A DNA stretch of 64,000 bases, from IMG/VR virus record IMGVR_UViG_3300045988_117710. One strand, written 5' to 3'. Position 1 is the stretch's first letter. Each line of letters starts with the position of its first letter. The stretch is from a virus. Both the position numbers and the translations under genes were made by a program. The notes under the pieces were generated by a model that worked only from the letters and a program-made list of their open reading frames with translations, made no database searches and was not told the origin of the DNA. Shown here piece by piece: positions 1 to 64,000 of this stretch.

Positions 1-222
1 TCTCAATCCGATGATGGTGTTTCTGAACTTTCAGAGAAGGAAAGAAATTTATACAATCAAGTTCCTTTGTGTGATAGGTTTCATAACAATTTAGATATTA
101 TGAGATTGAAGCCAGTTGATTGTTCTATTCGTGATAAAGATTATAAGTATACATCTAGAGATGTTGCAGGATATTTACAGTTATTTAAGTTTAGAGATTA
201 TTTAATAAAGAGAGGGTGGTAA
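1..222 (+). CDS. 3' end of a gene entering from upstream (hypothetical protein, C-terminal 73 aa)
   Basis: Open frame from position 1 to TAA at 220-222; next gene follows 3 nt later with RBS. Confidence 0.45.
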   Translation, partial: SQSDDGVSELSEKERNLYNQVPLCDRFHNNLDIMRLKPVDCSIRDKDYKYTSRDVAGYLQLFKFRDYLIKRGW

Positions 223-225
223 GTA

Positions 226-417
226 ATGGAATATACAGTTATTCTAAAAGATAAGACTTTGAGATATAACAATAAGAAAGATATAGCTACTTTCTTTGGT
301 GTTTCTGAACAAACAGTGGAGTCTTGGTTGTTAGGTAAATGTAAACCTAAAAAGAAGTTTAATATTGTTCAAGTATATGTTGATGGTTTACTTATTTTAG
401 ATTTCACTGGGAGGTAA
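226..417 (+). CDS. hypothetical small protein (63 aa)
   Basis: ATG with GAGGGTGG RBS; tight coupling to downstream gene. Confidence 0.5.
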   Translation: MEYTVILKDKTLRYNNKKDIATFFGVSEQTVESWLLGKCKPKKKFNIVQVYVDGLLILDFTGR

Positions 418-422
418 GATTG

Positions 423-692
423 ATGAGAGATGATGTTTTTAGAGTTTCTACAAGTACAGATCCAAGGAAGTTGGCTCAAGCTGTTATGAATAAGGTTCAG
501 TTTAGTGTTAATACTCCTGTACTAAGTTGTTTGGGTGCAGGTGCAATTAACCAAGCTGTTAAAGCACTTTCTATTCTTATAGGTATGGGTTCTACAATTG
601 GTTTAGATATTTATTTCAAATCTCACTTTGAGGTTAGAGAATTAGATGGCGAAGAGAAGACTTTTATAAACTTCAAAGTTTATAAGATATAA
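423..692 (+). CDS. SpoVS-like protein (stage V sporulation protein S family)
   Basis: GGGAGG RBS; segments CLGAGAINQAVKALSIL and DGEEKTFINFKV align with SpoVS AIGAGALNQAVKAVAIA ... DGEERTAIKLIV; about 89 aa, the SpoVS size. Confidence 0.65.
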   Translation: MRDDVFRVSTSTDPRKLAQAVMNKVQFSVNTPVLSCLGAGAINQAVKALSILIGMGSTIGLDIYFKSHFEVRELDGEEKTFINFKVYKI

Positions 693-705
693 GTCTTCTT
701 TTTAT
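656..705 (+). terminator. putative rho-independent terminator (nested hairpin gaagact...agtcttc + T-run)
   Basis: Inverted repeat overlapping stop codon, followed by TTTTTAT. Confidence 0.35.
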
Positions 706-858
706 ATATTAATTTAGAAGTAAAGAAGTATTTTATTGTAGTATGTTTGTATTATGGAGTAGAAGAATTTATAGTTACTTTTGATAGGTGATTTTATAAT
801 GGTTGATTTTCAAGGTCCTTCTATTTCATTTTGTTTAAAGTGATTAGGAGGACTTTTT

Positions 859-2829
859 ATGTTTTTCACAATTAATGACATTATCACTGGGAAGAAATAT
901 AATGTAAATGTTATGTGGATTACATCTATGAAGAATGGTGATGATTCACAGTCTGCTCCTAACTTTGAGTTATTGTTGTATCAAGGTGACGGAGGACGTC
1001 CTTTGGTAGAATCATATGCTTCAGCTGCTGAGAGAAAGGAACGTAGAGATACTATTGTTGAAGCAGGTTCATTTTTCGAACTTAATAGTATTCAATACAA
1101 TCTTGTTTGGGTTCAGTCTGTTGCAAAGGTAAATGCTGGTGATCCATTATATGATGGTAACTTAGCACAGAAACCTGCTGTTTCTATTACATTTGCTAAT
1201 GGTAGAACTATTTATGGTCAGTTTGATACTGAACAAGCAAGAGATGAGTTCTATGACTTATTAATGGAGTCAATGCTTAGTGGTGGTTTAGTTCAAAGAG
1301 ATACTTTTGATGATTTTCCTAAGAAGGGGAATCCTGGATGTGTTTATCTAGCGAAGGATACAGGTATTACTTACTATTGGGATAAGGTTCTTAAGCAGTA
1401 TGTAACAACTGGTTCTGGTGGTCGTAAAGGTGTCTATGAGGCAATTAATGATTTACCTACTACTCTTGGTCAAGTGGTTACAATTAATAAGTCAGATTTA
1501 AGAGAATTGGTTAAGCCAACAGTTGATTTCATGGAGACTTCTGATGTAATTGATGATGAAGGTACTCGTGGTGTTATTATTGCTAATAATGATACTACTG
1601 TAGATATATGTATTATACCAGACAAAACTATTGATTCATTTAAGCAAGTCGCTACTGAAGCTGATTTACCAGAAACTGGGAAGACTAACATATTATTATA
1701 TGTTCAAGATATAGATGAGTTTAGAATTTGGGATGATAATGTACCTGGTTGGGTAGATCCATTCCATCCTATTAGATTTGAGAGTGATATTACTCCAGAG
1801 ACTGCTAGAACTAATACTCTTTATATTGATGAGACAGAAGCAAGATATACATCTGACAATGTTGAGTGGAAGTATATTACTTCTGAAGCAAGACCTTATC
1901 AGAAGGGTACTACTTACTATAAGGGAATGTTAGTCTATAGAGACAATATTTTAACTAAGGCAACAGTTACATTTAAGTCTAATGCAACAGTTAGTAAGAA
2001 TACTGCAGAAGCATTTACTTATGACTTAGATAAAGGAAATCTAGAAGTAATAATTGATGCTTACACTAGAACTAATGTAATGTATGATTTGTCTGACCAA
2101 CTTGATGAAGATACTCAAGAGTTTAATTTACCTGCAGGAGTAACTCCAGAACGTTCTGTTCTAGTATTCTATGCTGGTCAGTTATTAATAGAGGGTGTCA
2201 ACTACATTATCGATTACACTAATCAGAAGTTAAGATTATTGTTCGAAGAGGATCCAGATTCATTAGAAGATAGACATCTGACAATGATTATTGGTAACAT
2301 TGAAGCACCGGCTGGTGTTAGAACTGTTACTGGTATTATTCCTGGATTGGTTGATAATACAGATCCATTTAATCCTGTCATTGGTCATGATGATACTAAG
2401 ATTGATAAGAGTATTGCTAATCGTCTTGTATCTAATACTGATGTTACAGAGGTAGATGGTGCTGTGGATATGACTTTCACTTATGCAGATACTGATGATG
2501 GTTCTATTTCTGCTAAGAAGGTTATATTCAAAACACCAAATGATAATATTAAGTTTAAGGTTAATAATGTAACACCTCAAATCAGAGAGATTGAAATTTC
2601 TGCATTTGGTGCTGCAGAGGTAACTGAACGAGCTATTACATTTGATGGTACTTCTAGGGAGTTTGATTTACCTATTAATGTTGATACTACTAGACCTTTA
2701 GTAGTTATGATTAATGGGTTAGCATTAACTTCTGGTGAAGATTACGACTATGTTATAGTCGGAAATAAGATTAAGTTTACATATGTGTTTGAGGTGGATT
2801 CAAATGCTGTAATAGTAAACTTTAAATAG
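859..2829 (+). CDS. virion structural protein, probable tail fibre/receptor-binding component (656 aa)
   Basis: AGGAGG RBS; large ORF; first of four contiguous large structural genes. Confidence 0.65.
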   Translation: MFFTINDIITGKKYNVNVMWITSMKNGDDSQSAPNFELLLYQGDGGRPLVESYASAAERKERRDTIVEAGSFFELNSIQYNLVWVQSVAKVNAGDPLYDGNLAQKPAVSITFANGRTIYGQFDTEQARDEFYDLLMESMLSGGLVQRDTFDDFPKKGNPGCVYLAKDTGITYYWDKVLKQYVTTGSGGRKGVYEAINDLPTTLGQVVTINKSDLRELVKPTVDFMETSDVIDDEGTRGVIIANNDTTVDICIIPDKTIDSFKQVATEADLPETGKTNILLYVQDIDEFRIWDDNVPGWVDPFHPIRFESDITPETARTNTLYIDETEARYTSDNVEWKYITSEARPYQKGTTYYKGMLVYRDNILTKATVTFKSNATVSKNTAEAFTYDLDKGNLEVIIDAYTRTNVMYDLSDQLDEDTQEFNLPAGVTPERSVLVFYAGQLLIEGVNYIIDYTNQKLRLLFEEDPDSLEDRHLTMIIGNIEAPAGVRTVTGIIPGLVDNTDPFNPVIGHDDTKIDKSIANRLVSNTDVTEVDGAVDMTFTYADTDDGSISAKKVIFKTPNDNIKFKVNNVTPQIREIEISAFGAAEVTERAITFDGTSREFDLPINVDTTRPLVVMINGLALTSGEDYDYVIVGNKIKFTYVFEVDSNAVIVNFK

Positions 2830-2847
2830 TTTAGAGGAGAAATTTAT

Positions 2848-4239
2848 ATGGCAACAACAAAAATCTCAGTCCAACAACTTTCAGAAAAGTTATTTAAGTT
2901 AGTTGGTAGAAATTATCTATTTACAGATAAGACAAATGTCACATTTGATGCAACTGAAAACACAATTACTAGATCTATGTTATTAAATGCTGACAATGTA
3001 GTTCCTACTTGGGAAGAAGTAGAAAGAGCTGCTATTGTATTTATAGTTGATTCTACAAAGAATACAATTAAAGCAACTGCAAAGATAACTGCTAAAGATT
3101 CTACAGCAGACAATGTTAAAGTTTTAGTTGATAATACTTCTACTGAAGTAAACGCTAAATTAAAAGAATTAGAAGAAAATATTAAGACTAACAAAACTAA
3201 TATTGAAACTAATGCTGCTAACATAACTACTAATGCAAATGATATTGATGCTTTAGAAGGTAGAATGGATACTGCTGAAGCTGACATTGATGCTTTAGAA
3301 GGTAGAATGGATACTGCTGAAGCTGATATACTTGCTAATGCTGGTAACATTACTCAAAATGCTGCTGACATTGATGCTCTAGAAGCAAGAATGGCTACTG
3401 CAGAAGGTAATATTACAACAAATACAAATAATATAGCAACTAATGCTTCTAATATTGCAACTAATGTATTAAATATTACTACTAATACAAATGATATTAA
3501 AGCATTGAAAGAAAAGACAGCTACTGAAGAAGCTGAATTAGATGCTTTAACTGAAAGAGTAACTAAGAATGAAACTGATATAGCTGAAAGAGTTACTAAA
3601 ACTGAAGCTGCTACTTTTGTTAAAGATATAGCTTATGATGCTACTACTTGCAAGTTTACTTTCACTATGTATGATGACTCTACTGAAGAAGTAGACTTAC
3701 CATTAGAAAGTACTGTTAAGGGTGGTCGTTATGATGCTGATACTAATACTTTAATACTTATTTTAAATGATGAAGCTGGTACAGAAATTGAAATTCCTGT
3801 TGAAGACTTAGTTGATATCTATACTGGTTCTGAAAATGACCAAATTAAAGTTGAAGTTTCTGCAGATTATATTGTTAGTGCTGCTCTTAAGACTGGTTCA
3901 ATTGATGAAACATTCTTTACTACAGCATTACAAGAAAGATTAAATGCCTTAGAAGCAAAAGATGTAGATTTACAAGAACAAATAGATGCAATTGATCCAT
4001 CTGTTGCTGCTAAGATTACTGGTATTGAATTAACACCAGATGGTCAAAAGACTACTTTCGATGTAGGATTCGAATTAGCTGAGACTGATATAGTTGATTT
4101 ATACTATAATGGGCTTAGAGAATTAGAAGGTAAAGGTTATACAGTAGATAGAACAGCAGGTTCTAATGGTTCAGTTACAACTTTATTTGATGTTCCTGCT
4201 GAAGTTGGAGATACTTTATACATCGAAGTTACTAGATAA
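2848..4239 (+). CDS. tail fibre protein with coiled-coil heptad/tandem repeats (463 aa)
   Basis: AGAGGAG RBS; N/T/A-rich coiled coil with repeated NITTN / DIDALEGRMDTAEA units. Confidence 0.7.
   Translation: MATTKISVQQLSEKLFKLVGRNYLFTDKTNVTFDATENTITRSMLLNADNVVPTWEEVERAAIVFIVDSTKNTIKATAKITAKDSTADNVKVLVDNTSTEVNAKLKELEENIKTNKTNIETNAANITTNANDIDALEGRMDTAEADIDALEGRMDTAEADILANAGNITQNAADIDALEARMATAEGNITTNTNNIATNASNIATNVLNITTNTNDIKALKEKTATEEAELDALTERVTKNETDIAERVTKTEAATFVKDIAYDATTCKFTFTMYDDSTEEVDLPLESTVKGGRYDADTNTLILILNDEAGTEIEIPVEDLVDIYTGSENDQIKVEVSADYIVSAALKTGSIDETFFTTALQERLNALEAKDVDLQEQIDAIDPSVAAKITGIELTPDGQKTTFDVGFELAETDIVDLYYNGLRELEGKGYTVDRTAGSNGSVTTLFDVPAEVGDTLYIEVTR
3241..3324 (+). repeat. perfect 42-bp tandem duplication (2 copies, degenerate third copy about 3361-3408) inside tail fibre gene
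   Basis: gatattgatgctttagaaggtagaatggatactgctgaagct x2 (one synonymous change); encodes DIDALEGRMDTAEA x2. Confidence 0.9.
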
Positions 4240-4266
4240 TTCAATAGGAGAAAAGGAGTTTAATTT

Positions 4267-6741
4267 ATGCAAAAATTAAATAGACAACAACTTCCTGTAG
4301 ATGTATTAAATGAATTATATGGTAAGGCAAACCAAGTTTACGTAGATGAGAAGTTCAATGAATTCTCATCTGCGGTAAACTCAACATCATCTGACTCAGG
4401 TGACTATGCTATAATGCCTTTTAATAATGAAGCTCCTGTTGTATATACAATGCAAAACCGTAACATAGATAATGTTGAAATAGACGGTTCAGTAGGTTAT
4501 AAAGATAATCTACCTGGTGGTTATGTATTTACAGGTGCTGCTGATTCTTACAGAAATAAAACATTTAACCGTATCAAGGTATTCGTTAAAGTACCTGGAT
4601 GGGTTAGAATAGGTATTGTAAGAGGTACAGGTTATGGAATGGGTAAAGACCAAGGTGATGGTGTTGCAAGAGGTATATTCAAAGCCAATGCTAGATATGA
4701 TGCAACAGATGTGTATCCTTCATCATTGGTTAAGGGTGTTGAGGATTCAACAGCTGATGACCAAGCTCATGCAACATTAAAGAAATGGTTAGTAGTTCAA
4801 TATGCTGCTACTGTAGGTGTTCATGAGTACGATTTTGAAGATGAAATTATAACTTCACCATTTGAATACATTTATGAAGAGAGTAGATCAGGAGTTGCTG
4901 GGTTTGTTTATAATAAATCTGGAGCTGCTGTTACAACAGGTAATACAACAATTCCTAATGGGGTTGCTAACACAGGTTTAACATATCCAACAGCTGCAAT
5001 TTCAGCTACAAACCTTTGTGATGGTCAATATCCAATTTCTGATAATATGTTAGATACTTCTGCAAGATTAGCTTACTTTAATGAAAAATCAGCCAGAGGT
5101 GGTGGATATCATAGAAGTTGGACAGGTATTAAATATAACCAAACAGACAAAACAATAGATATATCTCAACATAGAGGTGACTTAAATATAGGTTTATATA
5201 GAAGAGGTGTTAGTGGTACTAAATATTTACAACCTGTTATTGAAAATGCCTTAACTAGAAATATATCAATAAGTGAAACTAATACTGGTCATATAAATGG
5301 ATATGGTCCTAAATATGAAGACCAACAATTATTAGCACAAACTGGAGCTAGAATATATGCTATTGAAGTAATCATAGCAGAACCTGGTGACTTATCATTC
5401 TTTGTATTTAGTTCTAATGATCCAGCTACTTGTAGAATATTAAAACACTTTACATTGAGAACAAGAGGTATAGGTAAGCAACTTATCCATTTACCTGAAG
5501 ATGTTATTTTACAAGAAGGAAACTGGTGTGGTGTAGAAGGTATTACACAAGCTGTTACTTTTAATAGACCTATAGCAAGTGAAGTATTCTCAAGTGGTAC
5601 TACATTAGCACAAGGTTATGCAGATACAGCAAAATTTGTTTATCGTGATCCATCTTCAGTAAAGAATTGGACATGTAAAGGTGATGATCCAACAGCAATT
5701 CAAGATTTAATACCATTTAGTTCAGCTACAGGTACTAGAAGTTCTGGATTCCAATTTTGGAAAGGTGTTCAATATATACCGGGAGCAAATGCAGGTGAAG
5801 GTTATGTTGATTTCACAAATGCATCTATAGTAGAAGACAATACAAACTACTTAAATATATGTCTAGTTGTAAGAGATGAACCAATATCTAAATTAGAAGA
5901 TTTATGGTGTTCTATTACAGGTGACTCAATATCTACTTATACAGGTGTTGTTTCAAAAGCAGATGATTACGGTATGACTTATCTTAATGCAGCTGGTAAT
6001 AACTCATGCTTTTATCCAAAGAATGCTAGTGGATTTACAAACTGTATTGATGCAACTTGGTGGGGAGCTTTAATTAAACAAACAAGAATGAGATTATTAA
6101 GAAACGATGCATGGTCAGGTTCAAGAGTATCTGGAACTGATTCAGATACATCATCAACAGCTTGTGCTTCTGATATAAGATCTGTATTGTTACGTAACAT
6201 TTCATTCCCAACATATGAACCAGTAAAAGAATCAGGTAAATATACACACCCATTTGGTACACCTGATATTGTATTTACTTGTATAGGTACAAATGACTTA
6301 GCAGGTGGGGTAACACCAGGATCTTATTCAAATGAACAACCTGCTGATATTTCAACAATATTAAGTGCATTTGAAAGAATGGTTGGTAAGCACAAAGCAA
6401 ACTATCCACAATCAATATTAGTATACTTTGTTCTACCAAGAGGTTCTAGTGTTTATCCATATACAAATGCAACAACTGGATTCTCAATAGCTCAAATGGC
6501 TGCTTCATTTGAATATATTGCAAAAGCAATGGGAGTATACTTTGTACCACTTTCATATTTCAATGCTTTAAATGCTAATGAAGCCAGTGCAACATTTGTA
6601 TGGACTCCAAATAGTGCTACACTTCATAAAAATAGTACAACATTTGATGGAGCAGTAACAACTGATAAATTACACCCATCAGCTACAGGACACCAAATCA
6701 TAGCAAACGCTTTACAAAGATTCTGTGAACAAATAGTTTAA
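4267..6741 (+). CDS. tail-associated protein with C-terminal SGNH/GDSL hydrolase (esterase/deacetylase) domain (824 aa)
   Basis: GGAG RBS; SGNH blocks: ITGDSISTY (block I, catalytic Ser), FTCIGTNDL (GxND block III), DKLHPSATGH (DxxH block V). Confidence 0.7.
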   Translation: MQKLNRQQLPVDVLNELYGKANQVYVDEKFNEFSSAVNSTSSDSGDYAIMPFNNEAPVVYTMQNRNIDNVEIDGSVGYKDNLPGGYVFTGAADSYRNKTFNRIKVFVKVPGWVRIGIVRGTGYGMGKDQGDGVARGIFKANARYDATDVYPSSLVKGVEDSTADDQAHATLKKWLVVQYAATVGVHEYDFEDEIITSPFEYIYEESRSGVAGFVYNKSGAAVTTGNTTIPNGVANTGLTYPTAAISATNLCDGQYPISDNMLDTSARLAYFNEKSARGGGYHRSWTGIKYNQTDKTIDISQHRGDLNIGLYRRGVSGTKYLQPVIENALTRNISISETNTGHINGYGPKYEDQQLLAQTGARIYAIEVIIAEPGDLSFFVFSSNDPATCRILKHFTLRTRGIGKQLIHLPEDVILQEGNWCGVEGITQAVTFNRPIASEVFSSGTTLAQGYADTAKFVYRDPSSVKNWTCKGDDPTAIQDLIPFSSATGTRSSGFQFWKGVQYIPGANAGEGYVDFTNASIVEDNTNYLNICLVVRDEPISKLEDLWCSITGDSISTYTGVVSKADDYGMTYLNAAGNNSCFYPKNASGFTNCIDATWWGALIKQTRMRLLRNDAWSGSRVSGTDSDTSSTACASDIRSVLLRNISFPTYEPVKESGKYTHPFGTPDIVFTCIGTNDLAGGVTPGSYSNEQPADISTILSAFERMVGKHKANYPQSILVYFVLPRGSSVYPYTNATTGFSIAQMAASFEYIAKAMGVYFVPLSYFNALNANEASATFVWTPNSATLHKNSTTFDGAVTTDKLHPSATGHQIIANALQRFCEQIV

Positions 6742-6754
6742 TGAGGAGGATAAT

Positions 6755-8194
6755 ATGGTCACTATAGAAAGAGAAACATATTACACATTAGACGAAATTA
6801 ACTCATTGATTAGTAACGGTCAAGTTGCCGCTGCTAATCAATGGGAAGTTTACGAACTTTCTTATAATAGTGGTTTTAGTGTTGGTTGGAACCTGTGTAG
6901 AATGTTTGTCAATAAACATACTGGAGCAGTAACGGGTATTCTTGGAATGGAAGGAATGTCTGGAAGTTCTAATAATACTATATTGACTAATAGTAACCTA
7001 GGTATTCATGCAGATATGAAAATAAAATGGCCTGGATTACAAGTCTATACTACAACTACATCAGCAGCTTCTGCGGCTACTAAGAAAGCAGCTAGTCTGT
7101 TTAATATTAGAGTAGAAACAGATGGGACATTTATAGGTCAAGGTCATGGTTTTACTAGATCTGAGCTCGAGACACATATAGAGAATTTCTTCTATATAGG
7201 TTCTAAATATGGTAAGATTACAACTGAGGATGCTAAACCAATTTATCTTCCAGAAGGTACATTTTATAATAAAAATGCAGTTGACCTATTAACTGGTAAA
7301 GCTTGGTTTAAATATACGGTACCTTTAAACTCAGAAGCATACACAGATGACTCGAGTTTAACCTTTTATAAAAATCTATGGTCAGCTGAGTGTATAGTTC
7401 AATATGATTTAAAACCAGTTACAGCAAACACATATCCGAGTATAAGTGTTCCTAATAGATTCATGCCTTACTTAAATTTAACTTTATATCCAAAGATTAG
7501 ATACCTATCACCTGCTTCATCTAACACTCAAGCAAAAGAAAGATGCTATATAAGATTAGGTGGGAATGAGTTTTATCTAGGTGGTGTTCCTTCAGGTACA
7601 ACCAGAATTACAGGTTCTAACTTCTATATAGGAGTTGAAGAGGGAGCTATAGGATTAGATACAGAAACTGGAAAAGGTTTATGGAATAGAGATGCATCTG
7701 TTCAAGTACCTTCAGCTGAAAATACTGTTTTTGGTAATTTAAGAGATAACAACATTAGTCGTGTAGATATCACAGGAATGATTGTTAGTGGATATGTTAA
7801 AAGAGATGGATACCAATGTCATGTTATCAGATCGAGAACAGGAATGGTTAATTTTGCTGCAGCTATGAAAGTAAATAGTACAACATTAGCAGATCCATTA
7901 TTCAATAATTTCACAGCTGCTTGGAGACCAAGTTATAAATACAGGAGATCTACAATAACAGCATCTGGAGTACAAACAGTATATTTTGCTTCACCATCAT
8001 TTATGTCACTGGTAGTAGATACTACTCCTAGTCATAGATCGTATACAGCAAATATATGTTTAAGAACCAACCAAACTAGCGGTGGAGATGATGCGAAGAT
8101 AAAAGCACCGTCTTACGGTACTACTGGAAATATTTCACCAACTGTCGGTAATAATCTAATATGGCAAGGTTGGTATTTAGCAGATAATACATAG
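6755..8194 (+). CDS. putative receptor-binding/tail fibre protein (479 aa)
   Basis: GAGGAGG RBS 8 nt upstream; position after fibre genes. Confidence 0.6.
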   Translation: MVTIERETYYTLDEINSLISNGQVAAANQWEVYELSYNSGFSVGWNLCRMFVNKHTGAVTGILGMEGMSGSSNNTILTNSNLGIHADMKIKWPGLQVYTTTTSAASAATKKAASLFNIRVETDGTFIGQGHGFTRSELETHIENFFYIGSKYGKITTEDAKPIYLPEGTFYNKNAVDLLTGKAWFKYTVPLNSEAYTDDSSLTFYKNLWSAECIVQYDLKPVTANTYPSISVPNRFMPYLNLTLYPKIRYLSPASSNTQAKERCYIRLGGNEFYLGGVPSGTTRITGSNFYIGVEEGAIGLDTETGKGLWNRDASVQVPSAENTVFGNLRDNNISRVDITGMIVSGYVKRDGYQCHVIRSRTGMVNFAAAMKVNSTTLADPLFNNFTAAWRPSYKYRRSTITASGVQTVYFASPSFMSLVVDTTPSHRSYTANICLRTNQTSGGDDAKIKAPSYGTTGNISPTVGNNLIWQGWYLADNT

Positions 8195-8202
8195 GAGGTA
8201 TT

Positions 8203-8499
8203 ATGGAAACTATTTATTGGACAAAGATTGAAAGGATTTTCGATTCTGAAAAGGAGATATGGGTATCTACTGATAAATATGAAATTATTAAGGAAGAAGA
8301 ACAAGGGTATGTTCCAGATGGTGACGGATTCCAAGTTAATATGAATGGTATCAGTTATGAAACATATCTAAAAGCACCAGAAAATTACCTTATAGTGTCC
8401 GGGGTTTTAATGGAAATCACTGAAGAGGAAGACTTAGAAGATTTACCTATTCCTGAAGATACTAATACAACAACTGATTCAGTTATAGATAATATGTAG
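8203..8499 (+). CDS. hypothetical acidic protein (98 aa)
   Basis: TAGGAGG RBS. Confidence 0.55.
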   Translation: METIYWTKIERIFDSEKEIWVSTDKYEIIKEEEQGYVPDGDGFQVNMNGISYETYLKAPENYLIVSGVLMEITEEEDLEDLPIPEDTNTTTDSVIDNM

Positions 8500-8587
8500 T
8501 TAATATTCAATTACTTTATATATTATTTTAGATATAAGTGTATTATGGGTACACGGTAATTTTAACAGATAAAATGGAGTTGCGCAT

Positions 8588-9169
8588 ATGAATGGTACTA
8601 AAACACCTTGGAATGATGTTTCTTCAATTTGGAAGAAGATTGCCGCAGTAATCGCCGCTGTAGGAGTTCTAGCAACTCTTACTGTTACTATATTTAAGAC
8701 ACCTGCTGATATTACCTATATTGTTTATGCTGTTCTTGGTTTGATTCTTTTAATGATTTCTTGGTATGTGGATAAACAAGCTTTTTATTCGCATAGAGAG
8801 TTGGTTGATTATGAGAATCAAGCAAGGGAGAAGATAACTAATGCTCTTGGAGATATTAGAGATTCTATTCATCAAGTTGATGAAGCTTCCAAGGATAGAA
8901 TTACTTCTTTTAATGATCGTGTTGACAAGATAATTGGTATTGTAGAAGATACTAGAAAGGATACTTTAAGAATTCAATTGCTTATCTTGATGAGAGAGGA
9001 CAATGACAATATAGATACTATTTTAAGGTTAGCAGAAACTTACTTTGTTAAGTTACAAGGCGATTGGTATATGACAAGTGAGTTTAGCAAGTGGGCGAAA
9101 GCTCATGATGTTATGATTCCAAATAATATTTGGGATTCTATTAAGGATCATGAAGATCTTAAGTCTTAG
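8588..9169 (+). CDS. membrane protein, two N-terminal TM helices plus cytoplasmic domain (193 aa); possible lysis regulator/antiholin
   Basis: Hydrophobic segments IAAVIAAVGVLATLTVTIF and IVYAVLGLILLMISWYV; directly upstream of holin. Confidence 0.55.
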   Translation: MNGTKTPWNDVSSIWKKIAAVIAAVGVLATLTVTIFKTPADITYIVYAVLGLILLMISWYVDKQAFYSHRELVDYENQAREKITNALGDIRDSIHQVDEASKDRITSFNDRVDKIIGIVEDTRKDTLRIQLLILMREDNDNIDTILRLAETYFVKLQGDWYMTSEFSKWAKAHDVMIPNNIWDSIKDHEDLKS

Positions 9170-9181
9170 GAGGGAGAATTT

Positions 9182-9520
9182 ATGAATGAATTTATTACTT
9201 GGGAAATGTTAGGGGATTTTGTTAAGTTAACTGGTATTGTATTAGCTACTACACAATTTGTTAAGAATGCACCTTTGATTAAGAAGATTCCTACTCAATA
9301 TTTATCTTGGTTAGTTTCATTTGTTTTAATTACTTTATTTAATATTCATACTTCTAATTTTACACCTATGGATATAGTGTTGTATGCTTTATCAGCAATG
9401 TTTATTGGAACTTCTGCTTCTGGTATTTATGATGTTGGAGGAACAAGTTCTGATAAGATAGAGAAGATTGCTACTAAGGTAAAAGATTTAATGAATGGAT
9501 CTTCTGAAGATACTAAATAG
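9182..9520 (+). CDS. holin (Hol118 / phage_holin_1-like)
   Basis: GGAGGGAG RBS; TTQFVKNAPLIKKIPTQYLSWLVSFVLITL resembles Hol118 [30 protein letters not shown]; 2-3 TM, 112 aa. Confidence 0.65.
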   Translation: MNEFITWEMLGDFVKLTGIVLATTQFVKNAPLIKKIPTQYLSWLVSFVLITLFNIHTSNFTPMDIVLYALSAMFIGTSASGIYDVGGTSSDKIEKIATKVKDLMNGSSEDTK

Positions 9521-9528
9521 TTTTAGTT

Positions 9529-9556
9529 AAGAATGGCTTTTGAGTCATTCTTTTTT
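9529..9556 (+). terminator. rho-independent terminator
   Basis: hairpin agaatggc-tttt-gagtcattct followed by TTTTTT. Confidence 0.6.
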
Positions 9557-9598
9557 CGTATTAATATATGTAATACTTTCACATATATTTTATATAAG

Positions 9599-9627
9599 TT
9601 GACTTTTTAATGATTGTATGGTATTAT
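9599..9627 (+). promoter_or_regulatory. sigma-A-type promoter TTGACT-17-TATTAT
   Basis: Consensus -35, exactly 17-nt spacer, near-consensus -10; in 130-bp intergenic region upstream of 9689 gene. Confidence 0.55.
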
Positions 9628-9688
9628 TGTGAACAATTATGTATATTGTGAGTATTCTAGTACATAATATTAATTGAGGTGATTTAGT

Positions 9689-10372
9689 ATGGTAGAGTTT
9701 ATTGATATCAATATTACTAATTTTGTATTTAGGAAGGTTATTCGAAGTTTATCAAAGTTGAAGAAAGCTGGTTACTGTGTTGATTTCCCTATTAAGGGCA
9801 ATACTACTATGAAGAATTTACTTTCTAGTGATTATACTTCTATGTATAAGAATGAGAATGGTTTATTCTTAAGGGTTTATGTAACTACTGCAGAGAATCC
9901 TTCTGAAGAAGATATAATGGAGATTTTAGATTTAGAAGAAGCTTCTAAAGCGAAGAATAGAGTATTACGTGCCAATAGCTTGAAGAATAAGTGTTCTTTA
10001 TGTGGTGTTGGTATTAAAGGAAATAGTCGCTTATATAATAAGGAAGTAGTTTGTGAGCTTTGTTTTGCTCGTAAACAGCTTGAAATTGCGGATTATATTA
10101 GTCAATGGGTTAGTTCTATGGGTGATGATATTAAATCGCTTGACAGTGTGCCAGAACTGGCTGACAGAGGGTTCTATATCACACGTGATGGTAAGATGTA
10201 TGGAACTAAGTATAGATCCAAGGGTAAGACTTTCTTGGAGTATCCAATCGAGAAGAAGGTAGTCATTCATGATAATGGATTGAGGATCTGTTGTCTATGT
10301 AGAGCTTTGGATGATAATAAGAAAAACCTTTACTATAATGTAGACAAATTGGTTAGTGAATTATTTGTTTAG
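9689..10372 (+). CDS. hypothetical protein with CxxC...CxxC zinc-ribbon (227 aa)
   Basis: GAGGTGA RBS; CSLCG / CELCF motifs. Confidence 0.55.
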   Translation: MVEFIDINITNFVFRKVIRSLSKLKKAGYCVDFPIKGNTTMKNLLSSDYTSMYKNENGLFLRVYVTTAENPSEEDIMEILDLEEASKAKNRVLRANSLKNKCSLCGVGIKGNSRLYNKEVVCELCFARKQLEIADYISQWVSSMGDDIKSLDSVPELADRGFYITRDGKMYGTKYRSKGKTFLEYPIEKKVVIHDNGLRICCLCRALDDNKKNLYYNVDKLVSELFV

Positions 10373-10380
10373 GAAAAGAA

Positions 10381-10416
10381 AAGCAACTTTTTGATGTAAA
10401 AGAGTTGCTTTTTTAT
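10381..10416 (+). terminator. rho-independent terminator
   Basis: aagcaact...agagttgc hairpin + TTTTTT. Confidence 0.55.
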
Positions 10417-10419
10417 TTT

Positions 10420-10433
10420 GTTTATCGTATAAT
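10420..10433 (+). promoter_or_regulatory. conserved TTTATCGTATAAT promoter-like motif
   Basis: Member of about 20-copy TTTCGTATAAT family, immediately after terminator. Confidence 0.5.
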
Positions 10434-10481
10434 GGTTATAGTGAAAGGGATACATGGTGTCATGTATTATAGGTGGAATTT

Positions 10482-10727
10482 ATGGAATTGAGAGATTTAG
10501 CTTTAAAGATGGGAGCAGTTAATATTGTTGTTAGTCATATCAATAGTGATTATTACAAGGACCATATTACAGTTGTTGTAAGTAATGACTTAGTTATGGA
10601 TTATGTTGGTAAGACTTATTCATTTATACCTCTAACTGAAAATGGTATGAATAAACAATTGGGAGCTGCTTCAGTTAGAAAGATTTTAGAAGCAATTAAG
10701 AATGAGCTTAAAGACAAATCATTCTAG
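10482..10727 (+). CDS. hypothetical protein (81 aa)
   Basis: AGGTGG RBS 6 nt upstream of ATG 10482 (track start 10473 is an in-frame GTG). Confidence 0.5.
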   Translation: MELRDLALKMGAVNIVVSHINSDYYKDHITVVVSNDLVMDYVGKTYSFIPLTENGMNKQLGAASVRKILEAIKNELKDKSF

Positions 10728-10739
10728 GAGGTGATTTTA

Positions 10740-11159
10740 GTGAATACTGTTAAGAGATTAACTCGAGATGAGTTTTTGGAGATGAAGAAGGATTTCATTT
10801 CTGGATTAACTTGTGTGAGTGGTTGTGTTGGTAATCCTGATGATAGGAAGAAGGCAAACTTCAATGGTGTTTATGTGTTTCTGAAAGATGATGAGGTGTT
10901 TTATATTGGTAGTTGTTATTCATTAACTAGAACTATTGGTAAGGACCGTTTTCGTGAACATGAAGTTGGACATCATACTAATTCTTGTGTGTTAACACAT
11001 TTGATGGAGACTTATGCTTTAACCATTAAGCAGGCAAGAGAGATGTTTAACTCTGTAGAGTTTATAGCATTTAAGTGTGATCCGTTAGAGTTTCTTTTAA
11101 TGGATAATGTGCCTGGATTAATCAATAGTGCAGGTTATAAGAAAAGGATGGGAGTGTAG
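10740..11159 (+). CDS. GIY-YIG nuclease-domain protein (about 139 aa)
   Basis: AGGAGG RBS then GTG; GVYVFLKDDEVFYIGSC ... R ... H fits GIY-(10)-YIG motif. Confidence 0.55.
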   Translation: MNTVKRLTRDEFLEMKKDFISGLTCVSGCVGNPDDRKKANFNGVYVFLKDDEVFYIGSCYSLTRTIGKDRFREHEVGHHTNSCVLTHLMETYALTIKQAREMFNSVEFIAFKCDPLEFLLMDNVPGLINSAGYKKRMGV

Positions 11160-11161
11160 TT

Positions 11162-11365
11162 ATGAAGATGAGAAAGTATAATGTCAGAGGGTTGTTGAGA
11201 AGAGGGAATAGAGCAAAGCAATTTTCTTATAAGATTGAAGCTAGTTCTATCAAAGTAGCAGAGAGTTCTGTGAAGGCAATTGTATCTAATTATTGTAAGA
11301 CAGTTTATCCTAATTTGGATGAAGTTAAGTGTATCATTAATAAGAAGACTGTGAGGTGTGATTAA
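11162..11365 (+). CDS. hypothetical basic protein (67 aa)
   Basis: ORF with weak RBS, coupled to neighbours. Confidence 0.45.
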   Translation: MKMRKYNVRGLLRRGNRAKQFSYKIEASSIKVAESSVKAIVSNYCKTVYPNLDEVKCIINKKTVRCD

Positions 11366-11703
11366 TGGATAGAGTGTTCATTTATGATGGTTCTGATGGT
11401 CATAAGGAGTTAGCTATCAAGGTTACTACTGAAGAGTGTTTTAATTGGGGTGGTTTAGCTGTTTGTGATTTGTGTAATGAGGATTCAGATGGTTTCTTAT
11501 ATTTATGTCCTGAGTTAGGAAGCAATGCTTTATGTAGTAAGTGTTTTGAGGAACATAAGGGTAGAGTTAAGTTCTATCAAGAGGATGCACCTTATACTCT
11601 TAATAGTTTATTGAGTTATGCTAATAACTATGGATTAGAATTCTCTGATACTGATATGAAGACTATTCTTACTTATGTTGCTTTATTGAAGGAGGTTGTC
11701 TAA
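11365..11703 (+). CDS. hypothetical Cys-rich protein (112 aa)
   Basis: CDLC...CSKC motifs. Confidence 0.5.
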   Translation: MDRVFIYDGSDGHKELAIKVTTEECFNWGGLAVCDLCNEDSDGFLYLCPELGSNALCSKCFEEHKGRVKFYQEDAPYTLNSLLSYANNYGLEFSDTDMKTILTYVALLKEVV

Positions 11704-11966
11704 TGTTTAAGTGTTATGATTGTGGTTATGTATTTGAAGAGCCAAAGCATTATTCAGAGGATAGAACTCCTGGTGGAGCATTTGAGGGTGGTTCTTTTAT
11801 AGAACATTTCACAGGATGTCCACAATGTGCTGGCGCCTATGATGAAGCCGTTGAGTGTGATGGTTGTGGTGAGTGGGCTTTCTCGAAGTATTTAGAAGCC
11901 ACTTGTGATGGTAATTATTGTGAAGCATGTATGGAAGAAATGGAGGTGGATGAAGATGAAGTATAA
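11703..11966 (+). CDS. zinc-binding Cys-rich protein (87 aa)
   Basis: GAAGGAGG RBS; CYDCGY, CPQC, CDGCGEW, CEAC motifs. Confidence 0.55.
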   Translation: MFKCYDCGYVFEEPKHYSEDRTPGGAFEGGSFIEHFTGCPQCAGAYDEAVECDGCGEWAFSKYLEATCDGNYCEACMEEMEVDEDEV

Positions 11967-12258
11967 TGTTGGTGATGAATTTATTTTACATACTTCTTTA
12001 GGAGATAAGGTAACTAAAATCGTTAATATTAAGTATGAGTTTGCTGATTATATTAAGGGTGGTCCTAAGTATGTTTCAGAGCAAGAGCTTGAAGGTTATA
12101 TGCTTTCTGGAGTTCTTAAGGAGTCTACTGAAGATAAGAAATTCTCTGATAAGGAGTTATTAGAGGTTGTACAGTATTTAGCGAACTCTGATAGATTTGT
12201 AGGTTTAAGTGTTAGTGATATCTTAAGAGAGGTAGGTGGCTCTGATGAGTTGGATTAA
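11956..12258 (+). CDS. hypothetical protein (100 aa)
   Basis: GGAGGTGG RBS before ATG 11956; overlaps previous stop. Confidence 0.5.
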   Translation: MKYNVGDEFILHTSLGDKVTKIVNIKYEFADYIKGGPKYVSEQELEGYMLSGVLKESTEDKKFSDKELLEVVQYLANSDRFVGLSVSDILREVGGSDELD

Positions 12259-12466
12259 GAAGTTGTTTTGTAGACATCAATGGAGAGCTGTTCAGAAGAG
12301 AACTTCCAATCATTGTGATGATTATATTTACTTTTCAGATTTAGGGTTTTGGGATGATATCAAATATAAATGTGAGAAGTGTGGCAAGGAAAAGATTAAG
12401 ACTGTGGCAAATAGCAAACATCCTCTGTTACATGAATGGGAGGATTTAAATGACAAAGATAGATAA
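12245..12466 (+). CDS. zinc-ribbon protein (73 aa)
   Basis: GGTAGGTGG RBS; CRHQW...CEKCGKE. Confidence 0.45.
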   Translation: MSWIKKLFCRHQWRAVQKRTSNHCDDYIYFSDLGFWDDIKYKCEKCGKEKIKTVANSKHPLLHEWEDLNDKDR

Positions 12467-13010
12467 AGAGCTTTATAAGATTTATGATGAAGCTTGGAGA
12501 GTTTTAGATGATTATAAGGAAGAGCTGTTGAAGTATAATGATACTTCTAGCTTGAAGAAGGCAATGTATAATATTGATTCAGTTGTTGTTAATAGGAGAT
12601 GTAATTCTAGGAGAGGTTGTTGTAAGCATTTAGATGGTAATACTGTTAAGGTTGAGCTTTCTGGTTATATGTTATCTTTACCAGAGAAGGAAGCAGTTAC
12701 TACAATGGTTCATGAGCTTCTACATTGTTTTAGAGATTCACGTGGTCATAGAGGTCAATGGTTATGGAGAGCCAATTTGCTTAAGAGTAGAACTGGGTTG
12801 AATATTACTAGGGTGAGAACCATTGAGAATGAGTATGAGTTGAGAAAAGATTATTATGAACAACGAGCTAGGAATCAAAGAGAATATAATATAGTTTGTA
12901 GATGTAAGAATTGTGGTTATGAGATTCGTAGAAGTAGGGAGACACAATTCACGAAGCATCCAGAGTTTTATAAGCATCCACAGTGTGGTGGAACTTTTGA
13001 AAGGGTTTAG
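12450..13010 (+). CDS. SprT-like zinc metalloprotease with C-terminal zinc ribbon (186 aa)
   Basis: GGGAGG RBS; VHELLHCF (HExxH) preceded by SprT-like region; CRCKNCGY...CGG. Confidence 0.65.
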   Translation: MTKIDKELYKIYDEAWRVLDDYKEELLKYNDTSSLKKAMYNIDSVVVNRRCNSRRGCCKHLDGNTVKVELSGYMLSLPEKEAVTTMVHELLHCFRDSRGHRGQWLWRANLLKSRTGLNITRVRTIENEYELRKDYYEQRARNQREYNIVCRCKNCGYEIRRSRETQFTKHPEFYKHPQCGGTFERV

Positions 13011-13046
13011 GTTTTGAATTAACGTAGTAAAGATTGGAGGTGTGCT

Positions 13047-13448
13047 ATGAGAGTTAATGTCGGTGATGTGGTTTTGGCAAAGTATATGAATTTTGATGGT
13101 GAGATATCTTTTGGTTTATTCACGATTTGTTATCATGAGTGTTATGATAATCCTGTTTCTACTAATTTTACAGCTATTAAGGTTTGTACTAGATCTGGCT
13201 GTTATCAAATTAATTTACTTAAACGTTCTTTACCGTTTTTGGAACATGATTCGTTTTTAAACTGTAATATGCAATTTCGATTCAGAGAGGATCAGGTATT
13301 AAAGATTTGTGGTAGGTTAACACCTTACTATTGTAATAAGATGTTACAGCAAGTTATGAATTACAATTCTGCTATGAATAGACAATTGCAAGATTTAATT
13401 GGTGATGATATTTTTGAAGATTTGAAAGATAGAATTTCAAATAGTTGA
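13047..13448 (+). CDS. hypothetical protein (133 aa)
   Basis: GGAGGTG RBS. Confidence 0.55.
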   Translation: MRVNVGDVVLAKYMNFDGEISFGLFTICYHECYDNPVSTNFTAIKVCTRSGCYQINLLKRSLPFLEHDSFLNCNMQFRFREDQVLKICGRLTPYYCNKMLQQVMNYNSAMNRQLQDLIGDDIFEDLKDRISNS

Positions 13449-13458
13449 GGTGGTTTTT

Positions 13459-14634
13459 ATGAAAGAGTTTGTTATTAAGAATGAACTTATGATGTTCATT
13501 GAGGAGCATGAGGATTGGAAGGTTCTATTAGCTTCTGATCCTTATAATCTAATTATTAAGGAAGATGAGGATTTTCCTAATGTTTATTTATTCAAGTATA
13601 ATATGTTAGAGTCTGATATGTATCAGAAGATTTCCCAAGAAGCGAGAGGTTTAATAGTTGAGGTTTCTGAAGTAGCTGGTAGACGTGTGACTAAGATGTT
13701 AGCACATTCTTTTGATAAGTTCTTTAACTATACTGAACCTCAAGGTGTTATGGTTCTAGAGAATTTCAATTGGGATAATTATAGTTTCCAAGAGAAGAGA
13801 GATGGATCTCTTATGAGATTGTGGTTCTATAAAGATAAGTGGGTTGTATCTAGTTCTGGTACTATTGATGCTCATAAAGCCAATATTCAGATTCCTAGTG
13901 TAGGTTATAATTCATTTGGTGATATGTTTGATGCTATTATTAAGAAGTATGATGTTGATTTTGATTCTTTAGATAAGGGGATAACTTATTCATTTGAGAT
14001 GACTTCACCAGACAATAAGATAGTAGTTGATTATGACTCTGATGAGCTTACTCTTATTGGTATGAGAGTTAACAAGTTGAATATGGAGCTTGATCCTATA
14101 TCTTTTAATCCATTTAAGGATATTAAGGTTGCTGAGAGATTTGAGTTTACTTCTCTTGATGATGCTTTATCTATTATTAATAATAGAACGAATTTTGAGG
14201 GCTTGGTTTTGGTTGATTCTAGTTTCAATCGTGTTAAGATTAAGACTGAGGAGTATTTAGCTTTAGCAAAGATGTCTGACATGGCAAGTTCTGATAGAGG
14301 TATCTTAAGGATGATTCTAGCTGGTACTATAGATGATGTTGCAAATCGATTACCACATTTACAACCACGAATTGATATCGTTAAGGGTTTTGTGGAATCA
14401 GAAATTACTAATATTAAGCAGTTGATTAGTACTGTTGATTTTACTCAAGATAGAAAGACAATTGCTCTATCAGTTAAGGATAGTCCTTATGCTAGGTTTG
14501 TATTTCCATTGATTTCTAATCCTGATCAGGATGTTATTGGAGCTTATTTTGTGTCTGATAACTTGGAGAAGATTTACAAATCTTATAAGGAAAGGTTCAA
14601 TTTAAGTGAAGAAACTGAAGAAGAAGTCATATAA
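13459..14634 (+). CDS. RNA ligase, T4 Rnl1-like (391 aa)
   Basis: GAGGTGG RBS; motif I QEKRDGSLM (KxDG nucleotidyl-Lys); upstream blocks EARGLIVE / FDKFFNYTE parallel T4 Rnl1 ECRGIMFE / MEKFFNLNE; size matches Rnl1. Confidence 0.7.
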   Translation: MKEFVIKNELMMFIEEHEDWKVLLASDPYNLIIKEDEDFPNVYLFKYNMLESDMYQKISQEARGLIVEVSEVAGRRVTKMLAHSFDKFFNYTEPQGVMVLENFNWDNYSFQEKRDGSLMRLWFYKDKWVVSSSGTIDAHKANIQIPSVGYNSFGDMFDAIIKKYDVDFDSLDKGITYSFEMTSPDNKIVVDYDSDELTLIGMRVNKLNMELDPISFNPFKDIKVAERFEFTSLDDALSIINNRTNFEGLVLVDSSFNRVKIKTEEYLALAKMSDMASSDRGILRMILAGTIDDVANRLPHLQPRIDIVKGFVESEITNIKQLISTVDFTQDRKTIALSVKDSPYARFVFPLISNPDQDVIGAYFVSDNLEKIYKSYKERFNLSEETEEEVI

Positions 14635-14650
14635 TAGTTGACTTCTTTTT
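14617..14650 (+). terminator. rho-independent terminator overlapping stop codon
   Basis: gaagaagtca...tgacttctt + TTTTTTG. Confidence 0.55.
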
Positions 14651-14666
14651 TGTTTTATCGTATAAT
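14638..14666 (+). promoter_or_regulatory. promoter TTGACT-17-TATAAT (TTTATCGTATAAT family), -35 inside terminator stem
   Basis: Consensus -35/-10 with 17-nt spacer. Confidence 0.6.
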
Positions 14667-14691
14667 AGAGACAATGAAAGAGGTGAATGTT

Positions 14692-15408
14692 ATGAAAGAC
14701 ATGCTTATGAATGAGTATAGTGTTTCAAAACTATTTGTTAAGAATAGTCCAACAAGTAGAATTAACAGCAGAGCGGATTTTGGTTATAAGGAAGAACATG
14801 TATGGGACATTGAGAAGTACCTATCTGATGAAGAGAAGTTAGAAATTATTGATTACCATACTGATGGGTTAGGTTCTTATATTCTAGATCTTATTAGAAA
14901 CTATCAAGTTGTAAGAGAGAATCCAGAGGTTCTTAAGAGAACAACTTATGGAGGGTTTAATAAGAATTCATTATTGAAGTGGTTGAATACAGCTGATCCT
15001 AGAAATGTATGTTCTAGAATTCTAACTCGTAGTTATCCTACTTATTGGATGTTCAAGAAGGAGTTTAGATTAACTGAGGATTGTCCTACAACTGACTATG
15101 GTTATAGGTTCTTATATACAGACCAACCTGTTGTTAGACAATGGTTTCATGATTTACTTAATAAGTTAAATAAGGAAGAGACTGAATGGTTTTTATTAAA
15201 TGATGAACATGAGGTTAAGATAAATAAGGTTAAGGATTTAGCTGATATTGTAGGGACTGACAATTTAAATAATCGTAAGTTATCTGACCTAGTTTGGAAT
15301 AATAAACGTGATGGTTTTACTGATGAAGAGTTGGATCGTTACATAGAAGTTTTAAGTGATATTGTTAATTATATGAATGAGAAGAAAGCTCAACTTGAGT
15401 TAATATAG
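14692..15408 (+). CDS. hypothetical protein (238 aa)
   Basis: AGAGGTGA RBS before ATG 14692; track start 14638 would read through terminator/promoter. Confidence 0.55.
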   Translation: MKDMLMNEYSVSKLFVKNSPTSRINSRADFGYKEEHVWDIEKYLSDEEKLEIIDYHTDGLGSYILDLIRNYQVVRENPEVLKRTTYGGFNKNSLLKWLNTADPRNVCSRILTRSYPTYWMFKKEFRLTEDCPTTDYGYRFLYTDQPVVRQWFHDLLNKLNKEETEWFLLNDEHEVKINKVKDLADIVGTDNLNNRKLSDLVWNNKRDGFTDEELDRYIEVLSDIVNYMNEKKAQLELI

Positions 15409-15420
15409 GAGGTAATGTAT

Positions 15421-15678
15421 ATGTCAAAAGTAAGTTTTATGTTAGGAAGTAATTTAGTATTTCAAATATCAAAGAGTAATTATATGTCTGCTAATCAGAT
15501 TGTGGATTTCTTAATGGAGCAAGGTTGTTTCACTCTTAAGAAAGACAATGTTATGAAGTCACTTGATAATATGTTATATTATGGTCGTGAGATTACAGCT
15601 GGTGAGTATGATTGTTTAACTGGTAAGGTTACATTAACAATCTCTGATGAGGTTTGGGAGGATCCATATGGATGTTAG
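15421..15678 (+). CDS. hypothetical protein (85 aa)
   Basis: TAGGAGGT RBS 9 nt upstream. Confidence 0.5.
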   Translation: MSKVSFMLGSNLVFQISKSNYMSANQIVDFLMEQGCFTLKKDNVMKSLDNMLYYGREITAGEYDCLTGKVTLTISDEVWEDPYGC

Positions 15679-15877
15679 AAGTTATACGAAGGATTTATTA
15701 AGGGAGCTTGGTGCTAAGGGATATATGATTGTCCCTTGCACACAAGAAGAGCAAGAGGAGATATTTACAACTTTGAGGTCTAATGGTAGATGTGCAAGAG
15801 CTGGTTATATCTATAATAAGGAACATGAGAAGATATTCTTTGTTCTAACAAAGAAGAGAAATAAGGTTGGTGCTTAG
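15668..15877 (+). CDS. hypothetical basic protein (69 aa)
   Basis: GGGAGGA RBS; overlaps previous gene by 11 nt. Confidence 0.45.
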   Translation: MDVRSYTKDLLRELGAKGYMIVPCTQEEQEEIFTTLRSNGRCARAGYIYNKEHEKIFFVLTKKRNKVGA

Positions 15878-15878
15878 T

Positions 15879-16370
15879 ATGATTAAGATTAAGTATGGTG
15901 ATTTGTTAGATGCAACGGAAGATGTAATCTGTCATCAATGTAATGTTCAAGGTATCTTTGGTGGAGGTTTAGCTGCTCAGATTGGTAAGAGATGGCCACA
16001 ATGTGCTTTCTCTACTGAAGGGTTCGCTGAAGTATTTGGTTCTGGTGTTCTAGGTATGGTTCATTATTGGAAGACTCCTGATGGTAGAACTGTTTGTAAT
16101 TGTTTTACTCAGAGGGAGGATTTCACTACTGATTATTGTTTTCTAGAGAAAGCTTTTACAGAGATTCTTACAATTTGTAAGGAGAGTAATCTTTCAGTAG
16201 CAGTACCATTTCAGTATGGTTGTGGTATAGCTCATGGTGATTGGAATCAGGTATTAGATATCTTTACTAGGTTATCTACTGATATTGGTGTTGATATTAA
16301 TGTTTATTATTTGAAGGGAAGTGTTCAAGATGCCTCTAATAGTGAAGGACAAATATTTGGAGAAGAATAG
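15879..16370 (+). CDS. macro-domain protein (ADP-ribose binding/hydrolase), about 163 aa
   Basis: IKIKYGDLLDATEDVICHQCNVQGIFGGGLAAQI matches macro N-terminal signature (GDIT...DAIVNAAN...GGGV). Confidence 0.65.
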   Translation: MIKIKYGDLLDATEDVICHQCNVQGIFGGGLAAQIGKRWPQCAFSTEGFAEVFGSGVLGMVHYWKTPDGRTVCNCFTQREDFTTDYCFLEKAFTEILTICKESNLSVAVPFQYGCGIAHGDWNQVLDIFTRLSTDIGVDINVYYLKGSVQDASNSEGQIFGEE

Positions 16371-16575
16371 TTGGGTTATAGGTGATTTACTAACTGCTAG
16401 AGAAATGATTGATGTTATTGTTAGAGATTTAGAATCTAATGGTAGAACTCATGTAGATTATGTTCTAGAGAAGTTAGAAAGAGCAGAGAATATTTTAAAT
16501 AATATTAATGGGTTATGTTTAAGAAATTCTAATAAAGGAGTGAAGAAAGATGAAGACACAAGTTCAAGTAATTAG
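16330..16575 (+). CDS. hypothetical protein (81 aa)
   Basis: GAAGGGAAG RBS. Confidence 0.45.
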   Translation: MPLIVKDKYLEKNSWVIGDLLTAREMIDVIVRDLESNGRTHVDYVLEKLERAENILNNINGLCLRNSNKGVKKDEDTSSSN

Positions 16576-16978
16576 GACCTATGATAGAAGTGTTTTTGAA
16601 AAACAACTATCTGAAGCTTATGCAAGTAAGGATGTAGTTAATGTTAATACTCATACCGAGTCTTATTTCAATGGAAGGGATTTAGTTATCTATTATATAG
16701 CAATTGTGTTCTATAAGGAGAATGTTGGTGAGATTGCTTTAGTGAATAGGTCTAAGTCAGATATTCTAGTTAGTAATTTAGGATTAAATTCTAGAGCTTA
16801 TGGTGTGTTGGTTAGACATAATAGACATATGACTCTTGGTGATCTTGTTGATTTAATAAGATCTGGTAGTATTTATAAGATGAAGAATATTGGTGGTACT
16901 ACTGTAACTCAAATTAAGGAGAGATTAGTTGAGTTAGGTTTAGTTAAGGAGGAGAGTTCAAATGGCAAAGATAGATGA
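16550..16978 (+). CDS. hypothetical protein (142 aa)
   Basis: AAAGGAGTGA RBS. Confidence 0.55.
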   Translation: MKTQVQVIRTYDRSVFEKQLSEAYASKDVVNVNTHTESYFNGRDLVIYYIAIVFYKENVGEIALVNRSKSDILVSNLGLNSRAYGVLVRHNRHMTLGDLVDLIRSGSIYKMKNIGGTTVTQIKERLVELGLVKEESSNGKDR

Positions 16979-17135
16979 GCTTAGAGAGATAGCGAAAGCA
17001 TATTGTAAGAAGATGGGTTATAAGTTTATATTCGCTAATGAATATAAGTTTGGTTTCGAGGATAAGCAAGGTGGTTTATGGACTTTAACTTATTTTGAAT
17101 TAGAATCTAAGTTGAAGGAAATGAATAATCAATAA
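16962..17135 (+). CDS. small ORF (57 aa), not in supplied track
   Basis: GGAGGAGAG RBS 7 nt before ATG; ends before the terminator cluster. Confidence 0.35.
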   Translation: MAKIDELREIAKAYCKKMGYKFIFANEYKFGFEDKQGGLWTLTYFELESKLKEMNNQ

Positions 17136-17147
17136 TATTGGGTAGGT

Positions 17148-17238
17148 TATTCGTATATTACAATGACAATTCTTTAGTTGTCATTTGTATGTCACGAGTA
17201 ACCCCATACTCAGTGAATAGCACTCTATACGAGTGCTT
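17148..17238 (+). ncRNA. candidate small RNA: TCGTATATTA promoter-like motif followed by two hairpins ending in a terminator
   Basis: attcgtatattacaat, then aatgacaa...ttgtcatt hairpin, then agcactc-tatac-gagtgct + TTTTTT. Confidence 0.3.
17212..17238 (+). terminator. rho-independent terminator
   Basis: agcactctatacgagtgct + TTTTTT. Confidence 0.65.
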
Positions 17239-17241
17239 TTT

Positions 17242-17254
17242 TCGTATTTAAATT
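17242..17254 (+). promoter_or_regulatory. TTCGTATTTAAAT promoter-like motif
   Basis: Family motif just after terminator, 13 nt before RBS of 17267 gene. Confidence 0.4.
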
Positions 17255-17266
17255 AAGGAGGTACCT

Positions 17267-18934
17267 ATGGTTAATGTTTTCTTTATTAGTGATTTACATC
17301 TTAATCATGGCAATATTATTGATTATTGTGATCGTCAGTTTAATAGTATTCAGGAGATGAATGATACTATTGTTAGGAATTGGAATAGTGTTGTAGGTCC
17401 AGATGATATAGTTTATTTTCTAGGTGATTTTGCTTTAGGTAGAGATGTAGATAAGGTTTATGAGGAGTATTCGAAGCTTCTGAATGGCACTATCTATTTC
17501 TTAAGAGGAAATCATGATAAGTCTAGATCTGTTGTATCTAGGTATTTTAATTTAATCGATACAGGTACGACTGTTTCTTATAATGATTCTCATTTCATTC
17601 TTTCCCATCATCCTTTATATGATTCAGAGATTCCTAAGGGATATGTTAATCTTCATGGTCATATTCACAATAACAAGTTGAGTAGGGTTTATGATTCTGG
17701 ATGTCATTTTAATGTTTCTGCTGATGTTACTGATTTCACACCATATTTCGTAAAGAATATTATAGATGATATTTCCTCTGGTTCTTTAGTTCCAAAGAGA
17801 ACTGGGGTTGATAGAGTTAGGAAGGATGATGGTAGTATGAGAAAGTTAGCTACAGTGCAAACTATTTTAAATGTTGAACCTATACCTGATGCTGATGCAA
17901 TTGAGGTTGTTACAGTTAAGGGTTGGAAGGTTGTTGTAAAGAAGGGTGAGTATCAAGTTGGTGATAAGGTAGTTTATTTCGAAATTGATTCACTTATTCC
18001 AAGAAGTTCAATAACAGAGTTTTTGATGGAAGATGAGTATATGTTGTCTGCTAGATTAAGAACTAGAAAATTAAGAGGTCAAGTATCTCAAGGTTTAGTT
18101 ATTTCTTTAGAAGATTCTCTTGTTATGGCTGAAGAGTTAAATGGTGCTGTTGAGTTATTTGATACTGATGATGGTACAGATGTTTCTGATTTACTTCATG
18201 TTGAGAAGTATGAACCACCTGTTACTTATGGTAACGAGGGTAGATGTGTTGCTTGGCCATTTACATTGACTAAAACTGATGAAGAGAGAATTCAAAATAT
18301 TCCTGAAGTTATTGATAAGTTGATCGAGAATGGAACTCATTTATGTATTTCAGTTAAGTTAGATGGTACTTCTATGACTGTAGTACATCAACCAGATGGT
18401 ATTCATGTAGCTGGTAGAAACAATGATTTTGATAAGACAGATGATTTTGCTTTCAATAATAAGTATTGGTCTACAGCTCGAAGATATGGTGTTACAGATG
18501 CTTTAGAAGAAGCCCATATAAATAATCCAGACAAATACTTTGCTGTTCAAGGTGAGTTAGTTGGTCCTGGTATTCAAGGTAATAAGATGAATTTATCAGA
18601 TTTGAATTATTATATCTTTAACTTATTTGTTTCTGAAGATGAATGCAGAACTTGGAAGAAGTTAGGTTATGAAGAATTAGTTCAGTTCTGTATTGATTAT
18701 GATCTTACTCATGTTCCTTATATTTATTCAGATTTCGAATTGAAGGCACATGGTTTAGTAGATGTTGATAGTATTCTTAAGTTTGCGGAAGGTACTTATA
18801 GAGATAATGCCGAGGGTTATTTCCCAAATGCTAAAGCCAATCAACAAAGAGAGGGGTTAGTGTTTAGAACTCTTGATCATCAATTCTCTTTTAAGGTTGT
18901 TAATAATATCTTCTTACTTAAGGGAGGAGAATAA
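17267..18934 (+). CDS. fusion of calcineurin-type metallophosphoesterase (N) and polynucleotide ligase-like nucleotidyltransferase (C); candidate RNA-repair healing/sealing enzyme (555 aa)
   Basis: AAGGAGG RBS; N: FISDLHLNHG / LGDFALGRD / RGNHD phosphoesterase motifs; C: SVKLDGTSM (motif I KxDG), VQGELVG (III), REGLVFR (IV). Confidence 0.7.
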   Translation: MVNVFFISDLHLNHGNIIDYCDRQFNSIQEMNDTIVRNWNSVVGPDDIVYFLGDFALGRDVDKVYEEYSKLLNGTIYFLRGNHDKSRSVVSRYFNLIDTGTTVSYNDSHFILSHHPLYDSEIPKGYVNLHGHIHNNKLSRVYDSGCHFNVSADVTDFTPYFVKNIIDDISSGSLVPKRTGVDRVRKDDGSMRKLATVQTILNVEPIPDADAIEVVTVKGWKVVVKKGEYQVGDKVVYFEIDSLIPRSSITEFLMEDEYMLSARLRTRKLRGQVSQGLVISLEDSLVMAEELNGAVELFDTDDGTDVSDLLHVEKYEPPVTYGNEGRCVAWPFTLTKTDEERIQNIPEVIDKLIENGTHLCISVKLDGTSMTVVHQPDGIHVAGRNNDFDKTDDFAFNNKYWSTARRYGVTDALEEAHINNPDKYFAVQGELVGPGIQGNKMNLSDLNYYIFNLFVSEDECRTWKKLGYEELVQFCIDYDLTHVPYIYSDFELKAHGLVDVDSILKFAEGTYRDNAEGYFPNAKANQQREGLVFRTLDHQFSFKVVNNIFLLKGGE

Positions 18935-18935
18935 T

Positions 18936-19730
18936 ATGAAGTATTTATTTCACTTCGCTATGATGAAGGAGTGTCCTACTGAGTTTATTAAGTTACCAGA
19001 AGGTGTACATGATGATTTAAGTGGAGATGATATTGTAGGTTTATTTGATACCATTTATCCTAATATTAAGTTTTGGGTTTCTGGTGTTGGATGCAATAAT
19101 GTCCTTTATCCTGATTATGAAGTGGTTAATTATCTTAAGACTTGTGATTATGTTTATAGTTTTGGTTTATCTGGTTCTATTAATGATAATCTTAAAGTTG
19201 GAGATTTGGTTAATGTTCATAGTGTTAATAATCTAGATGTTAAGATGCCTGGGTATGGATTAGGTTGTACTGATGATTTTGATGCAGATTGTTTAGGTTG
19301 TTCAAAGTCTAATCTTACAGCTTTATCTGATTTTAATACTAGGGTTATCTGTTATACTTCTAATCGATTTGTTACGAAGGAGTATTTAGATTTCTTATTT
19401 GGTGATAATTCTGATGATAATTTAGATGATTTCTATGATGATGCTTTTAATGTAGCATTTGATGAGAATGTGATTACTTCTTTAGCTTTAGGTTTTATTG
19501 ATGAACCAAAGAAAGATTGTATAGTTTGTGAGATGGAACTATTCTATCTTAAGAAGTTTGTTGATATTATTAATAAGTCTTGTCCTGTATGTGCTTATAA
19601 GTTAGTTTCTGATATAGTATGTAAACCTGATAATTATGAAGAGTATGAAGGTTCTTTACAAACTCTATTATCTAGTTTACATTTTGCTGTAGGAGCTGCT
19701 GTTAAGGAGTTAGGTTCAGATGGAGAATAG
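18936..19730 (+). CDS. PNP/UDP-family nucleosidase-like protein (MTA/SAH nucleosidase-like), 264 aa
   Basis: GGGAGGAG RBS before ATG 18936; FGLSGSINDNLKVGDLVNVHSV resembles MTAN TGSAGGL..LKVGDVVI; C-terminal EMELF resembles MTAN EMES; assignment tentative. Confidence 0.45.
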   Translation: MKYLFHFAMMKECPTEFIKLPEGVHDDLSGDDIVGLFDTIYPNIKFWVSGVGCNNVLYPDYEVVNYLKTCDYVYSFGLSGSINDNLKVGDLVNVHSVNNLDVKMPGYGLGCTDDFDADCLGCSKSNLTALSDFNTRVICYTSNRFVTKEYLDFLFGDNSDDNLDDFYDDAFNVAFDENVITSLALGFIDEPKKDCIVCEMELFYLKKFVDIINKSCPVCAYKLVSDIVCKPDNYEEYEGSLQTLLSSLHFAVGAAVKELGSDGE

Positions 19731-19731
19731 T

Positions 19732-20220
19732 ATGAAGGTTCAGTTAGCAGATATTACTTTTGATTCATGTGTAGATGGTCCTGGGTTAAGAACTGTTGTG
19801 TGGTTGTCTGGGTGTTCTCATAGATGTCCAGAGTGTCATAATGAACGTTTACAGGATTTCCATTATGGTTATTCCATGGATGTTAATGAGTTAGTTGATA
19901 CTTTATCTAGTTCGAAGAGGATAACTTTCTCTGGTGGTGATCCATTGTTTCAAGTGAATGCTTTAGATGAGATTATTGGTTCTCTTGATCCAGAGACAGA
20001 CATTTGGATTTATACTGGTTTTACTTTAGATAAAGCCAAGGAGATTCTGATGGATAAGCCAAATCTTAGAGAGTCTGAATTTACTATTAAGTGTGGTAAG
20101 TTTGATAAGAGTCTTAAGGATCCTAGTTGTAAGTTTAGGGGTTCTAGTAATCAAAGGATTTATCATTATATTAATGGTATCTTTACTGATATCTCTGACA
20201 AGATTGATAATAGAAAATAA
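19732..20220 (+). CDS. NrdG-like radical-SAM activating enzyme (anaerobic RNR / glycyl-radical activase family), about 162 aa
   Basis: SCVDGPGLRTVVWLSGCSHRCPECHN matches the NrdG GCxxxCxxCxN signature and size. Confidence 0.65.
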   Translation: MKVQLADITFDSCVDGPGLRTVVWLSGCSHRCPECHNERLQDFHYGYSMDVNELVDTLSSSKRITFSGGDPLFQVNALDEIIGSLDPETDIWIYTGFTLDKAKEILMDKPNLRESEFTIKCGKFDKSLKDPSCKFRGSSNQRIYHYINGIFTDISDKIDNRK

Positions 20221-20221
20221 G

Positions 20222-20247
20222 GGAAAGTTTAGTTGACTTTCCTTTTT
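20222..20247 (+). terminator. rho-independent terminator
   Basis: ggaaagt-ttagttg-actttcc + TTTTTATTT. Confidence 0.6.
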
Positions 20248-20264
20248 ATTTATCGTATTATAAT
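20233..20264 (+). promoter_or_regulatory. promoter TTGACT-17-TATTAT(AAT) (TTTATCGTATTATAAT family)
   Basis: -35 embedded in terminator stem; conserved TCGTAT motif. Confidence 0.55.
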
Positions 20265-20279
20265 ATAGAGGTGAATGGT

Positions 20280-20528
20280 ATGTATTCTCATAATTATAAA
20301 GGTTTACCTTATAAGCAAAGTGTTAAGCGATTTGAGAAGGATTATCGTATTAGATATTGTTTGTATGGTAAGTATTCCAAATGGAGAACTGCTTCTGGGA
20401 AGAAGATTCGAGTTAAGGATTTAGATTATCACCATTTAATTAATATTGTTAATTATTTTGGGAATACAAAGATTCGAAATGATTATCCATTTGTTTGGTA
20501 TAGATATGTGAAAGAGGTGGTATTGTGA
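20280..20528 (+). CDS. hypothetical basic protein (82 aa)
   Basis: AGAGGTGA RBS. Confidence 0.5.
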   Translation: MYSHNYKGLPYKQSVKRFEKDYRIRYCLYGKYSKWRTASGKKIRVKDLDYHHLINIVNYFGNTKIRNDYPFVWYRYVKEVVL

Positions 20529-21565
20529 AGAAGTTCACAGCAACAGTTTTAATGGGTTATCCTGGTTCTGGTAAGACTAGAGCAAGTTCTTATAAGCATT
20601 TAAGAACTAATGATGCTTTATATCTATCTTCTGATGATTTAAGAGTAGAGATGTTTGGTTTCAGAGATCAGGAGCATAATAAGGAGTTATTCGAAGAGTT
20701 ATATAAGAGAGCAATCAATTATTCTGATAAGGGAGATGTTTTAATTGATTCTACAGCTCTTACTAGAAAAGATAGATTGAGGGTTATTGCAAAGCTTGGT
20801 AAGTACTTCAATATGAGATTAGTAGTAGTTGTCAGACCTATTTGGGAGATTGTGGAGGAGAATCAAATCAGAAAGGTTTCTAAACCTGAAGAGTATATTC
20901 CTGAACCAATCTTTAAACAGATTCTTGGTAGATTTCAATTACCTACTTATGATGAGGGTTGGGATGAGATTAGTTTTTGTTTCAATTCTTCTATTGAAGA
21001 ACATAATGATCCTAATCTATTATTAAAATGTTTTTATGATTTAGATAAGGTTGAAGATATTGCACATGATAATCCACATCATCCAGAGTCAATCAAGGAA
21101 CATGTTAATTATGTTTTAGGTAAGGTTAAGGAAGAGACATCAAGTTTTGTATTAGAGTCTATTGCTTATTATCATGATTTAGGTAAATTTTATGTTATTC
21201 AGTATAATGAAGAGAAAGGATATTCTCAATGTATTGGTCATGCAGCTGTTTCAGCTTATATCTATTTGACAGATTTCTTGATTAGGGCTGTTTTAGATTC
21301 TATTGAGAAAGATGACTTTACTAATCCTTTTAGTAATTTAGAGTTTCTTTTAATTTATTATGGAGTGTTCTATCATGATTATCCTTATTCATTTACTGAT
21401 TTTGAAGATATGGTTAGTTCTTTAAGTAAACCTAGTAAACCATTGATTCATTTATTTAAAAATCTTAATGATGGTTTAGTTGGTATTTCTATGAGAGAGT
21501 TTACAAGAATGTTAATAGATTTTAATTGTTATGATAGAATGAGGGAAGGTGATTCAGATGAATGA
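20525..21565 (+). CDS. P-loop polynucleotide-kinase-like domain fused to HD phosphohydrolase domain (346 aa)
   Basis: Walker A MGYPGSGKT; HD motifs HHPESIKEHV ... YYHDLGK; GTG start with GAGGTGG RBS. Confidence 0.65.
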   Translation: MKKFTATVLMGYPGSGKTRASSYKHLRTNDALYLSSDDLRVEMFGFRDQEHNKELFEELYKRAINYSDKGDVLIDSTALTRKDRLRVIAKLGKYFNMRLVVVVRPIWEIVEENQIRKVSKPEEYIPEPIFKQILGRFQLPTYDEGWDEISFCFNSSIEEHNDPNLLLKCFYDLDKVEDIAHDNPHHPESIKEHVNYVLGKVKEETSSFVLESIAYYHDLGKFYVIQYNEEKGYSQCIGHAAVSAYIYLTDFLIRAVLDSIEKDDFTNPFSNLEFLLIYYGVFYHDYPYSFTDFEDMVSSLSKPSKPLIHLFKNLNDGLVGISMREFTRMLIDFNCYDRMREGDSDE

Positions 21566-22358
21566 GAGTATTCTGAAGGCATTAGATATTCTTGAGTCTA
21601 GAGGATATAATGTAGTTTATTTAGGATATTATGGTGCTCATAATTATAATCTTAATGATGAGCAATCTGATTATGATTTTAAAGCCATTGTTATTCCTAC
21701 TCTTAAGCAGTTGATTAAGAGAGATGTTATTTCAACTACTATTGAGTGTGAGTTTGGTAATATTGATGTTAAGGATTTACTTACATTTACAACTAATATG
21801 AATAAGGGAAACTTTAGTTATATTGAGTCTTTACATTCTAATTACTTTTTAGACTTTGGAGAAGCTTTTCTAGGAATTTCTATTAGGGATTTGTTTAAGG
21901 ATGTTAAGGTTAATTGGATGTCTATGGTTGGTGCTATTTATGAGAAGAGAAAAGCTCTTACTCATGAGTATCCTAGTAAAACTGCAGAGTTTGAGAAGTT
22001 TGGTTGCGATCCTAAACAGTTCTTACAAGCAATTCGTTTGTTTGATATTCTTCGTAGAAGAAGTAAGGATGTTGAGAATTATAATAAGTCATTTGAGACT
22101 TATTCAGATGATGGAGTTCAGTTTGAGTTAGTTGAATTTGAATCTGAAGCAAGTAGTAGAAAGTATGAGTTTTCTCATCAGGATTTAATTGCTATGAAGA
22201 GAGGTTTATTAATGCCTCTAGATGAGACTATTAGAATATTTGATTATATTCAAGTTAAGGCAAGAGATTATATTTCTAAAGATTATAAGTTTGAACCTTT
22301 AGATTATACTGATGAGGTTATTGACTTATTAGTGACTTATTTTAAGAACAATTTATAG
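21558..22358 (+). CDS. Pol-beta-superfamily nucleotidyltransferase-like protein (266 aa)
   Basis: GGAAGG RBS; YLGYYGAHNYNLNDEQSDYDFKAIV resembles the hG[GS]x9-13DhD NTase motif; tentative. Confidence 0.45.
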   Translation: MNESILKALDILESRGYNVVYLGYYGAHNYNLNDEQSDYDFKAIVIPTLKQLIKRDVISTTIECEFGNIDVKDLLTFTTNMNKGNFSYIESLHSNYFLDFGEAFLGISIRDLFKDVKVNWMSMVGAIYEKRKALTHEYPSKTAEFEKFGCDPKQFLQAIRLFDILRRRSKDVENYNKSFETYSDDGVQFELVEFESEASSRKYEFSHQDLIAMKRGLLMPLDETIRIFDYIQVKARDYISKDYKFEPLDYTDEVIDLLVTYFKNNL

Positions 22359-22366
22359 GAGGATTT

Positions 22367-22969
22367 ATGTTAAAGATAGGATTTGTTGGTGCACCACAAA
22401 GTGGTAAGTCTAGTTTGATTGAGTATTTGAGAAATTTATTAAAGGATGAGTATCAAGTGGTTATTGCTGATGAGCCACCAACAATTCTTTTGAAGGTAGG
22501 GTTGGATCCTGCATCTGGAGTTATTTCTAGTTTGGATTTTCAGAAGGAGTGTTTATTAGAGTATCATAATGTTTATGAGAGAATTTCGAAGTATTCTAGT
22601 GTTTATTCTAACTCTGATAAACCTACAATTGTTTTAATGGATACTTTACCAGAGATTGGGAAGTGTTATCTTAATGATGAAGAGACTAAGGTGTGGGAAG
22701 AGCATTACAATCTTTTCTGGAGAAATAATGTTGTGTTTGAAACTTTCAAACCAGATATTATATTCAATCTTGAGTTATTACAAGGAGAGTTTTCTACTAA
22801 GGGTAATGCTGTTCGTAGAGACTTAGATGTTGAGTATATTCTTTCTATTGATGAGAAGATTTGCAATACTTATCCTTCTGCTATTAGATTAGCAAATGAT
22901 ATTGGTATCGAAGAAAGAGCCAATGAAGTAGCAGATATTATTGATTCTGCTTTAAGAAATCAAAATTAA
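22367..22969 (+). CDS. P-loop NTPase/kinase (200 aa)
   Basis: TAGGAGG RBS; Walker A GAPQSGKSS; LMDT Walker-B-like. Confidence 0.55.
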   Translation: MLKIGFVGAPQSGKSSLIEYLRNLLKDEYQVVIADEPPTILLKVGLDPASGVISSLDFQKECLLEYHNVYERISKYSSVYSNSDKPTIVLMDTLPEIGKCYLNDEETKVWEEHYNLFWRNNVVFETFKPDIIFNLELLQGEFSTKGNAVRRDLDVEYILSIDEKICNTYPSAIRLANDIGIEERANEVADIIDSALRNQN

Positions 22970-23004
22970 TTCGTATAGTTTAATTAGAAAGGTGGTATGA
23001 GTCC

Positions 23005-24984
23005 ATGTTAGATTATAATAGATTAGATATGGCAACCCTAAGATTGTTTAAGGGGTTATATGTTGATGAACCAAATACTGGTTCTAATATTTCAAGAGAT
23101 GAGGTAGTTAAGTTAGCTCTTAATGGGTTAATCTTTAATACTACTGTTCATTCTGATACAGCTGTTGATATAGCAATTAAACTTTATGGAAATAATCCAT
23201 ATAAGTTATCAAATACTTTTCATAAGGATTGGACTACTGTGGAGAATATTACTCCTGAAGAACATTATTTACAAACTTTTATTAGTTATATAACTACTTA
23301 TGGATATGATTCTTTAGGAATTCCTTATGATGAAAATCATTACATTATTCCTGATGAGATTATTCCTATTCCAGAGAATGTAGTTCCATTTAATTTTACT
23401 GTTATTAGTTCATTGAATTATGTAACATTATTAAATAGAGTTCATGCATTAGTTTCATCTGGTGTAGCTTTATCTCAACAACAAGTTGATGATGTATTGG
23501 TTATTATTAACTATTTACAGTTACCTATTGACTTCTCTATGGTTAAGAATAAAGAAGTTCGTTGTGTTCTTTGGTTAGGTATTACTGGTGATAAACCTTA
23601 TATCAATGTTGATGAATTCTTAAGAGTTTTAGTTTATACTACTCTACATCAAACATTATTAGTTCGTTCTTATAGAGATTATAAGGCAATTAGATTTGCA
23701 ATGAATTATTCTGATGAGACTAGAAGAAAAGTTGCTAAACTATTAGAAACTTATCAAAGACAATTTGGTATTGAGAATTTAGCAGGTTCTTTCTTACGTA
23801 ATAAGATGTTATTCCTAGCTTTCAAATGTGATGAGACTAAGGTTCTTATTAACAAGTTAAGAAGAGTTGCTGATAAGTATCATAGACCAATTAGTAATGC
23901 TAAATTAACTATGGATGATATCCTTCGTGCTGCGGAGAATAAGAATATATTCCAATTAGTTAAGTATTATAACTATTGTTTATCTATAATTAATCCTACT
24001 GAAGATAGAGTTTATGCTATTAGAAATGGTAAGAATTATTTAGCTAGTAATCCTAATTACAATAATTCTTCAGTTGCTAGAGATTTAGTTGTTCCACATT
24101 ATATGGATTTATCTAGAACTATTGTTACTAAGTTAGAAGAGTTACTTTCTAATTTGAAAGATAAGACATTTATTATACCTGAATATGTTGATTATAAAGT
24201 TCCATCATCTCTTAAGAGATTAGCATCTGGTGTTCCAGAAGGAACTATGATTAAGTTTAAGGAAGGAGATCCATTTGTTGTTGGTGTTTACTGGACAAAT
24301 CTTGAAGGTGACGATAATGAGAAGAACAGAGTGGATTTAGATCTTCATGCTAATTCAGTTAATAAGAGTATTGGATGGAATACTTCATTCAGAAATGACG
24401 AAGTTCTTTATTCTGGTGATATAGTAGATGCACCTATTAGTAAGGGTGGTGCTTCTGAAGCATTGATGTTTAGAAAAGTTACTGATCCTTATTTAGTTAC
24501 TTTAAATTCTTATAATCAAGCTGGTGTTATTTCTTATAAGTTTATCTTTGATGTTGAGGATGGGTTCAGAGCTTCTCATTCAACAGGATGGGATAGAAGA
24601 ACTCCAAATGGTTATATCTTTACACCAAATGCTAGAGTTCTTAATGCGAAGATTAAGAAAGATGGTTCTCAAAATACTTTAGGTTTAGTTATGAATGATA
24701 GATTCTATTTTATGAATTCATCATTATTCTCTGGTCATGTTACTGTTAAAAGTGATTTACTTAAGAGAGCTATTAAGTATTATGAAGAATCTCAAGCAAG
24801 AGAGTTAAGATTAAGAAGTTTACTAACATTAGTTGGTGCTAGAGTGTTTGATTCTTTTGAAGATTTAAAAGCTTGGGAAGATTTCCATGAAGTTGTTGTG
24901 GATACTAATACTGTAGTTGATTTATCTTTAGAAGCAATTACTGAAGATACATTTGTTCAGTTATTTACAATAGATGCTGAGTAG
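23005..24984 (+). CDS. hypothetical large protein (659 aa)
   Basis: AAAGGTGG RBS; no recognisable motifs. Confidence 0.6.
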   Translation: MLDYNRLDMATLRLFKGLYVDEPNTGSNISRDEVVKLALNGLIFNTTVHSDTAVDIAIKLYGNNPYKLSNTFHKDWTTVENITPEEHYLQTFISYITTYGYDSLGIPYDENHYIIPDEIIPIPENVVPFNFTVISSLNYVTLLNRVHALVSSGVALSQQQVDDVLVIINYLQLPIDFSMVKNKEVRCVLWLGITGDKPYINVDEFLRVLVYTTLHQTLLVRSYRDYKAIRFAMNYSDETRRKVAKLLETYQRQFGIENLAGSFLRNKMLFLAFKCDETKVLINKLRRVADKYHRPISNAKLTMDDILRAAENKNIFQLVKYYNYCLSIINPTEDRVYAIRNGKNYLASNPNYNNSSVARDLVVPHYMDLSRTIVTKLEELLSNLKDKTFIIPEYVDYKVPSSLKRLASGVPEGTMIKFKEGDPFVVGVYWTNLEGDDNEKNRVDLDLHANSVNKSIGWNTSFRNDEVLYSGDIVDAPISKGGASEALMFRKVTDPYLVTLNSYNQAGVISYKFIFDVEDGFRASHSTGWDRRTPNGYIFTPNARVLNAKIKKDGSQNTLGLVMNDRFYFMNSSLFSGHVTVKSDLLKRAIKYYEESQARELRLRSLLTLVGARVFDSFEDLKAWEDFHEVVVDTNTVVDLSLEAITEDTFVQLFTIDAE

Positions 24985-25000
24985 TTTATAGGAGGTTCAG

Positions 25001-25363
25001 ATGTTTAGATTATTTTATAGAATTCAAGATTACTTTAGTAAGTATGAAAGACATATGAGAAGAGTTCGTAGATTCTACAATAATCCTGCCAAGGAAGAGA
25101 CTTGGAATCTGGACCTTCATATTGTTGAATTCTTAATTCCTCGTTTAGAGTTGTTTATTGAGGATTCAAGTAGGATAGTTGATTGGGATTCAGATGATGA
25201 ACATAGGAAAGTTAAAGATTATATTCCTATGATAGTATCTGATTTCCGATTCTATCTAGATAATTATGATTCTGATGATATTGGGGTTTGGAAGAAATCT
25301 CAAGAAAAGGTTAAAGAAGGGTTTAGTTTACTTTCCGAGATTTATTGTATGCTTGGATGGTAG
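25001..25363 (+). CDS. hypothetical protein (120 aa)
   Basis: TAGGAGG RBS. Confidence 0.55.
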   Translation: MFRLFYRIQDYFSKYERHMRRVRRFYNNPAKEETWNLDLHIVEFLIPRLELFIEDSSRIVDWDSDDEHRKVKDYIPMIVSDFRFYLDNYDSDDIGVWKKSQEKVKEGFSLLSEIYCMLGW

Positions 25364-25412
25364 TTTCTATTTATATATTAAATTAGTATATAGAGTTTAG
25401 AGGAGAAGGTAT

Positions 25413-25604
25413 ATGGCAGTTTTATATCAAGGATCCAATTTTGTGAAGTTTAATGAATTTAAGGATTCTGAAGGGAATATTCTTACTTTTGTTAAGAATA
25501 CAAAGAATGGTAAGTTATTTTCTACTAAGAATGGTTATGTAACTCTTACTGAATCACAAGCAAATAGTTTAGTGTTAAATAAGGGTAGTAAGAAAAGTAA
25601 ATAA
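25413..25604 (+). CDS. hypothetical small Lys-rich protein (63 aa)
   Basis: AGAGGAGAAGG RBS. Confidence 0.5.
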   Translation: MAVLYQGSNFVKFNEFKDSEGNILTFVKNTKNGKLFSTKNGYVTLTESQANSLVLNKGSKKSK

Positions 25605-25629
25605 GCCAAATTGAAATGAGGTGTTTTGA

Positions 25630-26517
25630 ATGGTTTATGTAAATGGAAATGCAACTGTTTCTATTGATGACAATGGGAGAAGAGTTGTTGAGTGGCCAGA
25701 TGGTGAGGATTTAAGATTAGAGTATCCTTTAAGTATTGATTTAAATATTTCTAATAGATGTTCTAATGGCTGTACTTATTGTTATGCTGGTAATACTCCA
25801 ACTGGTAGGGTTGCAGATTTCTTGACAATGAATTACTTGGATGATATGTTAGCTGGTAGTGAGATTGCTATCAATATTCAATATCCTTTACCAGAGAATT
25901 TTGAGTTCTGGTTAGAGAAGATGAAGAAGCAAGGTGTAATTGTTAATGCTACTATTAATCAATTAGATTTTGAAAGAGATGAAGCTATTATTGATCAGGT
26001 AGCTGATTGGCAAGATAGAGGTTTATTACATGGTATAGGTATTTCATATCGAAGTAATAATTACATTTATGATAAGATAGGGAAACTTAAGAATGTTGTT
26101 ATTCATATGATTGTTGGTATTCATACTCTTGAAGAGATTAGAGCAATGTTATTGAATTATAATGTTTTAGTTCTAGGTTATAAGTTCAAAGAGCGTGGAA
26201 TTACTTATAGTCAAATGAATCAGTTTGTTTCTTCTAGTATTGAGATGTTAAAGCTTCGTGCTGACGAACTTCTTAAGAGTGTTGGTCGTGGGGTTTTATG
26301 CTTTGATACTAAGGCGGTTGAACAGCTTGAACTTAAGAATCATTTATCTGAAGAAGATTGGAATACTTATTATCAAGGTGATGAGGGAACAATTTCATTT
26401 TACATAGATGGTGTCAAAGGTACTTTTAATACTGATTCTCATACTAATGATGAACCAATTCCTATTGATGGAATGTGTATTAAAGATATGTTTAGAGTAA
26501 TAAGAGAGAAGGTGTAA
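25630..26517 (+). CDS. radical SAM enzyme (295 aa)
   Basis: NISNRCSNGCTYCYAG = CxxxCxxC [4Fe-4S]/SAM motif; no SPASM-type C-terminal Cys cluster. Confidence 0.7.
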   Translation: MVYVNGNATVSIDDNGRRVVEWPDGEDLRLEYPLSIDLNISNRCSNGCTYCYAGNTPTGRVADFLTMNYLDDMLAGSEIAINIQYPLPENFEFWLEKMKKQGVIVNATINQLDFERDEAIIDQVADWQDRGLLHGIGISYRSNNYIYDKIGKLKNVVIHMIVGIHTLEEIRAMLLNYNVLVLGYKFKERGITYSQMNQFVSSSIEMLKLRADELLKSVGRGVLCFDTKAVEQLELKNHLSEEDWNTYYQGDEGTISFYIDGVKGTFNTDSHTNDEPIPIDGMCIKDMFRVIREKV

Positions 26518-26519
26518 TA

Positions 26520-26996
26520 ATGAAGGTAGTTCGTGAAGGTGTATTTGAAACTAATTCAAGTAGTACTCATAGTTTAGTTTGTGCAAGAAGTATGAGTCCT
26601 GAAGAGTATGTTCCAAATAATTCAACTATTAAAGTTAAGTTTATTGATACTGATGATTTAACTTCTTTACGTACTTTAGCAGAGAAAGTTTCTTATTTAG
26701 TTTCTCATATTGTTAATGGTTATAAGTATAATGCAGCTACTTATGAGAATTTGATAGAAGATGTTAAGAATTCATGGTCTTTTAAGAAATTAAATTACTA
26801 TGTTGAAGAGCATTATAATAAAAGTATAGTATTTCCTGAATCCTATAAGGGAGATTTAGAGGAAATAGTTAATATCAATCATCAATTGATTGAGAGTGAT
26901 TTCGATTCTTTATGTAAAGATATTGTTAGTGAAGATAGAGATTACTTAGGTGAGATTTTATCACCAGATAAAAGTATTGATTTTGGAAGGGATTGA
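26520..26996 (+). CDS. GVFETNSSS-family paralogue A (158 aa)
   Basis: AGAAGGTG RBS; N-terminus MKVVREGVFETNSSSTHSLV shared with next two genes. Confidence 0.65.
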   Translation: MKVVREGVFETNSSSTHSLVCARSMSPEEYVPNNSTIKVKFIDTDDLTSLRTLAEKVSYLVSHIVNGYKYNAATYENLIEDVKNSWSFKKLNYYVEEHYNKSIVFPESYKGDLEEIVNINHQLIESDFDSLCKDIVSEDRDYLGEILSPDKSIDFGRD

Positions 26997-27001
26997 TTTA
27001 T

Positions 27002-27610
27002 TTGAAAATTATTCGTGATGGTGTGTTTGAAACTAATTCAAGTAGTTCACATAGTTTAGTCATTAAGAAGAGAACTAAACCTAGGGTTAATGATATTCCT
27101 AGAGGTGTGGAATCATTTCTAGTTAATGAGTATGGTGTTTGTTGTTGCTCTGATGAGTCTGTTGATATTAATCGTCATTATACTCAAGTAGCGAAGTTAT
27201 CTTTTCTACTTAATATGTTAGCAACTGTTTGTAACTATTGTCAAGATTGGGATTTAATGTTTAAAGATTATTCTTATGATGACTATAGATCAGCAATCAA
27301 TAAATACGAGTATATGACTCAGTTCTGGGAAGAGATGATTAATTCACCATATTTTACAATTCTTCAAGATGTTGTATTTGAAGAAACAGGAACTCATATT
27401 GAGTTTGCTCGTCCTGATTCAGATGATATTCCATTCTATGATTGTGTTTATACTGATGATGGTGATGTGGATGAGTTATTAGGTTTTGATATCAAGAACT
27501 TTGATGCTGAATCTTATAAGAAGAGACTTAAAGAAATTCTATTTGATGAGGATATGGTAATTATTGATGCAAGTATTCCTTATGGAATAGAAGGTGATTG
27601 GGATGTCTAA
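27002..27610 (+). CDS. GVFETNSSS-family paralogue B (about 202 aa)
   Basis: GGAAGGGA RBS, TTG start; MKIIRDGVFETNSSSSHSLV; divergent Cys-rich C-terminus. Confidence 0.6.
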   Translation: MKIIRDGVFETNSSSSHSLVIKKRTKPRVNDIPRGVESFLVNEYGVCCCSDESVDINRHYTQVAKLSFLLNMLATVCNYCQDWDLMFKDYSYDDYRSAINKYEYMTQFWEEMINSPYFTILQDVVFEETGTHIEFARPDSDDIPFYDCVYTDDGDVDELLGFDIKNFDAESYKKRLKEILFDEDMVIIDASIPYGIEGDWDV

Positions 27611-28046
27611 TAAGAAGATTCGTGAAGGTGTATTTGAAACTAATTCGAGTTCTAGTAATTCTTTATCAATTGAGTCTTGGAGAGATGATTTAGTGGTTCC
27701 AGAAAGATTATCTTATGTTGAGCTTGAGATGGGAAGAACTTTTGAACACAAGGGTTATGATGAAAGATTTACTGTTTTGTTAAGTCTTTGTGATTCTGCT
27801 GATGATGTGTTTAAGCTTTGTTACAAGTGTTATAAGTTTGGTGTTAAGGAGATAGTTTTACCTAATCCTGATAACTATACTTGTTATGGCAATTCTGATT
27901 ATATTCATGTTTCTGCAGGTGAGATAGATGATTCTGAATATGAACTTCGTGAATGTTTGAAAGATGATGAACTTCTTAAGGGTTGGTTGTTTAATCCAGA
28001 TTCTGAAGTATCTGGTCAAGATGATAATTATTTATGTGATTGGTAG
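27603..28046 (+). CDS. GVFETNSSS-family paralogue C (about 147 aa)
   Basis: GAAGGTGA RBS; MSNKKIREGVFETNSSSSNSLS. Confidence 0.6.
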   Translation: MSNKKIREGVFETNSSSSNSLSIESWRDDLVVPERLSYVELEMGRTFEHKGYDERFTVLLSLCDSADDVFKLCYKCYKFGVKEIVLPNPDNYTCYGNSDYIHVSAGEIDDSEYELRECLKDDELLKGWLFNPDSEVSGQDDNYLCDW

Positions 28047-28053
28047 TGATTAT

Positions 28054-28302
28054 ATGAAGGATTTTAAATTGAAGTGGTACAATTTTCTAGGATTCTTTCG
28101 TTCTGGTTTAGCAAAAGATGTTTTATTAGGATATAGGAAGAGTTCTGGTGAACCTGTTAAGTGTCCTCATTGTAAGTGCAAGAAGTTGGAGACTTATGAG
28201 ACTTTCAGACATGATCAGGGTTTTGTTGAAGAATATTGGGTTAGATGTAGTAAGTGTAAAGAACACGTTGGTACTTGGGCTTACGGATCTTGGATGTTAT
28301 AA
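28054..28302 (+). CDS. zinc-ribbon protein (82 aa)
   Basis: CPHCKCKK...CSKCKEH; track start 27964 is likely over-extended. Confidence 0.45.
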   Translation: MKDFKLKWYNFLGFFRSGLAKDVLLGYRKSSGEPVKCPHCKCKKLETYETFRHDQGFVEEYWVRCSKCKEHVGTWAYGSWML

Positions 28303-28325
28303 GATGCTATAAAGCATCTTTTTAT
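28303..28325 (+). terminator. rho-independent terminator
   Basis: agatgctataaagcatct + TTTTTATTT. Confidence 0.6.
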
Positions 28326-28335
28326 TTCGTATAAT
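28325..28335 (+). promoter_or_regulatory. TTTCGTATAAT promoter-like motif (+ TTTTAGAAGGAG RBS 2 nt downstream)
   Basis: Exact family consensus. Confidence 0.5.
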
Positions 28336-28356
28336 GTTTTAGAAGGAGATGGTTAT

Positions 28357-28842
28357 ATGTATACGAATACTGAGATGTATCAACACGCGAAGTTAGAATT
28401 AGATAAGTTGTTAGAACTTGAGAGAAAGGATAATCTTAAACGTTCTGTAGAAGAGTTAGAGAACGAAGTTGCAATGTTTGATGGCAAGACTCCACAAGAG
28501 TTTATGAATGATGCTATTCTTAATGTTATTGCTTCTATCAATTCAGAAATTAATTCTTATAATTCTATGGATTATTTACTTAATACTGTTTATGATTTAG
28601 TTAAGTTTAGAAATCTTACACCACTTACTTTAGGAGATGAAGAGTGGGTTCATGTTTTAGATGATCCTGATAGAGGAAGTGTTTATCAGAATATTAGAAA
28701 CTTTGCAGTGTTTAAAGATGACAAGAATGGTGTATATCATTCTGATGGACAAGAGATGCTTAATATTGCTTGTGGTAAGTATCCAGAGTCTGGTGAAGTA
28801 ATGGAAGTTTATCAAGATAATGAAGGAGAGTCTAATGAGTAG
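28357..28842 (+). CDS. hypothetical protein (161 aa)
   Basis: GAAGGAG RBS. Confidence 0.6.
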   Translation: MYTNTEMYQHAKLELDKLLELERKDNLKRSVEELENEVAMFDGKTPQEFMNDAILNVIASINSEINSYNSMDYLLNTVYDLVKFRNLTPLTLGDEEWVHVLDDPDRGSVYQNIRNFAVFKDDKNGVYHSDGQEMLNIACGKYPESGEVMEVYQDNEGESNE

Positions 28843-29131
28843 TTTTAATACAGATTGTAAAATCTTTAAGGAGTTCAAGGGTGAACTTCAAGTTGATGGG
28901 ATGAACATATATACTCCAGAAGTGGTTCAATTTCGTCTTTACACTGATCCAAATACTACAGATGGGTATTTGTTCTATGTGTTTCCAATAACTGCAGGAA
29001 TGGCTTTATTTGGGGATTATTTTGTGCTTAATCAGAAGGATTGTGTAGCTGTAATTACTAAGGGTGATATTGAAGATATGTTTAGAGGAACATTTACTCG
29101 TTCAATTACTGCTGACATTTATAATAATTAA
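28835..29131 (+). CDS. hypothetical protein (98 aa)
   Basis: GAAGGAGAG RBS before ATG 28835. Confidence 0.5.
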   Translation: MSSFNTDCKIFKEFKGELQVDGMNIYTPEVVQFRLYTDPNTTDGYLFYVFPITAGMALFGDYFVLNQKDCVAVITKGDIEDMFRGTFTRSITADIYNN

Positions 29132-29168
29132 TCGTATATTAATAGTGAGGAGTGATCCTCACTATTTT
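29130..29168 (+). promoter_or_regulatory. CGTATATTAAT motif fused to hairpin atagtgagg-agtgatc-ctcactat + TTT (twin of element at 41817-41860)
   Basis: Near-identical architecture at two loci; promoter-like motif followed immediately by terminator-like hairpin. Confidence 0.4.
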
Positions 29169-29234
29169 ACTAGTGGTGACACAGTTTATTGTATGTTTAG
29201 TAAGTTCACAGTGATGTGAAAGAGGAGTGATTTT

Positions 29235-29606
29235 ATGTTAGGTAATTTTATTGTAGATTTTTTAAATGATTCTTATACTTTTAGTAGACCACTTTCTAAT
29301 AAGGTTAGTGCTTATAAGAGAGACTATGAAGATAAGATAACTATTATTCAAGAAGCATATGGTGTTTCTGAAGATAATATTTCAGTTGAAGTTGTTAAGG
29401 AATATGGAGCTGCTTTTCTAAAGGTTAAGGGTTCTACTAAGAATGATGTTCTTAATGCAACTTTTGAGTTTAGCAATTCTTTTAGAATTGATCCTGATAC
29501 AATTAAGGAAATTAATTATAAGTCTAAAGATGGACTTCTTTATATAGATTTGGTTAAGAAAGAACCAGAGAAACCATCTATCAAAATTAGTAAGGTAGAA
29601 GAATAG
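29235..29606 (+). CDS. hypothetical protein (123 aa)
   Basis: AAGAGGAG RBS. Confidence 0.6.
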   Translation: MLGNFIVDFLNDSYTFSRPLSNKVSAYKRDYEDKITIIQEAYGVSEDNISVEVVKEYGAAFLKVKGSTKNDVLNATFEFSNSFRIDPDTIKEINYKSKDGLLYIDLVKKEPEKPSIKISKVEE

Positions 29607-29633
29607 AACTAGATGTCACCTCTAGTTCTTTTT
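29606..29633 (+). terminator. rho-independent terminator
   Basis: gaactagatgtcacctctagttc + TTTTTATTT. Confidence 0.65.
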
Positions 29634-29634
29634 A

Positions 29635-29645
29635 TTTCGTATAAT
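29635..29645 (+). promoter_or_regulatory. TTTCGTATAAT promoter-like motif (+ TTTTAGAAGGAAGGAG RBS)
   Basis: Exact family consensus, same spacing to RBS as 28325 copy. Confidence 0.5.
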
Positions 29646-29667
29646 ATTTTAGAAGGAAGGAGTTTTT

Positions 29668-30036
29668 ATGCTTATTTCTAAAGAAAAGTTTGTGAGTATT
29701 ATGAATGAGCTTAAGGCAATGGATGATGCTTCTAATAGATTGTCTGATGCTTTAAGAGATTATGATAGTACTAGTGATTTTGGTGGTTTTAGTAATTTCA
29801 GAGCAATGGATGTTGCTATTGATTTATTAAATATTTTGGTTCAGGATTTTCCTGCAGAGTATGTTGGTTCTACCATTGAGTATTTCATTTATGATTTAGA
29901 ATGGGGAACAGCTTGGACAGAGGAGAGTATTACTGAAGCCGATGGTACTCCTATTAGACTTTCTACTGTTGAGGAGTTATATGATTATTTAGCAGAGAAT
30001 TATAGTGTAGGAGATGGAGATGAATCAGAGTCCTAA
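29668..30036 (+). CDS. hypothetical acidic protein (122 aa)
   Basis: GAAGGAAGGAG RBS. Confidence 0.6.
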   Translation: MLISKEKFVSIMNELKAMDDASNRLSDALRDYDSTSDFGGFSNFRAMDVAIDLLNILVQDFPAEYVGSTIEYFIYDLEWGTAWTEESITEADGTPIRLSTVEELYDYLAENYSVGDGDESES

Positions 30037-30241
30037 GTATTTAGTTTATGTTACACAACAGGGTGTAACAGTTCTTGTTTCTTATGATGATATTCAAAGT
30101 CTGATGAAAGGTCAAGATATTCGTGTTGGTAATTCAGATGAGAGATATTATCTAACTATTATTACTTTTAAGAATGGTGTACAAGAACAACAAGCAGTGT
30201 CAGAATCTCAATGGAGATTTTGGGAAGAGGAGAATCGTTGA
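30020..30241 (+). CDS. hypothetical protein (73 aa)
   Basis: GGAGATGGAG RBS-like, overlaps neighbours. Confidence 0.4.
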   Translation: MNQSPKYLVYVTQQGVTVLVSYDDIQSLMKGQDIRVGNSDERYYLTIITFKNGVQEQQAVSESQWRFWEEENR

Positions 30242-30459
30242 TGTTTGATGTTTCTAATGTTATAATAATGTTGTTATGTGTTTATTATCAAGAAGGTAAA
30301 AAGTTGGGTGAGATAGTAGATATTGGAGGAGCAAAGTTTAGGTTAGTTTTATCTGACCAACCTGTTGAGGAAGAACCTGGTGTTTCACTTTTCAGAATTG
30401 GTCCTGTGTCTACTATTGTTAAGTATTTCGAAGGATTGAATGATAATGGAGAAGTTTAA
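30241..30459 (+). CDS. hypothetical protein (72 aa)
   Basis: GAAGAGGAG RBS; ATGA overlap with previous stop. Confidence 0.4.
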   Translation: MFDVSNVIIMLLCVYYQEGKKLGEIVDIGGAKFRLVLSDQPVEEEPGVSLFRIGPVSTIVKYFEGLNDNGEV

Positions 30460-31243
30460 GTTTTTTGTAGTTTCTGATGTTCATGGACATTACTCGGAAT
30501 TACGTAGAGCTCTTAAGAGAGCAGGATTTAAGGTTACTGAACCTAGTCATAAGTTGGTTGTGGTTGGTGATTCTTTCGATCGTGGTAGTGAGTCTTATGA
30601 ATTGTATAAGTGGCTTTCTAAACTTATTAAGAAGGGGAAAGCAATTGTGTTGCGAGGTAATCATACCTATTTCTTTGAGTCTGTTCTTAATAAGACAGAG
30701 CGAGGATTTAATTTCCAACACAATGGTTTAGATAAGACAATAGATAGTTTTATGCATCAGACTAGAGCATTTGAGATGTTTCTATTGTTTAATAATTTAG
30801 AGTATAATCAAGAGAGTTTTGATAAGTTTATTTCTTATGTTTCTGATTCTATTCAGAAGGAGTTTCCTACTATTAAGGAAGAAATTGAAGCTCTACCAGA
30901 TTATTTCGAGACTCAGAATTATATTTTTACTCATGGGATCATATTCAATAATCAGGATTTCAGAAATACTCCTACGAGTTATTGGAGGAAAGAGAATCAT
31001 TGGGCAAAGCCAGAAGATTATGCAACTGGTTATTGGAATATGACTGGGAAGACTATTGTTGTAGGTCATTTGGATACTGAAACTATTAAGAGAGCTTTGA
31101 AGAGAAGAGAGCATCTAGAGTTAGTTCAGGATAGGCCTTATCATACTTTGTATGTTAAACAGTTTGATACTTTCTTTTTGGATGGTTGTACTATTTTAAC
31201 AAAGAGAATAAATGTATTGATTGTTGAAGATTTTATGGTATAA
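30440..31243 (+). CDS. PPP-family metallophosphatase (lambda-phosphatase / ApaH-like Ser/Thr phosphatase), 267 aa
   Basis: Motifs VVSDVHGH, VVVGDSFDRG (GDxxDRG), LRGNHT (GNHE-like). Confidence 0.65.
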   Translation: MIMEKFKFFVVSDVHGHYSELRRALKRAGFKVTEPSHKLVVVGDSFDRGSESYELYKWLSKLIKKGKAIVLRGNHTYFFESVLNKTERGFNFQHNGLDKTIDSFMHQTRAFEMFLLFNNLEYNQESFDKFISYVSDSIQKEFPTIKEEIEALPDYFETQNYIFTHGIIFNNQDFRNTPTSYWRKENHWAKPEDYATGYWNMTGKTIVVGHLDTETIKRALKRREHLELVQDRPYHTLYVKQFDTFFLDGCTILTKRINVLIVEDFMV

Positions 31244-31258
31244 TGTAAATATACTTCG

Positions 31259-31275
31259 TATATAATATTAGTAGC
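31259..31275 (+). promoter_or_regulatory. ACTTCGTATATAATATT promoter-like motif heading ORF-free region
   Basis: Family motif 15 nt after stop of 30440 gene. Confidence 0.45.
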
Positions 31276-31660
31276 ATATGTTAGTTCCTTTTTAGTCTTA
31301 CTGGTCAAGAACTTACTAACCGCTACAAACATTACCTCTTAATGTAGAAGCTACTGCAAAAGAATGTTCCTTGTAGCAAATGTTAGCTGGGTTTACCCGG
31401 CGTATCAGTCCTTCGGGACAAGAATTACTGAAGTCCTATTATTCAATGAGGGAAGTCTAATAGGTTGGAGCTATTGAGAGTTCTGTAATCTTTGGGTTAC
31501 ATTCCGCAAGACCTTATTCTACTAATTCTGTTTTTGATTCAGCAAATGAGTGTTCCTTTTATGGAAAATGAAATGGGTTCAATGTCATTACACTCCGCTG
31601 AAGTTTATTTTGAACTTCCTATTGGAAGATGCTTACAACTACATTACGAAGTATTGTTAA
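31276..31660 (+). ncRNA. candidate structured non-coding RNA (about 385 nt) between promoter-like motif and terminator
   Basis: No ORF of 60 aa or more on the + strand in about 520 bp (one overlapping minus-strand ORF, 31141-31332, judged spurious) in an otherwise gene-dense genome; GC about 40% vs about 31%; C(UUCG)G tetraloop hairpin cagtccttcgggac; internal direct repeats tagcatatgttag / tagcaaatgttag. Confidence 0.35.
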
Positions 31661-31663
31661 GGC

Positions 31664-31687
31664 ACACTTAGGTGTGTCTTTTTCGTA
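31664..31687 (+). terminator. putative terminator (cacac-ttag-gtgtg + TCTTTTT)
   Basis: Short stem + T-run. Confidence 0.4.
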
Positions 31688-31691
31688 TAAT
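31681..31691 (+). promoter_or_regulatory. TTTCGTATAAT promoter-like motif
   Basis: Exact consensus; followed by TTTAGAAAGGA RBS-like remnant without ORF. Confidence 0.45.
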
Positions 31692-31714
31692 AATTTAGAA
31701 AGGAATCTAAAGTG

Positions 31715-31743
31715 TTGACTTTTATTTTCCTTTATTATATAAT
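31715..31743 (+). promoter_or_regulatory. sigma-A-type promoter TTGACT-17-TATAAT
   Basis: Perfect -35/-10 hexamers, 17-nt spacer, about 25 nt upstream of gene 31771. Confidence 0.6.
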
Positions 31744-31770
31744 TAACTTATCATTAGAGAGGTGAATGTT

Positions 31771-32082
31771 ATGAGAAAGTTAATGAGCAATGAGGATTGT
31801 ACATACTTATATGATAGGGAGAGTAAGTTATTATATGTTTCTTTATCATTTGAGGATCTTACTAATTTAGATACTTGTGAGGATTATTTTGTGGTTGATG
31901 TTTATAACTATACTGATGGTCCTGATGCTATTTCTGAATTAGTACATTTTTGTAAGGGTTTGGATAGTGTTGAAGATAGATATGAGTCTATTAGAAGTGT
32001 GTATGGTTCTGAAGTTGATGAATCCACTGGGCAAGAGATTGTTGGTGGAAATATTTGTATAGAGGATGTGGATTTTATATGA
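31771..32082 (+). CDS. hypothetical acidic protein (103 aa)
   Basis: AGAGAGGTGA RBS. Confidence 0.55.
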   Translation: MRKLMSNEDCTYLYDRESKLLYVSLSFEDLTNLDTCEDYFVVDVYNYTDGPDAISELVHFCKGLDSVEDRYESIRSVYGSEVDESTGQEIVGGNICIEDVDFI

Positions 32083-33431
32083 TGACTATTGGTCAAAAGT
32101 TAGAAGATCTTATTAAAGCTTGTCAGGATTATCAGGTTACTCCTATTCCTACAAAGACTAATAAGAAGGATCAGTTTTTATCACCATTTGATGTTCCTGG
32201 TAAGACTGTTTCCAAAGATGATTGTGTTAAAGTTTTACAACAATATTTTATCAACAAGTATAAGTCTGAAGGTAAGGATACTTCTAGTGTAGAGTTTCTT
32301 ATCAATAATGATTTTTCACCTATGCTTGCTGCTAAACTGTCTGATTGTAAGATGACTCAAGAGGATGTTTTCAACTTAGATGAGAATAATTATATAGCTC
32401 AAACGAAGTTAGATGGTAATAGAATTCTTATTTATAAGAGTGCAAACTCTGATGAGTTACATTTCTATAGTAGAAACTTATCAGTTGTTGATTATCTTCC
32501 TATTGATTATAAGGATAACATTTATACTAATGTAGATTTTAGTAAACTTAAAGGTATTTCATTTATGGTGGATTGTGAGTTAGTGGTTTCTCAAGTTCCT
32601 GATAATGTTATTTTGGAATCTTATGGTTTACCTGTTGATACTACTCAACTTAATTTAACTACAGCTTTATTAAGTACTGAATCTGGTACTGAAGAGTTTC
32701 AAAAGTTATATCCACTTAAGTTCTGGTTATTTGATGTTATTATGAAGGATGGTGTAAGTTATTTAGATGAACCTTTATATAAACGTCAAATTGTTGTTAA
32801 TGAGATGAATGCTTTATTAGTTGAAGCTGGATTACTTATAGAGCAACCACTTAATAATAGAAAGCTTGGTTTATCTATTCGTGACTTTCATAAGAAGATG
32901 TTAATGAATAATGAAGAGGGTTCTATTGTTAAGAGATTGGATGCAACTTATTGTACTAATGGTACTCGTTCTCATAAGGCATGGATTAAACTTAAGAGAA
33001 CTGCTACTGAGTCTTTAGTTGAACAAGGTCTTGGTGATACTATTGATGCATTTATTACTGGGTATGAGAATAAGAAGGATTCAAGCTACAATTCTTGGAG
33101 AGTTGGTTCTATTGAATTGAGTGTTTATTTAACTGATGATAATGATAACTATATTTGTGATGAGAATGGTTATCCTATTAGTAAGGTTATTGCTTATGTA
33201 GGTGGTCTTACTGATGAAGATGCGAAGAATCTATCAATACCGGATGTTAACAATCCTGGTATGTGTTGTTTAGATCCTATGTCATATGGTCGTGTTTATG
33301 AAGTTACTGGACAAGATATTAGTCCTAAATCCAATACTTTAATGCATGCTAAGATTATTAGAGAACGTTTCGATAAACAATCTTCTGATTGTAAGTTGAG
33401 AAAATCTTTTATCGAGAGTCAAGTTATGTAG
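32079..33431 (+). CDS. ATP-dependent DNA ligase (about 450 aa)
   Basis: Motif I AQTKLDGNRILIY (KxDGxR); size and downstream OB-like region consistent; ATGATGA overlap with previous stop. Confidence 0.7.
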   Translation: MMTIGQKLEDLIKACQDYQVTPIPTKTNKKDQFLSPFDVPGKTVSKDDCVKVLQQYFINKYKSEGKDTSSVEFLINNDFSPMLAAKLSDCKMTQEDVFNLDENNYIAQTKLDGNRILIYKSANSDELHFYSRNLSVVDYLPIDYKDNIYTNVDFSKLKGISFMVDCELVVSQVPDNVILESYGLPVDTTQLNLTTALLSTESGTEEFQKLYPLKFWLFDVIMKDGVSYLDEPLYKRQIVVNEMNALLVEAGLLIEQPLNNRKLGLSIRDFHKKMLMNNEEGSIVKRLDATYCTNGTRSHKAWIKLKRTATESLVEQGLGDTIDAFITGYENKKDSSYNSWRVGSIELSVYLTDDNDNYICDENGYPISKVIAYVGGLTDEDAKNLSIPDVNNPGMCCLDPMSYGRVYEVTGQDISPKSNTLMHAKIIRERFDKQSSDCKLRKSFIESQVM

Positions 33432-33456
33432 AGGATGAAAATCCTCTCTTTTCTTT
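33430..33456 (+). terminator. rho-independent terminator
   Basis: agaggat-gaaa-atcctct + CTTTTCTTT. Confidence 0.6.
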
Positions 33457-33466
33457 CGTATAAGTA
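33454..33466 (+). promoter_or_regulatory. TTTCGTATAAGTATAT promoter-like motif
   Basis: Family motif; precedes about 200-nt leader. Confidence 0.45.
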
Positions 33467-33665
33467 TATAGGTGTTACAAACCTAGATATCGGTTGGTCC
33501 TATTAATACTAATACTAACAATCAAAACATTAATTTTAATAAGGATATTATTAAACAAGAGAAAGACAATATTTAGAGGGTACAGATTATCAAGAGAGTA
33601 AAATATAATTTAGATGGTAACGATTATTTAAACTTTAAGAAATTTTAATTAAGAGGTGATACAAT

Positions 33666-34724
33666 TTGAGAGTTAAAGTTAAAGATTTTAATTGTATTCG
33701 AGAAGCTGAGTTTCAGTTCTTACCTGGATTAACTGTATTACAAGGTGAATCCAATGGTGGGAAGAGTTCAGTGTTCAGAGCGATTGAGAATACAATATTT
33801 AATCAGTCTGGGACAGCAAATGTTCAGCATGGTAAGCAGTTTTACTTGGTAGGGATTGAGAATAATGGTCATAAGGTTGTATTCAAGAAGGGTAAAGCTG
33901 GTGGAGTGTATAAGGTTGATGATGTAGAGTATTCTAAAGTTGGAGTCGGACAGGTGGAACAAGTAGCAGACGCTCTTGGGATCCGAGAAACTGTGCTTGC
34001 GGGAGAGAAGATTCGATTGAACTTCTGGAGTCAGATGGGATATCCGTTCTTGCTTGATAGAAGTCCGGGGCAGTTATACAAGTTTATTGTAGACAGCAGT
34101 GAATCGGAGTCGCTTTCAAGCGTTCTGAAGGACATCGCTAAGGACATCAAGGACACCAATGCGAGTATCGTGGCGAACGATAGTAAGTTAGATCTTCTTC
34201 ATTCACAACTTACTACGACCGAGGAGAGACTTCGTGATGCGGAGAAGACTGAGGAAACTTGTAAAGCGATTATAGCGATGGATTCTGAATACAATTTCAT
34301 TAATTCATTGGATTCAGAGATTCAAGCGTTCAATCGTGTATCTACTAATCTTGGAGAGCTTCAAGCTTCTCTGATAACTATTCCGAACCTAGATACTTCA
34401 ACTTTAGATGTGGCTTATCAAGATTATCAAGTTGTTCCTGTGGTAGAGGAGTATCAGAAGAAGTCCCAAGAACTTCATTCTGCTGAGGAGTCTCTATCAC
34501 AAATCAATTCCAAGATTGAAATCATTCAGGATATAGATGATGTTGATATTAGTGTTCTTAATACCATTCAGTCTGCTATTAATGAATATAATTCAGTTAT
34601 GTATGAATTATCCAATGAACACTCTAGATTGGGTGAGTTGGATCTTATGATTGAGCAGTGCAGGGAAGAGTTGAAAGAATTCAAAGTTTGTCCTCTATGT
34701 GGAGGAGAGATTCATGAGGGTTAG
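33666..34724 (+). CDS. SbcC/Rad50-like ATPase, N-terminal head (Walker A) + coiled coil + CxxC zinc hook (fragment 1 of a split gene), 352 aa
   Basis: AAGAGGTGA RBS, TTG start; FLPGLTVLQGESNGGKSSVFRAI Walker A; coiled coil; terminal VCPLCGGEIHEG hook-like CxxC. Confidence 0.65.
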   Translation: MRVKVKDFNCIREAEFQFLPGLTVLQGESNGGKSSVFRAIENTIFNQSGTANVQHGKQFYLVGIENNGHKVVFKKGKAGGVYKVDDVEYSKVGVGQVEQVADALGIRETVLAGEKIRLNFWSQMGYPFLLDRSPGQLYKFIVDSSESESLSSVLKDIAKDIKDTNASIVANDSKLDLLHSQLTTTEERLRDAEKTEETCKAIIAMDSEYNFINSLDSEIQAFNRVSTNLGELQASLITIPNLDTSTLDVAYQDYQVVPVVEEYQKKSQELHSAEESLSQINSKIEIIQDIDDVDISVLNTIQSAINEYNSVMYELSNEHSRLGELDLMIEQCREELKEFKVCPLCGGEIHEG

Positions 34725-35031
34725 TACACATGGGAAGAAGAGAATGAGAGAACGAGTTCAATCTTCCCTAACTAATCGAAATGTTAATTCTCTGTTCAAG
34801 ACAGCTTTACATAAGGGTTATACTCCGAAAGCATTTATTGATGGTGACTTCAAGAAGTATTTGATGGCACATTCGAAGAAGAATTCAGTTAAGGTTTTCC
34901 AAGACCATATGTACTTATATAATGGTTCAAGAAAGATTTTGTACACAGTGTGGAAGGTTCCTAACCAATTTCTACCTGTGGAACAGTTTCTGAAGAGAAA
35001 CCAACCGAATCCTAATCAATTAAGTAAATAG
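34714..35031 (+). CDS. basic hypothetical protein (105 aa) interrupting the SbcC-like reading frames
   Basis: GGAGGAGAG RBS; Lys/Arg-rich; no nuclease motif recognised. Confidence 0.45.
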   Translation: MRVSTHGKKRMRERVQSSLTNRNVNSLFKTALHKGYTPKAFIDGDFKKYLMAHSKKNSVKVFQDHMYLYNGSRKILYTVWKVPNQFLPVEQFLKRNQPNPNQLSK

Positions 35032-35061
35032 TTTCGTAATTTCAAATGAGAGGTGATTTTA

Positions 35062-35310
35062 ATGAGTAATGATGAATTAGTTACTAGGTATAATAATATT
35101 AAGAGAAAGCAACAAGATTTCGAGAATCAGAAGATTCAAGTGGAGACTTCTATTAATATTAAGAAGACTGAGCTTGAAGCTGTGAAGACAAGATTACAAG
35201 AGTTAGGAGTTACTGATTTTGACAATCTAGATGCTTTTATTCAAGCGAAGAGAGAACAATTTGATAAGACTTTACAAGAGTTGGAGGCGAGGTTGAATGG
35301 TTCAGTATAG
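35062..35310 (+). CDS. coiled-coil protein (82 aa), probable SbcC-like coiled-coil fragment
   Basis: GAGAGGTGA RBS; continuous heptad-like sequence. Confidence 0.45.
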   Translation: MSNDELVTRYNNIKRKQQDFENQKIQVETSINIKKTELEAVKTRLQELGVTDFDNLDAFIQAKREQFDKTLQELEARLNGSV

Positions 35311-35938
35311 TCAACTTAAGTCTGTTGCTGTTTCAAAGCTTTCAGAGATTAATGTGTTCAGAGAGCAGAGAAACAATTTCATCCTATCTATTGAGGATGT
35401 TACTAAGGATAATGATAGATTGAAGGAGCAAATCAATCTTCTTACTGAGTCTTTAGAAGTAGTTAAGGTTTGTATTAATAAGTTGTCTGAAGGACATATA
35501 TCTCATTTACAAGAGCTTGTTAATAGTATGCTTAATACTGTGTTCTATGATAAGAAGTATTCTATTGATATGCAACTTAATGATACAAAGAATGGTAAGG
35601 TTTTAGATTTATTCCTTATTGATTCTACTCTATCTGATGAGGATCCTGTTGTTACAGAGCTTTCTTCTAATGGTGGAGGTTTACAAACTGTTGTAGGGTT
35701 TGTACTTCAGATTTATTTCATTATTTATTTTAAGCAAGAGAGAATTCTATTCTTGGATGAAGCTTTGTCTGCTGTTTCTTCAGAGTATATTCCTACTCTA
35801 GTGGATTTTATGCGAGGGTTAGTAGACAAGTATCAATTTAAGTTTGTAGCAATATTCCATGATACTAGATTTTCTGAATATGCTGATACAATTTATCAAG
35901 TGTCTAATGGCACTGCCAAGTTGGTTACACAGGAGTGA
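35297..35938 (+). CDS. SbcC/Rad50-like ATPase C-terminal head (signature, Walker B, D-loop), 213 aa
   Basis: LSSNGGGLQTVVGF (ABC signature), RILFLDEALSAVS (Walker B/D-loop), FHDTRF H-loop-like. Confidence 0.65.
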   Translation: MVQYSQLKSVAVSKLSEINVFREQRNNFILSIEDVTKDNDRLKEQINLLTESLEVVKVCINKLSEGHISHLQELVNSMLNTVFYDKKYSIDMQLNDTKNGKVLDLFLIDSTLSDEDPVVTELSSNGGGLQTVVGFVLQIYFIIYFKQERILFLDEALSAVSSEYIPTLVDFMRGLVDKYQFKFVAIFHDTRFSEYADTIYQVSNGTAKLVTQE

Positions 35939-35945
35939 TGATTCC

Positions 35946-35977
35946 AAACACCGAATTAGTGATAATTTGGTGTTTTT
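35946..35977 (+). terminator. rho-independent terminator
   Basis: aaacacc...ggtgttt hairpin + TTATTT. Confidence 0.5.
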
Positions 35978-35978
35978 A

Positions 35979-35990
35979 TTTCGTATAACT
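35979..35990 (+). promoter_or_regulatory. TTTCGTATAACT promoter-like motif
   Basis: Family motif; followed by about 225-nt GC-richer leader. Confidence 0.45.
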
Positions 35991-36217
35991 TATTAGAGTA
36001 TACTACTCTACGATGTCCCAAGTCCAAAAGATAATGACTCGTTGATTGGTTTGGAGTATACCAGTCAAGATAAAACTTGTTCAATCGGTAAGCAGCCAGT
36101 TTGGAGGTAAAGTCTTTGTAACACCTTTCCTCTGTGGAAATTGTTGCTGATGATGTCTAGAAACAAATACTCCATTCTAATTTGTTATTAGATTTTTTTC
36201 AAGAAGGAGGTTATTAT

Positions 36218-37483
36218 ATGGAATTTGAAAAAGATTTAAATATAGATCCATTTGCAAGTACTGATGCTGTTAGTGATAACTTAAGTGCTTTCGATGGAGA
36301 TGAAGCTGAAGATTCTACTGTGTTAGAAGGTTTCAACATTCCTGAAGAGAAAGAATTCCCACATATCAAATTAAATTCTAGAGATTTCTTAAATGCTTTA
36401 GGTACTTGTGGAACTGTTCTTGAGAAGATGAGCACAGATAGTATTTTCAAGACAGTAATGATTCAAGTTGACGGTAAGAATTGTAATTTCAAGGTTATTG
36501 GTCCTGTTTCTAAATTACATTATCATTGTGGTATTATGAATACTAATGATGATTTAATTCTAACTGATACTTTATTCATTAATCACGATTTACTTACTAA
36601 GGTTTGTAAGGTTCTTGGTTCTAGTATTTATATCATTAAGAAAGATGATGGTATTTACTTAAGACTTGTTGGTGGAGACTTAAAGGTTGAAACTGAAGAA
36701 CATAATGTAGAAAGATTTGAATTACCAGAAGGGGCATTAACTGAAATTCTTAATGTTGAAACTGGTAGATTTGGTGCAATGCTATCTAACTTTGAAAGTT
36801 TAGTTAATGCTGCAATCAAGTCATCTGATAAGAGAATATTCTTACACAACAATGGTGTGTATTTTAATGATTTATCTACTTGGACAAAAGCAGAGTTCGA
36901 GGGTATCAACAATGATTTGATATTAAGAGGTGTTGATATTAAGGTATTAAAGAAACTTATTGATACTAGTACAAGTCAAACTGTTGTATTTAATAAGGTA
37001 GATAATAAGTTCAATTATGTTCTTGTTAATACTACTAATTGTACATTTGCTTTTATAGCTGATTCTAATATCTTTGATACTAACTTCCTAGATGGTGCAA
37101 ATCTTGAGTCTTGTGCTGCTAATGGTGTAGATGTTGAAGCGAAGTTACTTAAGAATTATGCTACTTTAAGTACAGTGTTACCTAATGCATCTGAATATTT
37201 AACTTTATTAGTTTCTGATGAGAAATTCTTCAGTGTTGTAGAACAAAAGACTACTGGATTAAGTAAGTTTGCATTAGATATTACTTCTAACAATAAATCA
37301 TTAGATATGAAAACTCCTGCTAGAGTTAATTCTCGTAAATTAGATTTATTATTAGCTGCTCTTAATTGTACAGGATCTGTTAGAGTTTATATGAGTGAAG
37401 ATAATAACTTTGTTTATGTATGTAAAGTTCCTACAGATACTAAAGTCAAGAATGCTGTTTATAGTTTAATTATGAAAGCGTAG
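36218..37483 (+). CDS. DNA polymerase sliding clamp (beta-clamp/DnaN-like) candidate, about 421 aa
   Basis: GAAGGAGG RBS; acidic N-terminal tail then clamp-like blocks (KRIFLHNNGVYFND resembles DVRYYLNGMLFE; C-terminal VRVYMSEDNNFVYV resembles VRMMLTDSVSSVQI); recall-based, tentative. Confidence 0.45.
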   Translation: MEFEKDLNIDPFASTDAVSDNLSAFDGDEAEDSTVLEGFNIPEEKEFPHIKLNSRDFLNALGTCGTVLEKMSTDSIFKTVMIQVDGKNCNFKVIGPVSKLHYHCGIMNTNDDLILTDTLFINHDLLTKVCKVLGSSIYIIKKDDGIYLRLVGGDLKVETEEHNVERFELPEGALTEILNVETGRFGAMLSNFESLVNAAIKSSDKRIFLHNNGVYFNDLSTWTKAEFEGINNDLILRGVDIKVLKKLIDTSTSQTVVFNKVDNKFNYVLVNTTNCTFAFIADSNIFDTNFLDGANLESCAANGVDVEAKLLKNYATLSTVLPNASEYLTLLVSDEKFFSVVEQKTTGLSKFALDITSNNKSLDMKTPARVNSRKLDLLLAALNCTGSVRVYMSEDNNFVYVCKVPTDTKVKNAVYSLIMKA

Positions 37484-37491
37484 TGATATTT

Positions 37492-38028
37492 ATGGACATT
37501 GGTTATTATATTTTCAATATAGTTAAAAATAGTCCTTTATTACTTATTGGTGGTTACGTATCAGAGTTTAAGAAGATCTGTATGCAATATGACAATCAGT
37601 TTACTGTTTTCTATTTTCGTGAGAAAGCAGATATGGATGAGTTTATAGATTCTAACTCTGGTCGTAAATTCCCTAATGTTTTAGTTATTGAGTTAGGTAA
37701 GAATCTTATTTCTCATGTTGATGGGCTTCTTAAGTTCGTTGAGGATTATCCTGGTCCTTTAATTGTAACTAGTTCACAAGATATTAATAATTTGGTATTC
37801 TTATCTAGATTCAAACTAGAGTTTAGAAAGTCTAAAGAGGATATCAAGTTCTTATTACCAAGTCATAAGAATACTTTGAATGATGGTATTAGTGAGGAAA
37901 CTAAACTTTCTGATCCTATAATCTGGTATGCTTATTCCAAAGGTATGAAGACTTTTATCCCAATGTGTAATACATATTCAAGAGCAGAGAGTGAAGTTCT
38001 GAAGTGTATTGATATTATATATGGTTAG
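37492..38028 (+). CDS. hypothetical protein (179 aa)
   Basis: ORF coupled to neighbours; weak RBS. Confidence 0.5.
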   Translation: MDIGYYIFNIVKNSPLLLIGGYVSEFKKICMQYDNQFTVFYFREKADMDEFIDSNSGRKFPNVLVIELGKNLISHVDGLLKFVEDYPGPLIVTSSQDINNLVFLSRFKLEFRKSKEDIKFLLPSHKNTLNDGISEETKLSDPIIWYAYSKGMKTFIPMCNTYSRAESEVLKCIDIIYG

Positions 38029-38040
38029 GCAGGTGAATAT

Positions 38041-39201
38041 ATGAAGAAATTAAGAGTTTTAGAGTTTTTCAGTGGTATTGGTGCTACTCATGTTGCATTT
38101 GATATGTTGAGAGAACAATTAGATGTTGATTTTGAGTTCGTTGATGCTATTGAGATTGATCCTGTTCCTATGGCAATGTATAATTCCATGTTTGGTACTA
38201 ATCATCCTACTCAAGATGTTACTAGGTGGGATAAGTCGATTGAAGAGCTTGGTGGGGAGATAGATATTATTCAACATTCTAGTCCCTGTCAAGATTTTTC
38301 TAACCAAGGTCATGGAGCTGGTGCTGAGAAGGATTCTGGTACACGAAGTTCATTGCTTTGGGAGATGGTTCGTATTTGTGATAAGATTAGACCAAAGATT
38401 ATGATTTGGGAGAATGTTGAAGGACTTTTGAATCATAAGCATGCAGCTGTATTTGAGGGTTATAAAGAAGAGTTAAGACGTATGGGTTATTTATCATATG
38501 TAATTAAGATGAATGCTTCTGATTATGGTATTCCTCAAGCACGTCCTAGGGTGTTCACTGTTTCAGTTCGAAGAGATTTTAGTGATAAGTATTTCTATCA
38601 ACCTGATCCATTTTACAATAATATTTGTTTAAGAGATTTATTAGAGGATGAACCTAAGGATTTTAAATTCCATTGGTATGATTTAGGTGGGAAGCAGTTT
38701 CTAAAGGATAAAGAGGATAATTATTTTAAGAATGTTAAGTTAGAGAGTCAACTTTATTATAAGGGTATTAATCCAGAGTATAATATTTATCCTGGTATTT
38801 ATGTTCTAGCAGAGGTTGACCAAGCATTCAAGTCTACTTCTAGAATATTTAGTCCAGATGGTATTTCACCAACTCTTGATACTAAGTCTGAAGTTAAGGT
38901 TGGTCTTAAGGAAGATTTATATGAGGATAGAGCAATTCGATATATAACTCCTTTAGAAGCATGGAGAATTGATGGATTCCCTGATGAGTATTATTTTAAG
39001 GCAACACAAGCTTGTCATGCTGCTACGAAGTTGAAGAAAGCGGCAGGTAATTCTATTTCCACTGCTCAGATGTATCATTTATTGAAGGAGATTATAATTC
39101 ATTTGTTTGGTGAGGATTATTATAATAGAGATAGATTAGAAGATTCTATTTATTATCTTCCTTACTTTGAAGGTAAAGGTATTTACAAGGACAACGAATA
39201 G
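38041..39201 (+). CDS. DNA (cytosine-5)-methyltransferase (386 aa)
   Basis: AGGTGA RBS; motif I EFFSGIGA, motif IV HSSPCQDFS (PCQ), motif VI WENVEGL. Confidence 0.8.
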   Translation: MKKLRVLEFFSGIGATHVAFDMLREQLDVDFEFVDAIEIDPVPMAMYNSMFGTNHPTQDVTRWDKSIEELGGEIDIIQHSSPCQDFSNQGHGAGAEKDSGTRSSLLWEMVRICDKIRPKIMIWENVEGLLNHKHAAVFEGYKEELRRMGYLSYVIKMNASDYGIPQARPRVFTVSVRRDFSDKYFYQPDPFYNNICLRDLLEDEPKDFKFHWYDLGGKQFLKDKEDNYFKNVKLESQLYYKGINPEYNIYPGIYVLAEVDQAFKSTSRIFSPDGISPTLDTKSEVKVGLKEDLYEDRAIRYITPLEAWRIDGFPDEYYFKATQACHAATKLKKAAGNSISTAQMYHLLKEIIIHLFGEDYYNRDRLEDSIYYLPYFEGKGIYKDNE

Positions 39202-39214
39202 TTGTTCTTTTAAT

Positions 39215-39227
39215 TTCGTATATATTA
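39215..39227 (+). promoter_or_regulatory. TTTCGTATATATT promoter-like motif
   Basis: Family motif after a weak hairpin. Confidence 0.4.
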
Positions 39228-39251
39228 CTATAGAGTGCTAAAGGATTTCGT

Positions 39252-39428
39252 ATGAGAATTGAAAACGAAAAGATTTATGTAGATGATCATGTTATTGCAG
39301 TCATAGATAAATGTCGTGAGGTTGTTCGAGTTCTTAAGAAATGTTTCCTTAAGGATGTCATAGATTTTGCGATTTCTGATAAGATTTTGAAAGATTACAG
39401 TTGGGAGACTTACTCTCACGAAGAGTAA
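39252..39428 (+). CDS. small ORF (58 aa), not in supplied track
   Basis: + strand ATG after AAAGGA; fills otherwise empty 240-bp gap; competing minus-strand ORF 39228-39419 judged less likely. Confidence 0.35.
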   Translation: MRIENEKIYVDDHVIAVIDKCREVVRVLKKCFLKDVIDFAISDKILKDYSWETYSHEE

Positions 39429-39446
39429 CCCTATGAAAGAGTGTTT

Positions 39447-40601
39447 ATGAGTAAAGGTTTTTCTAGATTGAAAGAGTCTATTCGAATGTGCAATTTATCT
39501 TATAAGGACCTTGCTATCACTACAGGAGTTCCAAAGCAATTTATACAAGAGTATATGCGAGGAGCAATAGATTCTGGAACAAGTCCAAGTTATCGAAATG
39601 GTGATTTAGTTGAGGAGTATAAATCAATTCTTTATAACTATTTTGAGAATTTTGTTAAGTCACAAGATAAACTGAAGACTAAACAGACTAAGATGGTAAA
39701 TGAGCATGATTTGGTGGTCAAGAAGGGTGAGTATCATTCCAAATCTTCTTTGGGTGGTGTTTCTTATGCACCACAAGTTTCACCCCATACAAGGGCTGTA
39801 AATGTGCTTGTTTATGATATAGAAGTTTCGCCTTTATTGGGGTGGGCTTATAATCGTTTTAAGACAAATCTTTTAAAGGTAGAGCAAGAACAGATTCTAC
39901 TTAGTTTTTCAACTTTAGAGTTTACTGTTGATGAAGATCATTCTATTTTAGATGGAGATACATCTAAGGTAAGATGTTGGACTCTTGCAGATTTTGATTT
40001 CAATGAAGAGCTTCTAGTTAAGAAGTTGTTTGAATGTTTTGATTCTGCAGATATTATAATGGGTTTCAATAACAAAGGTTTTGATACAAAGTTTGCCAAT
40101 AGATATTTTATTAAATATAATACTGGTCGACCTTCACCATTTAAACAGATTGATGTATTTAAAGAATGGAAGAAGATTGCAAGACTTTCTTCTAATGGTT
40201 TAGATTCTGTTAATATGTATTTGGATGAGAAGGGTAAGACAGATATTAAGGTTGGCGAACTATGGCATGATTGTATTGTCAATAGAGATAAGAAAGCATA
40301 CAAGCTTTTAGAGTCTTATAACAATCAAGATGTAGTTCTTACATATGACTTATTCAAGAGTATTTTAGCATATATCGATTCTTCTGATGTTAATTTAGCA
40401 ACATTGATGCAACATCCATTGGCTTGTCCTAGATGTGGTTATGTTGGTTCATTTGAGGATCATGGTTATGCTTATTCTCAAGTTGGTCGTTATAATCAAT
40501 ATCAGTGTTGTAATTGTGGTTCTATTGTTCAAGGTAGATATCAAGATTCAACTGTTTTACAGAATGATATTTATGTAGATGTACGACCAATACTTAAATA
40601 A
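39447..40601 (+). CDS. DEDDy-type 3'-5' exonuclease domain protein with N-terminal HTH-like segment and C-terminal zinc ribbon (384 aa)
   Basis: Exo I VLVYDIEVSP, Exo II IIMGFNNKGFDTKF, Exo III YNNQD (Yx3D); CPRCGY...CCNCGS. Confidence 0.6.
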   Translation: MSKGFSRLKESIRMCNLSYKDLAITTGVPKQFIQEYMRGAIDSGTSPSYRNGDLVEEYKSILYNYFENFVKSQDKLKTKQTKMVNEHDLVVKKGEYHSKSSLGGVSYAPQVSPHTRAVNVLVYDIEVSPLLGWAYNRFKTNLLKVEQEQILLSFSTLEFTVDEDHSILDGDTSKVRCWTLADFDFNEELLVKKLFECFDSADIIMGFNNKGFDTKFANRYFIKYNTGRPSPFKQIDVFKEWKKIARLSSNGLDSVNMYLDEKGKTDIKVGELWHDCIVNRDKKAYKLLESYNNQDVVLTYDLFKSILAYIDSSDVNLATLMQHPLACPRCGYVGSFEDHGYAYSQVGRYNQYQCCNCGSIVQGRYQDSTVLQNDIYVDVRPILK

Positions 40602-40638
40602 GTTATATATTAAGATATAATAGTTTATGGAGGTTTGA

Positions 40639-40827
40639 ATGGAAGAAAAGTTAAAAACTATCCCAACTAATGAGGATCTTCAAGTTTTAAATCCTGATGG
40701 TATCGAAATTGATATGACATTAGTTGAACAATTCATTAATGAGGAAGGAGATGAATTTGTTCAAAGTACTTTAAATGAAGATTCTTTAGAAGTTCTATGT
40801 GAAGAAGGAGAAATTGAAAATGCCTAA
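40639..40827 (+). CDS. hypothetical acidic protein (62 aa)
   Basis: TATGGAGG RBS. Confidence 0.5.
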   Translation: MEEKLKTIPTNEDLQVLNPDGIEIDMTLVEQFINEEGDEFVQSTLNEDSLEVLCEEGEIENA

Positions 40828-41809
40828 TTTCAAAGCAAGAACAAGTTGTCCTTCCAATAATAAGCATTTCATTCGTCAAGCAACTGGTGGATGGAATTCA
40901 TGTATCCAAGGAAATCCAACTAAGTCAGATGCTAATGTTCTAGCTAACTGTGTTGGGTATGCAAATGGTAGATTTAATGAAATCTATGCAGGAATTAAGA
41001 ATACAACAGGTAATAGATACAATACTCTTAATTGTAATGCTGAGAATTTCATTGAAAGAGCAATCTCTGCTGGATTGCAAATAGTTTCATATCCTGTACC
41101 TGGTGGTATCATGGTATGGCAAAAGGGTAATACTCTATCTGGTAGTGATGGTGCTGGTCACGTTGCTATCTGTGAATATTATGTTGAAGTAGATTCTAAA
41201 GGATATCCTACTAAGGTATATACTTCTGAATCTGGATATGGTTCTAGTTATTTCTGGAATTCATATCGTTCTAATTCTAATGGAAGATGGGGATTAGGTT
41301 CTGGTTATAAATGGAGAGGTTGTATTGTTAACCCTGCAGTTGGTTTACCAGAATTGAAACCAGATACACCAACTCCTACACCAAGTGGTAATTTTAAATT
41401 CAATATTGGTGATAAAGTAGTTATTAATGGTCCATTATATGTTAGTTCTGTAGCTGGAAGTCCTTCTGGTTCAGTATCTAATAAAGTTACTACTATAACT
41501 AGAAGAGTAAATGCTGCTCATCCATATAATACTACTGGAGATTTAGGTTGGATGGATGAATCTTCTATTAAGAAGTATGAAGAACCAAAACCAACTCCTG
41601 TTACTTATAATGTAGGTGATACTGTAACTGTTACTGGTGTTGGTAAGTCTACATCTTATGGAGAAGGTGCAAGTACTAAGAAGTTCACTAATTGTAAAGC
41701 AAAGATTATTTATATTAGAGAAGGTCGTGCTTATCCTTATGCATTAAATTGTAATAACAATATGAATGGTGTAACTGGATGGTTTAAAGCTTCTGATATA
41801 AGAAAGTAG
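40820..41809 (+). CDS. endolysin: N-terminal CHAP peptidase/amidase + two C-terminal SH3-like cell-wall-binding repeats (329 aa)
   Basis: GAAGGAG RBS; CHAP Cys (LANCVGYANG) and His (GAGHVAICEY); duplicated GDxVxIxG... C-terminal modules. Confidence 0.7.
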   Translation: MPNFKARTSCPSNNKHFIRQATGGWNSCIQGNPTKSDANVLANCVGYANGRFNEIYAGIKNTTGNRYNTLNCNAENFIERAISAGLQIVSYPVPGGIMVWQKGNTLSGSDGAGHVAICEYYVEVDSKGYPTKVYTSESGYGSSYFWNSYRSNSNGRWGLGSGYKWRGCIVNPAVGLPELKPDTPTPTPSGNFKFNIGDKVVINGPLYVSSVAGSPSGSVSNKVTTITRRVNAAHPYNTTGDLGWMDESSIKKYEEPKPTPVTYNVGDTVTVTGVGKSTSYGEGASTKKFTNCKAKIIYIREGRAYPYALNCNNNMNGVTGWFKASDIRK

Positions 41810-41816
41810 TCAATTG

Positions 41817-41860
41817 TTTCGTATATTAAAATAGTGATAAGTAATTATCACTATTTTTAA
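41817..41860 (+). promoter_or_regulatory. TTTCGTATATTAAAAT motif fused to hairpin atagtgataa-gtaa-ttatcactat + TTTTT (twin of 29130-29168)
   Basis: Promoter-like motif immediately followed by terminator-like hairpin. Confidence 0.4.
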
Positions 41861-41872
41861 CAAGGAGATTCT

Positions 41873-42010
41873 ATGGAAGAAACTGTTATCGATTCAGTTA
41901 TCAGTCTTTCAGAGGAAGAGTTTGCAGTTTGTTTGGGGAACGCAGATTCTTATACTGAAGAGGTAACTGAGACAGAAGTTATAGAAGGAACTGAAGAAAA
42001 CAATGATTAA
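41873..42010 (+). CDS. small acidic ORF (45 aa), not in supplied track
   Basis: Strong AACAAGGAG RBS 6 nt before ATG. Confidence 0.4.
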   Translation: MEETVIDSVISLSEEEFAVCLGNADSYTEEVTETEVIEGTEENND

Positions 42011-42024
42011 TAAAGAGGGTGGAG

Positions 42025-42052
42025 GTCAGATCGTTTTCTGATTTTCTATCCT
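42025..42052 (+). terminator. putative terminator
   Basis: tcaga-tcgttt-tctga + TTTTCTAT. Confidence 0.4.
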
Positions 42053-42085
42053 CTTATTTTATTATAAGTTGATTTTCAGTATTTC

Positions 42086-42097
42086 CTATCGTATAAC
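42086..42097 (+). promoter_or_regulatory. CTATCGTATAAC promoter-like motif
   Basis: Family motif. Confidence 0.4.
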
Positions 42098-42148
42098 AAG
42101 TTTAGTAAGGAGGATATTGTTGGTTTAATAAATCAACAGTGAATTGTT

Positions 42149-42733
42149 ATGAAAGATATAAGGAATTTTTCAGAGATGTTCGAGGAGAAAATTTATATGT
42201 TACAAGAGAACTCACAGAAGAGGAGGGCCATTAAGCTTGAGAAGAAGATAGCGAAGTGGAAACCTGAAGTGGTTGCCAATATTCGTGAGGAGCTTGAGAA
42301 CAAGATTCGCAAAGAATATATTGATGAAATTGAGAAGTTATCTGATGACTTGTATGAAGCAAGACGTGATAGTAGAACTAATGCTAATAATTCTATTCAT
42401 TATAAGGCAAAGTTCGAAGAGTATAAAGAGAGATATTTAGAGGTTCTAGATAGGTTAGAGAAGAAATCTGAAAACTTAGGTGAGGTTAAGACTGAGCTTA
42501 AGGAAGTTAAGAGTGATCTTGATGAAGCTCTAGGTGTTGAAGAAGTTAATTTAGAAGAGAGTAAGGAATTCCAAAAGGAACTTAAAGCATTAACTACTAG
42601 ATGTAATAAGCCAGATGCGAAGAAGTCTGATTTAATATCTACATTTAGTGTTAAGTGGTCTGTTTCTTTAAAGGAAGTTGTTGCTGATGATGGTAGTATA
42701 TCATTTACATGGAAATCTATTAAAGTAGATTAA
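42149..42733 (+). CDS. coiled-coil protein (194 aa; alternative start ATG 42197 has better GAGGAG RBS)
   Basis: Charged heptad-rich sequence. Confidence 0.5.
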   Translation: MKDIRNFSEMFEEKIYMLQENSQKRRAIKLEKKIAKWKPEVVANIREELENKIRKEYIDEIEKLSDDLYEARRDSRTNANNSIHYKAKFEEYKERYLEVLDRLEKKSENLGEVKTELKEVKSDLDEALGVEEVNLEESKEFQKELKALTTRCNKPDAKKSDLISTFSVKWSVSLKEVVADDGSISFTWKSIKVD

Positions 42734-42859
42734 ACTGTCAAGTGTGTAAAATATTTTGTTCAAGTAGTTGCATTTTATTTTCGTTTATTGTATACTAGTA
42801 TTGTAAGGTAGAGAGGGGTATAACCTTATGATATTAAATACAAAGGAGATGGTTAGTGT

Positions 42860-43543
42860 ATGAAGAAGATTTCTAGAGTAGGTGGTACTCGTAGGAAGAG
42901 AAAGTTGAGATTAAGACCTTGGGTTAAGAAGTGTCTTAAAGGGTTGTTGGTTATTGTTTTAGGAGTTTTCCTTATTGGAGCTTTTACAAACAATGATTCT
43001 AGTGATAAGAACTTGGATGGTGTTATTGCAGATGTAGCAGTTGTTCAAGCTTATGAAAATGTTGGGGAACCGAATATTGTTCCTGTAGTTGAAGAGGTTG
43101 AGGAACCTGTTAAGGAAGAAAGAGTTAATTATATGTGTTCTGATTCTTCAGTTAAGACTTATATGGATTATAGAGCAATTACTGATAAGAGTTCTAATCA
43201 ATATAAGTATATTCAAGCTCATATGACTGTTGGTGCTGATGGTTTCTTATATGATGAGGATGGTTCTATTGGTGTAGCATTAGGTTCACATTTTGGTCCT
43301 ATTGGTTCTAAATGGGAGATTGTGTTAGATACTGGTATTACATTTAAAGCTGTTAAAATCGATGAGAAAGCTGATAGACATGTGTATAATGGTTGTCAAC
43401 ATAAGCAAGATGGTTCAGTTATTGAATTTGTTATAGATTCTCGTAAGTTTGAGAAAGCTTCTAATGGTTATGTATGGCAAGGTAATTTTAATAACAATCC
43501 TGATTTCAAAGGTAAGATATCTGCAATGTATAAAGTTGATTAA
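42860..43543 (+). CDS. membrane-anchored 3D-domain (MltA/YuiC-like) putative peptidoglycan lytic enzyme (227 aa)
   Basis: AAAGGAGATGG RBS; N-terminal TM LLVIVLGVFLIGAF; VALGSHFGPIGSKWEIVLDTGITFKAVKIDEKAD resembles 3D-domain core with conserved Asp residues. Confidence 0.5.
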   Translation: MKKISRVGGTRRKRKLRLRPWVKKCLKGLLVIVLGVFLIGAFTNNDSSDKNLDGVIADVAVVQAYENVGEPNIVPVVEEVEEPVKEERVNYMCSDSSVKTYMDYRAITDKSSNQYKYIQAHMTVGADGFLYDEDGSIGVALGSHFGPIGSKWEIVLDTGITFKAVKIDEKADRHVYNGCQHKQDGSVIEFVIDSRKFEKASNGYVWQGNFNNNPDFKGKISAMYKVD

Positions 43544-43546
43544 TAA

Positions 43547-43583
43547 TGTAAAAGATGATATGAATTTCGTATCATCTTTTTTC
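43547..43583 (+). terminator. rho-independent terminator
   Basis: agatgata...tatcatct hairpin + TTTTTT. Confidence 0.6.
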
Positions 43584-43590
43584 GTATAAC
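43579..43590 (+). promoter_or_regulatory. TTTTCGTATAAC promoter-like motif
   Basis: Family motif right after terminator T-run. Confidence 0.45.
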
Positions 43591-43616
43591 AATAATATAG
43601 ATTAAGGAGTTTAATT

Positions 43617-44507
43617 ATGATGAATGAGCAAATTGCTGACATTATGGATGATGCTCAAGCAAATCCTGAAAAATACACAGAAGTTGTTGGTGATGTTAAT
43701 GCTGCACCAATTACTAAAGAAGAACTTCTAGCAAGAGTTAAGCAACAAAGTGAGAAGAAGATTCCAGATGGAGTTGCAACTCAAGAAGTTCAAGTACCTA
43801 GTCAAGGTTATTTTGGTGGTCCTGCTTCAGTGAAGATTAGAAGAATGACTACTAAGGAAGAGAAGATTATGTTTACTGCAACTGATGCTTCTTATTTAGC
43901 AGATATTGTTAAGAGTTGTATTGTATCGCATGATATTGATTTTCATACTTTACATGAAAATGATTTATTATATTTATTATTCGCAATAAGAAACTTTACT
44001 TTTGGTAATACTTATACTCAAGTTCATACTTGTCCTTATTGTGGATTTAAGAATAATCTTACAATAGATATTACAGCTTTACCTGTTAATTATTTAGATC
44101 ATAATAATGTTGATACTTTAAGAAAGGTTTTATTACCTGATTCTAAAGATGTTCTTGAGTTAAATATTTTAACTGAAGGTGATGTTAGAGATTTAAATGT
44201 TGATATTGATAGAGCTATTCTATCTGGTAAGATTACAGATACTGCTGAGTTTACTTTTGATACTAGACTTAGTAGAACTATTGGGGATTTGAATGGTATT
44301 CCTTTTGAGTCACCTGATAAGAAGAAAGCTTATTTAGATAATTTATCTTTAAGAGATTATAATAAGTTATCTAATGCGGCAGATAAGATTAGAAATTCAT
44401 TTGGTATGATTCGTAATACTGAATTTATTTGTAAGAGTTGTAAGAGAACTATGGAGGTAGAAGCTCTAATCGCTCCTGAATTTTTTCGTCCTAGTGATGA
44501 AGCATAG
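43617..44507 (+). CDS. hypothetical protein with CxxC pairs (296 aa)
   Basis: TAAGGAG RBS; CPYCGF...CKSCK. Confidence 0.6.
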   Translation: MMNEQIADIMDDAQANPEKYTEVVGDVNAAPITKEELLARVKQQSEKKIPDGVATQEVQVPSQGYFGGPASVKIRRMTTKEEKIMFTATDASYLADIVKSCIVSHDIDFHTLHENDLLYLLFAIRNFTFGNTYTQVHTCPYCGFKNNLTIDITALPVNYLDHNNVDTLRKVLLPDSKDVLELNILTEGDVRDLNVDIDRAILSGKITDTAEFTFDTRLSRTIGDLNGIPFESPDKKKAYLDNLSLRDYNKLSNAADKIRNSFGMIRNTEFICKSCKRTMEVEALIAPEFFRPSDEA

Positions 44508-44703
44508 GAGAGAAGAGATTCCTGCAGATATAGAAGAGTCTTATATTAATTCTTCTTTCTCAAGGTATAAGACTATTATTCAAGAACAATATGCTTTAGC
44601 GAAGAATAATATAGATTTCTCTTATTCTGATACTGTTTCTTATAAGGAACGACAATTTTTATTAGAGGTGTTACAAGAGTTCTTGGAATCTACTAGTAAT
44701 TAG
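44494..44703 (+). CDS. small ORF (69 aa), possibly spurious or +1-frame partner of preceding gene
   Basis: Overlaps 3' end of 43617 gene by 14 nt in +1 frame; no clear RBS. Confidence 0.3.
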   Translation: MMKHRREEIPADIEESYINSSFSRYKTIIQEQYALAKNNIDFSYSDTVSYKERQFLLEVLQEFLESTSN

Positions 44704-44753
44704 TATATATTATAGTAGTATTTTATGATGAATAGTTTATAGGAGTGTTAAAG

Positions 44754-47700
44754 ATGAACAATAATAACTTTAATACTGAAAACTTTTTTGGTTTACAGAA
44801 TATTGAAGCACTTCTAAGTTCTAATCAAGCCAGAGCACTTGGTAAGAAGTTTGCTAAAGAATTCTCTGATGCACTTGAAACTGCAATTATTCAAGAGGAT
44901 CCCTTTAAGGAAGGTTTGAAGGGTTATTCAGCAGAGCTTAAGAAGCTTGAAGCCGATGTTAAGGAACTTTTTAAGGGTGATAATTTTGATTCTGGTCTTA
45001 AGAAGGCAATTAATGATACTCTTACTAAAGCAGATAAGCAACTAATTTCTTTACAACAAAGATTTTCAGATGTTTATGCTGAGATTCAGAAAGAGAGTCA
45101 GAAGTCTGATAAAGATTTAGACAAGATGGTCAAACTTCTTCAACAGTTATATGGTATTCAAACTGAGTTTAATATAGCTCAAGCCACTACTGTTGATAAT
45201 GTTGGTATTCTGGTTCAAGAGAATGAGCTTCGTATTGAACAATCTAAAGTAATAGCTTCTAATGAAGCTTATCATAGACAGGAAGCAGAACTTTTATTAC
45301 AAAAGAAGAAGTTAATTAATGCTTCTGATGAGCAAGAGATTGCTGCTTTAGAGAAAAAGATTAAGTTGATGGAAACTGAACTTGGTCTTGCGAAGAATAA
45401 GTTAGATGCTCAGAAGGATACAGTTACTAATACTGAAAATGACATTAATAGACGTCGTAGAGATGTTTCTGAAAGAAAGTCTAATATTAATAGTGAGTCT
45501 GATGCTAATAATCAAGTTTTTAATGATGCAAAGGATACTCTTAAAGATTTAGATAAAGAAACTACTTCTGTATTTAAGAAATGGAGTAGTGGTATTGAAG
45601 CCATTGCCAATGAGGTTACTAAGGTTTTTGATTTATGGAATCAGTTATTCAATAATACTGAACAGAGAATAGCAAACTTAAATCAAGAATTTGGTGAACG
45701 TTGGCAAATAAGAAATAATATCTCGAAGAACATTGGTGGTGCAGATTTTAATGAATATCAAACTGGTATTTATAATTCTGCTACTTCTGGTGCTATGAAG
45801 GGTATGTATAATGAACAAGAACTTAAAGAGCATTTAGTTTCTATGTCTGAATATTTATTTGAGACTAAAGAAGCTGCAATTGAGAATTCTCAATTGATTG
45901 CTTATGGTAATAAGTTCTTGGGTATGTCTAGTGAATCTATGAAGTCTATTTATAATTTAGAGAAGATGACTAATGGTGATGGATTCATTAGATCTCAATT
46001 ACAAACTATTACTAAGTTACAAAACTCTGGTTTAGTAACTAGTCAAGCTCAATTAGATAAGTTAACTACTTTAGCTGCAAATACAACTAGAGAACTTTCT
46101 GAATTAGGGTTGAAGGGTGATGCTGCACAAACATTACAAAGTTCTATGACTGAGGTTTCTGCAGTACTTGATTCTAAAGTTTATGAGGGTGCTGGTCAAG
46201 ATTTCCAAAATAAGATTGTAGAAGCATTGAAGGATCCTACTGGAGCTGGTGTTGAGTTGTTTGGTTCTAATATTACTAGAGCTCAACAGATTGTTAACTC
46301 TGGTGCACCTGATGTTGCTTGGCAATTATATGACTTGATTCAAGGTTCACCTTATGCGGCAAAGACTAGAGAGTTGTCTGCTAATGGTTATTCTATTTCT
46401 TCAGCAATAGCTGGTCAACAGTTTTCTAATGCTGGTTTCTATAATGCCATTGGTAATAATGCAAGTCAGATTGAACAAGATCGTAAGTTACTTGCTAGTA
46501 TGGGACTTGAAGATTATCTTGCAAAGAGTCAAGAAGGAGATTCTGAACAAGTTGATGATCGTACTAAGTGGTTGAATGAGAAAGCAGTTGATTTAGCAAA
46601 TGGTCAATATGATGTTCTTATTGAACAAGCTATGTCTACTGAAAGAATTGAAACTTATGTAGATGAGATTAATAGAAATGTTAAGATTCTTACTACTGCT
46701 TTAGGAGTTATGGCTGGTATTGAAGCTGGTGGTAAACTTCTAGGTAAGCTTGGTGGTAAAGGTGGAGGTGTTAGTATCTTTGGTGGAGGAGCCAAAGGTG
46801 CTGGAGCTGCTGGTGGAGGTAAACTTGCAGGTTTAACTATTGGTAAAGCTTCTGGTTTAACTGCTGCGGCTGGTGTTGCTAGTATTGCTGCTGGTGCTCT
46901 ATGGGCTGGATATGATGGTATTACTGGTGGTATTAATGGTATTACTGATGAAGATGGTAATTACATCATGGATAAGGGTGTTAAGACAGGTTTTGTTACT
47001 GCATTTGGTGGTAAAGACATTAACACAGAGTCTTATCAAGGTAAGTTGACTAAGAGTGCTAAGAAGGAAAATACTTGGGATTCAGTTGGTTCTGGTGCTG
47101 CTAAGGGTGCTTTAATTGGTGCTGGTATTGGTACATTCTTTGGTCCTGGTATTGGTACTGCAATTGGTGCTGGTATTGGTGGTCTTGTTGGTGGTCTTGC
47201 TGGTTTATGGTCAGGAAGTCAGAAGAACAAGGAAGCTGAAGAGTATGCGAAGAAGCAATACGAAGAGCAAAAGAGATTAACTGAAATCAATCAAGAGATG
47301 TTAGATATTGCTAAACGTGGTAACGCTGCATTGGCTTATCGTTATGCAATTGATACTTCTGTTATGGGTTCTGCTGGTGGAGCTCCTGCTATGGGTGGTG
47401 AATCTATGGCAATGGGTTCTAGTAGAAGTGATGTACTTGATACTGGTCTATTAACTGGTCCTTGGGGATGTTCTCGTGGATTTGAATGGAGTACTAAATA
47501 TGTAGATGGTAAGCCAACAAATCAAAAGTCATTCCATAATGGTATTGACTTAACTGCTCCTGGTGGAACTCCTATTGGAGCACCTGTTAGTGGAGAGATT
47601 ACTCATGTTGGAACTCTTGAAGGTGATGCAGGTAATAATATTACATTGAAGGGTGATAATGGTTTAGTATATAGATTCTTACATTTATCTGAACCTTCTA

Positions 47701-48137
47701 AATTATCAGCTGGTGATAGAGTTAATGCTGGTTCACTTGTTGGGTTCGTTGGTACAACTGGTAACTCATCTGGTAACCATTTACACTTAGGTGTTAAGAG
47801 TGGTAAAGATTGGGTAGATCCAATTGGATATATTAATTCTTATCTATTTGGTGCTAAAGATACTTATGATTCTGTTTCTAGTTCAACTTCTGATATCTAT
47901 GATACTTCTAAATTGAATTCTGCTGCAACTATGAGAACTGCTGCAAGAACTCACTTTGTAGCGGCAGGTGGAGATAATAGTAGTGTTAGTGGACAACAGA
48001 TAGTTGATATTAGTCCTGTTGTTGCTGGATTAGAAACAGTTAATAATACAATCAAAGAATTAGGTGAAAGACAAGATGCTCAACAAAGAATTCTTGATGC
48101 TCTTACAGTAAGACCTATTCCTAGTTTAGGTATATAG
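44754..48137 (+). CDS. tail tape-measure protein with C-terminal M23 peptidase domain (about 1127 aa)
   Basis: Long coiled-coil N-terminus, Gly-rich TM-like middle, M23 motifs HNGIDLTAPGGTPIGAPVSG ... GNHLHLGV. Confidence 0.8.
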   Translation: MNNNNFNTENFFGLQNIEALLSSNQARALGKKFAKEFSDALETAIIQEDPFKEGLKGYSAELKKLEADVKELFKGDNFDSGLKKAINDTLTKADKQLISLQQRFSDVYAEIQKESQKSDKDLDKMVKLLQQLYGIQTEFNIAQATTVDNVGILVQENELRIEQSKVIASNEAYHRQEAELLLQKKKLINASDEQEIAALEKKIKLMETELGLAKNKLDAQKDTVTNTENDINRRRRDVSERKSNINSESDANNQVFNDAKDTLKDLDKETTSVFKKWSSGIEAIANEVTKVFDLWNQLFNNTEQRIANLNQEFGERWQIRNNISKNIGGADFNEYQTGIYNSATSGAMKGMYNEQELKEHLVSMSEYLFETKEAAIENSQLIAYGNKFLGMSSESMKSIYNLEKMTNGDGFIRSQLQTITKLQNSGLVTSQAQLDKLTTLAANTTRELSELGLKGDAAQTLQSSMTEVSAVLDSKVYEGAGQDFQNKIVEALKDPTGAGVELFGSNITRAQQIVNSGAPDVAWQLYDLIQGSPYAAKTRELSANGYSISSAIAGQQFSNAGFYNAIGNNASQIEQDRKLLASMGLEDYLAKSQEGDSEQVDDRTKWLNEKAVDLANGQYDVLIEQAMSTERIETYVDEINRNVKILTTALGVMAGIEAGGKLLGKLGGKGGGVSIFGGGAKGAGAAGGGKLAGLTIGKASGLTAAAGVASIAAGALWAGYDGITGGINGITDEDGNYIMDKGVKTGFVTAFGGKDINTESYQGKLTKSAKKENTWDSVGSGAAKGALIGAGIGTFFGPGIGTAIGAGIGGLVGGLAGLWSGSQKNKEAEEYAKKQYEEQKRLTEINQEMLDIAKRGNAALAYRYAIDTSVMGSAGGAPAMGGESMAMGSSRSDVLDTGLLTGPWGCSRGFEWSTKYVDGKPTNQKSFHNGIDLTAPGGTPIGAPVSGEITHVGTLEGDAGNNITLKGDNGLVYRFLHLSEPSKLSAGDRVNAGSLVGFVGTTGNSSGNHLHLGVKSGKDWVDPIGYINSYLFGAKDTYDSVSSSTSDIYDTSKLNSAATMRTAARTHFVAAGGDNSSVSGQQIVDISPVVAGLETVNNTIKELGERQDAQQRILDALTVRPIPSLGI

Positions 48138-48146
48138 GAGGAATTT

Positions 48147-48827
48147 ATGGCGATTAAGAGATATTTAATAGCACCAAATCCATATCAAAAGACAGATGCC
48201 TTTGGTAATCCTAGAGGACCTGTCAATGCATTAGTTACTCAAGGAGTAGATAATCGATTTACTCCTGTACCTGCTAATGTACCTAGAAAGTGGTGGCTTT
48301 CTAATGAATCTAGTTCTAATTTACCAGAGTCACCATGTACAACATATTTTAAAGTTATGAGTGGTAAATTTAAGGGAGTTAAGGTTGGTTTAGCAAGTAC
48401 TCCAGATGGTTTTACTAATAATACTGAACAGAGTACTTCTTCTGAATCACCTATTGGTTCTTTACAACCAGTAGTAACTTTTAATGCAACTGGTGCCAGA
48501 ACTTTATCATTTCAGTTTTCAGTGTTTGGTGATTTATTACCACCTTATCCTGATGGTTCTGGTATTCTAGATTATAATGTTGTTACTTATTGTAAGTTTT
48601 TACAGCAGATAGCATTACCTACACAGTCTGGTAATGGTAAAGATGTAGCTTATAATATAGAACCTCCTATTGTTTATTTCTGCTATGGTGGTTTACATAT
48701 TAAGGGAATTTTTAAGTGTGATACTTCATTTGGTTCAACTGTCACTAACGGAGTTATTGACAGAGCAACAGTTTCTATTTCAATTATAGAAACAGAGAAA
48801 ATTCTCAATGGAGAAGTTATTTTATAG
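48147..48827 (+). CDS. distal-tail (Dit)-like protein (226 aa)
   Basis: TAGGAGG RBS; position directly after TMP. Confidence 0.5.
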   Translation: MAIKRYLIAPNPYQKTDAFGNPRGPVNALVTQGVDNRFTPVPANVPRKWWLSNESSSNLPESPCTTYFKVMSGKFKGVKVGLASTPDGFTNNTEQSTSSESPIGSLQPVVTFNATGARTLSFQFSVFGDLLPPYPDGSGILDYNVVTYCKFLQQIALPTQSGNGKDVAYNIEPPIVYFCYGGLHIKGIFKCDTSFGSTVTNGVIDRATVSISIIETEKILNGEVIL

Positions 48828-48841
48828 GGAGGTATTTTATA

Positions 48842-49453
48842 ATGGAAAATAAAGATGTAAAAGTAAGAATAACAGATTTCGATATTAACTGGCCGAAGAT
48901 TAAATCGGCTTGTATGACAACAATCAGTAAGCAGGCAGGTGATAAGGAACCACCTCAAGAATGGAAACGTAAATTATTGGTATGTCAACATAGTCCAATA
49001 AGAAGAGGTTCTATTTCTTGGAAGTGGGAAGAAATTCCTTATGCAATTTCTACTCATTTTGCCCGTCATCATGAGGGTTGTGAGAAATGGGTTGGAACTT
49101 CAAGAGAAGATAGAACTGGTGTTAATAGAGAAGAGAGAAGTCAGATGGCTCCTGTTCCTATGGAGATGGAAGCCAATATACAAGCATTAATCAATATTTC
49201 TGAAAGAAGATTATGTACTTGTGCTGATCCTACAACTAGAAAATACTGGAAAGCTGTTCTTGAAGCAATTAGAGAATATGATGAAGATATCTATTGGGCT
49301 TGTGTTCCTCAATGTGTTCGTTTAGGTGGTTGTCCTGAATTATTTAGTCCATGTGGTTTCTATGAAAAGTTCATGGAAGGTGCAGAACCTGAAGAACATA
49401 TGTCATTAGTGAAGAGGTACGATAGATATAATAAATTCAGAAATAAGGGGTAA
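48842..49453 (+). CDS. thyX: flavin-dependent thymidylate synthase ThyX (short form, 203 aa)
   Basis: HSPIRRGSISWKWEEIPYAISTHFARHH...SRE aligns with ThyX [28 protein letters not shown]...SQR (RHR/S motif); RRLCTCADPTTRKYWKAVLEAIREY resembles LRCCEKAQWEIRELAEAMLEEVRK. Confidence 0.6.
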   Translation: MENKDVKVRITDFDINWPKIKSACMTTISKQAGDKEPPQEWKRKLLVCQHSPIRRGSISWKWEEIPYAISTHFARHHEGCEKWVGTSREDRTGVNREERSQMAPVPMEMEANIQALINISERRLCTCADPTTRKYWKAVLEAIREYDEDIYWACVPQCVRLGGCPELFSPCGFYEKFMEGAEPEEHMSLVKRYDRYNKFRNKG

Positions 49454-49456
49454 TTT

Positions 49457-52400
49457 ATGGCTTGGAATAGTACATACGAATCTAGAGCAGGTTTATTTAC
49501 ACTTACTTTTGTTTCACCTCAAGATTCAAAGAAGACTTTTGATTATACTTTCACTGCTGCTGTTTCTTTTACTCAAGAGAGAAATCTTACTGATACATTA
49601 AATAAGTTTTCATTAGATATTGTAGATGATGGTTCTGAAGATTTTCATGGACTTGAAAATATTATTTTAAGTGGTATCACTGGTATAAGAATGACTTATG
49701 GGGTAGGTACTGATAATCAGATTTCTTGGTCTGGTTTTGTGTATGACTATTCCTCTACTTTCTTTGGTCAGAAAGTTAAGTTAACTCTTATAGGTTATAT
49801 TACTTTAAGTCACAATAATTTAAATGATTATGCAGGTCATTATTATAGACTAGATTGGTCACCTATGATTCCATATCGTAATGATTATTCTAGAGAGTGG
49901 GATCTTTTCCAAACATCTGATTATGTATGGCAACGTGATGGTAATGATGTTGAAATAACTAAGATTACAAAAGAAGATTTTTTAGATTCTTATGAGGATG
50001 CTTATAATGATGCTATTAAATCTGAGGCCAAATATTTAAATGATCATGCTTTTAAATTAGATTTTGCTAGAAGTTCTGAAGATTTAGAGGGAGCTTTTAA
50101 AGCTTATATTGAATCCAATAAGAAAACAAATAAGCAAGTGTATTGGTCACTTCTTGGTTTATGGGAACCATATACTATGAAGTGGGTTGATGAGAGTGGG
50201 TATATTAATTCTTCTTGGAGAACTTATAGGGAATTACAAGAAGCAGAGAAGAGATATCAGTTATATGAATCTTTGTATAATTCTTATTTCAATCGTTATA
50301 AGAAAGGTAACTTTGCAGTTGATTTTGATATCACTAAGCTTAAGAATGCAGTGTTTTCACCATTCCCAAGTAATTTTAGTTCAGATAGACAGATTTTGAT
50401 TCCTGTTCCAGATTTATTTATTCAGTGGGATGGTATTTTACCAGAGGCAACTTATCAAGATAAGAAATGGAAGATTAATTATGATTCTCTTTTAGGTACT
50501 CTTAATGATGTTACTGCTTTTGGTTTAAAGTGTGAACTAGTACCTGGTACTTATAGTGATAGTGATGAAAATACTAAACCTAAGGTAGCTTTGAAGGGTG
50601 TTCAGGATCAGTATTTAAATACACGTATTCTTAAGATGAATAATGCTACTTTTATATGTGTTTCTGACGCTAAGGCATTGGCAGAATATAGATGGGGTAA
50701 GTTTTCTGGTGAAGCTGATTTCACTGAAGCTGTTTCTTCTTCATCTACTACTAATACTACAACTAAGGCAACTATGTCTGAAACTGCTAATAAAGTTTAT
50801 AATTATTTTCATGCTCGAGGTTGGTCAGATGCGGCAATTGCTGCTGTTTTAGGTAATGGTGAGTGTGAGAGTGGATTAGTTCCAAATAAATTACAAGGTG
50901 GTTCTCTTATTTCTTATGATGATGCTTATGCACTTTATCCTGAAGATAAGCAAACTGCACATGCTTGGGGTATTTGGCAATGGGATCCATTAATGAAGAT
51001 TCATCAAACTGTTGGTAGATCTTGGGCAACTCGTATTTCTGGAGATAGAAATTTAGTTGAAACTCAATGTGCAATCCTAGAATCTCAATTGAATACTGTT
51101 GGTTGGTCTAATGGAGATAACTATGCTTTAAGTGTAGCAGACTTTAAGACTTGTACTGATGTTCAAAAGACTTCTAGAGCATTTTTATGTAATTTTGAGA
51201 TTCCTGCAGGTTGGGATACAGCTGAGAAACAACAAGAAAGGGCAAAGGTTTGTTCAACTTATTTGAATGCTATTCAAGGGTTTGAAGCTTCAGAGAATGA
51301 GGCAAAGATAGCGGATAATACTGTAGTTCCTAAATCTTGGTATAGAACTTATTATAATTATTGTCTATCTGCTTATCGTTCTGCTTTACCATTACAATAT
51401 GGTGGAGTTTATATAAGTGATATTGTTGAGAAGTTATGTAAGATTGAAGGTTGGTCTTGTGAAGTAACTCCTACTGTATGGTCGAGTTATGAAGCAATTC
51501 AAGATTCTTTAATTATGGATGGTCGTAATGCTCTTGATTACATTGTTAATGTGTTAGCTCCTTTAGCAACTTCTGAAAATGGATATACAGGTTATGTTGT
51601 TAAGTTAGAGAATAGTCATTTAACTTTCCAACCTGCTGTTCCAGATAGATTAGGTACTCTTGAGATTAGAATGGGGTATAATATTCCTGATTCACCTGTT
51701 TTATCTTTTTCTTGTAAGACAAGAGGAACTTTTATAATGCATGGTGTAGCTGAAGAGGTTTCTACTGTTACCAATTATTCTAATGAGTCAGCAGTATTAC
51801 AAACTTATACTAAGGCAGAATCTTTTATTGAGAGTAAGTTTGCAAGTAAATCAACTACTCAAGGAAGTAATTGGTTTTCTAAAGGTTTATTCTCTTATTA
51901 TGGTTTCTTGAATAATCTAGAGGGTTATAATAGTTTCTTTACAACCTTTTATGGGGATGATTTTTACTATGGTGAGAATAATATAAATAAGAAAAAGAGT
52001 TTCTCATTCTCTGTTAATGATTTTCAAGGTAATAAAGTTAATGATTTTCAAGGTAATAAAGTTAATGCTTCCTTAAGTACTTCGTTAATTCGTTCTACTC
52101 CTTATTCATCTTTAGGTGATTTGAGTGGTGCTAAGGTTCTTAATGATTTATCTCGTTTCGAAGAGACTTCTATTAAGGCAGAGATTAATATTATCGGGGA
52201 TAATAGAATTATTCCTAACTCTTATATTGAGATTATTAATATGACAAGACGTGGTCGTCATTATACTTCTGGTGTTTATTGGATTAATAAAATAACTGAT
52301 AGTTTTAGTAAGGGTACTTGGACACAAAAGTTAGAATGTAATAGATATGATTCTAATGTAGATTTCTTTAATAGAACTACTGATTCTGTAATTAATCAGG

Positions 52401-52504
52401 TTGATTCTTCAATGAGTGAATTAATTGATGCAGTTATTAATAATAACATTACAGTAGAACAAGTAGACCAAAAACTTAAAGATTATCAAGAAGGTAAAGC
52501 GTAG
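49457..52504 (+). CDS. tail-associated lysin / tail tip protein with lysozyme-like peptidoglycan hydrolase domain (1015 aa)
   Basis: Position after Dit-like gene; central block NKVYNYFHARGWSDAAIAAVLGNGECESGLVP...AWGIWQWDP resembles phage tail lysozyme/transglycosylase-type (E-S) domains. Confidence 0.65.
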   Translation: MAWNSTYESRAGLFTLTFVSPQDSKKTFDYTFTAAVSFTQERNLTDTLNKFSLDIVDDGSEDFHGLENIILSGITGIRMTYGVGTDNQISWSGFVYDYSSTFFGQKVKLTLIGYITLSHNNLNDYAGHYYRLDWSPMIPYRNDYSREWDLFQTSDYVWQRDGNDVEITKITKEDFLDSYEDAYNDAIKSEAKYLNDHAFKLDFARSSEDLEGAFKAYIESNKKTNKQVYWSLLGLWEPYTMKWVDESGYINSSWRTYRELQEAEKRYQLYESLYNSYFNRYKKGNFAVDFDITKLKNAVFSPFPSNFSSDRQILIPVPDLFIQWDGILPEATYQDKKWKINYDSLLGTLNDVTAFGLKCELVPGTYSDSDENTKPKVALKGVQDQYLNTRILKMNNATFICVSDAKALAEYRWGKFSGEADFTEAVSSSSTTNTTTKATMSETANKVYNYFHARGWSDAAIAAVLGNGECESGLVPNKLQGGSLISYDDAYALYPEDKQTAHAWGIWQWDPLMKIHQTVGRSWATRISGDRNLVETQCAILESQLNTVGWSNGDNYALSVADFKTCTDVQKTSRAFLCNFEIPAGWDTAEKQQERAKVCSTYLNAIQGFEASENEAKIADNTVVPKSWYRTYYNYCLSAYRSALPLQYGGVYISDIVEKLCKIEGWSCEVTPTVWSSYEAIQDSLIMDGRNALDYIVNVLAPLATSENGYTGYVVKLENSHLTFQPAVPDRLGTLEIRMGYNIPDSPVLSFSCKTRGTFIMHGVAEEVSTVTNYSNESAVLQTYTKAESFIESKFASKSTTQGSNWFSKGLFSYYGFLNNLEGYNSFFTTFYGDDFYYGENNINKKKSFSFSVNDFQGNKVNDFQGNKVNASLSTSLIRSTPYSSLGDLSGAKVLNDLSRFEETSIKAEINIIGDNRIIPNSYIEIINMTRRGRHYTSGVYWINKITDSFSKGTWTQKLECNRYDSNVDFFNRTTDSVINQVDSSMSELIDAVINNNITVEQVDQKLKDYQEGKA
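52013..52067 (+). repeat. 24-bp tandem repeat (2.3 copies) inside tail lysin gene
   Basis: gttaatgattttcaaggtaataaa x2 then gttaatg; encodes VNDFQGNK repeats. Confidence 0.9.
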
Positions 52505-52514
52505 GAGGTATATT

Positions 52515-53561
52515 ATGTTTGGTGTTTCTAGTATTAATGGTCTTTCTCAAATTGAGAATGAAGAATTTAAGAAATTAATCAATTATAATGGTTTCTATCG
52601 TGGGTTTGTAGTTTCTACAGATGATCCTAAACATTTAGGTAGAGTTAAGGTCAGAATTCCTGCTATTCATGGTTCTGATCCTTCTCTAGAAACTTATATG
52701 GCTGATAATACTTTACCATGGGCTCAACCTGGTGCTTTTAATCTAGCTGGTCCTGGTATGGGACAATTGATTTTACCTTATGTTGGTTCAGCTGTTTGGG
52801 TTACTTTTGAAGTAGATCAACCTAATTGTCCTATTTACTTTGGTAATCTTTATAGTACTAAACCTATGGGTGAGAAGTTTATCCAAGGTTCTCGTCATGT
52901 TTATCAAGGAACTCAATTACAATGTAAGGAAGATGATTTAGGTATGTATGATTCTGCTGTATATAATCTTCTTACAACTCTTAAGGGAGCATCAATTACT
53001 ATTGATGATTCTGATATGAGAGAAAAGATTGAGTTTAAAGATGCTTTTGGTCAGTATATTCGATTTACTAATTTAGGAGAATTGCTTTATTATGGAAGAA
53101 CTCCTAATAAAGATAATTGTGAGATTGAGATTGCAAGTGGCAATTCTAGTTTAGTTGTAAAGAATAGTGGAATACAATTGAAAGGTAAATTACCTTATCA
53201 GACTTATTATTTTGTTGATGTTTCAAAGGTTTCTGATGATTTGTTATTTGTAGTATCTAAAGATTCTTTATTTACTGATAAGAATTTAACAACTGTTTCT
53301 GATTCTATTCTTAATGGTGCTAGAATAGTATATATTAATTCAGATAGAGATATTGTAGGATTTGGTGTTATTACTAATATTACTTCAGAAGGAGTTTTCA
53401 TTAGTAATGGTATAGTTCTAGATTCTATTATATCTAGAAATCCATATCCTGTTGGTTCTTATTACTATTGTTCAGCAGATGTGGACCCTAACAAAGAATT
53501 TGGTGGTGTTTGGGAGAAAACTAATTCTACTGAACCTATTTGTTGGAAGAGAGTTTCATAG
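52515..53561 (+). CDS. baseplate component (348 aa)
   Basis: TAGGAGG RBS; position in baseplate cassette. Confidence 0.55.
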   Translation: MFGVSSINGLSQIENEEFKKLINYNGFYRGFVVSTDDPKHLGRVKVRIPAIHGSDPSLETYMADNTLPWAQPGAFNLAGPGMGQLILPYVGSAVWVTFEVDQPNCPIYFGNLYSTKPMGEKFIQGSRHVYQGTQLQCKEDDLGMYDSAVYNLLTTLKGASITIDDSDMREKIEFKDAFGQYIRFTNLGELLYYGRTPNKDNCEIEIASGNSSLVVKNSGIQLKGKLPYQTYYFVDVSKVSDDLLFVVSKDSLFTDKNLTTVSDSILNGARIVYINSDRDIVGFGVITNITSEGVFISNGIVLDSIISRNPYPVGSYYYCSADVDPNKEFGGVWEKTNSTEPICWKRVS

Positions 53562-53569
53562 GAGGTTAT

Positions 53570-53941
53570 ATGAATACAGATATTCTTTCTATGTGGTATA
53601 CTTGGTATGATGTTAAGGTTAAGTCTGTTACTGTTCCTTCAGTTTCTTTAAATGATTCTAGTAGATATAGAAAGATTGCTACAATACATTCTAGTAGAGG
53701 TAGTCATCTTAAGTTTATGAGAAAGGGTTTCTATAACTTTAGTGATAGTGAGGTTACTTATTACATTACTAAGGCCACAGAGTTCAGACCTGATATTGTT
53801 TCAGTTGAGATGTATGGTGATCCAAGATATGCTTGGGCAATTCTTTGTGCCAATGGTATGAAGTCTTTCTTCGAGTTTACTTGTGATCAGTATATTATGG
53901 TTCCTACTCTTTCTGATGTTACTAGAGAGTTAGGAGTGTAG
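53570..53941 (+). CDS. LysM-like (XkdP-like) baseplate-associated protein (123 aa)
   Basis: TAGGAGG RBS; YYITKATEFRPDIVSVEMYGDPRYAWAILCANGM...YIMVP resembles LysM. Confidence 0.45.
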   Translation: MNTDILSMWYTWYDVKVKSVTVPSVSLNDSSRYRKIATIHSSRGSHLKFMRKGFYNFSDSEVTYYITKATEFRPDIVSVEMYGDPRYAWAILCANGMKSFFEFTCDQYIMVPTLSDVTRELGV

Positions 53942-53944
53942 TGT

Positions 53945-54328
53945 ATGAATATTCAAGTTTTAGGTGGTTTAGCTTCACCGAAGTTTATAGATGATAATGG
54001 TAAGACTATTGTAACACATCAAGTTGCGAAGTTGGTAGAGGATTTGAAATTATATTTATCAACTCCTGTTGGTACTTTATTTGGTAGACCTGATTATGGT
54101 ACTAATCTTCAGAACTTTTTGTTTCAACCAACTACTGAAGAAACTGGTCATGAGATTAGAGAAGATATAAGTCGTGCTTTAAGAGTTAGTTATCCTAATA
54201 TATCTTTTGCTAAAGTTGATGTGAAGTTCATTCCAGATGGTATAAACCTTAATATATCGTATTACATTAATAATGAATCTTATTTAATAGATTTAAGTTT
54301 TGATATACTTAAGGAAAGGAGTAAATAA
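53945..54328 (+). CDS. baseplate wedge protein, gp25/GPW-like (127 aa)
   Basis: LKLYLSTPVGTLFGRPDYGTNLQNFLFQP matches GPW_gp25 core. Confidence 0.65.
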   Translation: MNIQVLGGLASPKFIDDNGKTIVTHQVAKLVEDLKLYLSTPVGTLFGRPDYGTNLQNFLFQPTTEETGHEIREDISRALRVSYPNISFAKVDVKFIPDGINLNISYYINNESYLIDLSFDILKERSK

Positions 54329-56355
54329 TGATTGATAGTACTGCAAGAGATTATGAAAAGATTTTTGAAGAGTTAAAGCGTTTAGCAAAAGAGTATTCAG
54401 CAGGTCGTTGGACTGATTTCACTGATGGTGATTTTGGTACTGTTATTATTCACTTACTTTCTTATGTTGGTGATTTATTATCGAATCAGATAGATACTAC
54501 TGCTAATGAGTTGTTCTTGTTTACTGCAGAAGAACGTACAAGTTTAATGGAGATTGCAAAGCTTGTTGGTTATGAACCTAGACATTTTATGTCTGCTTTG
54601 GCAACTATTAAGTTTACAGCTTCTGAAGATATCACAATTCCTAGATGGGCAACTTGGAAAGGTGCAGGATTTGAATTTCATAATATTAAACCACAAAGTT
54701 TCTTAAAGGGTGAAAATACTATTTATGTTTATGAGGGTACTCTTACTACACGTACTTTTACTTATAATGATATAGATGAGAATGGGTGTATTAATCTTCA
54801 AGATTATTATGTAGCATTTAATACAGTTCATTTAGATTTAACTAATGGTACTTTATCTGGTGAAGTACCACAAGTGGAAGATGCTAGATTTAATACTGGT
54901 GATAGTTTTACTTTCTCTTGTCATTTAGGTTTAGATGGTTTTGTTTATATTCAACTTCCATCATTCTGGCAAGATACATTAAGTCAATCATCTAAATTGG
55001 TTTTCTCTTATTTAAGATGTCATGGTGAGTCTGGTAATATTGAGAATAATATTATTACTACTTTAGATCATAGTGTAGGTAATTATATCACTATTGATGA
55101 ACAGCTTCCAGCTATTGGTGGTTTATCACCAGAGACTGTTTCTGAAATGAAACTTAATACTATGGTGTTTGCAAGAACAATGCATACAATTGTTACGAAG
55201 AAGGATTTTGAAGATTTATCTAGATTTGTTCCTTCAGTAGCTACTTTAAGAGCATTAGATTATTTAGATAAAGAGTCTGGTTATGTTCAACCAAGTCCTC
55301 CTAATGGATATCCTAATGATGCTTATAAGACTAAGTTAGTTGTAGTTCCTGCTAATGCAAATGAGAGTTCTATTTGGTATACAGATTCTGCTACTGGTGA
55401 GAAAGAGTTAACTGAAGTTGGTGTAGCTCTTAAAGAGTTTGTTGATGATAAGAGATTAGCAACTCTTTACATTGAGTATGAAGATCCTACTTATATAGTT
55501 CCAGATATTATTCTTTATCTTTATATGGATGATTTTGCAATTCGTAAGAATGCTATTTCATCTGCTGTAGTTGATTTTATTAAAACTACTTTTGGTAGAT
55601 ATGAAACTAAGATTGGTCAATCAATTCGTGGTTCTGTTATTGGTAAACAAATACTTAATTACTTTGAAGATATTGATTATGTTAACATAGATACTACTAT
55701 TGTTGGTGAACAAGAAGGTGAGGAAGAAGGATTTGAGTTTGATATTAAAGCTGGTCCTTTAGAATTCATTGATATGGCAAATGCTAAATATACAGTATAT
55801 GTTAATGATACACTTCAATATGTTCCAGATGGTAACTCTATTGTTAGGTTAGGTTTAGCCGAAAGTACAAATCTTAATTTAAATTCTCAATATAACTTCT
55901 TGCAATTTTATGTAACTAAAGAAGATTATGAGAAGAATAAGAGTTTAGTAGCATCTGGAGTTAAACCTTTATGGGAAGAAGATGGTCGTAAGTTAGTTCT
56001 TACAATTCCTAATGATATGATGGTTTCTGTTAATAATTCTAGTGCTGTATTCTATCAAGGTTTATGGGATATTGAAACATCTTATGGTCAAGATGATTAT
56101 GTTGTTTACTTTGGTGATGAAGAATTAGTATTTAGTGGTATGTATAATTCAGCTGTTTCTTATGGTAAGAAGAATTATGTATTCAATGATGGATACTATT
56201 ATGAATCATTAATAGATGAGAATAATAAAGCGTTGACAGATGGCTCTGCTTGGAGTAAGATGAGTTGTTACTATCGTTCAACTTCTGATTATAATAAAGA
56301 GAATGTTCCAAGTATTTCAGATAATTGGGTAACATTTGACCCATATACAGAGTAA
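54328..56355 (+). CDS. baseplate J-like protein (675 aa)
   Basis: AAAGGAG RBS; N-terminal TDFTDGDFGTVIIHLLSYVGDLL...LFLFTAEERTSLMEIAKLVGYEPR typical of Baseplate_J. Confidence 0.65.
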   Translation: MIDSTARDYEKIFEELKRLAKEYSAGRWTDFTDGDFGTVIIHLLSYVGDLLSNQIDTTANELFLFTAEERTSLMEIAKLVGYEPRHFMSALATIKFTASEDITIPRWATWKGAGFEFHNIKPQSFLKGENTIYVYEGTLTTRTFTYNDIDENGCINLQDYYVAFNTVHLDLTNGTLSGEVPQVEDARFNTGDSFTFSCHLGLDGFVYIQLPSFWQDTLSQSSKLVFSYLRCHGESGNIENNIITTLDHSVGNYITIDEQLPAIGGLSPETVSEMKLNTMVFARTMHTIVTKKDFEDLSRFVPSVATLRALDYLDKESGYVQPSPPNGYPNDAYKTKLVVVPANANESSIWYTDSATGEKELTEVGVALKEFVDDKRLATLYIEYEDPTYIVPDIILYLYMDDFAIRKNAISSAVVDFIKTTFGRYETKIGQSIRGSVIGKQILNYFEDIDYVNIDTTIVGEQEGEEEGFEFDIKAGPLEFIDMANAKYTVYVNDTLQYVPDGNSIVRLGLAESTNLNLNSQYNFLQFYVTKEDYEKNKSLVASGVKPLWEEDGRKLVLTIPNDMMVSVNNSSAVFYQGLWDIETSYGQDDYVVYFGDEELVFSGMYNSAVSYGKKNYVFNDGYYYESLIDENNKALTDGSAWSKMSCYYRSTSDYNKENVPSISDNWVTFDPYTE

Positions 56356-56367
56356 TAGGAGTTGATT

Positions 56368-56958
56368 ATGAAGGCGATTAATAGATTGTTAGAAGCTACT
56401 AATTTTAAGAAATACAGAAAGTATATTGAAAGAGATTTATTACCAGCTATTGAGAGATATTTAGGATTTAAGTTAAGTCCTGTTATTGGTTCTGATTCTT
56501 CTTATGGTCGTGCTTATAAAGCAGTTACTAGTCTAGATGGTAAGTATCTTAATTTCGTTTTAAACTTTACTACTAATGATATTGGTATTAAGGATGATAA
56601 AGCATTGGTAGCTGATTTAATTGTTAATGGTAGAAGTTATCCTTCTTATATTACTTGTACTAGTGTAGAGGATGATATAGATTCTTGTGCAGTTGCTTTT
56701 GAGAAAGCAAGTAGAGATTTTGATGTTGATCTTGCATTAGATGATTATAAGTTAGAAGAGTCTGATGGGTTAGATATTGCAGGTAAAGCAATTGATGAAT
56801 TCAATGATTCTGAAAAGACTTTAGATGATTATAATAAGGTTCTTAATATTATTTCTAAGTTAGAATGGTATAATAAGATAAGTCGTTCACAGTATGATGA
56901 ATATCTTGAACGAGTTAAGAAGATTCTAGCAAGTAGAGATGTTAAGGTTGAGAAGTAA
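56368..56958 (+). CDS. hypothetical tail/baseplate-associated protein (196 aa)
   Basis: TAGGAG RBS. Confidence 0.5.
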   Translation: MKAINRLLEATNFKKYRKYIERDLLPAIERYLGFKLSPVIGSDSSYGRAYKAVTSLDGKYLNFVLNFTTNDIGIKDDKALVADLIVNGRSYPSYITCTSVEDDIDSCAVAFEKASRDFDVDLALDDYKLEESDGLDIAGKAIDEFNDSEKTLDDYNKVLNIISKLEWYNKISRSQYDEYLERVKKILASRDVKVEK

Positions 56959-56984
56959 CAGTTTAGAAACTGTTACTTTTTTCG
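56957..56984 (+). terminator. rho-independent terminator
   Basis: taacagtttagaaactgtta + CTTTTTT. Confidence 0.65.
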
Positions 56985-56990
56985 TATAAT
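56979..56990 (+). promoter_or_regulatory. TTTTCGTATAAT promoter-like motif
   Basis: Exact family consensus after terminator. Confidence 0.5.
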
Positions 56991-57041
56991 ATTCTAGGAA
57001 TCATCGAGTTGATGTCGTATAATTGATTGAGAGGTGATATT

Positions 57042-57542
57042 ATGGAAGCTTCTACAGAGACTAAGCAATTGTATAATTATTTACAACCTTTGGGGTTGAG
57101 TAATATGAATAGAGCTTTGCTTGCGAAGTTAAATTTTGATAAGTTTGATTTAGATACAGATTTAGTATTTTGTTGCAAAAGAAGTTGTGCTAATGAAGTT
57201 TTCTTAAAGTTATTATTTGCTTTGAAGACAAGTGATTCTTATAAGGTTATTCCTTTATCAAGATTGTGTGCAATTAATGATGCCTATAAGACAGGTTATG
57301 TTGATCCTGATTATGGAGCATTGGCAGGTATTACTGATACTAAGATTTTGTTTATTACTTCTGGAGGGTTTGAAGTTCCTAGTTATGTTGGTAACATTTT
57401 AGATGTTTTGATTCAGACTCGTAGACCTGCTGGGTTAAAGACTTTTGTATTCCATCTAGGAGATAAGACTGAGTTCTTATCATACAAGAGTACTTCTTTA
57501 ACTAGATTACATTCATTGAGTGTTGGAGGTAGTAAGGTATGA
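57042..57542 (+). CDS. hypothetical protein (166 aa), possible helicase-associated factor
   Basis: GAGAGGTGA RBS; translationally coupled to DnaB-like gene. Confidence 0.5.
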   Translation: MEASTETKQLYNYLQPLGLSNMNRALLAKLNFDKFDLDTDLVFCCKRSCANEVFLKLLFALKTSDSYKVIPLSRLCAINDAYKTGYVDPDYGALAGITDTKILFITSGGFEVPSYVGNILDVLIQTRRPAGLKTFVFHLGDKTEFLSYKSTSLTRLHSLSVGGSKV

Positions 57543-59056
57543 CGAATAAGGGTAAAGAGAGTCAAGTTGTTGCTAGAAAGTATGAGTTCAAGGATATCTT
57601 TGTTAACTTATTTGATAGTGATGAGACTCGAATTAATGATTTTATAGGAGCATTAGAATCTAATGAAGTTCTGTATTGGAATGAAGTAGCTGCTTTGAAT
57701 GGTTTCAAGCAATTACTAAAGGATTCTGGTGGAATTCCTACTATTGATTTATTTATGACAACTTTTCCAGATTCTAGTGCTGAGTGTGATTCTAGTTTTA
57801 AGACTAATGATTTGTTAGGTACTATTCGATTATTCATTAGACAAAGAAAGAATATTTTAGCTGCTAATGCTTTAAGTTCATGTGTTAGTGTTGTCATGAG
57901 GGATGGAGTTACACCAGAGATTAGTGATGAGATTAGTAATATTCTTAAATCTGATGTTGTTGAAATTAAGTATGAAAATATCATAGACAGGATTGAAGAA
58001 AGATATGAAATGTCTGTTGAGAATTCTGGCATCAAGACAGGTATTGAACAAGTAGACCAAGTTATTGGTGGTCTTAAAGCTGGTCAAGTGTCAGTTGTAG
58101 CAGGATTCACAGGAATGGGTAAATCTATTTGTTCTGTTAGTATTATGCATGCGGCTGTTGAACAAGGATATAATGTTTGTTATATTTCTCTTGAACTTAG
58201 TGCTGACCATTTAATGTATAATATGATTTCGAGACATTCTCTTGAGACTAAGTTCTCAAAGAAGATTGAGCACAGACATCTTAAATCAAAGACTTTAAGT
58301 AGAACTGATTGGGATTATGTTAAGTCTGATATTCTACCTGATTTGAGAAATATGCCTGGTAAGTTCTATATCCTAGATGAACAAGATATTGAAGGTTATA
58401 ATTATTATTCCTTTGATAATAAGTTACAAGAGATTGAGAATTTATGTTTTAAGGAAACTGGTAAAGGTCTTGATTTAATAATTGTTGACCACATTCAGAT
58501 GTTAGCTTTCTCTGATCAGGGTTCTAAACTTTCAGAGAATACTGTTATTAATAGATGGTGTAACTATTTCAGAAGTCAGTGTCTAGACTTTCTGAAATCA
58601 AAGAGACAGATTCATGTTATTCTGGTTGCTCAGATTAACCGTCAAGGTTATTTGAAAGCTGCAAGAAATAATGGGATGTATGATATGACTGCTCTTAAGG
58701 AAGCAAATGAAATTGAAACTTGTGCATCTGTTATATTGGGTATTTATTCTGATACTTCTCTGATTACTTCTAATCAGACTAAGGTTGGTATTCTGAAGAA
58801 CAGGGATGGTAGTCGTGTTGGAGATGCATATCAAGTACCTGCTAACTATCCATATCAATTAATTGGTGGTGTTGGTTCTACTATTAAGACGGTTATGGCA
58901 AATGCAACTAGTGATACTCTTAATAATATGTTTGATACTATTGATGCATTTGGTGGAGAGGAAGCTTTCCAAGAAAGTGGTGGCTTTATGCCAGTTGAAC
59001 AAGAAGATGTTGATTTCGTTGCTGATGATGGTTTTGGAATCAATGGTTTAATATAG
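57539..59056 (+). CDS. replicative DNA helicase, DnaB-like (505 aa)
   Basis: GGAGG RBS; Walker A GFTGMGKS, H3-like LIIVDHIQML, QINRQG arginine-finger region. Confidence 0.7.
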   Translation: MTNKGKESQVVARKYEFKDIFVNLFDSDETRINDFIGALESNEVLYWNEVAALNGFKQLLKDSGGIPTIDLFMTTFPDSSAECDSSFKTNDLLGTIRLFIRQRKNILAANALSSCVSVVMRDGVTPEISDEISNILKSDVVEIKYENIIDRIEERYEMSVENSGIKTGIEQVDQVIGGLKAGQVSVVAGFTGMGKSICSVSIMHAAVEQGYNVCYISLELSADHLMYNMISRHSLETKFSKKIEHRHLKSKTLSRTDWDYVKSDILPDLRNMPGKFYILDEQDIEGYNYYSFDNKLQEIENLCFKETGKGLDLIIVDHIQMLAFSDQGSKLSENTVINRWCNYFRSQCLDFLKSKRQIHVILVAQINRQGYLKAARNNGMYDMTALKEANEIETCASVILGIYSDTSLITSNQTKVGILKNRDGSRVGDAYQVPANYPYQLIGGVGSTIKTVMANATSDTLNNMFDTIDAFGGEEAFQESGGFMPVEQEDVDFVADDGFGINGLI

Positions 59057-59068
59057 AAGGAGGATTTT

Positions 59069-59446
59069 ATGGAATTAGAAAATAAGAATGGAGTTAAATT
59101 TAATTTAACTGAAGAAGAGTTTCTAGATGTTAGTGCTGCTGGATTACTTTTGGAACAAAGTTTTGTTGATTTTGAAGGAGAACCTAAAGACTTCATAGAA
59201 TTAGCAAAGCTTCAAGTTCCACAACCAATGTTTTTAGATAGAACTGAGGAATCTTTATTACTTGGTAATTCTATCTTTATTGGTATTTGCACTTATGGTA
59301 AGGATTTTATAGACAAGATGCTTAAGGTTGATGATCCAACTACTGTAGTATTTAGTTTATTTAATTATTCTTTACAAATGATTGATTCTTTGACTAAAGA
59401 TTCGTATAACAATGTAGAAAGTGAGGATGATAGTCATGTTCAATAA
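59069..59446 (+). CDS. hypothetical acidic protein (125 aa)
   Basis: GAAGGAGG RBS. Confidence 0.55.
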
Positions 59447-60485
59447 TGATGATTTTAATTTTGATCCGTTTGCAACTGATTTTGAGTTTAGTGAAACAGT
59501 TCAACCTGCACAACCTCAAAAACCAATGCAACCAGTTCAACCAACTCAACAAGTACAACCTGTAAGACCAGTTCAACAAGCTCAACCTACGAGACCTGTT
59601 CAACCGGTACAACCAACACAGCCAGTTAGACCAGTAGCTCCAGTACAACCTGTAGCACCAGTTCAACCAGTAACTCCAGTTCAACAACCTATAGTTGAAC
59701 CTGTTCAAGGAGGAACTGTGTTTGGTTCAAGAACTAATAAGGAGACAGTAGGATTTAATGAACAAATAGTTTCAAAATGGATTGAGTGGAAGAGTTCACT
59801 TAAATCATTCTGCTATTATGATTCTAATGCTAAACAATTAGTTCCTGTTGATCCTAATTTAGAGTTTATTCCTTTAACTGCTACTTTATCAATTAAGGGA
59901 ACTCATCAAGTTGGTAAGAAAGGTACTCCATCATTACATTGGAATAATGTTTATTCAAATGAATTTACTAATTATAATAGCGATTATATTGTAGTTCGTG
60001 AGAAAGATTCTTATAATGGGACTACTGAAGATATCGCTCAAGGAACTTATACTAAAGACATTAAACCAGTTATTAGTGAATTACCTTATGCTAACTTTAC
60101 TATCAATGTATATTGTTTAGTTCGTGGTACAGAAGAAGTTGTTAAGTTCATGTTCTATAAATCAAGTCGTGATGTAGGTTTCGACATTAGTAATAATAGA
60201 ATGCAAGGACAATGCTTTAAGTTAGATGCTTATGAAGAAGCTGGTTCTGCTATTAAGTATAACATTCCAGTATTAGCTTTCAGTAGAATTACTATTGAAG
60301 AAGATTCTAAAGCAACTGATTTAGCGAAAGAAATTGAAGCAAAATTATCAGCAAGAAATAAAGCATTTCTTGGAAACTTGATGAAGCAACAACCTGTTCA
60401 ACCAGTTCAACAAAATGTTCAGTTAACTCCAGACCAAGTTGATTACTATAATTCAAGTTATGATGATTTTAACTATATGGGATAG
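59436..60485 (+). CDS. protein with N-terminal Pro/Gln/Val-rich repeat region and globular C-terminal domain (349 aa)
   Basis: GTGAGGA RBS; about 25 tandem PVQP/TQPV-type units at 59500-59700. Confidence 0.55.
59500..59700 (+). repeat. degenerate short tandem repeats (cca/gtt/caa-based) encoding (Q/R/A)PVQP units
   Basis: Repeated ccagttcaacc / cctgttcaacc / acctgta variants. Confidence 0.8.
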
Positions 60486-60510
60486 AGCTCTGTGAGCTCT
60501 TTTTCTTTTC
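60484..60510 (+). terminator. rho-independent terminator
   Basis: agagctc-tgtg-agctct + TTTTCTTTT. Confidence 0.65.
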
Positions 60511-60519
60511 GTATTATAT
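60507..60519 (+). promoter_or_regulatory. TTTCGTATTATAT promoter-like motif
   Basis: Family motif. Confidence 0.45.
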
Positions 60520-60542
60520 AAGTATAGTATGGAGATGTGATT

Positions 60543-61058
60543 ATGAAGATTGATTATTATGATGTGTTGTTATTTATATTTCTTTATGCTGTTGGGTGTA
60601 TTATAATTTATATTTGGCAACATAGAGATACTTTATTTAAAGATGATTATGAAGTAGATAGTGACACTGCTGTTAAGGGTAAGATTTCAAAGACAGATAT
60701 TTTAAATGACAAGATGGTTGCTACTAGCAAGAATTTTCTTTTAGTAAATTCTTTGTTCTTTACTGATAACTATTTTGATTTTAAGAAGTATTTAGAGTTT
60801 GCATCGAATGTTGAGGATGAAGTTAGTTTTTCTGATGCCATTCAAGCTCTTTCTTTGCTTAGTTTATTGGTGAAGGTTAGTTCCGCTCTTAATGAGGATT
60901 TTTACCACCAATTATTCTTTAGTAATCGTGAGGTTATTCCTATTAAGGATGTTAGGGAGAAGATATCTAATGGAGTGTACTCTGGTACTGTAGCAGACTT
61001 TTATGAGATAACTATTTCTCTAATATTTCATTTCAAGAAGTTCTTAATTTATAAGTAA
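60543..61058 (+). CDS. membrane protein (N-terminal TM), 171 aa
   Basis: GGAGATG RBS; VLLFIFLYAVGCIIIYIW hydrophobic helix. Confidence 0.5.
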   Translation: MKIDYYDVLLFIFLYAVGCIIIYIWQHRDTLFKDDYEVDSDTAVKGKISKTDILNDKMVATSKNFLLVNSLFFTDNYFDFKKYLEFASNVEDEVSFSDAIQALSLLSLLVKVSSALNEDFYHQLFFSNREVIPIKDVREKISNGVYSGTVADFYEITISLIFHFKKFLIYK

Positions 61059-61097
61059 CTTTTATATATTATCATAGAACGTTAGGAGATTATAATT

Positions 61098-61370
61098 TTG
61101 AAGGATTTAGTTATTAAGTGCTGTAGCTGCAACGAAGAATTTACATTTGATGTTGGAGAACAAGATTATTACAAGAAGAATAATCTATATTTTCCTAAGA
61201 GATGTAAAGCTTGTCGTAAAGCGAAGCGAGATCAAGTTAATGAACTTGAGAAAGATGAAATCACTTCTAGAGGTGATAGTGTTAGTTTAGACAATGTTGA
61301 GAAATATATTTCTAAACAAGATACTAGTTCTGATACGATAGATTATCGTATCTACGGTTATTATATTTAG
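61098..61370 (+). CDS. zinc-ribbon protein (90 aa)
   Basis: TAGGAG RBS, TTG start; CCSCNEEF...RCKACRK. Confidence 0.45.
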   Translation: MKDLVIKCCSCNEEFTFDVGEQDYYKKNNLYFPKRCKACRKAKRDQVNELEKDEITSRGDSVSLDNVEKYISKQDTSSDTIDYRIYGYYI

Positions 61371-61385
61371 TTTAAGGAGAACTGT

Positions 61386-61634
61386 ATGCAAAACTTTAGA
61401 ATGTTATTAATGACATCAAAACCAAATCCAACTAGTACAGGAGTTTATACTTTCTACTCTGAAGCTGGTGATGGACTTACATGGTCAACTACTAATGTTG
61501 ATGAAGCTCTAGAAATGTATAAGAATTTATTAAGTGTTTATACAACTACTGAAATGTTTTTAGTGGATATGGTAGACATTGAAGTAATTATTCGTGATAG
61601 AGATACTCTTACTGAAGAGACAATTTCTGAATAA
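61386..61634 (+). CDS. hypothetical protein (82 aa)
   Basis: AAGGAGAA RBS. Confidence 0.55.
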   Translation: MQNFRMLLMTSKPNPTSTGVYTFYSEAGDGLTWSTTNVDEALEMYKNLLSVYTTTEMFLVDMVDIEVIIRDRDTLTEETISE

Positions 61635-61650
61635 TTCGTATTGTTATTAA

Positions 61651-61678
61651 GGTCAACTATTTAGTTGACTTTTTCTTT
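61651..61678 (+). terminator. rho-independent terminator
   Basis: ggtcaact-attt-agttgac + TTTTTC. Confidence 0.6.
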
Positions 61679-61738
61679 TGTTTCTATATATTTTAAAGAA
61701 CAATAAGTTGTATATTATTATAGAATAGGAGGGCTATT

Positions 61739-62008
61739 ATGAAGTTAGTTGTAGAAAGAAAAGCATTAGATAAGGACAATATTAGTTTTTTATTTGAGTT
61801 GTCATCTGTCAATAATGTAATTTTCTCTACGAAGGTTAAGAAACTTTTAGACAAAGGTTTTGTTCCTGATTCAAAAGGATATTTACACAGAGGTACTACT
61901 TACATTACCGAAAGTAATGGGTTTTATCATTTAACAAAGTTTAGTTCTATTTGGCATAATGGTGTACCTGTTAGAGAGGATATAAATGTGTTACATATTT
62001 TAGATTGA
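61739..62008 (+). CDS. hypothetical protein (89 aa)
   Basis: TAGGAGGG RBS. Confidence 0.55.
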   Translation: MKLVVERKALDKDNISFLFELSSVNNVIFSTKVKKLLDKGFVPDSKGYLHRGTTYITESNGFYHLTKFSSIWHNGVPVREDINVLHILD

Positions 62009-62036
62009 AATGCATTTGTAGATAGTAGGAGAAATT

Positions 62037-63380
62037 ATGAATAATTTAGTGATTGCAAATCCCGAAAGGTTGGATGATCAGTCTTTTAAAATTACTATTG
62101 CTGGAAAAGACTATGAATATGAAATTTCAGAAGATAAGGATATTGATAAAGTAATAGCCAAGTTAGTTCAATGGATTTCAAGAGGAGATGATTCTTTTGG
62201 AGGGTTATATGATTATATTAAACGTAGTTTCCAATTAGTTGGTGAGTACGAGGAACCTGTTGTTGAAGATGAGCTTCCTGAAGAACCAAAATCTATCTTA
62301 CCATCTGACGGTCAAGATTTAGATGATGTTCAATCTAATGAACTAGAATTCAAAGTAGATATACTTTCTAGTAGTGAAGTTAGTGTTTCTCTTGGAGAAT
62401 TTTCTGCAGTATTTAATCTAGCTGGTAATGCAGATAATTTTGAGACTGAGTTGAGAGAATTAATTAAAGATGAAATGACTCTTAAAGATAGAATTGATTT
62501 AAATACTTTTCTTGTTAAAGAACTCGATACTGATAATTCAGTAGATGTTTATAATCTATCTGGTTTGGTTCTTGATCCAAACTTTGAGATAGTTTCTAGT
62601 GTTGAAGGTGAAGAACTTACAGATTTAGCTGTGGATGGAGAACATGAAGTTCCAGATATTGTTATCGGTGATACAACAGATGAGGTTGATATTCCTAGTG
62701 ATGATGCCGAGGTTGTTGATACTGAAGAAGTTGTGTCTGATGAAGATACAGAAGATGATTTAGAAGATGAAGCTCTTAATGCTGAAGAAGATTTAACAGA
62801 TGATTATGAACCTAGTGAGGATGAAGAGTCTGAAGAGGATGATTCAGATGAAGAGGATGATGAAGATTCTAAATCAAAGAAGAAATCAAAGAAGAAATCT
62901 AAGAAGTCAAAGAAGAAATCGAAGAAGAAATCCAAGAAAGAATCTTATGATGCTTTTGGTAATCTCTTAACTGAAGATGAGGTGTTTGATGGTGTAATTG
63001 ATTTACCTGTTGAACCAACTGAAATAGATTTTACAGACGAAGAAGTCGAAGATAAGTTTACTCTTGAAGATTTAATTGTTTCTGAAGATTTCCTAAGTAG
63101 TTTAAGAGATTTAGGTTTATCTTTATTCAAATTTACTAATAAGGATAATAATTTAGAGAATTTATACTTTGTTGGTGGTATTAATAGTAATGATGGTACT
63201 CTTTACACTTTAACCTACCAAATGGGAGATTCGTATAGTACATTAGATGGAGAATTTGAAGATCTATCTACTAATGAATATGAACTATCTAATATTGAGG
63301 ACTTAACTATTGTTACTAACTATTTAAGTAAGTTATTAGATTTGGTTTATAATAGAGAGTTAGGAGAGGACAATGAGTAA
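62037..63380 (+). CDS. highly acidic protein with central (KKSKK)n basic repeat (447 aa)
   Basis: TAGGAGAA RBS; long D/E runs flanking KKSKKKSKKSKKKSKKKSKK. Confidence 0.6.
   Translation: MNNLVIANPERLDDQSFKITIAGKDYEYEISEDKDIDKVIAKLVQWISRGDDSFGGLYDYIKRSFQLVGEYEEPVVEDELPEEPKSILPSDGQDLDDVQSNELEFKVDILSSSEVSVSLGEFSAVFNLAGNADNFETELRELIKDEMTLKDRIDLNTFLVKELDTDNSVDVYNLSGLVLDPNFEIVSSVEGEELTDLAVDGEHEVPDIVIGDTTDEVDIPSDDAEVVDTEEVVSDEDTEDDLEDEALNAEEDLTDDYEPSEDEESEEDDSDEEDDEDSKSKKKSKKKSKKSKKKSKKKSKKESYDAFGNLLTEDEVFDGVIDLPVEPTEIDFTDEEVEDKFTLEDLIVSEDFLSSLRDLGLSLFKFTNKDNNLENLYFVGGINSNDGTLYTLTYQMGDSYSTLDGEFEDLSTNEYELSNIEDLTIVTNYLSKLLDLVYNRELGEDNE
62871..62940 (+). repeat. tandem 12-15-bp AAG/AAA/TCA repeats encoding (S)KKKSKK units
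   Basis: tcaaagaagaaatcaaagaagaaatctaagaagtcaaagaagaaatcgaagaagaaatccaagaaag. Confidence 0.85.
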
Positions 63381-64000
63381 GAAGGTAATTAAGTCTGTTG
63401 ATGTTTTAGACGATATAAGAGTAAATCCTGAAGAAGGTAAGAAGACAATTCTTAAGGTTATTGATAAGGATGAGAACAGAGAAGATAGAATGAAGTCAGC
63501 TGATTCTGCTGAAGTATTTCCAACTCCTGCTGAACCAGTTATTAATGAAGCTGTTAGTTCTACATTAAATCAAAATGTTAAGGATTATTTAATTCAAGAT
63601 TTAACTAAAGAAGATTTTGTTGGTGATGAGGATGTTAAAGATGTTTTAGATAAGGTTGATATCTTTAAGATTCTTAATTCAGTTGATGGTGATTTAACTG
63701 AATCTTATGGTACTAACTATGGAGATATTAATATTCTATTCTCTAGAAGTTCTAAAGATTGTATCCGTGAGTCAGCTCTTATTGAATACTCTACTTCTGG
63801 TAATAAGTCATATGTTTTAGGACTTAATATTTTAGAAGCGGAAGATAATAAAGTTAACTTTATAGTTAAATCTAGTTATGGTGTTGATATTTATTCTAAA
63901 GTTTGTACACCAAATCAAATTGCTAATACTGTTTACAGATTCTTGGAAGCAGTTTATTTAAGAGATAAGTTTGCAAGTATTCTTAATGAATCAGTTGATT
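63373..64000 (+). CDS. 5' part of a gene running off the window end (hypothetical, 209 aa or more)
   Basis: TAGGAGAGGA RBS before ATG 63373; open to position 64000; absent from track because no stop. Confidence 0.5.
   Translation, partial: MSKKVIKSVDVLDDIRVNPEEGKKTILKVIDKDENREDRMKSADSAEVFPTPAEPVINEAVSSTLNQNVKDYLIQDLTKEDFVGDEDVKDVLDKVDIFKILNSVDGDLTESYGTNYGDINILFSRSSKDCIRESALIEYSTSGNKSYVLGLNILEAEDNKVNFIVKSSYGVDIYSKVCTPNQIANTVYRFLEAVYLRDKFASILNESVD

Follow-up and report, generated by a model that had tools for sequence, protein, structure and literature searches.

A candidate structured RNA of three related modules in a rare clade of large, low-GC phages

Genomic Context of the Gene-Free Stretch

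The window considered here, a stretch of 64,000 nucleotides (64 kb) of viral DNA (IMG/VR record IMGVR_UViG_3300045988_117710), encodes baseplate proteins, and one related contig extends to 182 kb. Its source is a large, low-GC, myovirus-like, uncultivated phage of a rare clade, and both its Shine-Dalgarno sequences and its best protein matches suggest a low-GC host within the Bacillota. Between the stop codon of a gene for a Metallophos (NinI-like) phosphatase and the start of a small acidic ORF, which overlaps the beginning of an ATP-dependent DNA ligase gene, the window contains a stretch devoid of genes (Table 1), singled out in a preliminary description as a candidate novel noncoding RNA. 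The 103-aa product of the downstream ORF is strongly acidic and is reduced to only 68 aa in one related locus (L153), and in a further set of related loci (L156-L160) an additional 110-aa ORF sits between the RNA and the acidic ORF.

The absence of any plus-strand ORF of 60 aa or more, on which the preliminary description had relied, is true by a narrow margin, the longest ORF of the 31244-31770 gap spanning 59 aa (31492-31671, with a TTG start) and the rest at most 37 aa, and ORF length in the gap matters less than the lack of ORF conservation among relatives. The higher GC content ascribed to the stretch is borne out by values of 0.38-0.40 at positions 31300-31600, against about 0.27-0.35 in the flanks, and the GC skew falls to about 0.1 within the RNA region from 0.3-0.5 outside it. 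Of two nearby leaders likewise described as GC-richer, the one at 35991-36217 is so, whereas the one at 33467-33665 is AT-rich (GC 0.21-0.29).

Annotation with Pfam and PHROG revealed no reverse transcriptase, Cas, TnpB/IscB or recombinase gene within about 5 kb, and no toxin gene adjoins the RNA, its neighbours being the phosphatase, the acidic ORF and the ligase. Neither tRNA nor tmRNA genes were detected in the 64-kb window with ARAGORN, and TRF detected no tandem array or iterons in the region.

Table 1. Features of the locus, in positions of the 64-kb window; promoters and terminator are predictions.
Feature	Position	Strand	Description
Metallophos (NinI-like) phosphatase gene	30440-31243		5' neighbour of the stretch
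Sigma-70-like promoter	31217-31244	+	TTGATT-16-TGgTATAAT; overlaps the phosphatase stop; 10/12 matches, with TG extension (promoter scan)
Gene-free stretch	31244-31761		Between the phosphatase stop (31243) and the next ATG (31771)
Phage-specific promoter-like motif	31255-31271	+	TTCGTATA-N6-TAG; predicted start at or near 31269-31271
Module A	31271-31326	+	P1 GUAGC/GCUAC; AUAU facing C; P2 GUUAGU/ACUAAC; 29-nt loop starting with UCC and ending with UU
Linker hairpin A-B	31329-31345	+	ACAUUA-CCUCU-UAAUGU; variable; helix 3, 67% paired, poorly aligned, weakly supported
Module B	31355-31508	+	P1 UGC/GCA, invariant; AAAA facing C; P2 GAAUGU/ACAUUC; then conserved AGACC
Hairpin H1 of module B	31386-31401	+	
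Hairpin H2 of module B	31408-31419	+	
Hairpin H3 of module B	31435-31464	+	
Hairpin H4 of module B	31467-31484	+	
Hairpin H5 of module B	31485-31500	+	
Module C	31539-31601	+	P1 UCAGC/GCUGA; AAAU facing C; P2 GAGUGU/ACACUC
3' tail	31602-31658	+	Poorly conserved; local hairpin GAAGUU...AACUUC at 31600-31618
Intrinsic terminator	31659-31685	+	9-bp stem (hairpin 31659-31680), loop UUAG, T run (terminator scan)
Promoters of the downstream unit, outside the RNA	31682-31743	+	TTCGTATA-N6-TAG at 31682-31698; TTGACT-17-TATAAT at 31715-31743; precede the 103-aa acidic ORF
Acidic ORF, 103 aa	31771-32082		3' neighbour; overlaps the start of the ATP-dependent DNA ligase gene

Distribution among Related Phages

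No DNA similarity to the window was detected in 50,697 phage records. The closest known phage proteins are 23-29% identical, and the phosphatase matches mainly those of Enterococcus, Listeria and Staphylococcus myoviruses. Related metagenomic contigs were reached through homologues of the phosphatase and the acidic ORF in a large protein collection, and in every contig with a phosphatase at least 58% identical a gene-free gap of 390-585 bp separates the phosphatase from a small ORF and the ligase. These contigs yielded 11 distinct RNA sequences, flanked by phosphatases 58-99% identical and representing about seven lineages of one phage clade, and a partial contig with 61% phosphatase identity carries the 5' part of the RNA. 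Three more distant loci are without it, two of them at 41% phosphatase identity, with nrdD directly 3' of the phosphatase gene, and one at 44%. Identity of the RNA to that of the window declines from 97 to 56%, roughly in parallel with the third-codon positions of the phosphatase, and an invariant core persists throughout.

The phosphatase is full length (264-267 aa) in relatives both with and without the RNA, which rules out a disrupted protein gene, an alternative raised in the preliminary description. A group I or group II intron was rejected on similar grounds, as the phosphatase is uninterrupted with and without the RNA and no intron model matches. Pattern scans for the RNA core recovered no true copy in JGI metagenomes, in GTDB genomes or among the IMG/VR matches listed, the matches obtained falling in a conserved phage gene, taken as the portal gene, and in a GC-rich coding region, and being discarded as false positives. 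A pattern for a single module gave at least 17 matches in GTDB genomes and IMG/VR, none of them with a complementary P2 stem, and these were attributed to chance. The literature searched contains no account of such an RNA, and its distribution, as judged from these searches, appears restricted to a small group of uncultivated phages.

Transcription Signals

The window contains 16 copies of the motif TTCGTATA, where 1.3 would be expected; 14 are on the plus strand and nearly all are intergenic, typically directly 3' of a terminator T run. In nearly all copies a TAG follows exactly six bases (N6) downstream, and in protein-coding units a Shine-Dalgarno sequence stands directly 3' of this TAG. 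Given this enrichment, the fixed spacing of the TAG and the downstream Shine-Dalgarno sequences, TTCGTATA-N6-TAG can be read as the probable general promoter of the phage, with transcription starting at or near the TAG. One copy stands at the head of the gene-free stretch, where the preliminary description had pointed out ACTTCGTATATAAT (31253-31266), and the TTCGTATAT within this copy is invariant in all relatives. The sigma-70-like promoter overlapping the phosphatase stop may represent a second, host-type promoter for the RNA; its TATGnTATAAT is kept in most relatives, a conservation that the coding sequence and stop codon could also explain.

At the opposite end, every relative has a hairpin and T run at the position of the terminator, with a different stem sequence, and this terminator probably marks the 3' end of the RNA. 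Terminator-like sites number 7 in the surrounding 9-kb region, against 2.5 expected. The hairpin and T run are followed, as had been described, by two promoters, one at 31682 containing TTCGTATAAT and the other the TTGACT-17-TATAAT element at 31715-31743, and one or two promoters are found between the terminator and the downstream ORF in all relatives. The promoter motif upstream of module A and the next copy after the terminator bracket an RNA of about 415 nt, and these signals support positions 31270-31684 on the plus strand as a separate transcription unit.

This arrangement bears directly on an alternative reading, in which the RNA would be a cis-acting 5' leader (a riboswitch, a T-box or a protein-dependent attenuator) gating read-through into the acidic ORF and the ligase gene. 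Like T-box and riboswitch leaders, the RNA is a structured element directly 5' of genes on the same strand, here the ORF-ligase pair in every relative, with a terminator at its end, and its size and complexity are comparable to those of large leaders. Unlike in such leaders, however, independent promoters lie 3' of the terminator in all relatives, leaving the ORF independent of read-through, and the segment linking module C to the terminator is unconserved, varying from about 20 to about 115 nt. Inspection of the sequences revealed no conserved antiterminator pairing, the 110-aa ORF intervenes in L156-L160, and no riboswitch or T-box model matched in the Rfam scans. A cis-acting leader is hence considered distinctly improbable.

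Coding Potential and Strand

No ORF or reading frame is conserved across the 11 relatives, in which ORFs of at least 25 aa differ in position, frame and sequence. The spacing between invariant anchors varies by non-multiples of three (e.g., 77, 78, 79, 80, 81 and 82 nt), and the ORF starting from the conserved A/GTG of GTGTTCC ranges from 4 to 52 aa, its frame shifting among relatives. A small-protein reading was rejected on the lack of a conserved ORF and the frame-shifting anchor distances. Among the paired cells of the structural alignment, G-U combinations outnumber A-C combinations by 67 to 13, and this excess points to an RNA transcribed from the plus strand, arguing against a minus-strand or DNA-level element.

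The latter alternative would include a replication origin, a packaging site, the remnant of a mobile element or, on the coding side, a decayed or very small protein gene. It would account for a non-coding island within a densely coded genome, and the window contains a 10-bp inverted repeat (ATACTTCGTA/TACGAAGTAT). This repeat, however, is kept only in the closest relatives and its 5' arm falls within the promoter, whereas the promoter and terminator are strand-specific, as is the G-U bias. With no tandem repeats or iterons, no conserved ORF or frame and a phosphatase that is full length with or without the RNA, this reading retains very little plausibility.

Conserved Secondary Structure

The covariation analysis with related phages that had been proposed in the preliminary description disclosed strong compensatory changes and a conserved structure. 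The main helices already emerged from RNAalifold on eight sequences, in which 22 of 47 pairs are compensated, and the folding z-score of the region is -2.8 on the plus strand and -4.7 on the minus strand. A model of 12 helices and 64 pairs, drawn on the window sequence and scored on the 11-sequence alignment, leaves 88.6% of cells paired, versus 34-46% after a shift of the 3' partners by 1-3 columns, and changes on both sides of the helix are seen at 31 of its 64 pairs, versus 7-15 with slid partners. The covariation score of the model was reached by none of 500 shuffles, but with related sequences this control exaggerates significance, and more trust is placed in the slid-partner control because it retains the phylogeny. 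The weak spots of the model are the linker hairpin (67% paired), helix H2, misaligned and of variable length, and the P1 of module B (UGC/GCA), which is invariant and thus uninformative on pairing. The closing helix of the single-sequence minimum free energy fold, formed by the two arms ATACTTCGTA and TACGAAGTAT, was rejected, since it is unconserved and its 5' arm is promoter sequence.

Of the individual elements remarked upon in the preliminary description, the gtccttcgggac hairpin (31408-31419) and the ggg-ttta-ccc hairpin (31386-31401) are both present and both covary among relatives. The direct repeat tagcatatgttag/tagcaaatgttag proved meaningful only in part, the true repeat being GCAWA-N4/5-GTTCC at positions 31274, 31357 and 31542; a similar copy at 31374 is lineage-specific and unconserved.

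The RNA consists of three paralogous modules, A, B and C, an architecture shown by covariation. Their consensus, 5'-NNNGC / A-W-A-W / NNNNGU / UCC ... UU / ACNNNN / Y / GCNNN-3', describes a 5-bp helix (P1), an A-rich internal loop of 3-4 nt facing a single pyrimidine, a 6-bp helix (P2) and then the UCC...UU of the distal loop. Compensated variation affects the outer three pairs of P1 and the inner four of P2. Little or no variation is seen in the internal loop, in the two G-C pairs that border it, in the last two pairs of P2 or in the UCC and UU of the distal loop. In all 31 modules (31/31), P2 comprises exactly 6 bp with invariant flanks. The 17 distinct A and C modules are 95% paired, with a covariation score of 0.64 compared with 0.21 after shuffling, and pairing of their P2 reaches 100%, individual positions showing as many as five pair types. 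Searched with a covariance model of the module, the 64-kb window yields A and C alone, the next match scoring 13.6 bits.

Module A is recognized by this model at 56.8 bits (E = 1e-12); pairing reaches 94% in its helix 1 and 97% in its helix 2, and both covary. L008, L009 and the partial L133 have a plain hairpin in place of module A, so that relatives have either two or three modules. Module C scores 67 bits (E = 2e-15), with pairing of 93% in helix 11 and 94% in helix 12 and double changes at 7 of its 11 pairs; its 35-nt loop starts with UCCUUUU, has UGGG inside and ends with UU. The linkers between modules are poorly conserved, and the 3' tail is as short as about 20 nt in L005 and as long as about 115 nt in L002, which has a 57-nt insertion.

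Module B carries a conserved insert of about 130 nt with five hairpins (H1-H5). Its P2 is 100% paired, with double changes at three of six pairs, and pairing reaches 85% in H1, 86.5% in H3, 92% in H4 (double changes at five of six pairs) and 89% in H5; in H2, covariation is visible by eye. The H3 loop contains a conserved UUCAAUGAGGGAAGUC, and the conserved single-stranded elements of the module comprise UUCAAUGAGGGAAG (in the H3 loop), AGGUUGG, GUAAU and CGCAAGAC. Several conserved loops are complementary to each other, namely UUCAAU of H3 with AUUGAG of H4, and UUCCUU with GAGGGAAG in the H3 loop. No covariation among relatives was detected for either of these candidate tertiary pairings, and the variants of L005 and L009 are uncompensated; the pseudoknot between UUCCUU and the H3 loop was rejected as lacking compensatory support.

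The conserved gene-free unit, its own promoter motif and terminator, the lack of a conserved frame, the covariation and the absence of an Rfam match support the proposal of a novel noncoding RNA. The compensatory structure, the missing conserved ORF and the independent transcription signals are those generally expected of structured noncoding RNA genes, and it is very probable that the locus is such a gene.

Relationship to Known RNAs

The novelty suggested in the preliminary description is upheld by a scan of the whole 64-kb window with Rfam 15 (4227 covariance models), in which nothing matched at the gathering threshold. With E values of up to 10, the region, its sub-domains and six homologous loci gave only scattered chance matches, none of them common to the homologues, and the ROOL, GOLLD and OLE models did not match even at this level. 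Guide and partner RNAs (retron msr/msd, omega RNA, bridge RNA, CRISPR/tracr) were rejected, with no partner gene and no repeat array nearby, and so was an antisense regulator, complementarity within the window not exceeding chance. Resemblances to a tRNA anticodon loop and to a CRISPR repeat are unconserved among relatives, and the corresponding mimics were dropped. The RNA belongs to the general kind of large structured phage RNAs, and to no known family.

Several well-studied systems offer partial parallels. Sponges of the CsrB/RsmZ type are stable trans-acting RNAs that end in a terminator and contain several copies of one short recognition element, in a number that varies among relatives. 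The RNA described here shares the repeated element, the variable copy number and, by prediction, the stable trans-acting nature, but where those sponges repeat a GGA hairpin loop it has two or three copies of a 55-63-nt, two-helix module with an internal loop, and it is encoded by a phage. RNAs of the ToxI type are repetitive, and phages can carry them as anti-defence decoys. The resemblance to ToxI and pseudo-ToxI decoys extends to the presence of a repetitive RNA in a phage; unlike the near-identical 34-45-nt repeats of ToxI, which are arranged head to tail beside a toxin gene, the modules form no tandem repeat, adjoin no toxin gene and are alike only in their ends and loops.

The pRNA of phi29-type phages is a structured phage RNA acting as a multi-copy structural component (also cited in PMC12286853). 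The RNA of the window is likewise structured and phage-encoded, but pRNA measures about 170 nt and is located near the genome end of small podoviruses, whereas the genome studied here is large and myovirus-like, and the pRNA model of Rfam does not match. ROOL and GOLLD, RNAs of phages and prophages, assemble into nanocages by way of kissing loops and A-minor contacts, often adjoin tRNA genes or islands and have no known protein partner or function (PMC12286853). In common with them (PMC12286853), the present RNA is phage-encoded, several hundred nt long, multi-helical and rich in invariant unpaired nucleotides, and it probably constitutes an independent transcription unit. It differs from them in matching neither model, in its shorter length (about 415 nt, whereas theirs run from above 500 to above 800 nt), in the lack of tRNA genes in the 64-kb window and in its internal three-fold module repeat, which is absent from descriptions of those RNAs.

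Discussion

Taken as a whole, the observations are best explained by a free-standing noncoding RNA gene whose product offers multivalent docking sites, a reading to which we assign a probability of roughly 0.45. The docking mechanism as such, which casts the RNA as a multivalent scaffold or decoy that would engage a protein partner in trans, is put forward somewhat more tentatively. Transcription would proceed from the TTCGTATA-N6-TAG motif found ahead of most of the phage's transcription units, placing the first nucleotides of the RNA already within a helix, and would end at the intrinsic terminator of the RNA, with the downstream gene promoted separately. Acting in trans, the RNA would then bind several copies of a single partner, most likely a host or phage protein, each of its two or three identical modules offering an equivalent docking site, and during infection it would function as a multivalent scaffold or decoy. 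For the central domain of module B, two roles are conceivable, fixing the fold or binding a second factor. Invariant nucleotides at both ends of a helix of fixed length and freely varying sequence, repeated two or three times, favour a recognition surface used in multiple copies, and a module number that varies between two and three is more readily reconciled with additive docking sites than with one precise global fold.

Invariant loop nucleotides at a fixed spacing, however, fit RNA-RNA docking, within or between molecules, as well as they fit protein binding. The main rival to a protein docking platform is an architecture made of RNA only, in which the modules would be tertiary-docking elements of a compact, pseudo-symmetric fold or of a homo-oligomer of the ROOL/GOLLD kind. 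The many invariant unpaired nucleotides beside freely covarying helices would be expected of such an architecture, as would the mutual complementarity of conserved loops (H3 with H4, and UUCCUU with GAGGGAAG), and the UUCAA of the H3 loop, which fits a T-loop pentamer, also counts in its favour. The nanocages of ROOL and GOLLD set a precedent for it among phage RNAs (PMC12286853). Yet neither these families nor OLE provide a match, the 415 nt of the RNA fall short of their lengths and no tRNA genes are found nearby. Module A is dispensable in some relatives, which suits additive sites over a precise cage, and the candidate loop-loop pairings show no covariation, with uncompensated variants in L005 and L009. 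An RNA-only architecture is for these reasons regarded as unlikely, though less so than the cis-acting leader discussed above.

The modular layout and the strict invariance of unpaired nucleotides would also be compatible with a precursor from which each module is released as a small hairpin RNA, two or three in all, or with a self-processing ribozyme. Neither an Rfam ribozyme match nor conserved junctions resembling cleavage sites were found, however, and the linkers between modules are poorly conserved, which makes processing of this kind a quite remote prospect, short of the improbability attached to a DNA-level element.

Returning to the docking platform, a more specific version would have a host factor, such as an immune effector or a global RNA-binding protein, captured during infection by the RNA acting as a multivalent decoy or cage, and would make the RNA the founding member of a new class of large phage RNAs in which a module is repeated internally two or three times. 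This version is speculative, standing about level with the RNA-only architecture.

We know of few bacterial or phage noncoding RNAs of more than 300 nt with complex conserved structure. Those of the OLE, GOLLD, ROOL and raiA families have repeatedly yielded unexpected biology. The RNA described here combines clear covariation, sharply defined predicted ends and an unusual internal repeat of a module. Being very narrowly distributed, it is at present of limited general importance. Should the modules bind a host or phage protein, they would provide a new example of RNA-based host manipulation by a large phage; should the RNA instead self-assemble, it would extend the short list of natural RNA-only architectures by a new fold. 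If the decoy or cage reading were true, the RNA would constitute a counter-defence or take-over device based on RNA and without a described relative.

With regard to a partner encoded next to the RNA, the product of the 103-aa ORF is an unlikely choice, being very acidic, only 68 aa long in L153 and separated from the RNA by another ORF in L156.

Promoter-like motif and the 3′ tail of the RNA

A 17-nt motif, TTCGTATA-N6-TAG(A), is found upstream of most transcription units, usually with the T run of a terminator immediately before it. There are 16 occurrences of TTCGTATA in the window against 1.3 expected, and the motif resembles a phage-specific promoter. In the closest relative, the metagenomic contig L002 (phosphatase 99% identical), the predicted structured RNA carries a 57-nt insertion in its 3′ tail (L002 4600-4660, corresponding to window position 31625), showing that the segment that separates module C from the terminator tolerates large changes.

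Features of the window discussed in this section
Feature	Window position	Details
Phosphoesterase/RNA ligase fusion	17267-18934	555 aa; phrog_547 + phrog_968
Putative counter-defence gene	28357-28842	
Acidic ORF	31771-32082	103 aa, very acidic; overlaps ligase start
AT-rich gap	33467-33665	upstream of SbcC-like gene
SbcC/Rad50-like ORFs	33666-35938	352 aa (AAA_23), 110 aa, 85 aa, 213 aa (ATPase)
Second gene-free stretch	35991-36217	3′ of terminator and TTCGTATA motif
Gene downstream of second stretch	36182-37483	
TTCGTATA-N6-TAG(A), example sites	17150, 22970, 28326, 29636, 31255, 31682, 33455, 35980, 39215, 41818, 43581, 56981, 59401, 63230	

Genes around the RNA

The acidic ORF downstream of the RNA was detected in this clade of phages only, in 9 clusters out of 5.8 billion, and a family match was sought for it and none found. 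Its last 30 C-terminal residues are nearly invariant among relatives, and its counterpart in the 182-kb relative (L153) is shortened to 68 aa. On the upstream side, precomputed matches to Pfam Tad3 (PF25185), which we take to be an anti-Thoeris family, fall on products of 159-161 aa in four related contigs (L001, L002, L005 and L153), presumed homologues of a window gene on the basis of matching position in the related loci; if so, the RNA would have a putative counter-defence gene some 2.4 kb on its upstream side. Elsewhere in the window, the phosphoesterase/RNA ligase fusion is an enzyme of the RNA-repair type, and the phage therefore invests in RNA repair.

Gene-free stretches flanking the SbcC/Rad50-like genes

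The SbcC/Rad50-like ATPase is laid out as several ORFs in succession, a split arrangement also present in the 182-kb relative, and GC content within this region reaches 0.43-0.46 (33800-34300), far over the genome average. The gap preceding it, which the preliminary description had listed as GC-richer, proved to be AT-rich (GC 0.21-0.29); it is conserved with respect to L153 and diverged in L158, another related contig. The same description of the second stretch as GC-richer and ORF-free was borne out. Judging from its sequence, this stretch may be a further structured leader or ncRNA: its alignment with L153 14070-14375, a comparison of two sequences, shows 91% identity and one or more substitutions that look compensatory (TGGT..ACCA to TGGC..GCCA).
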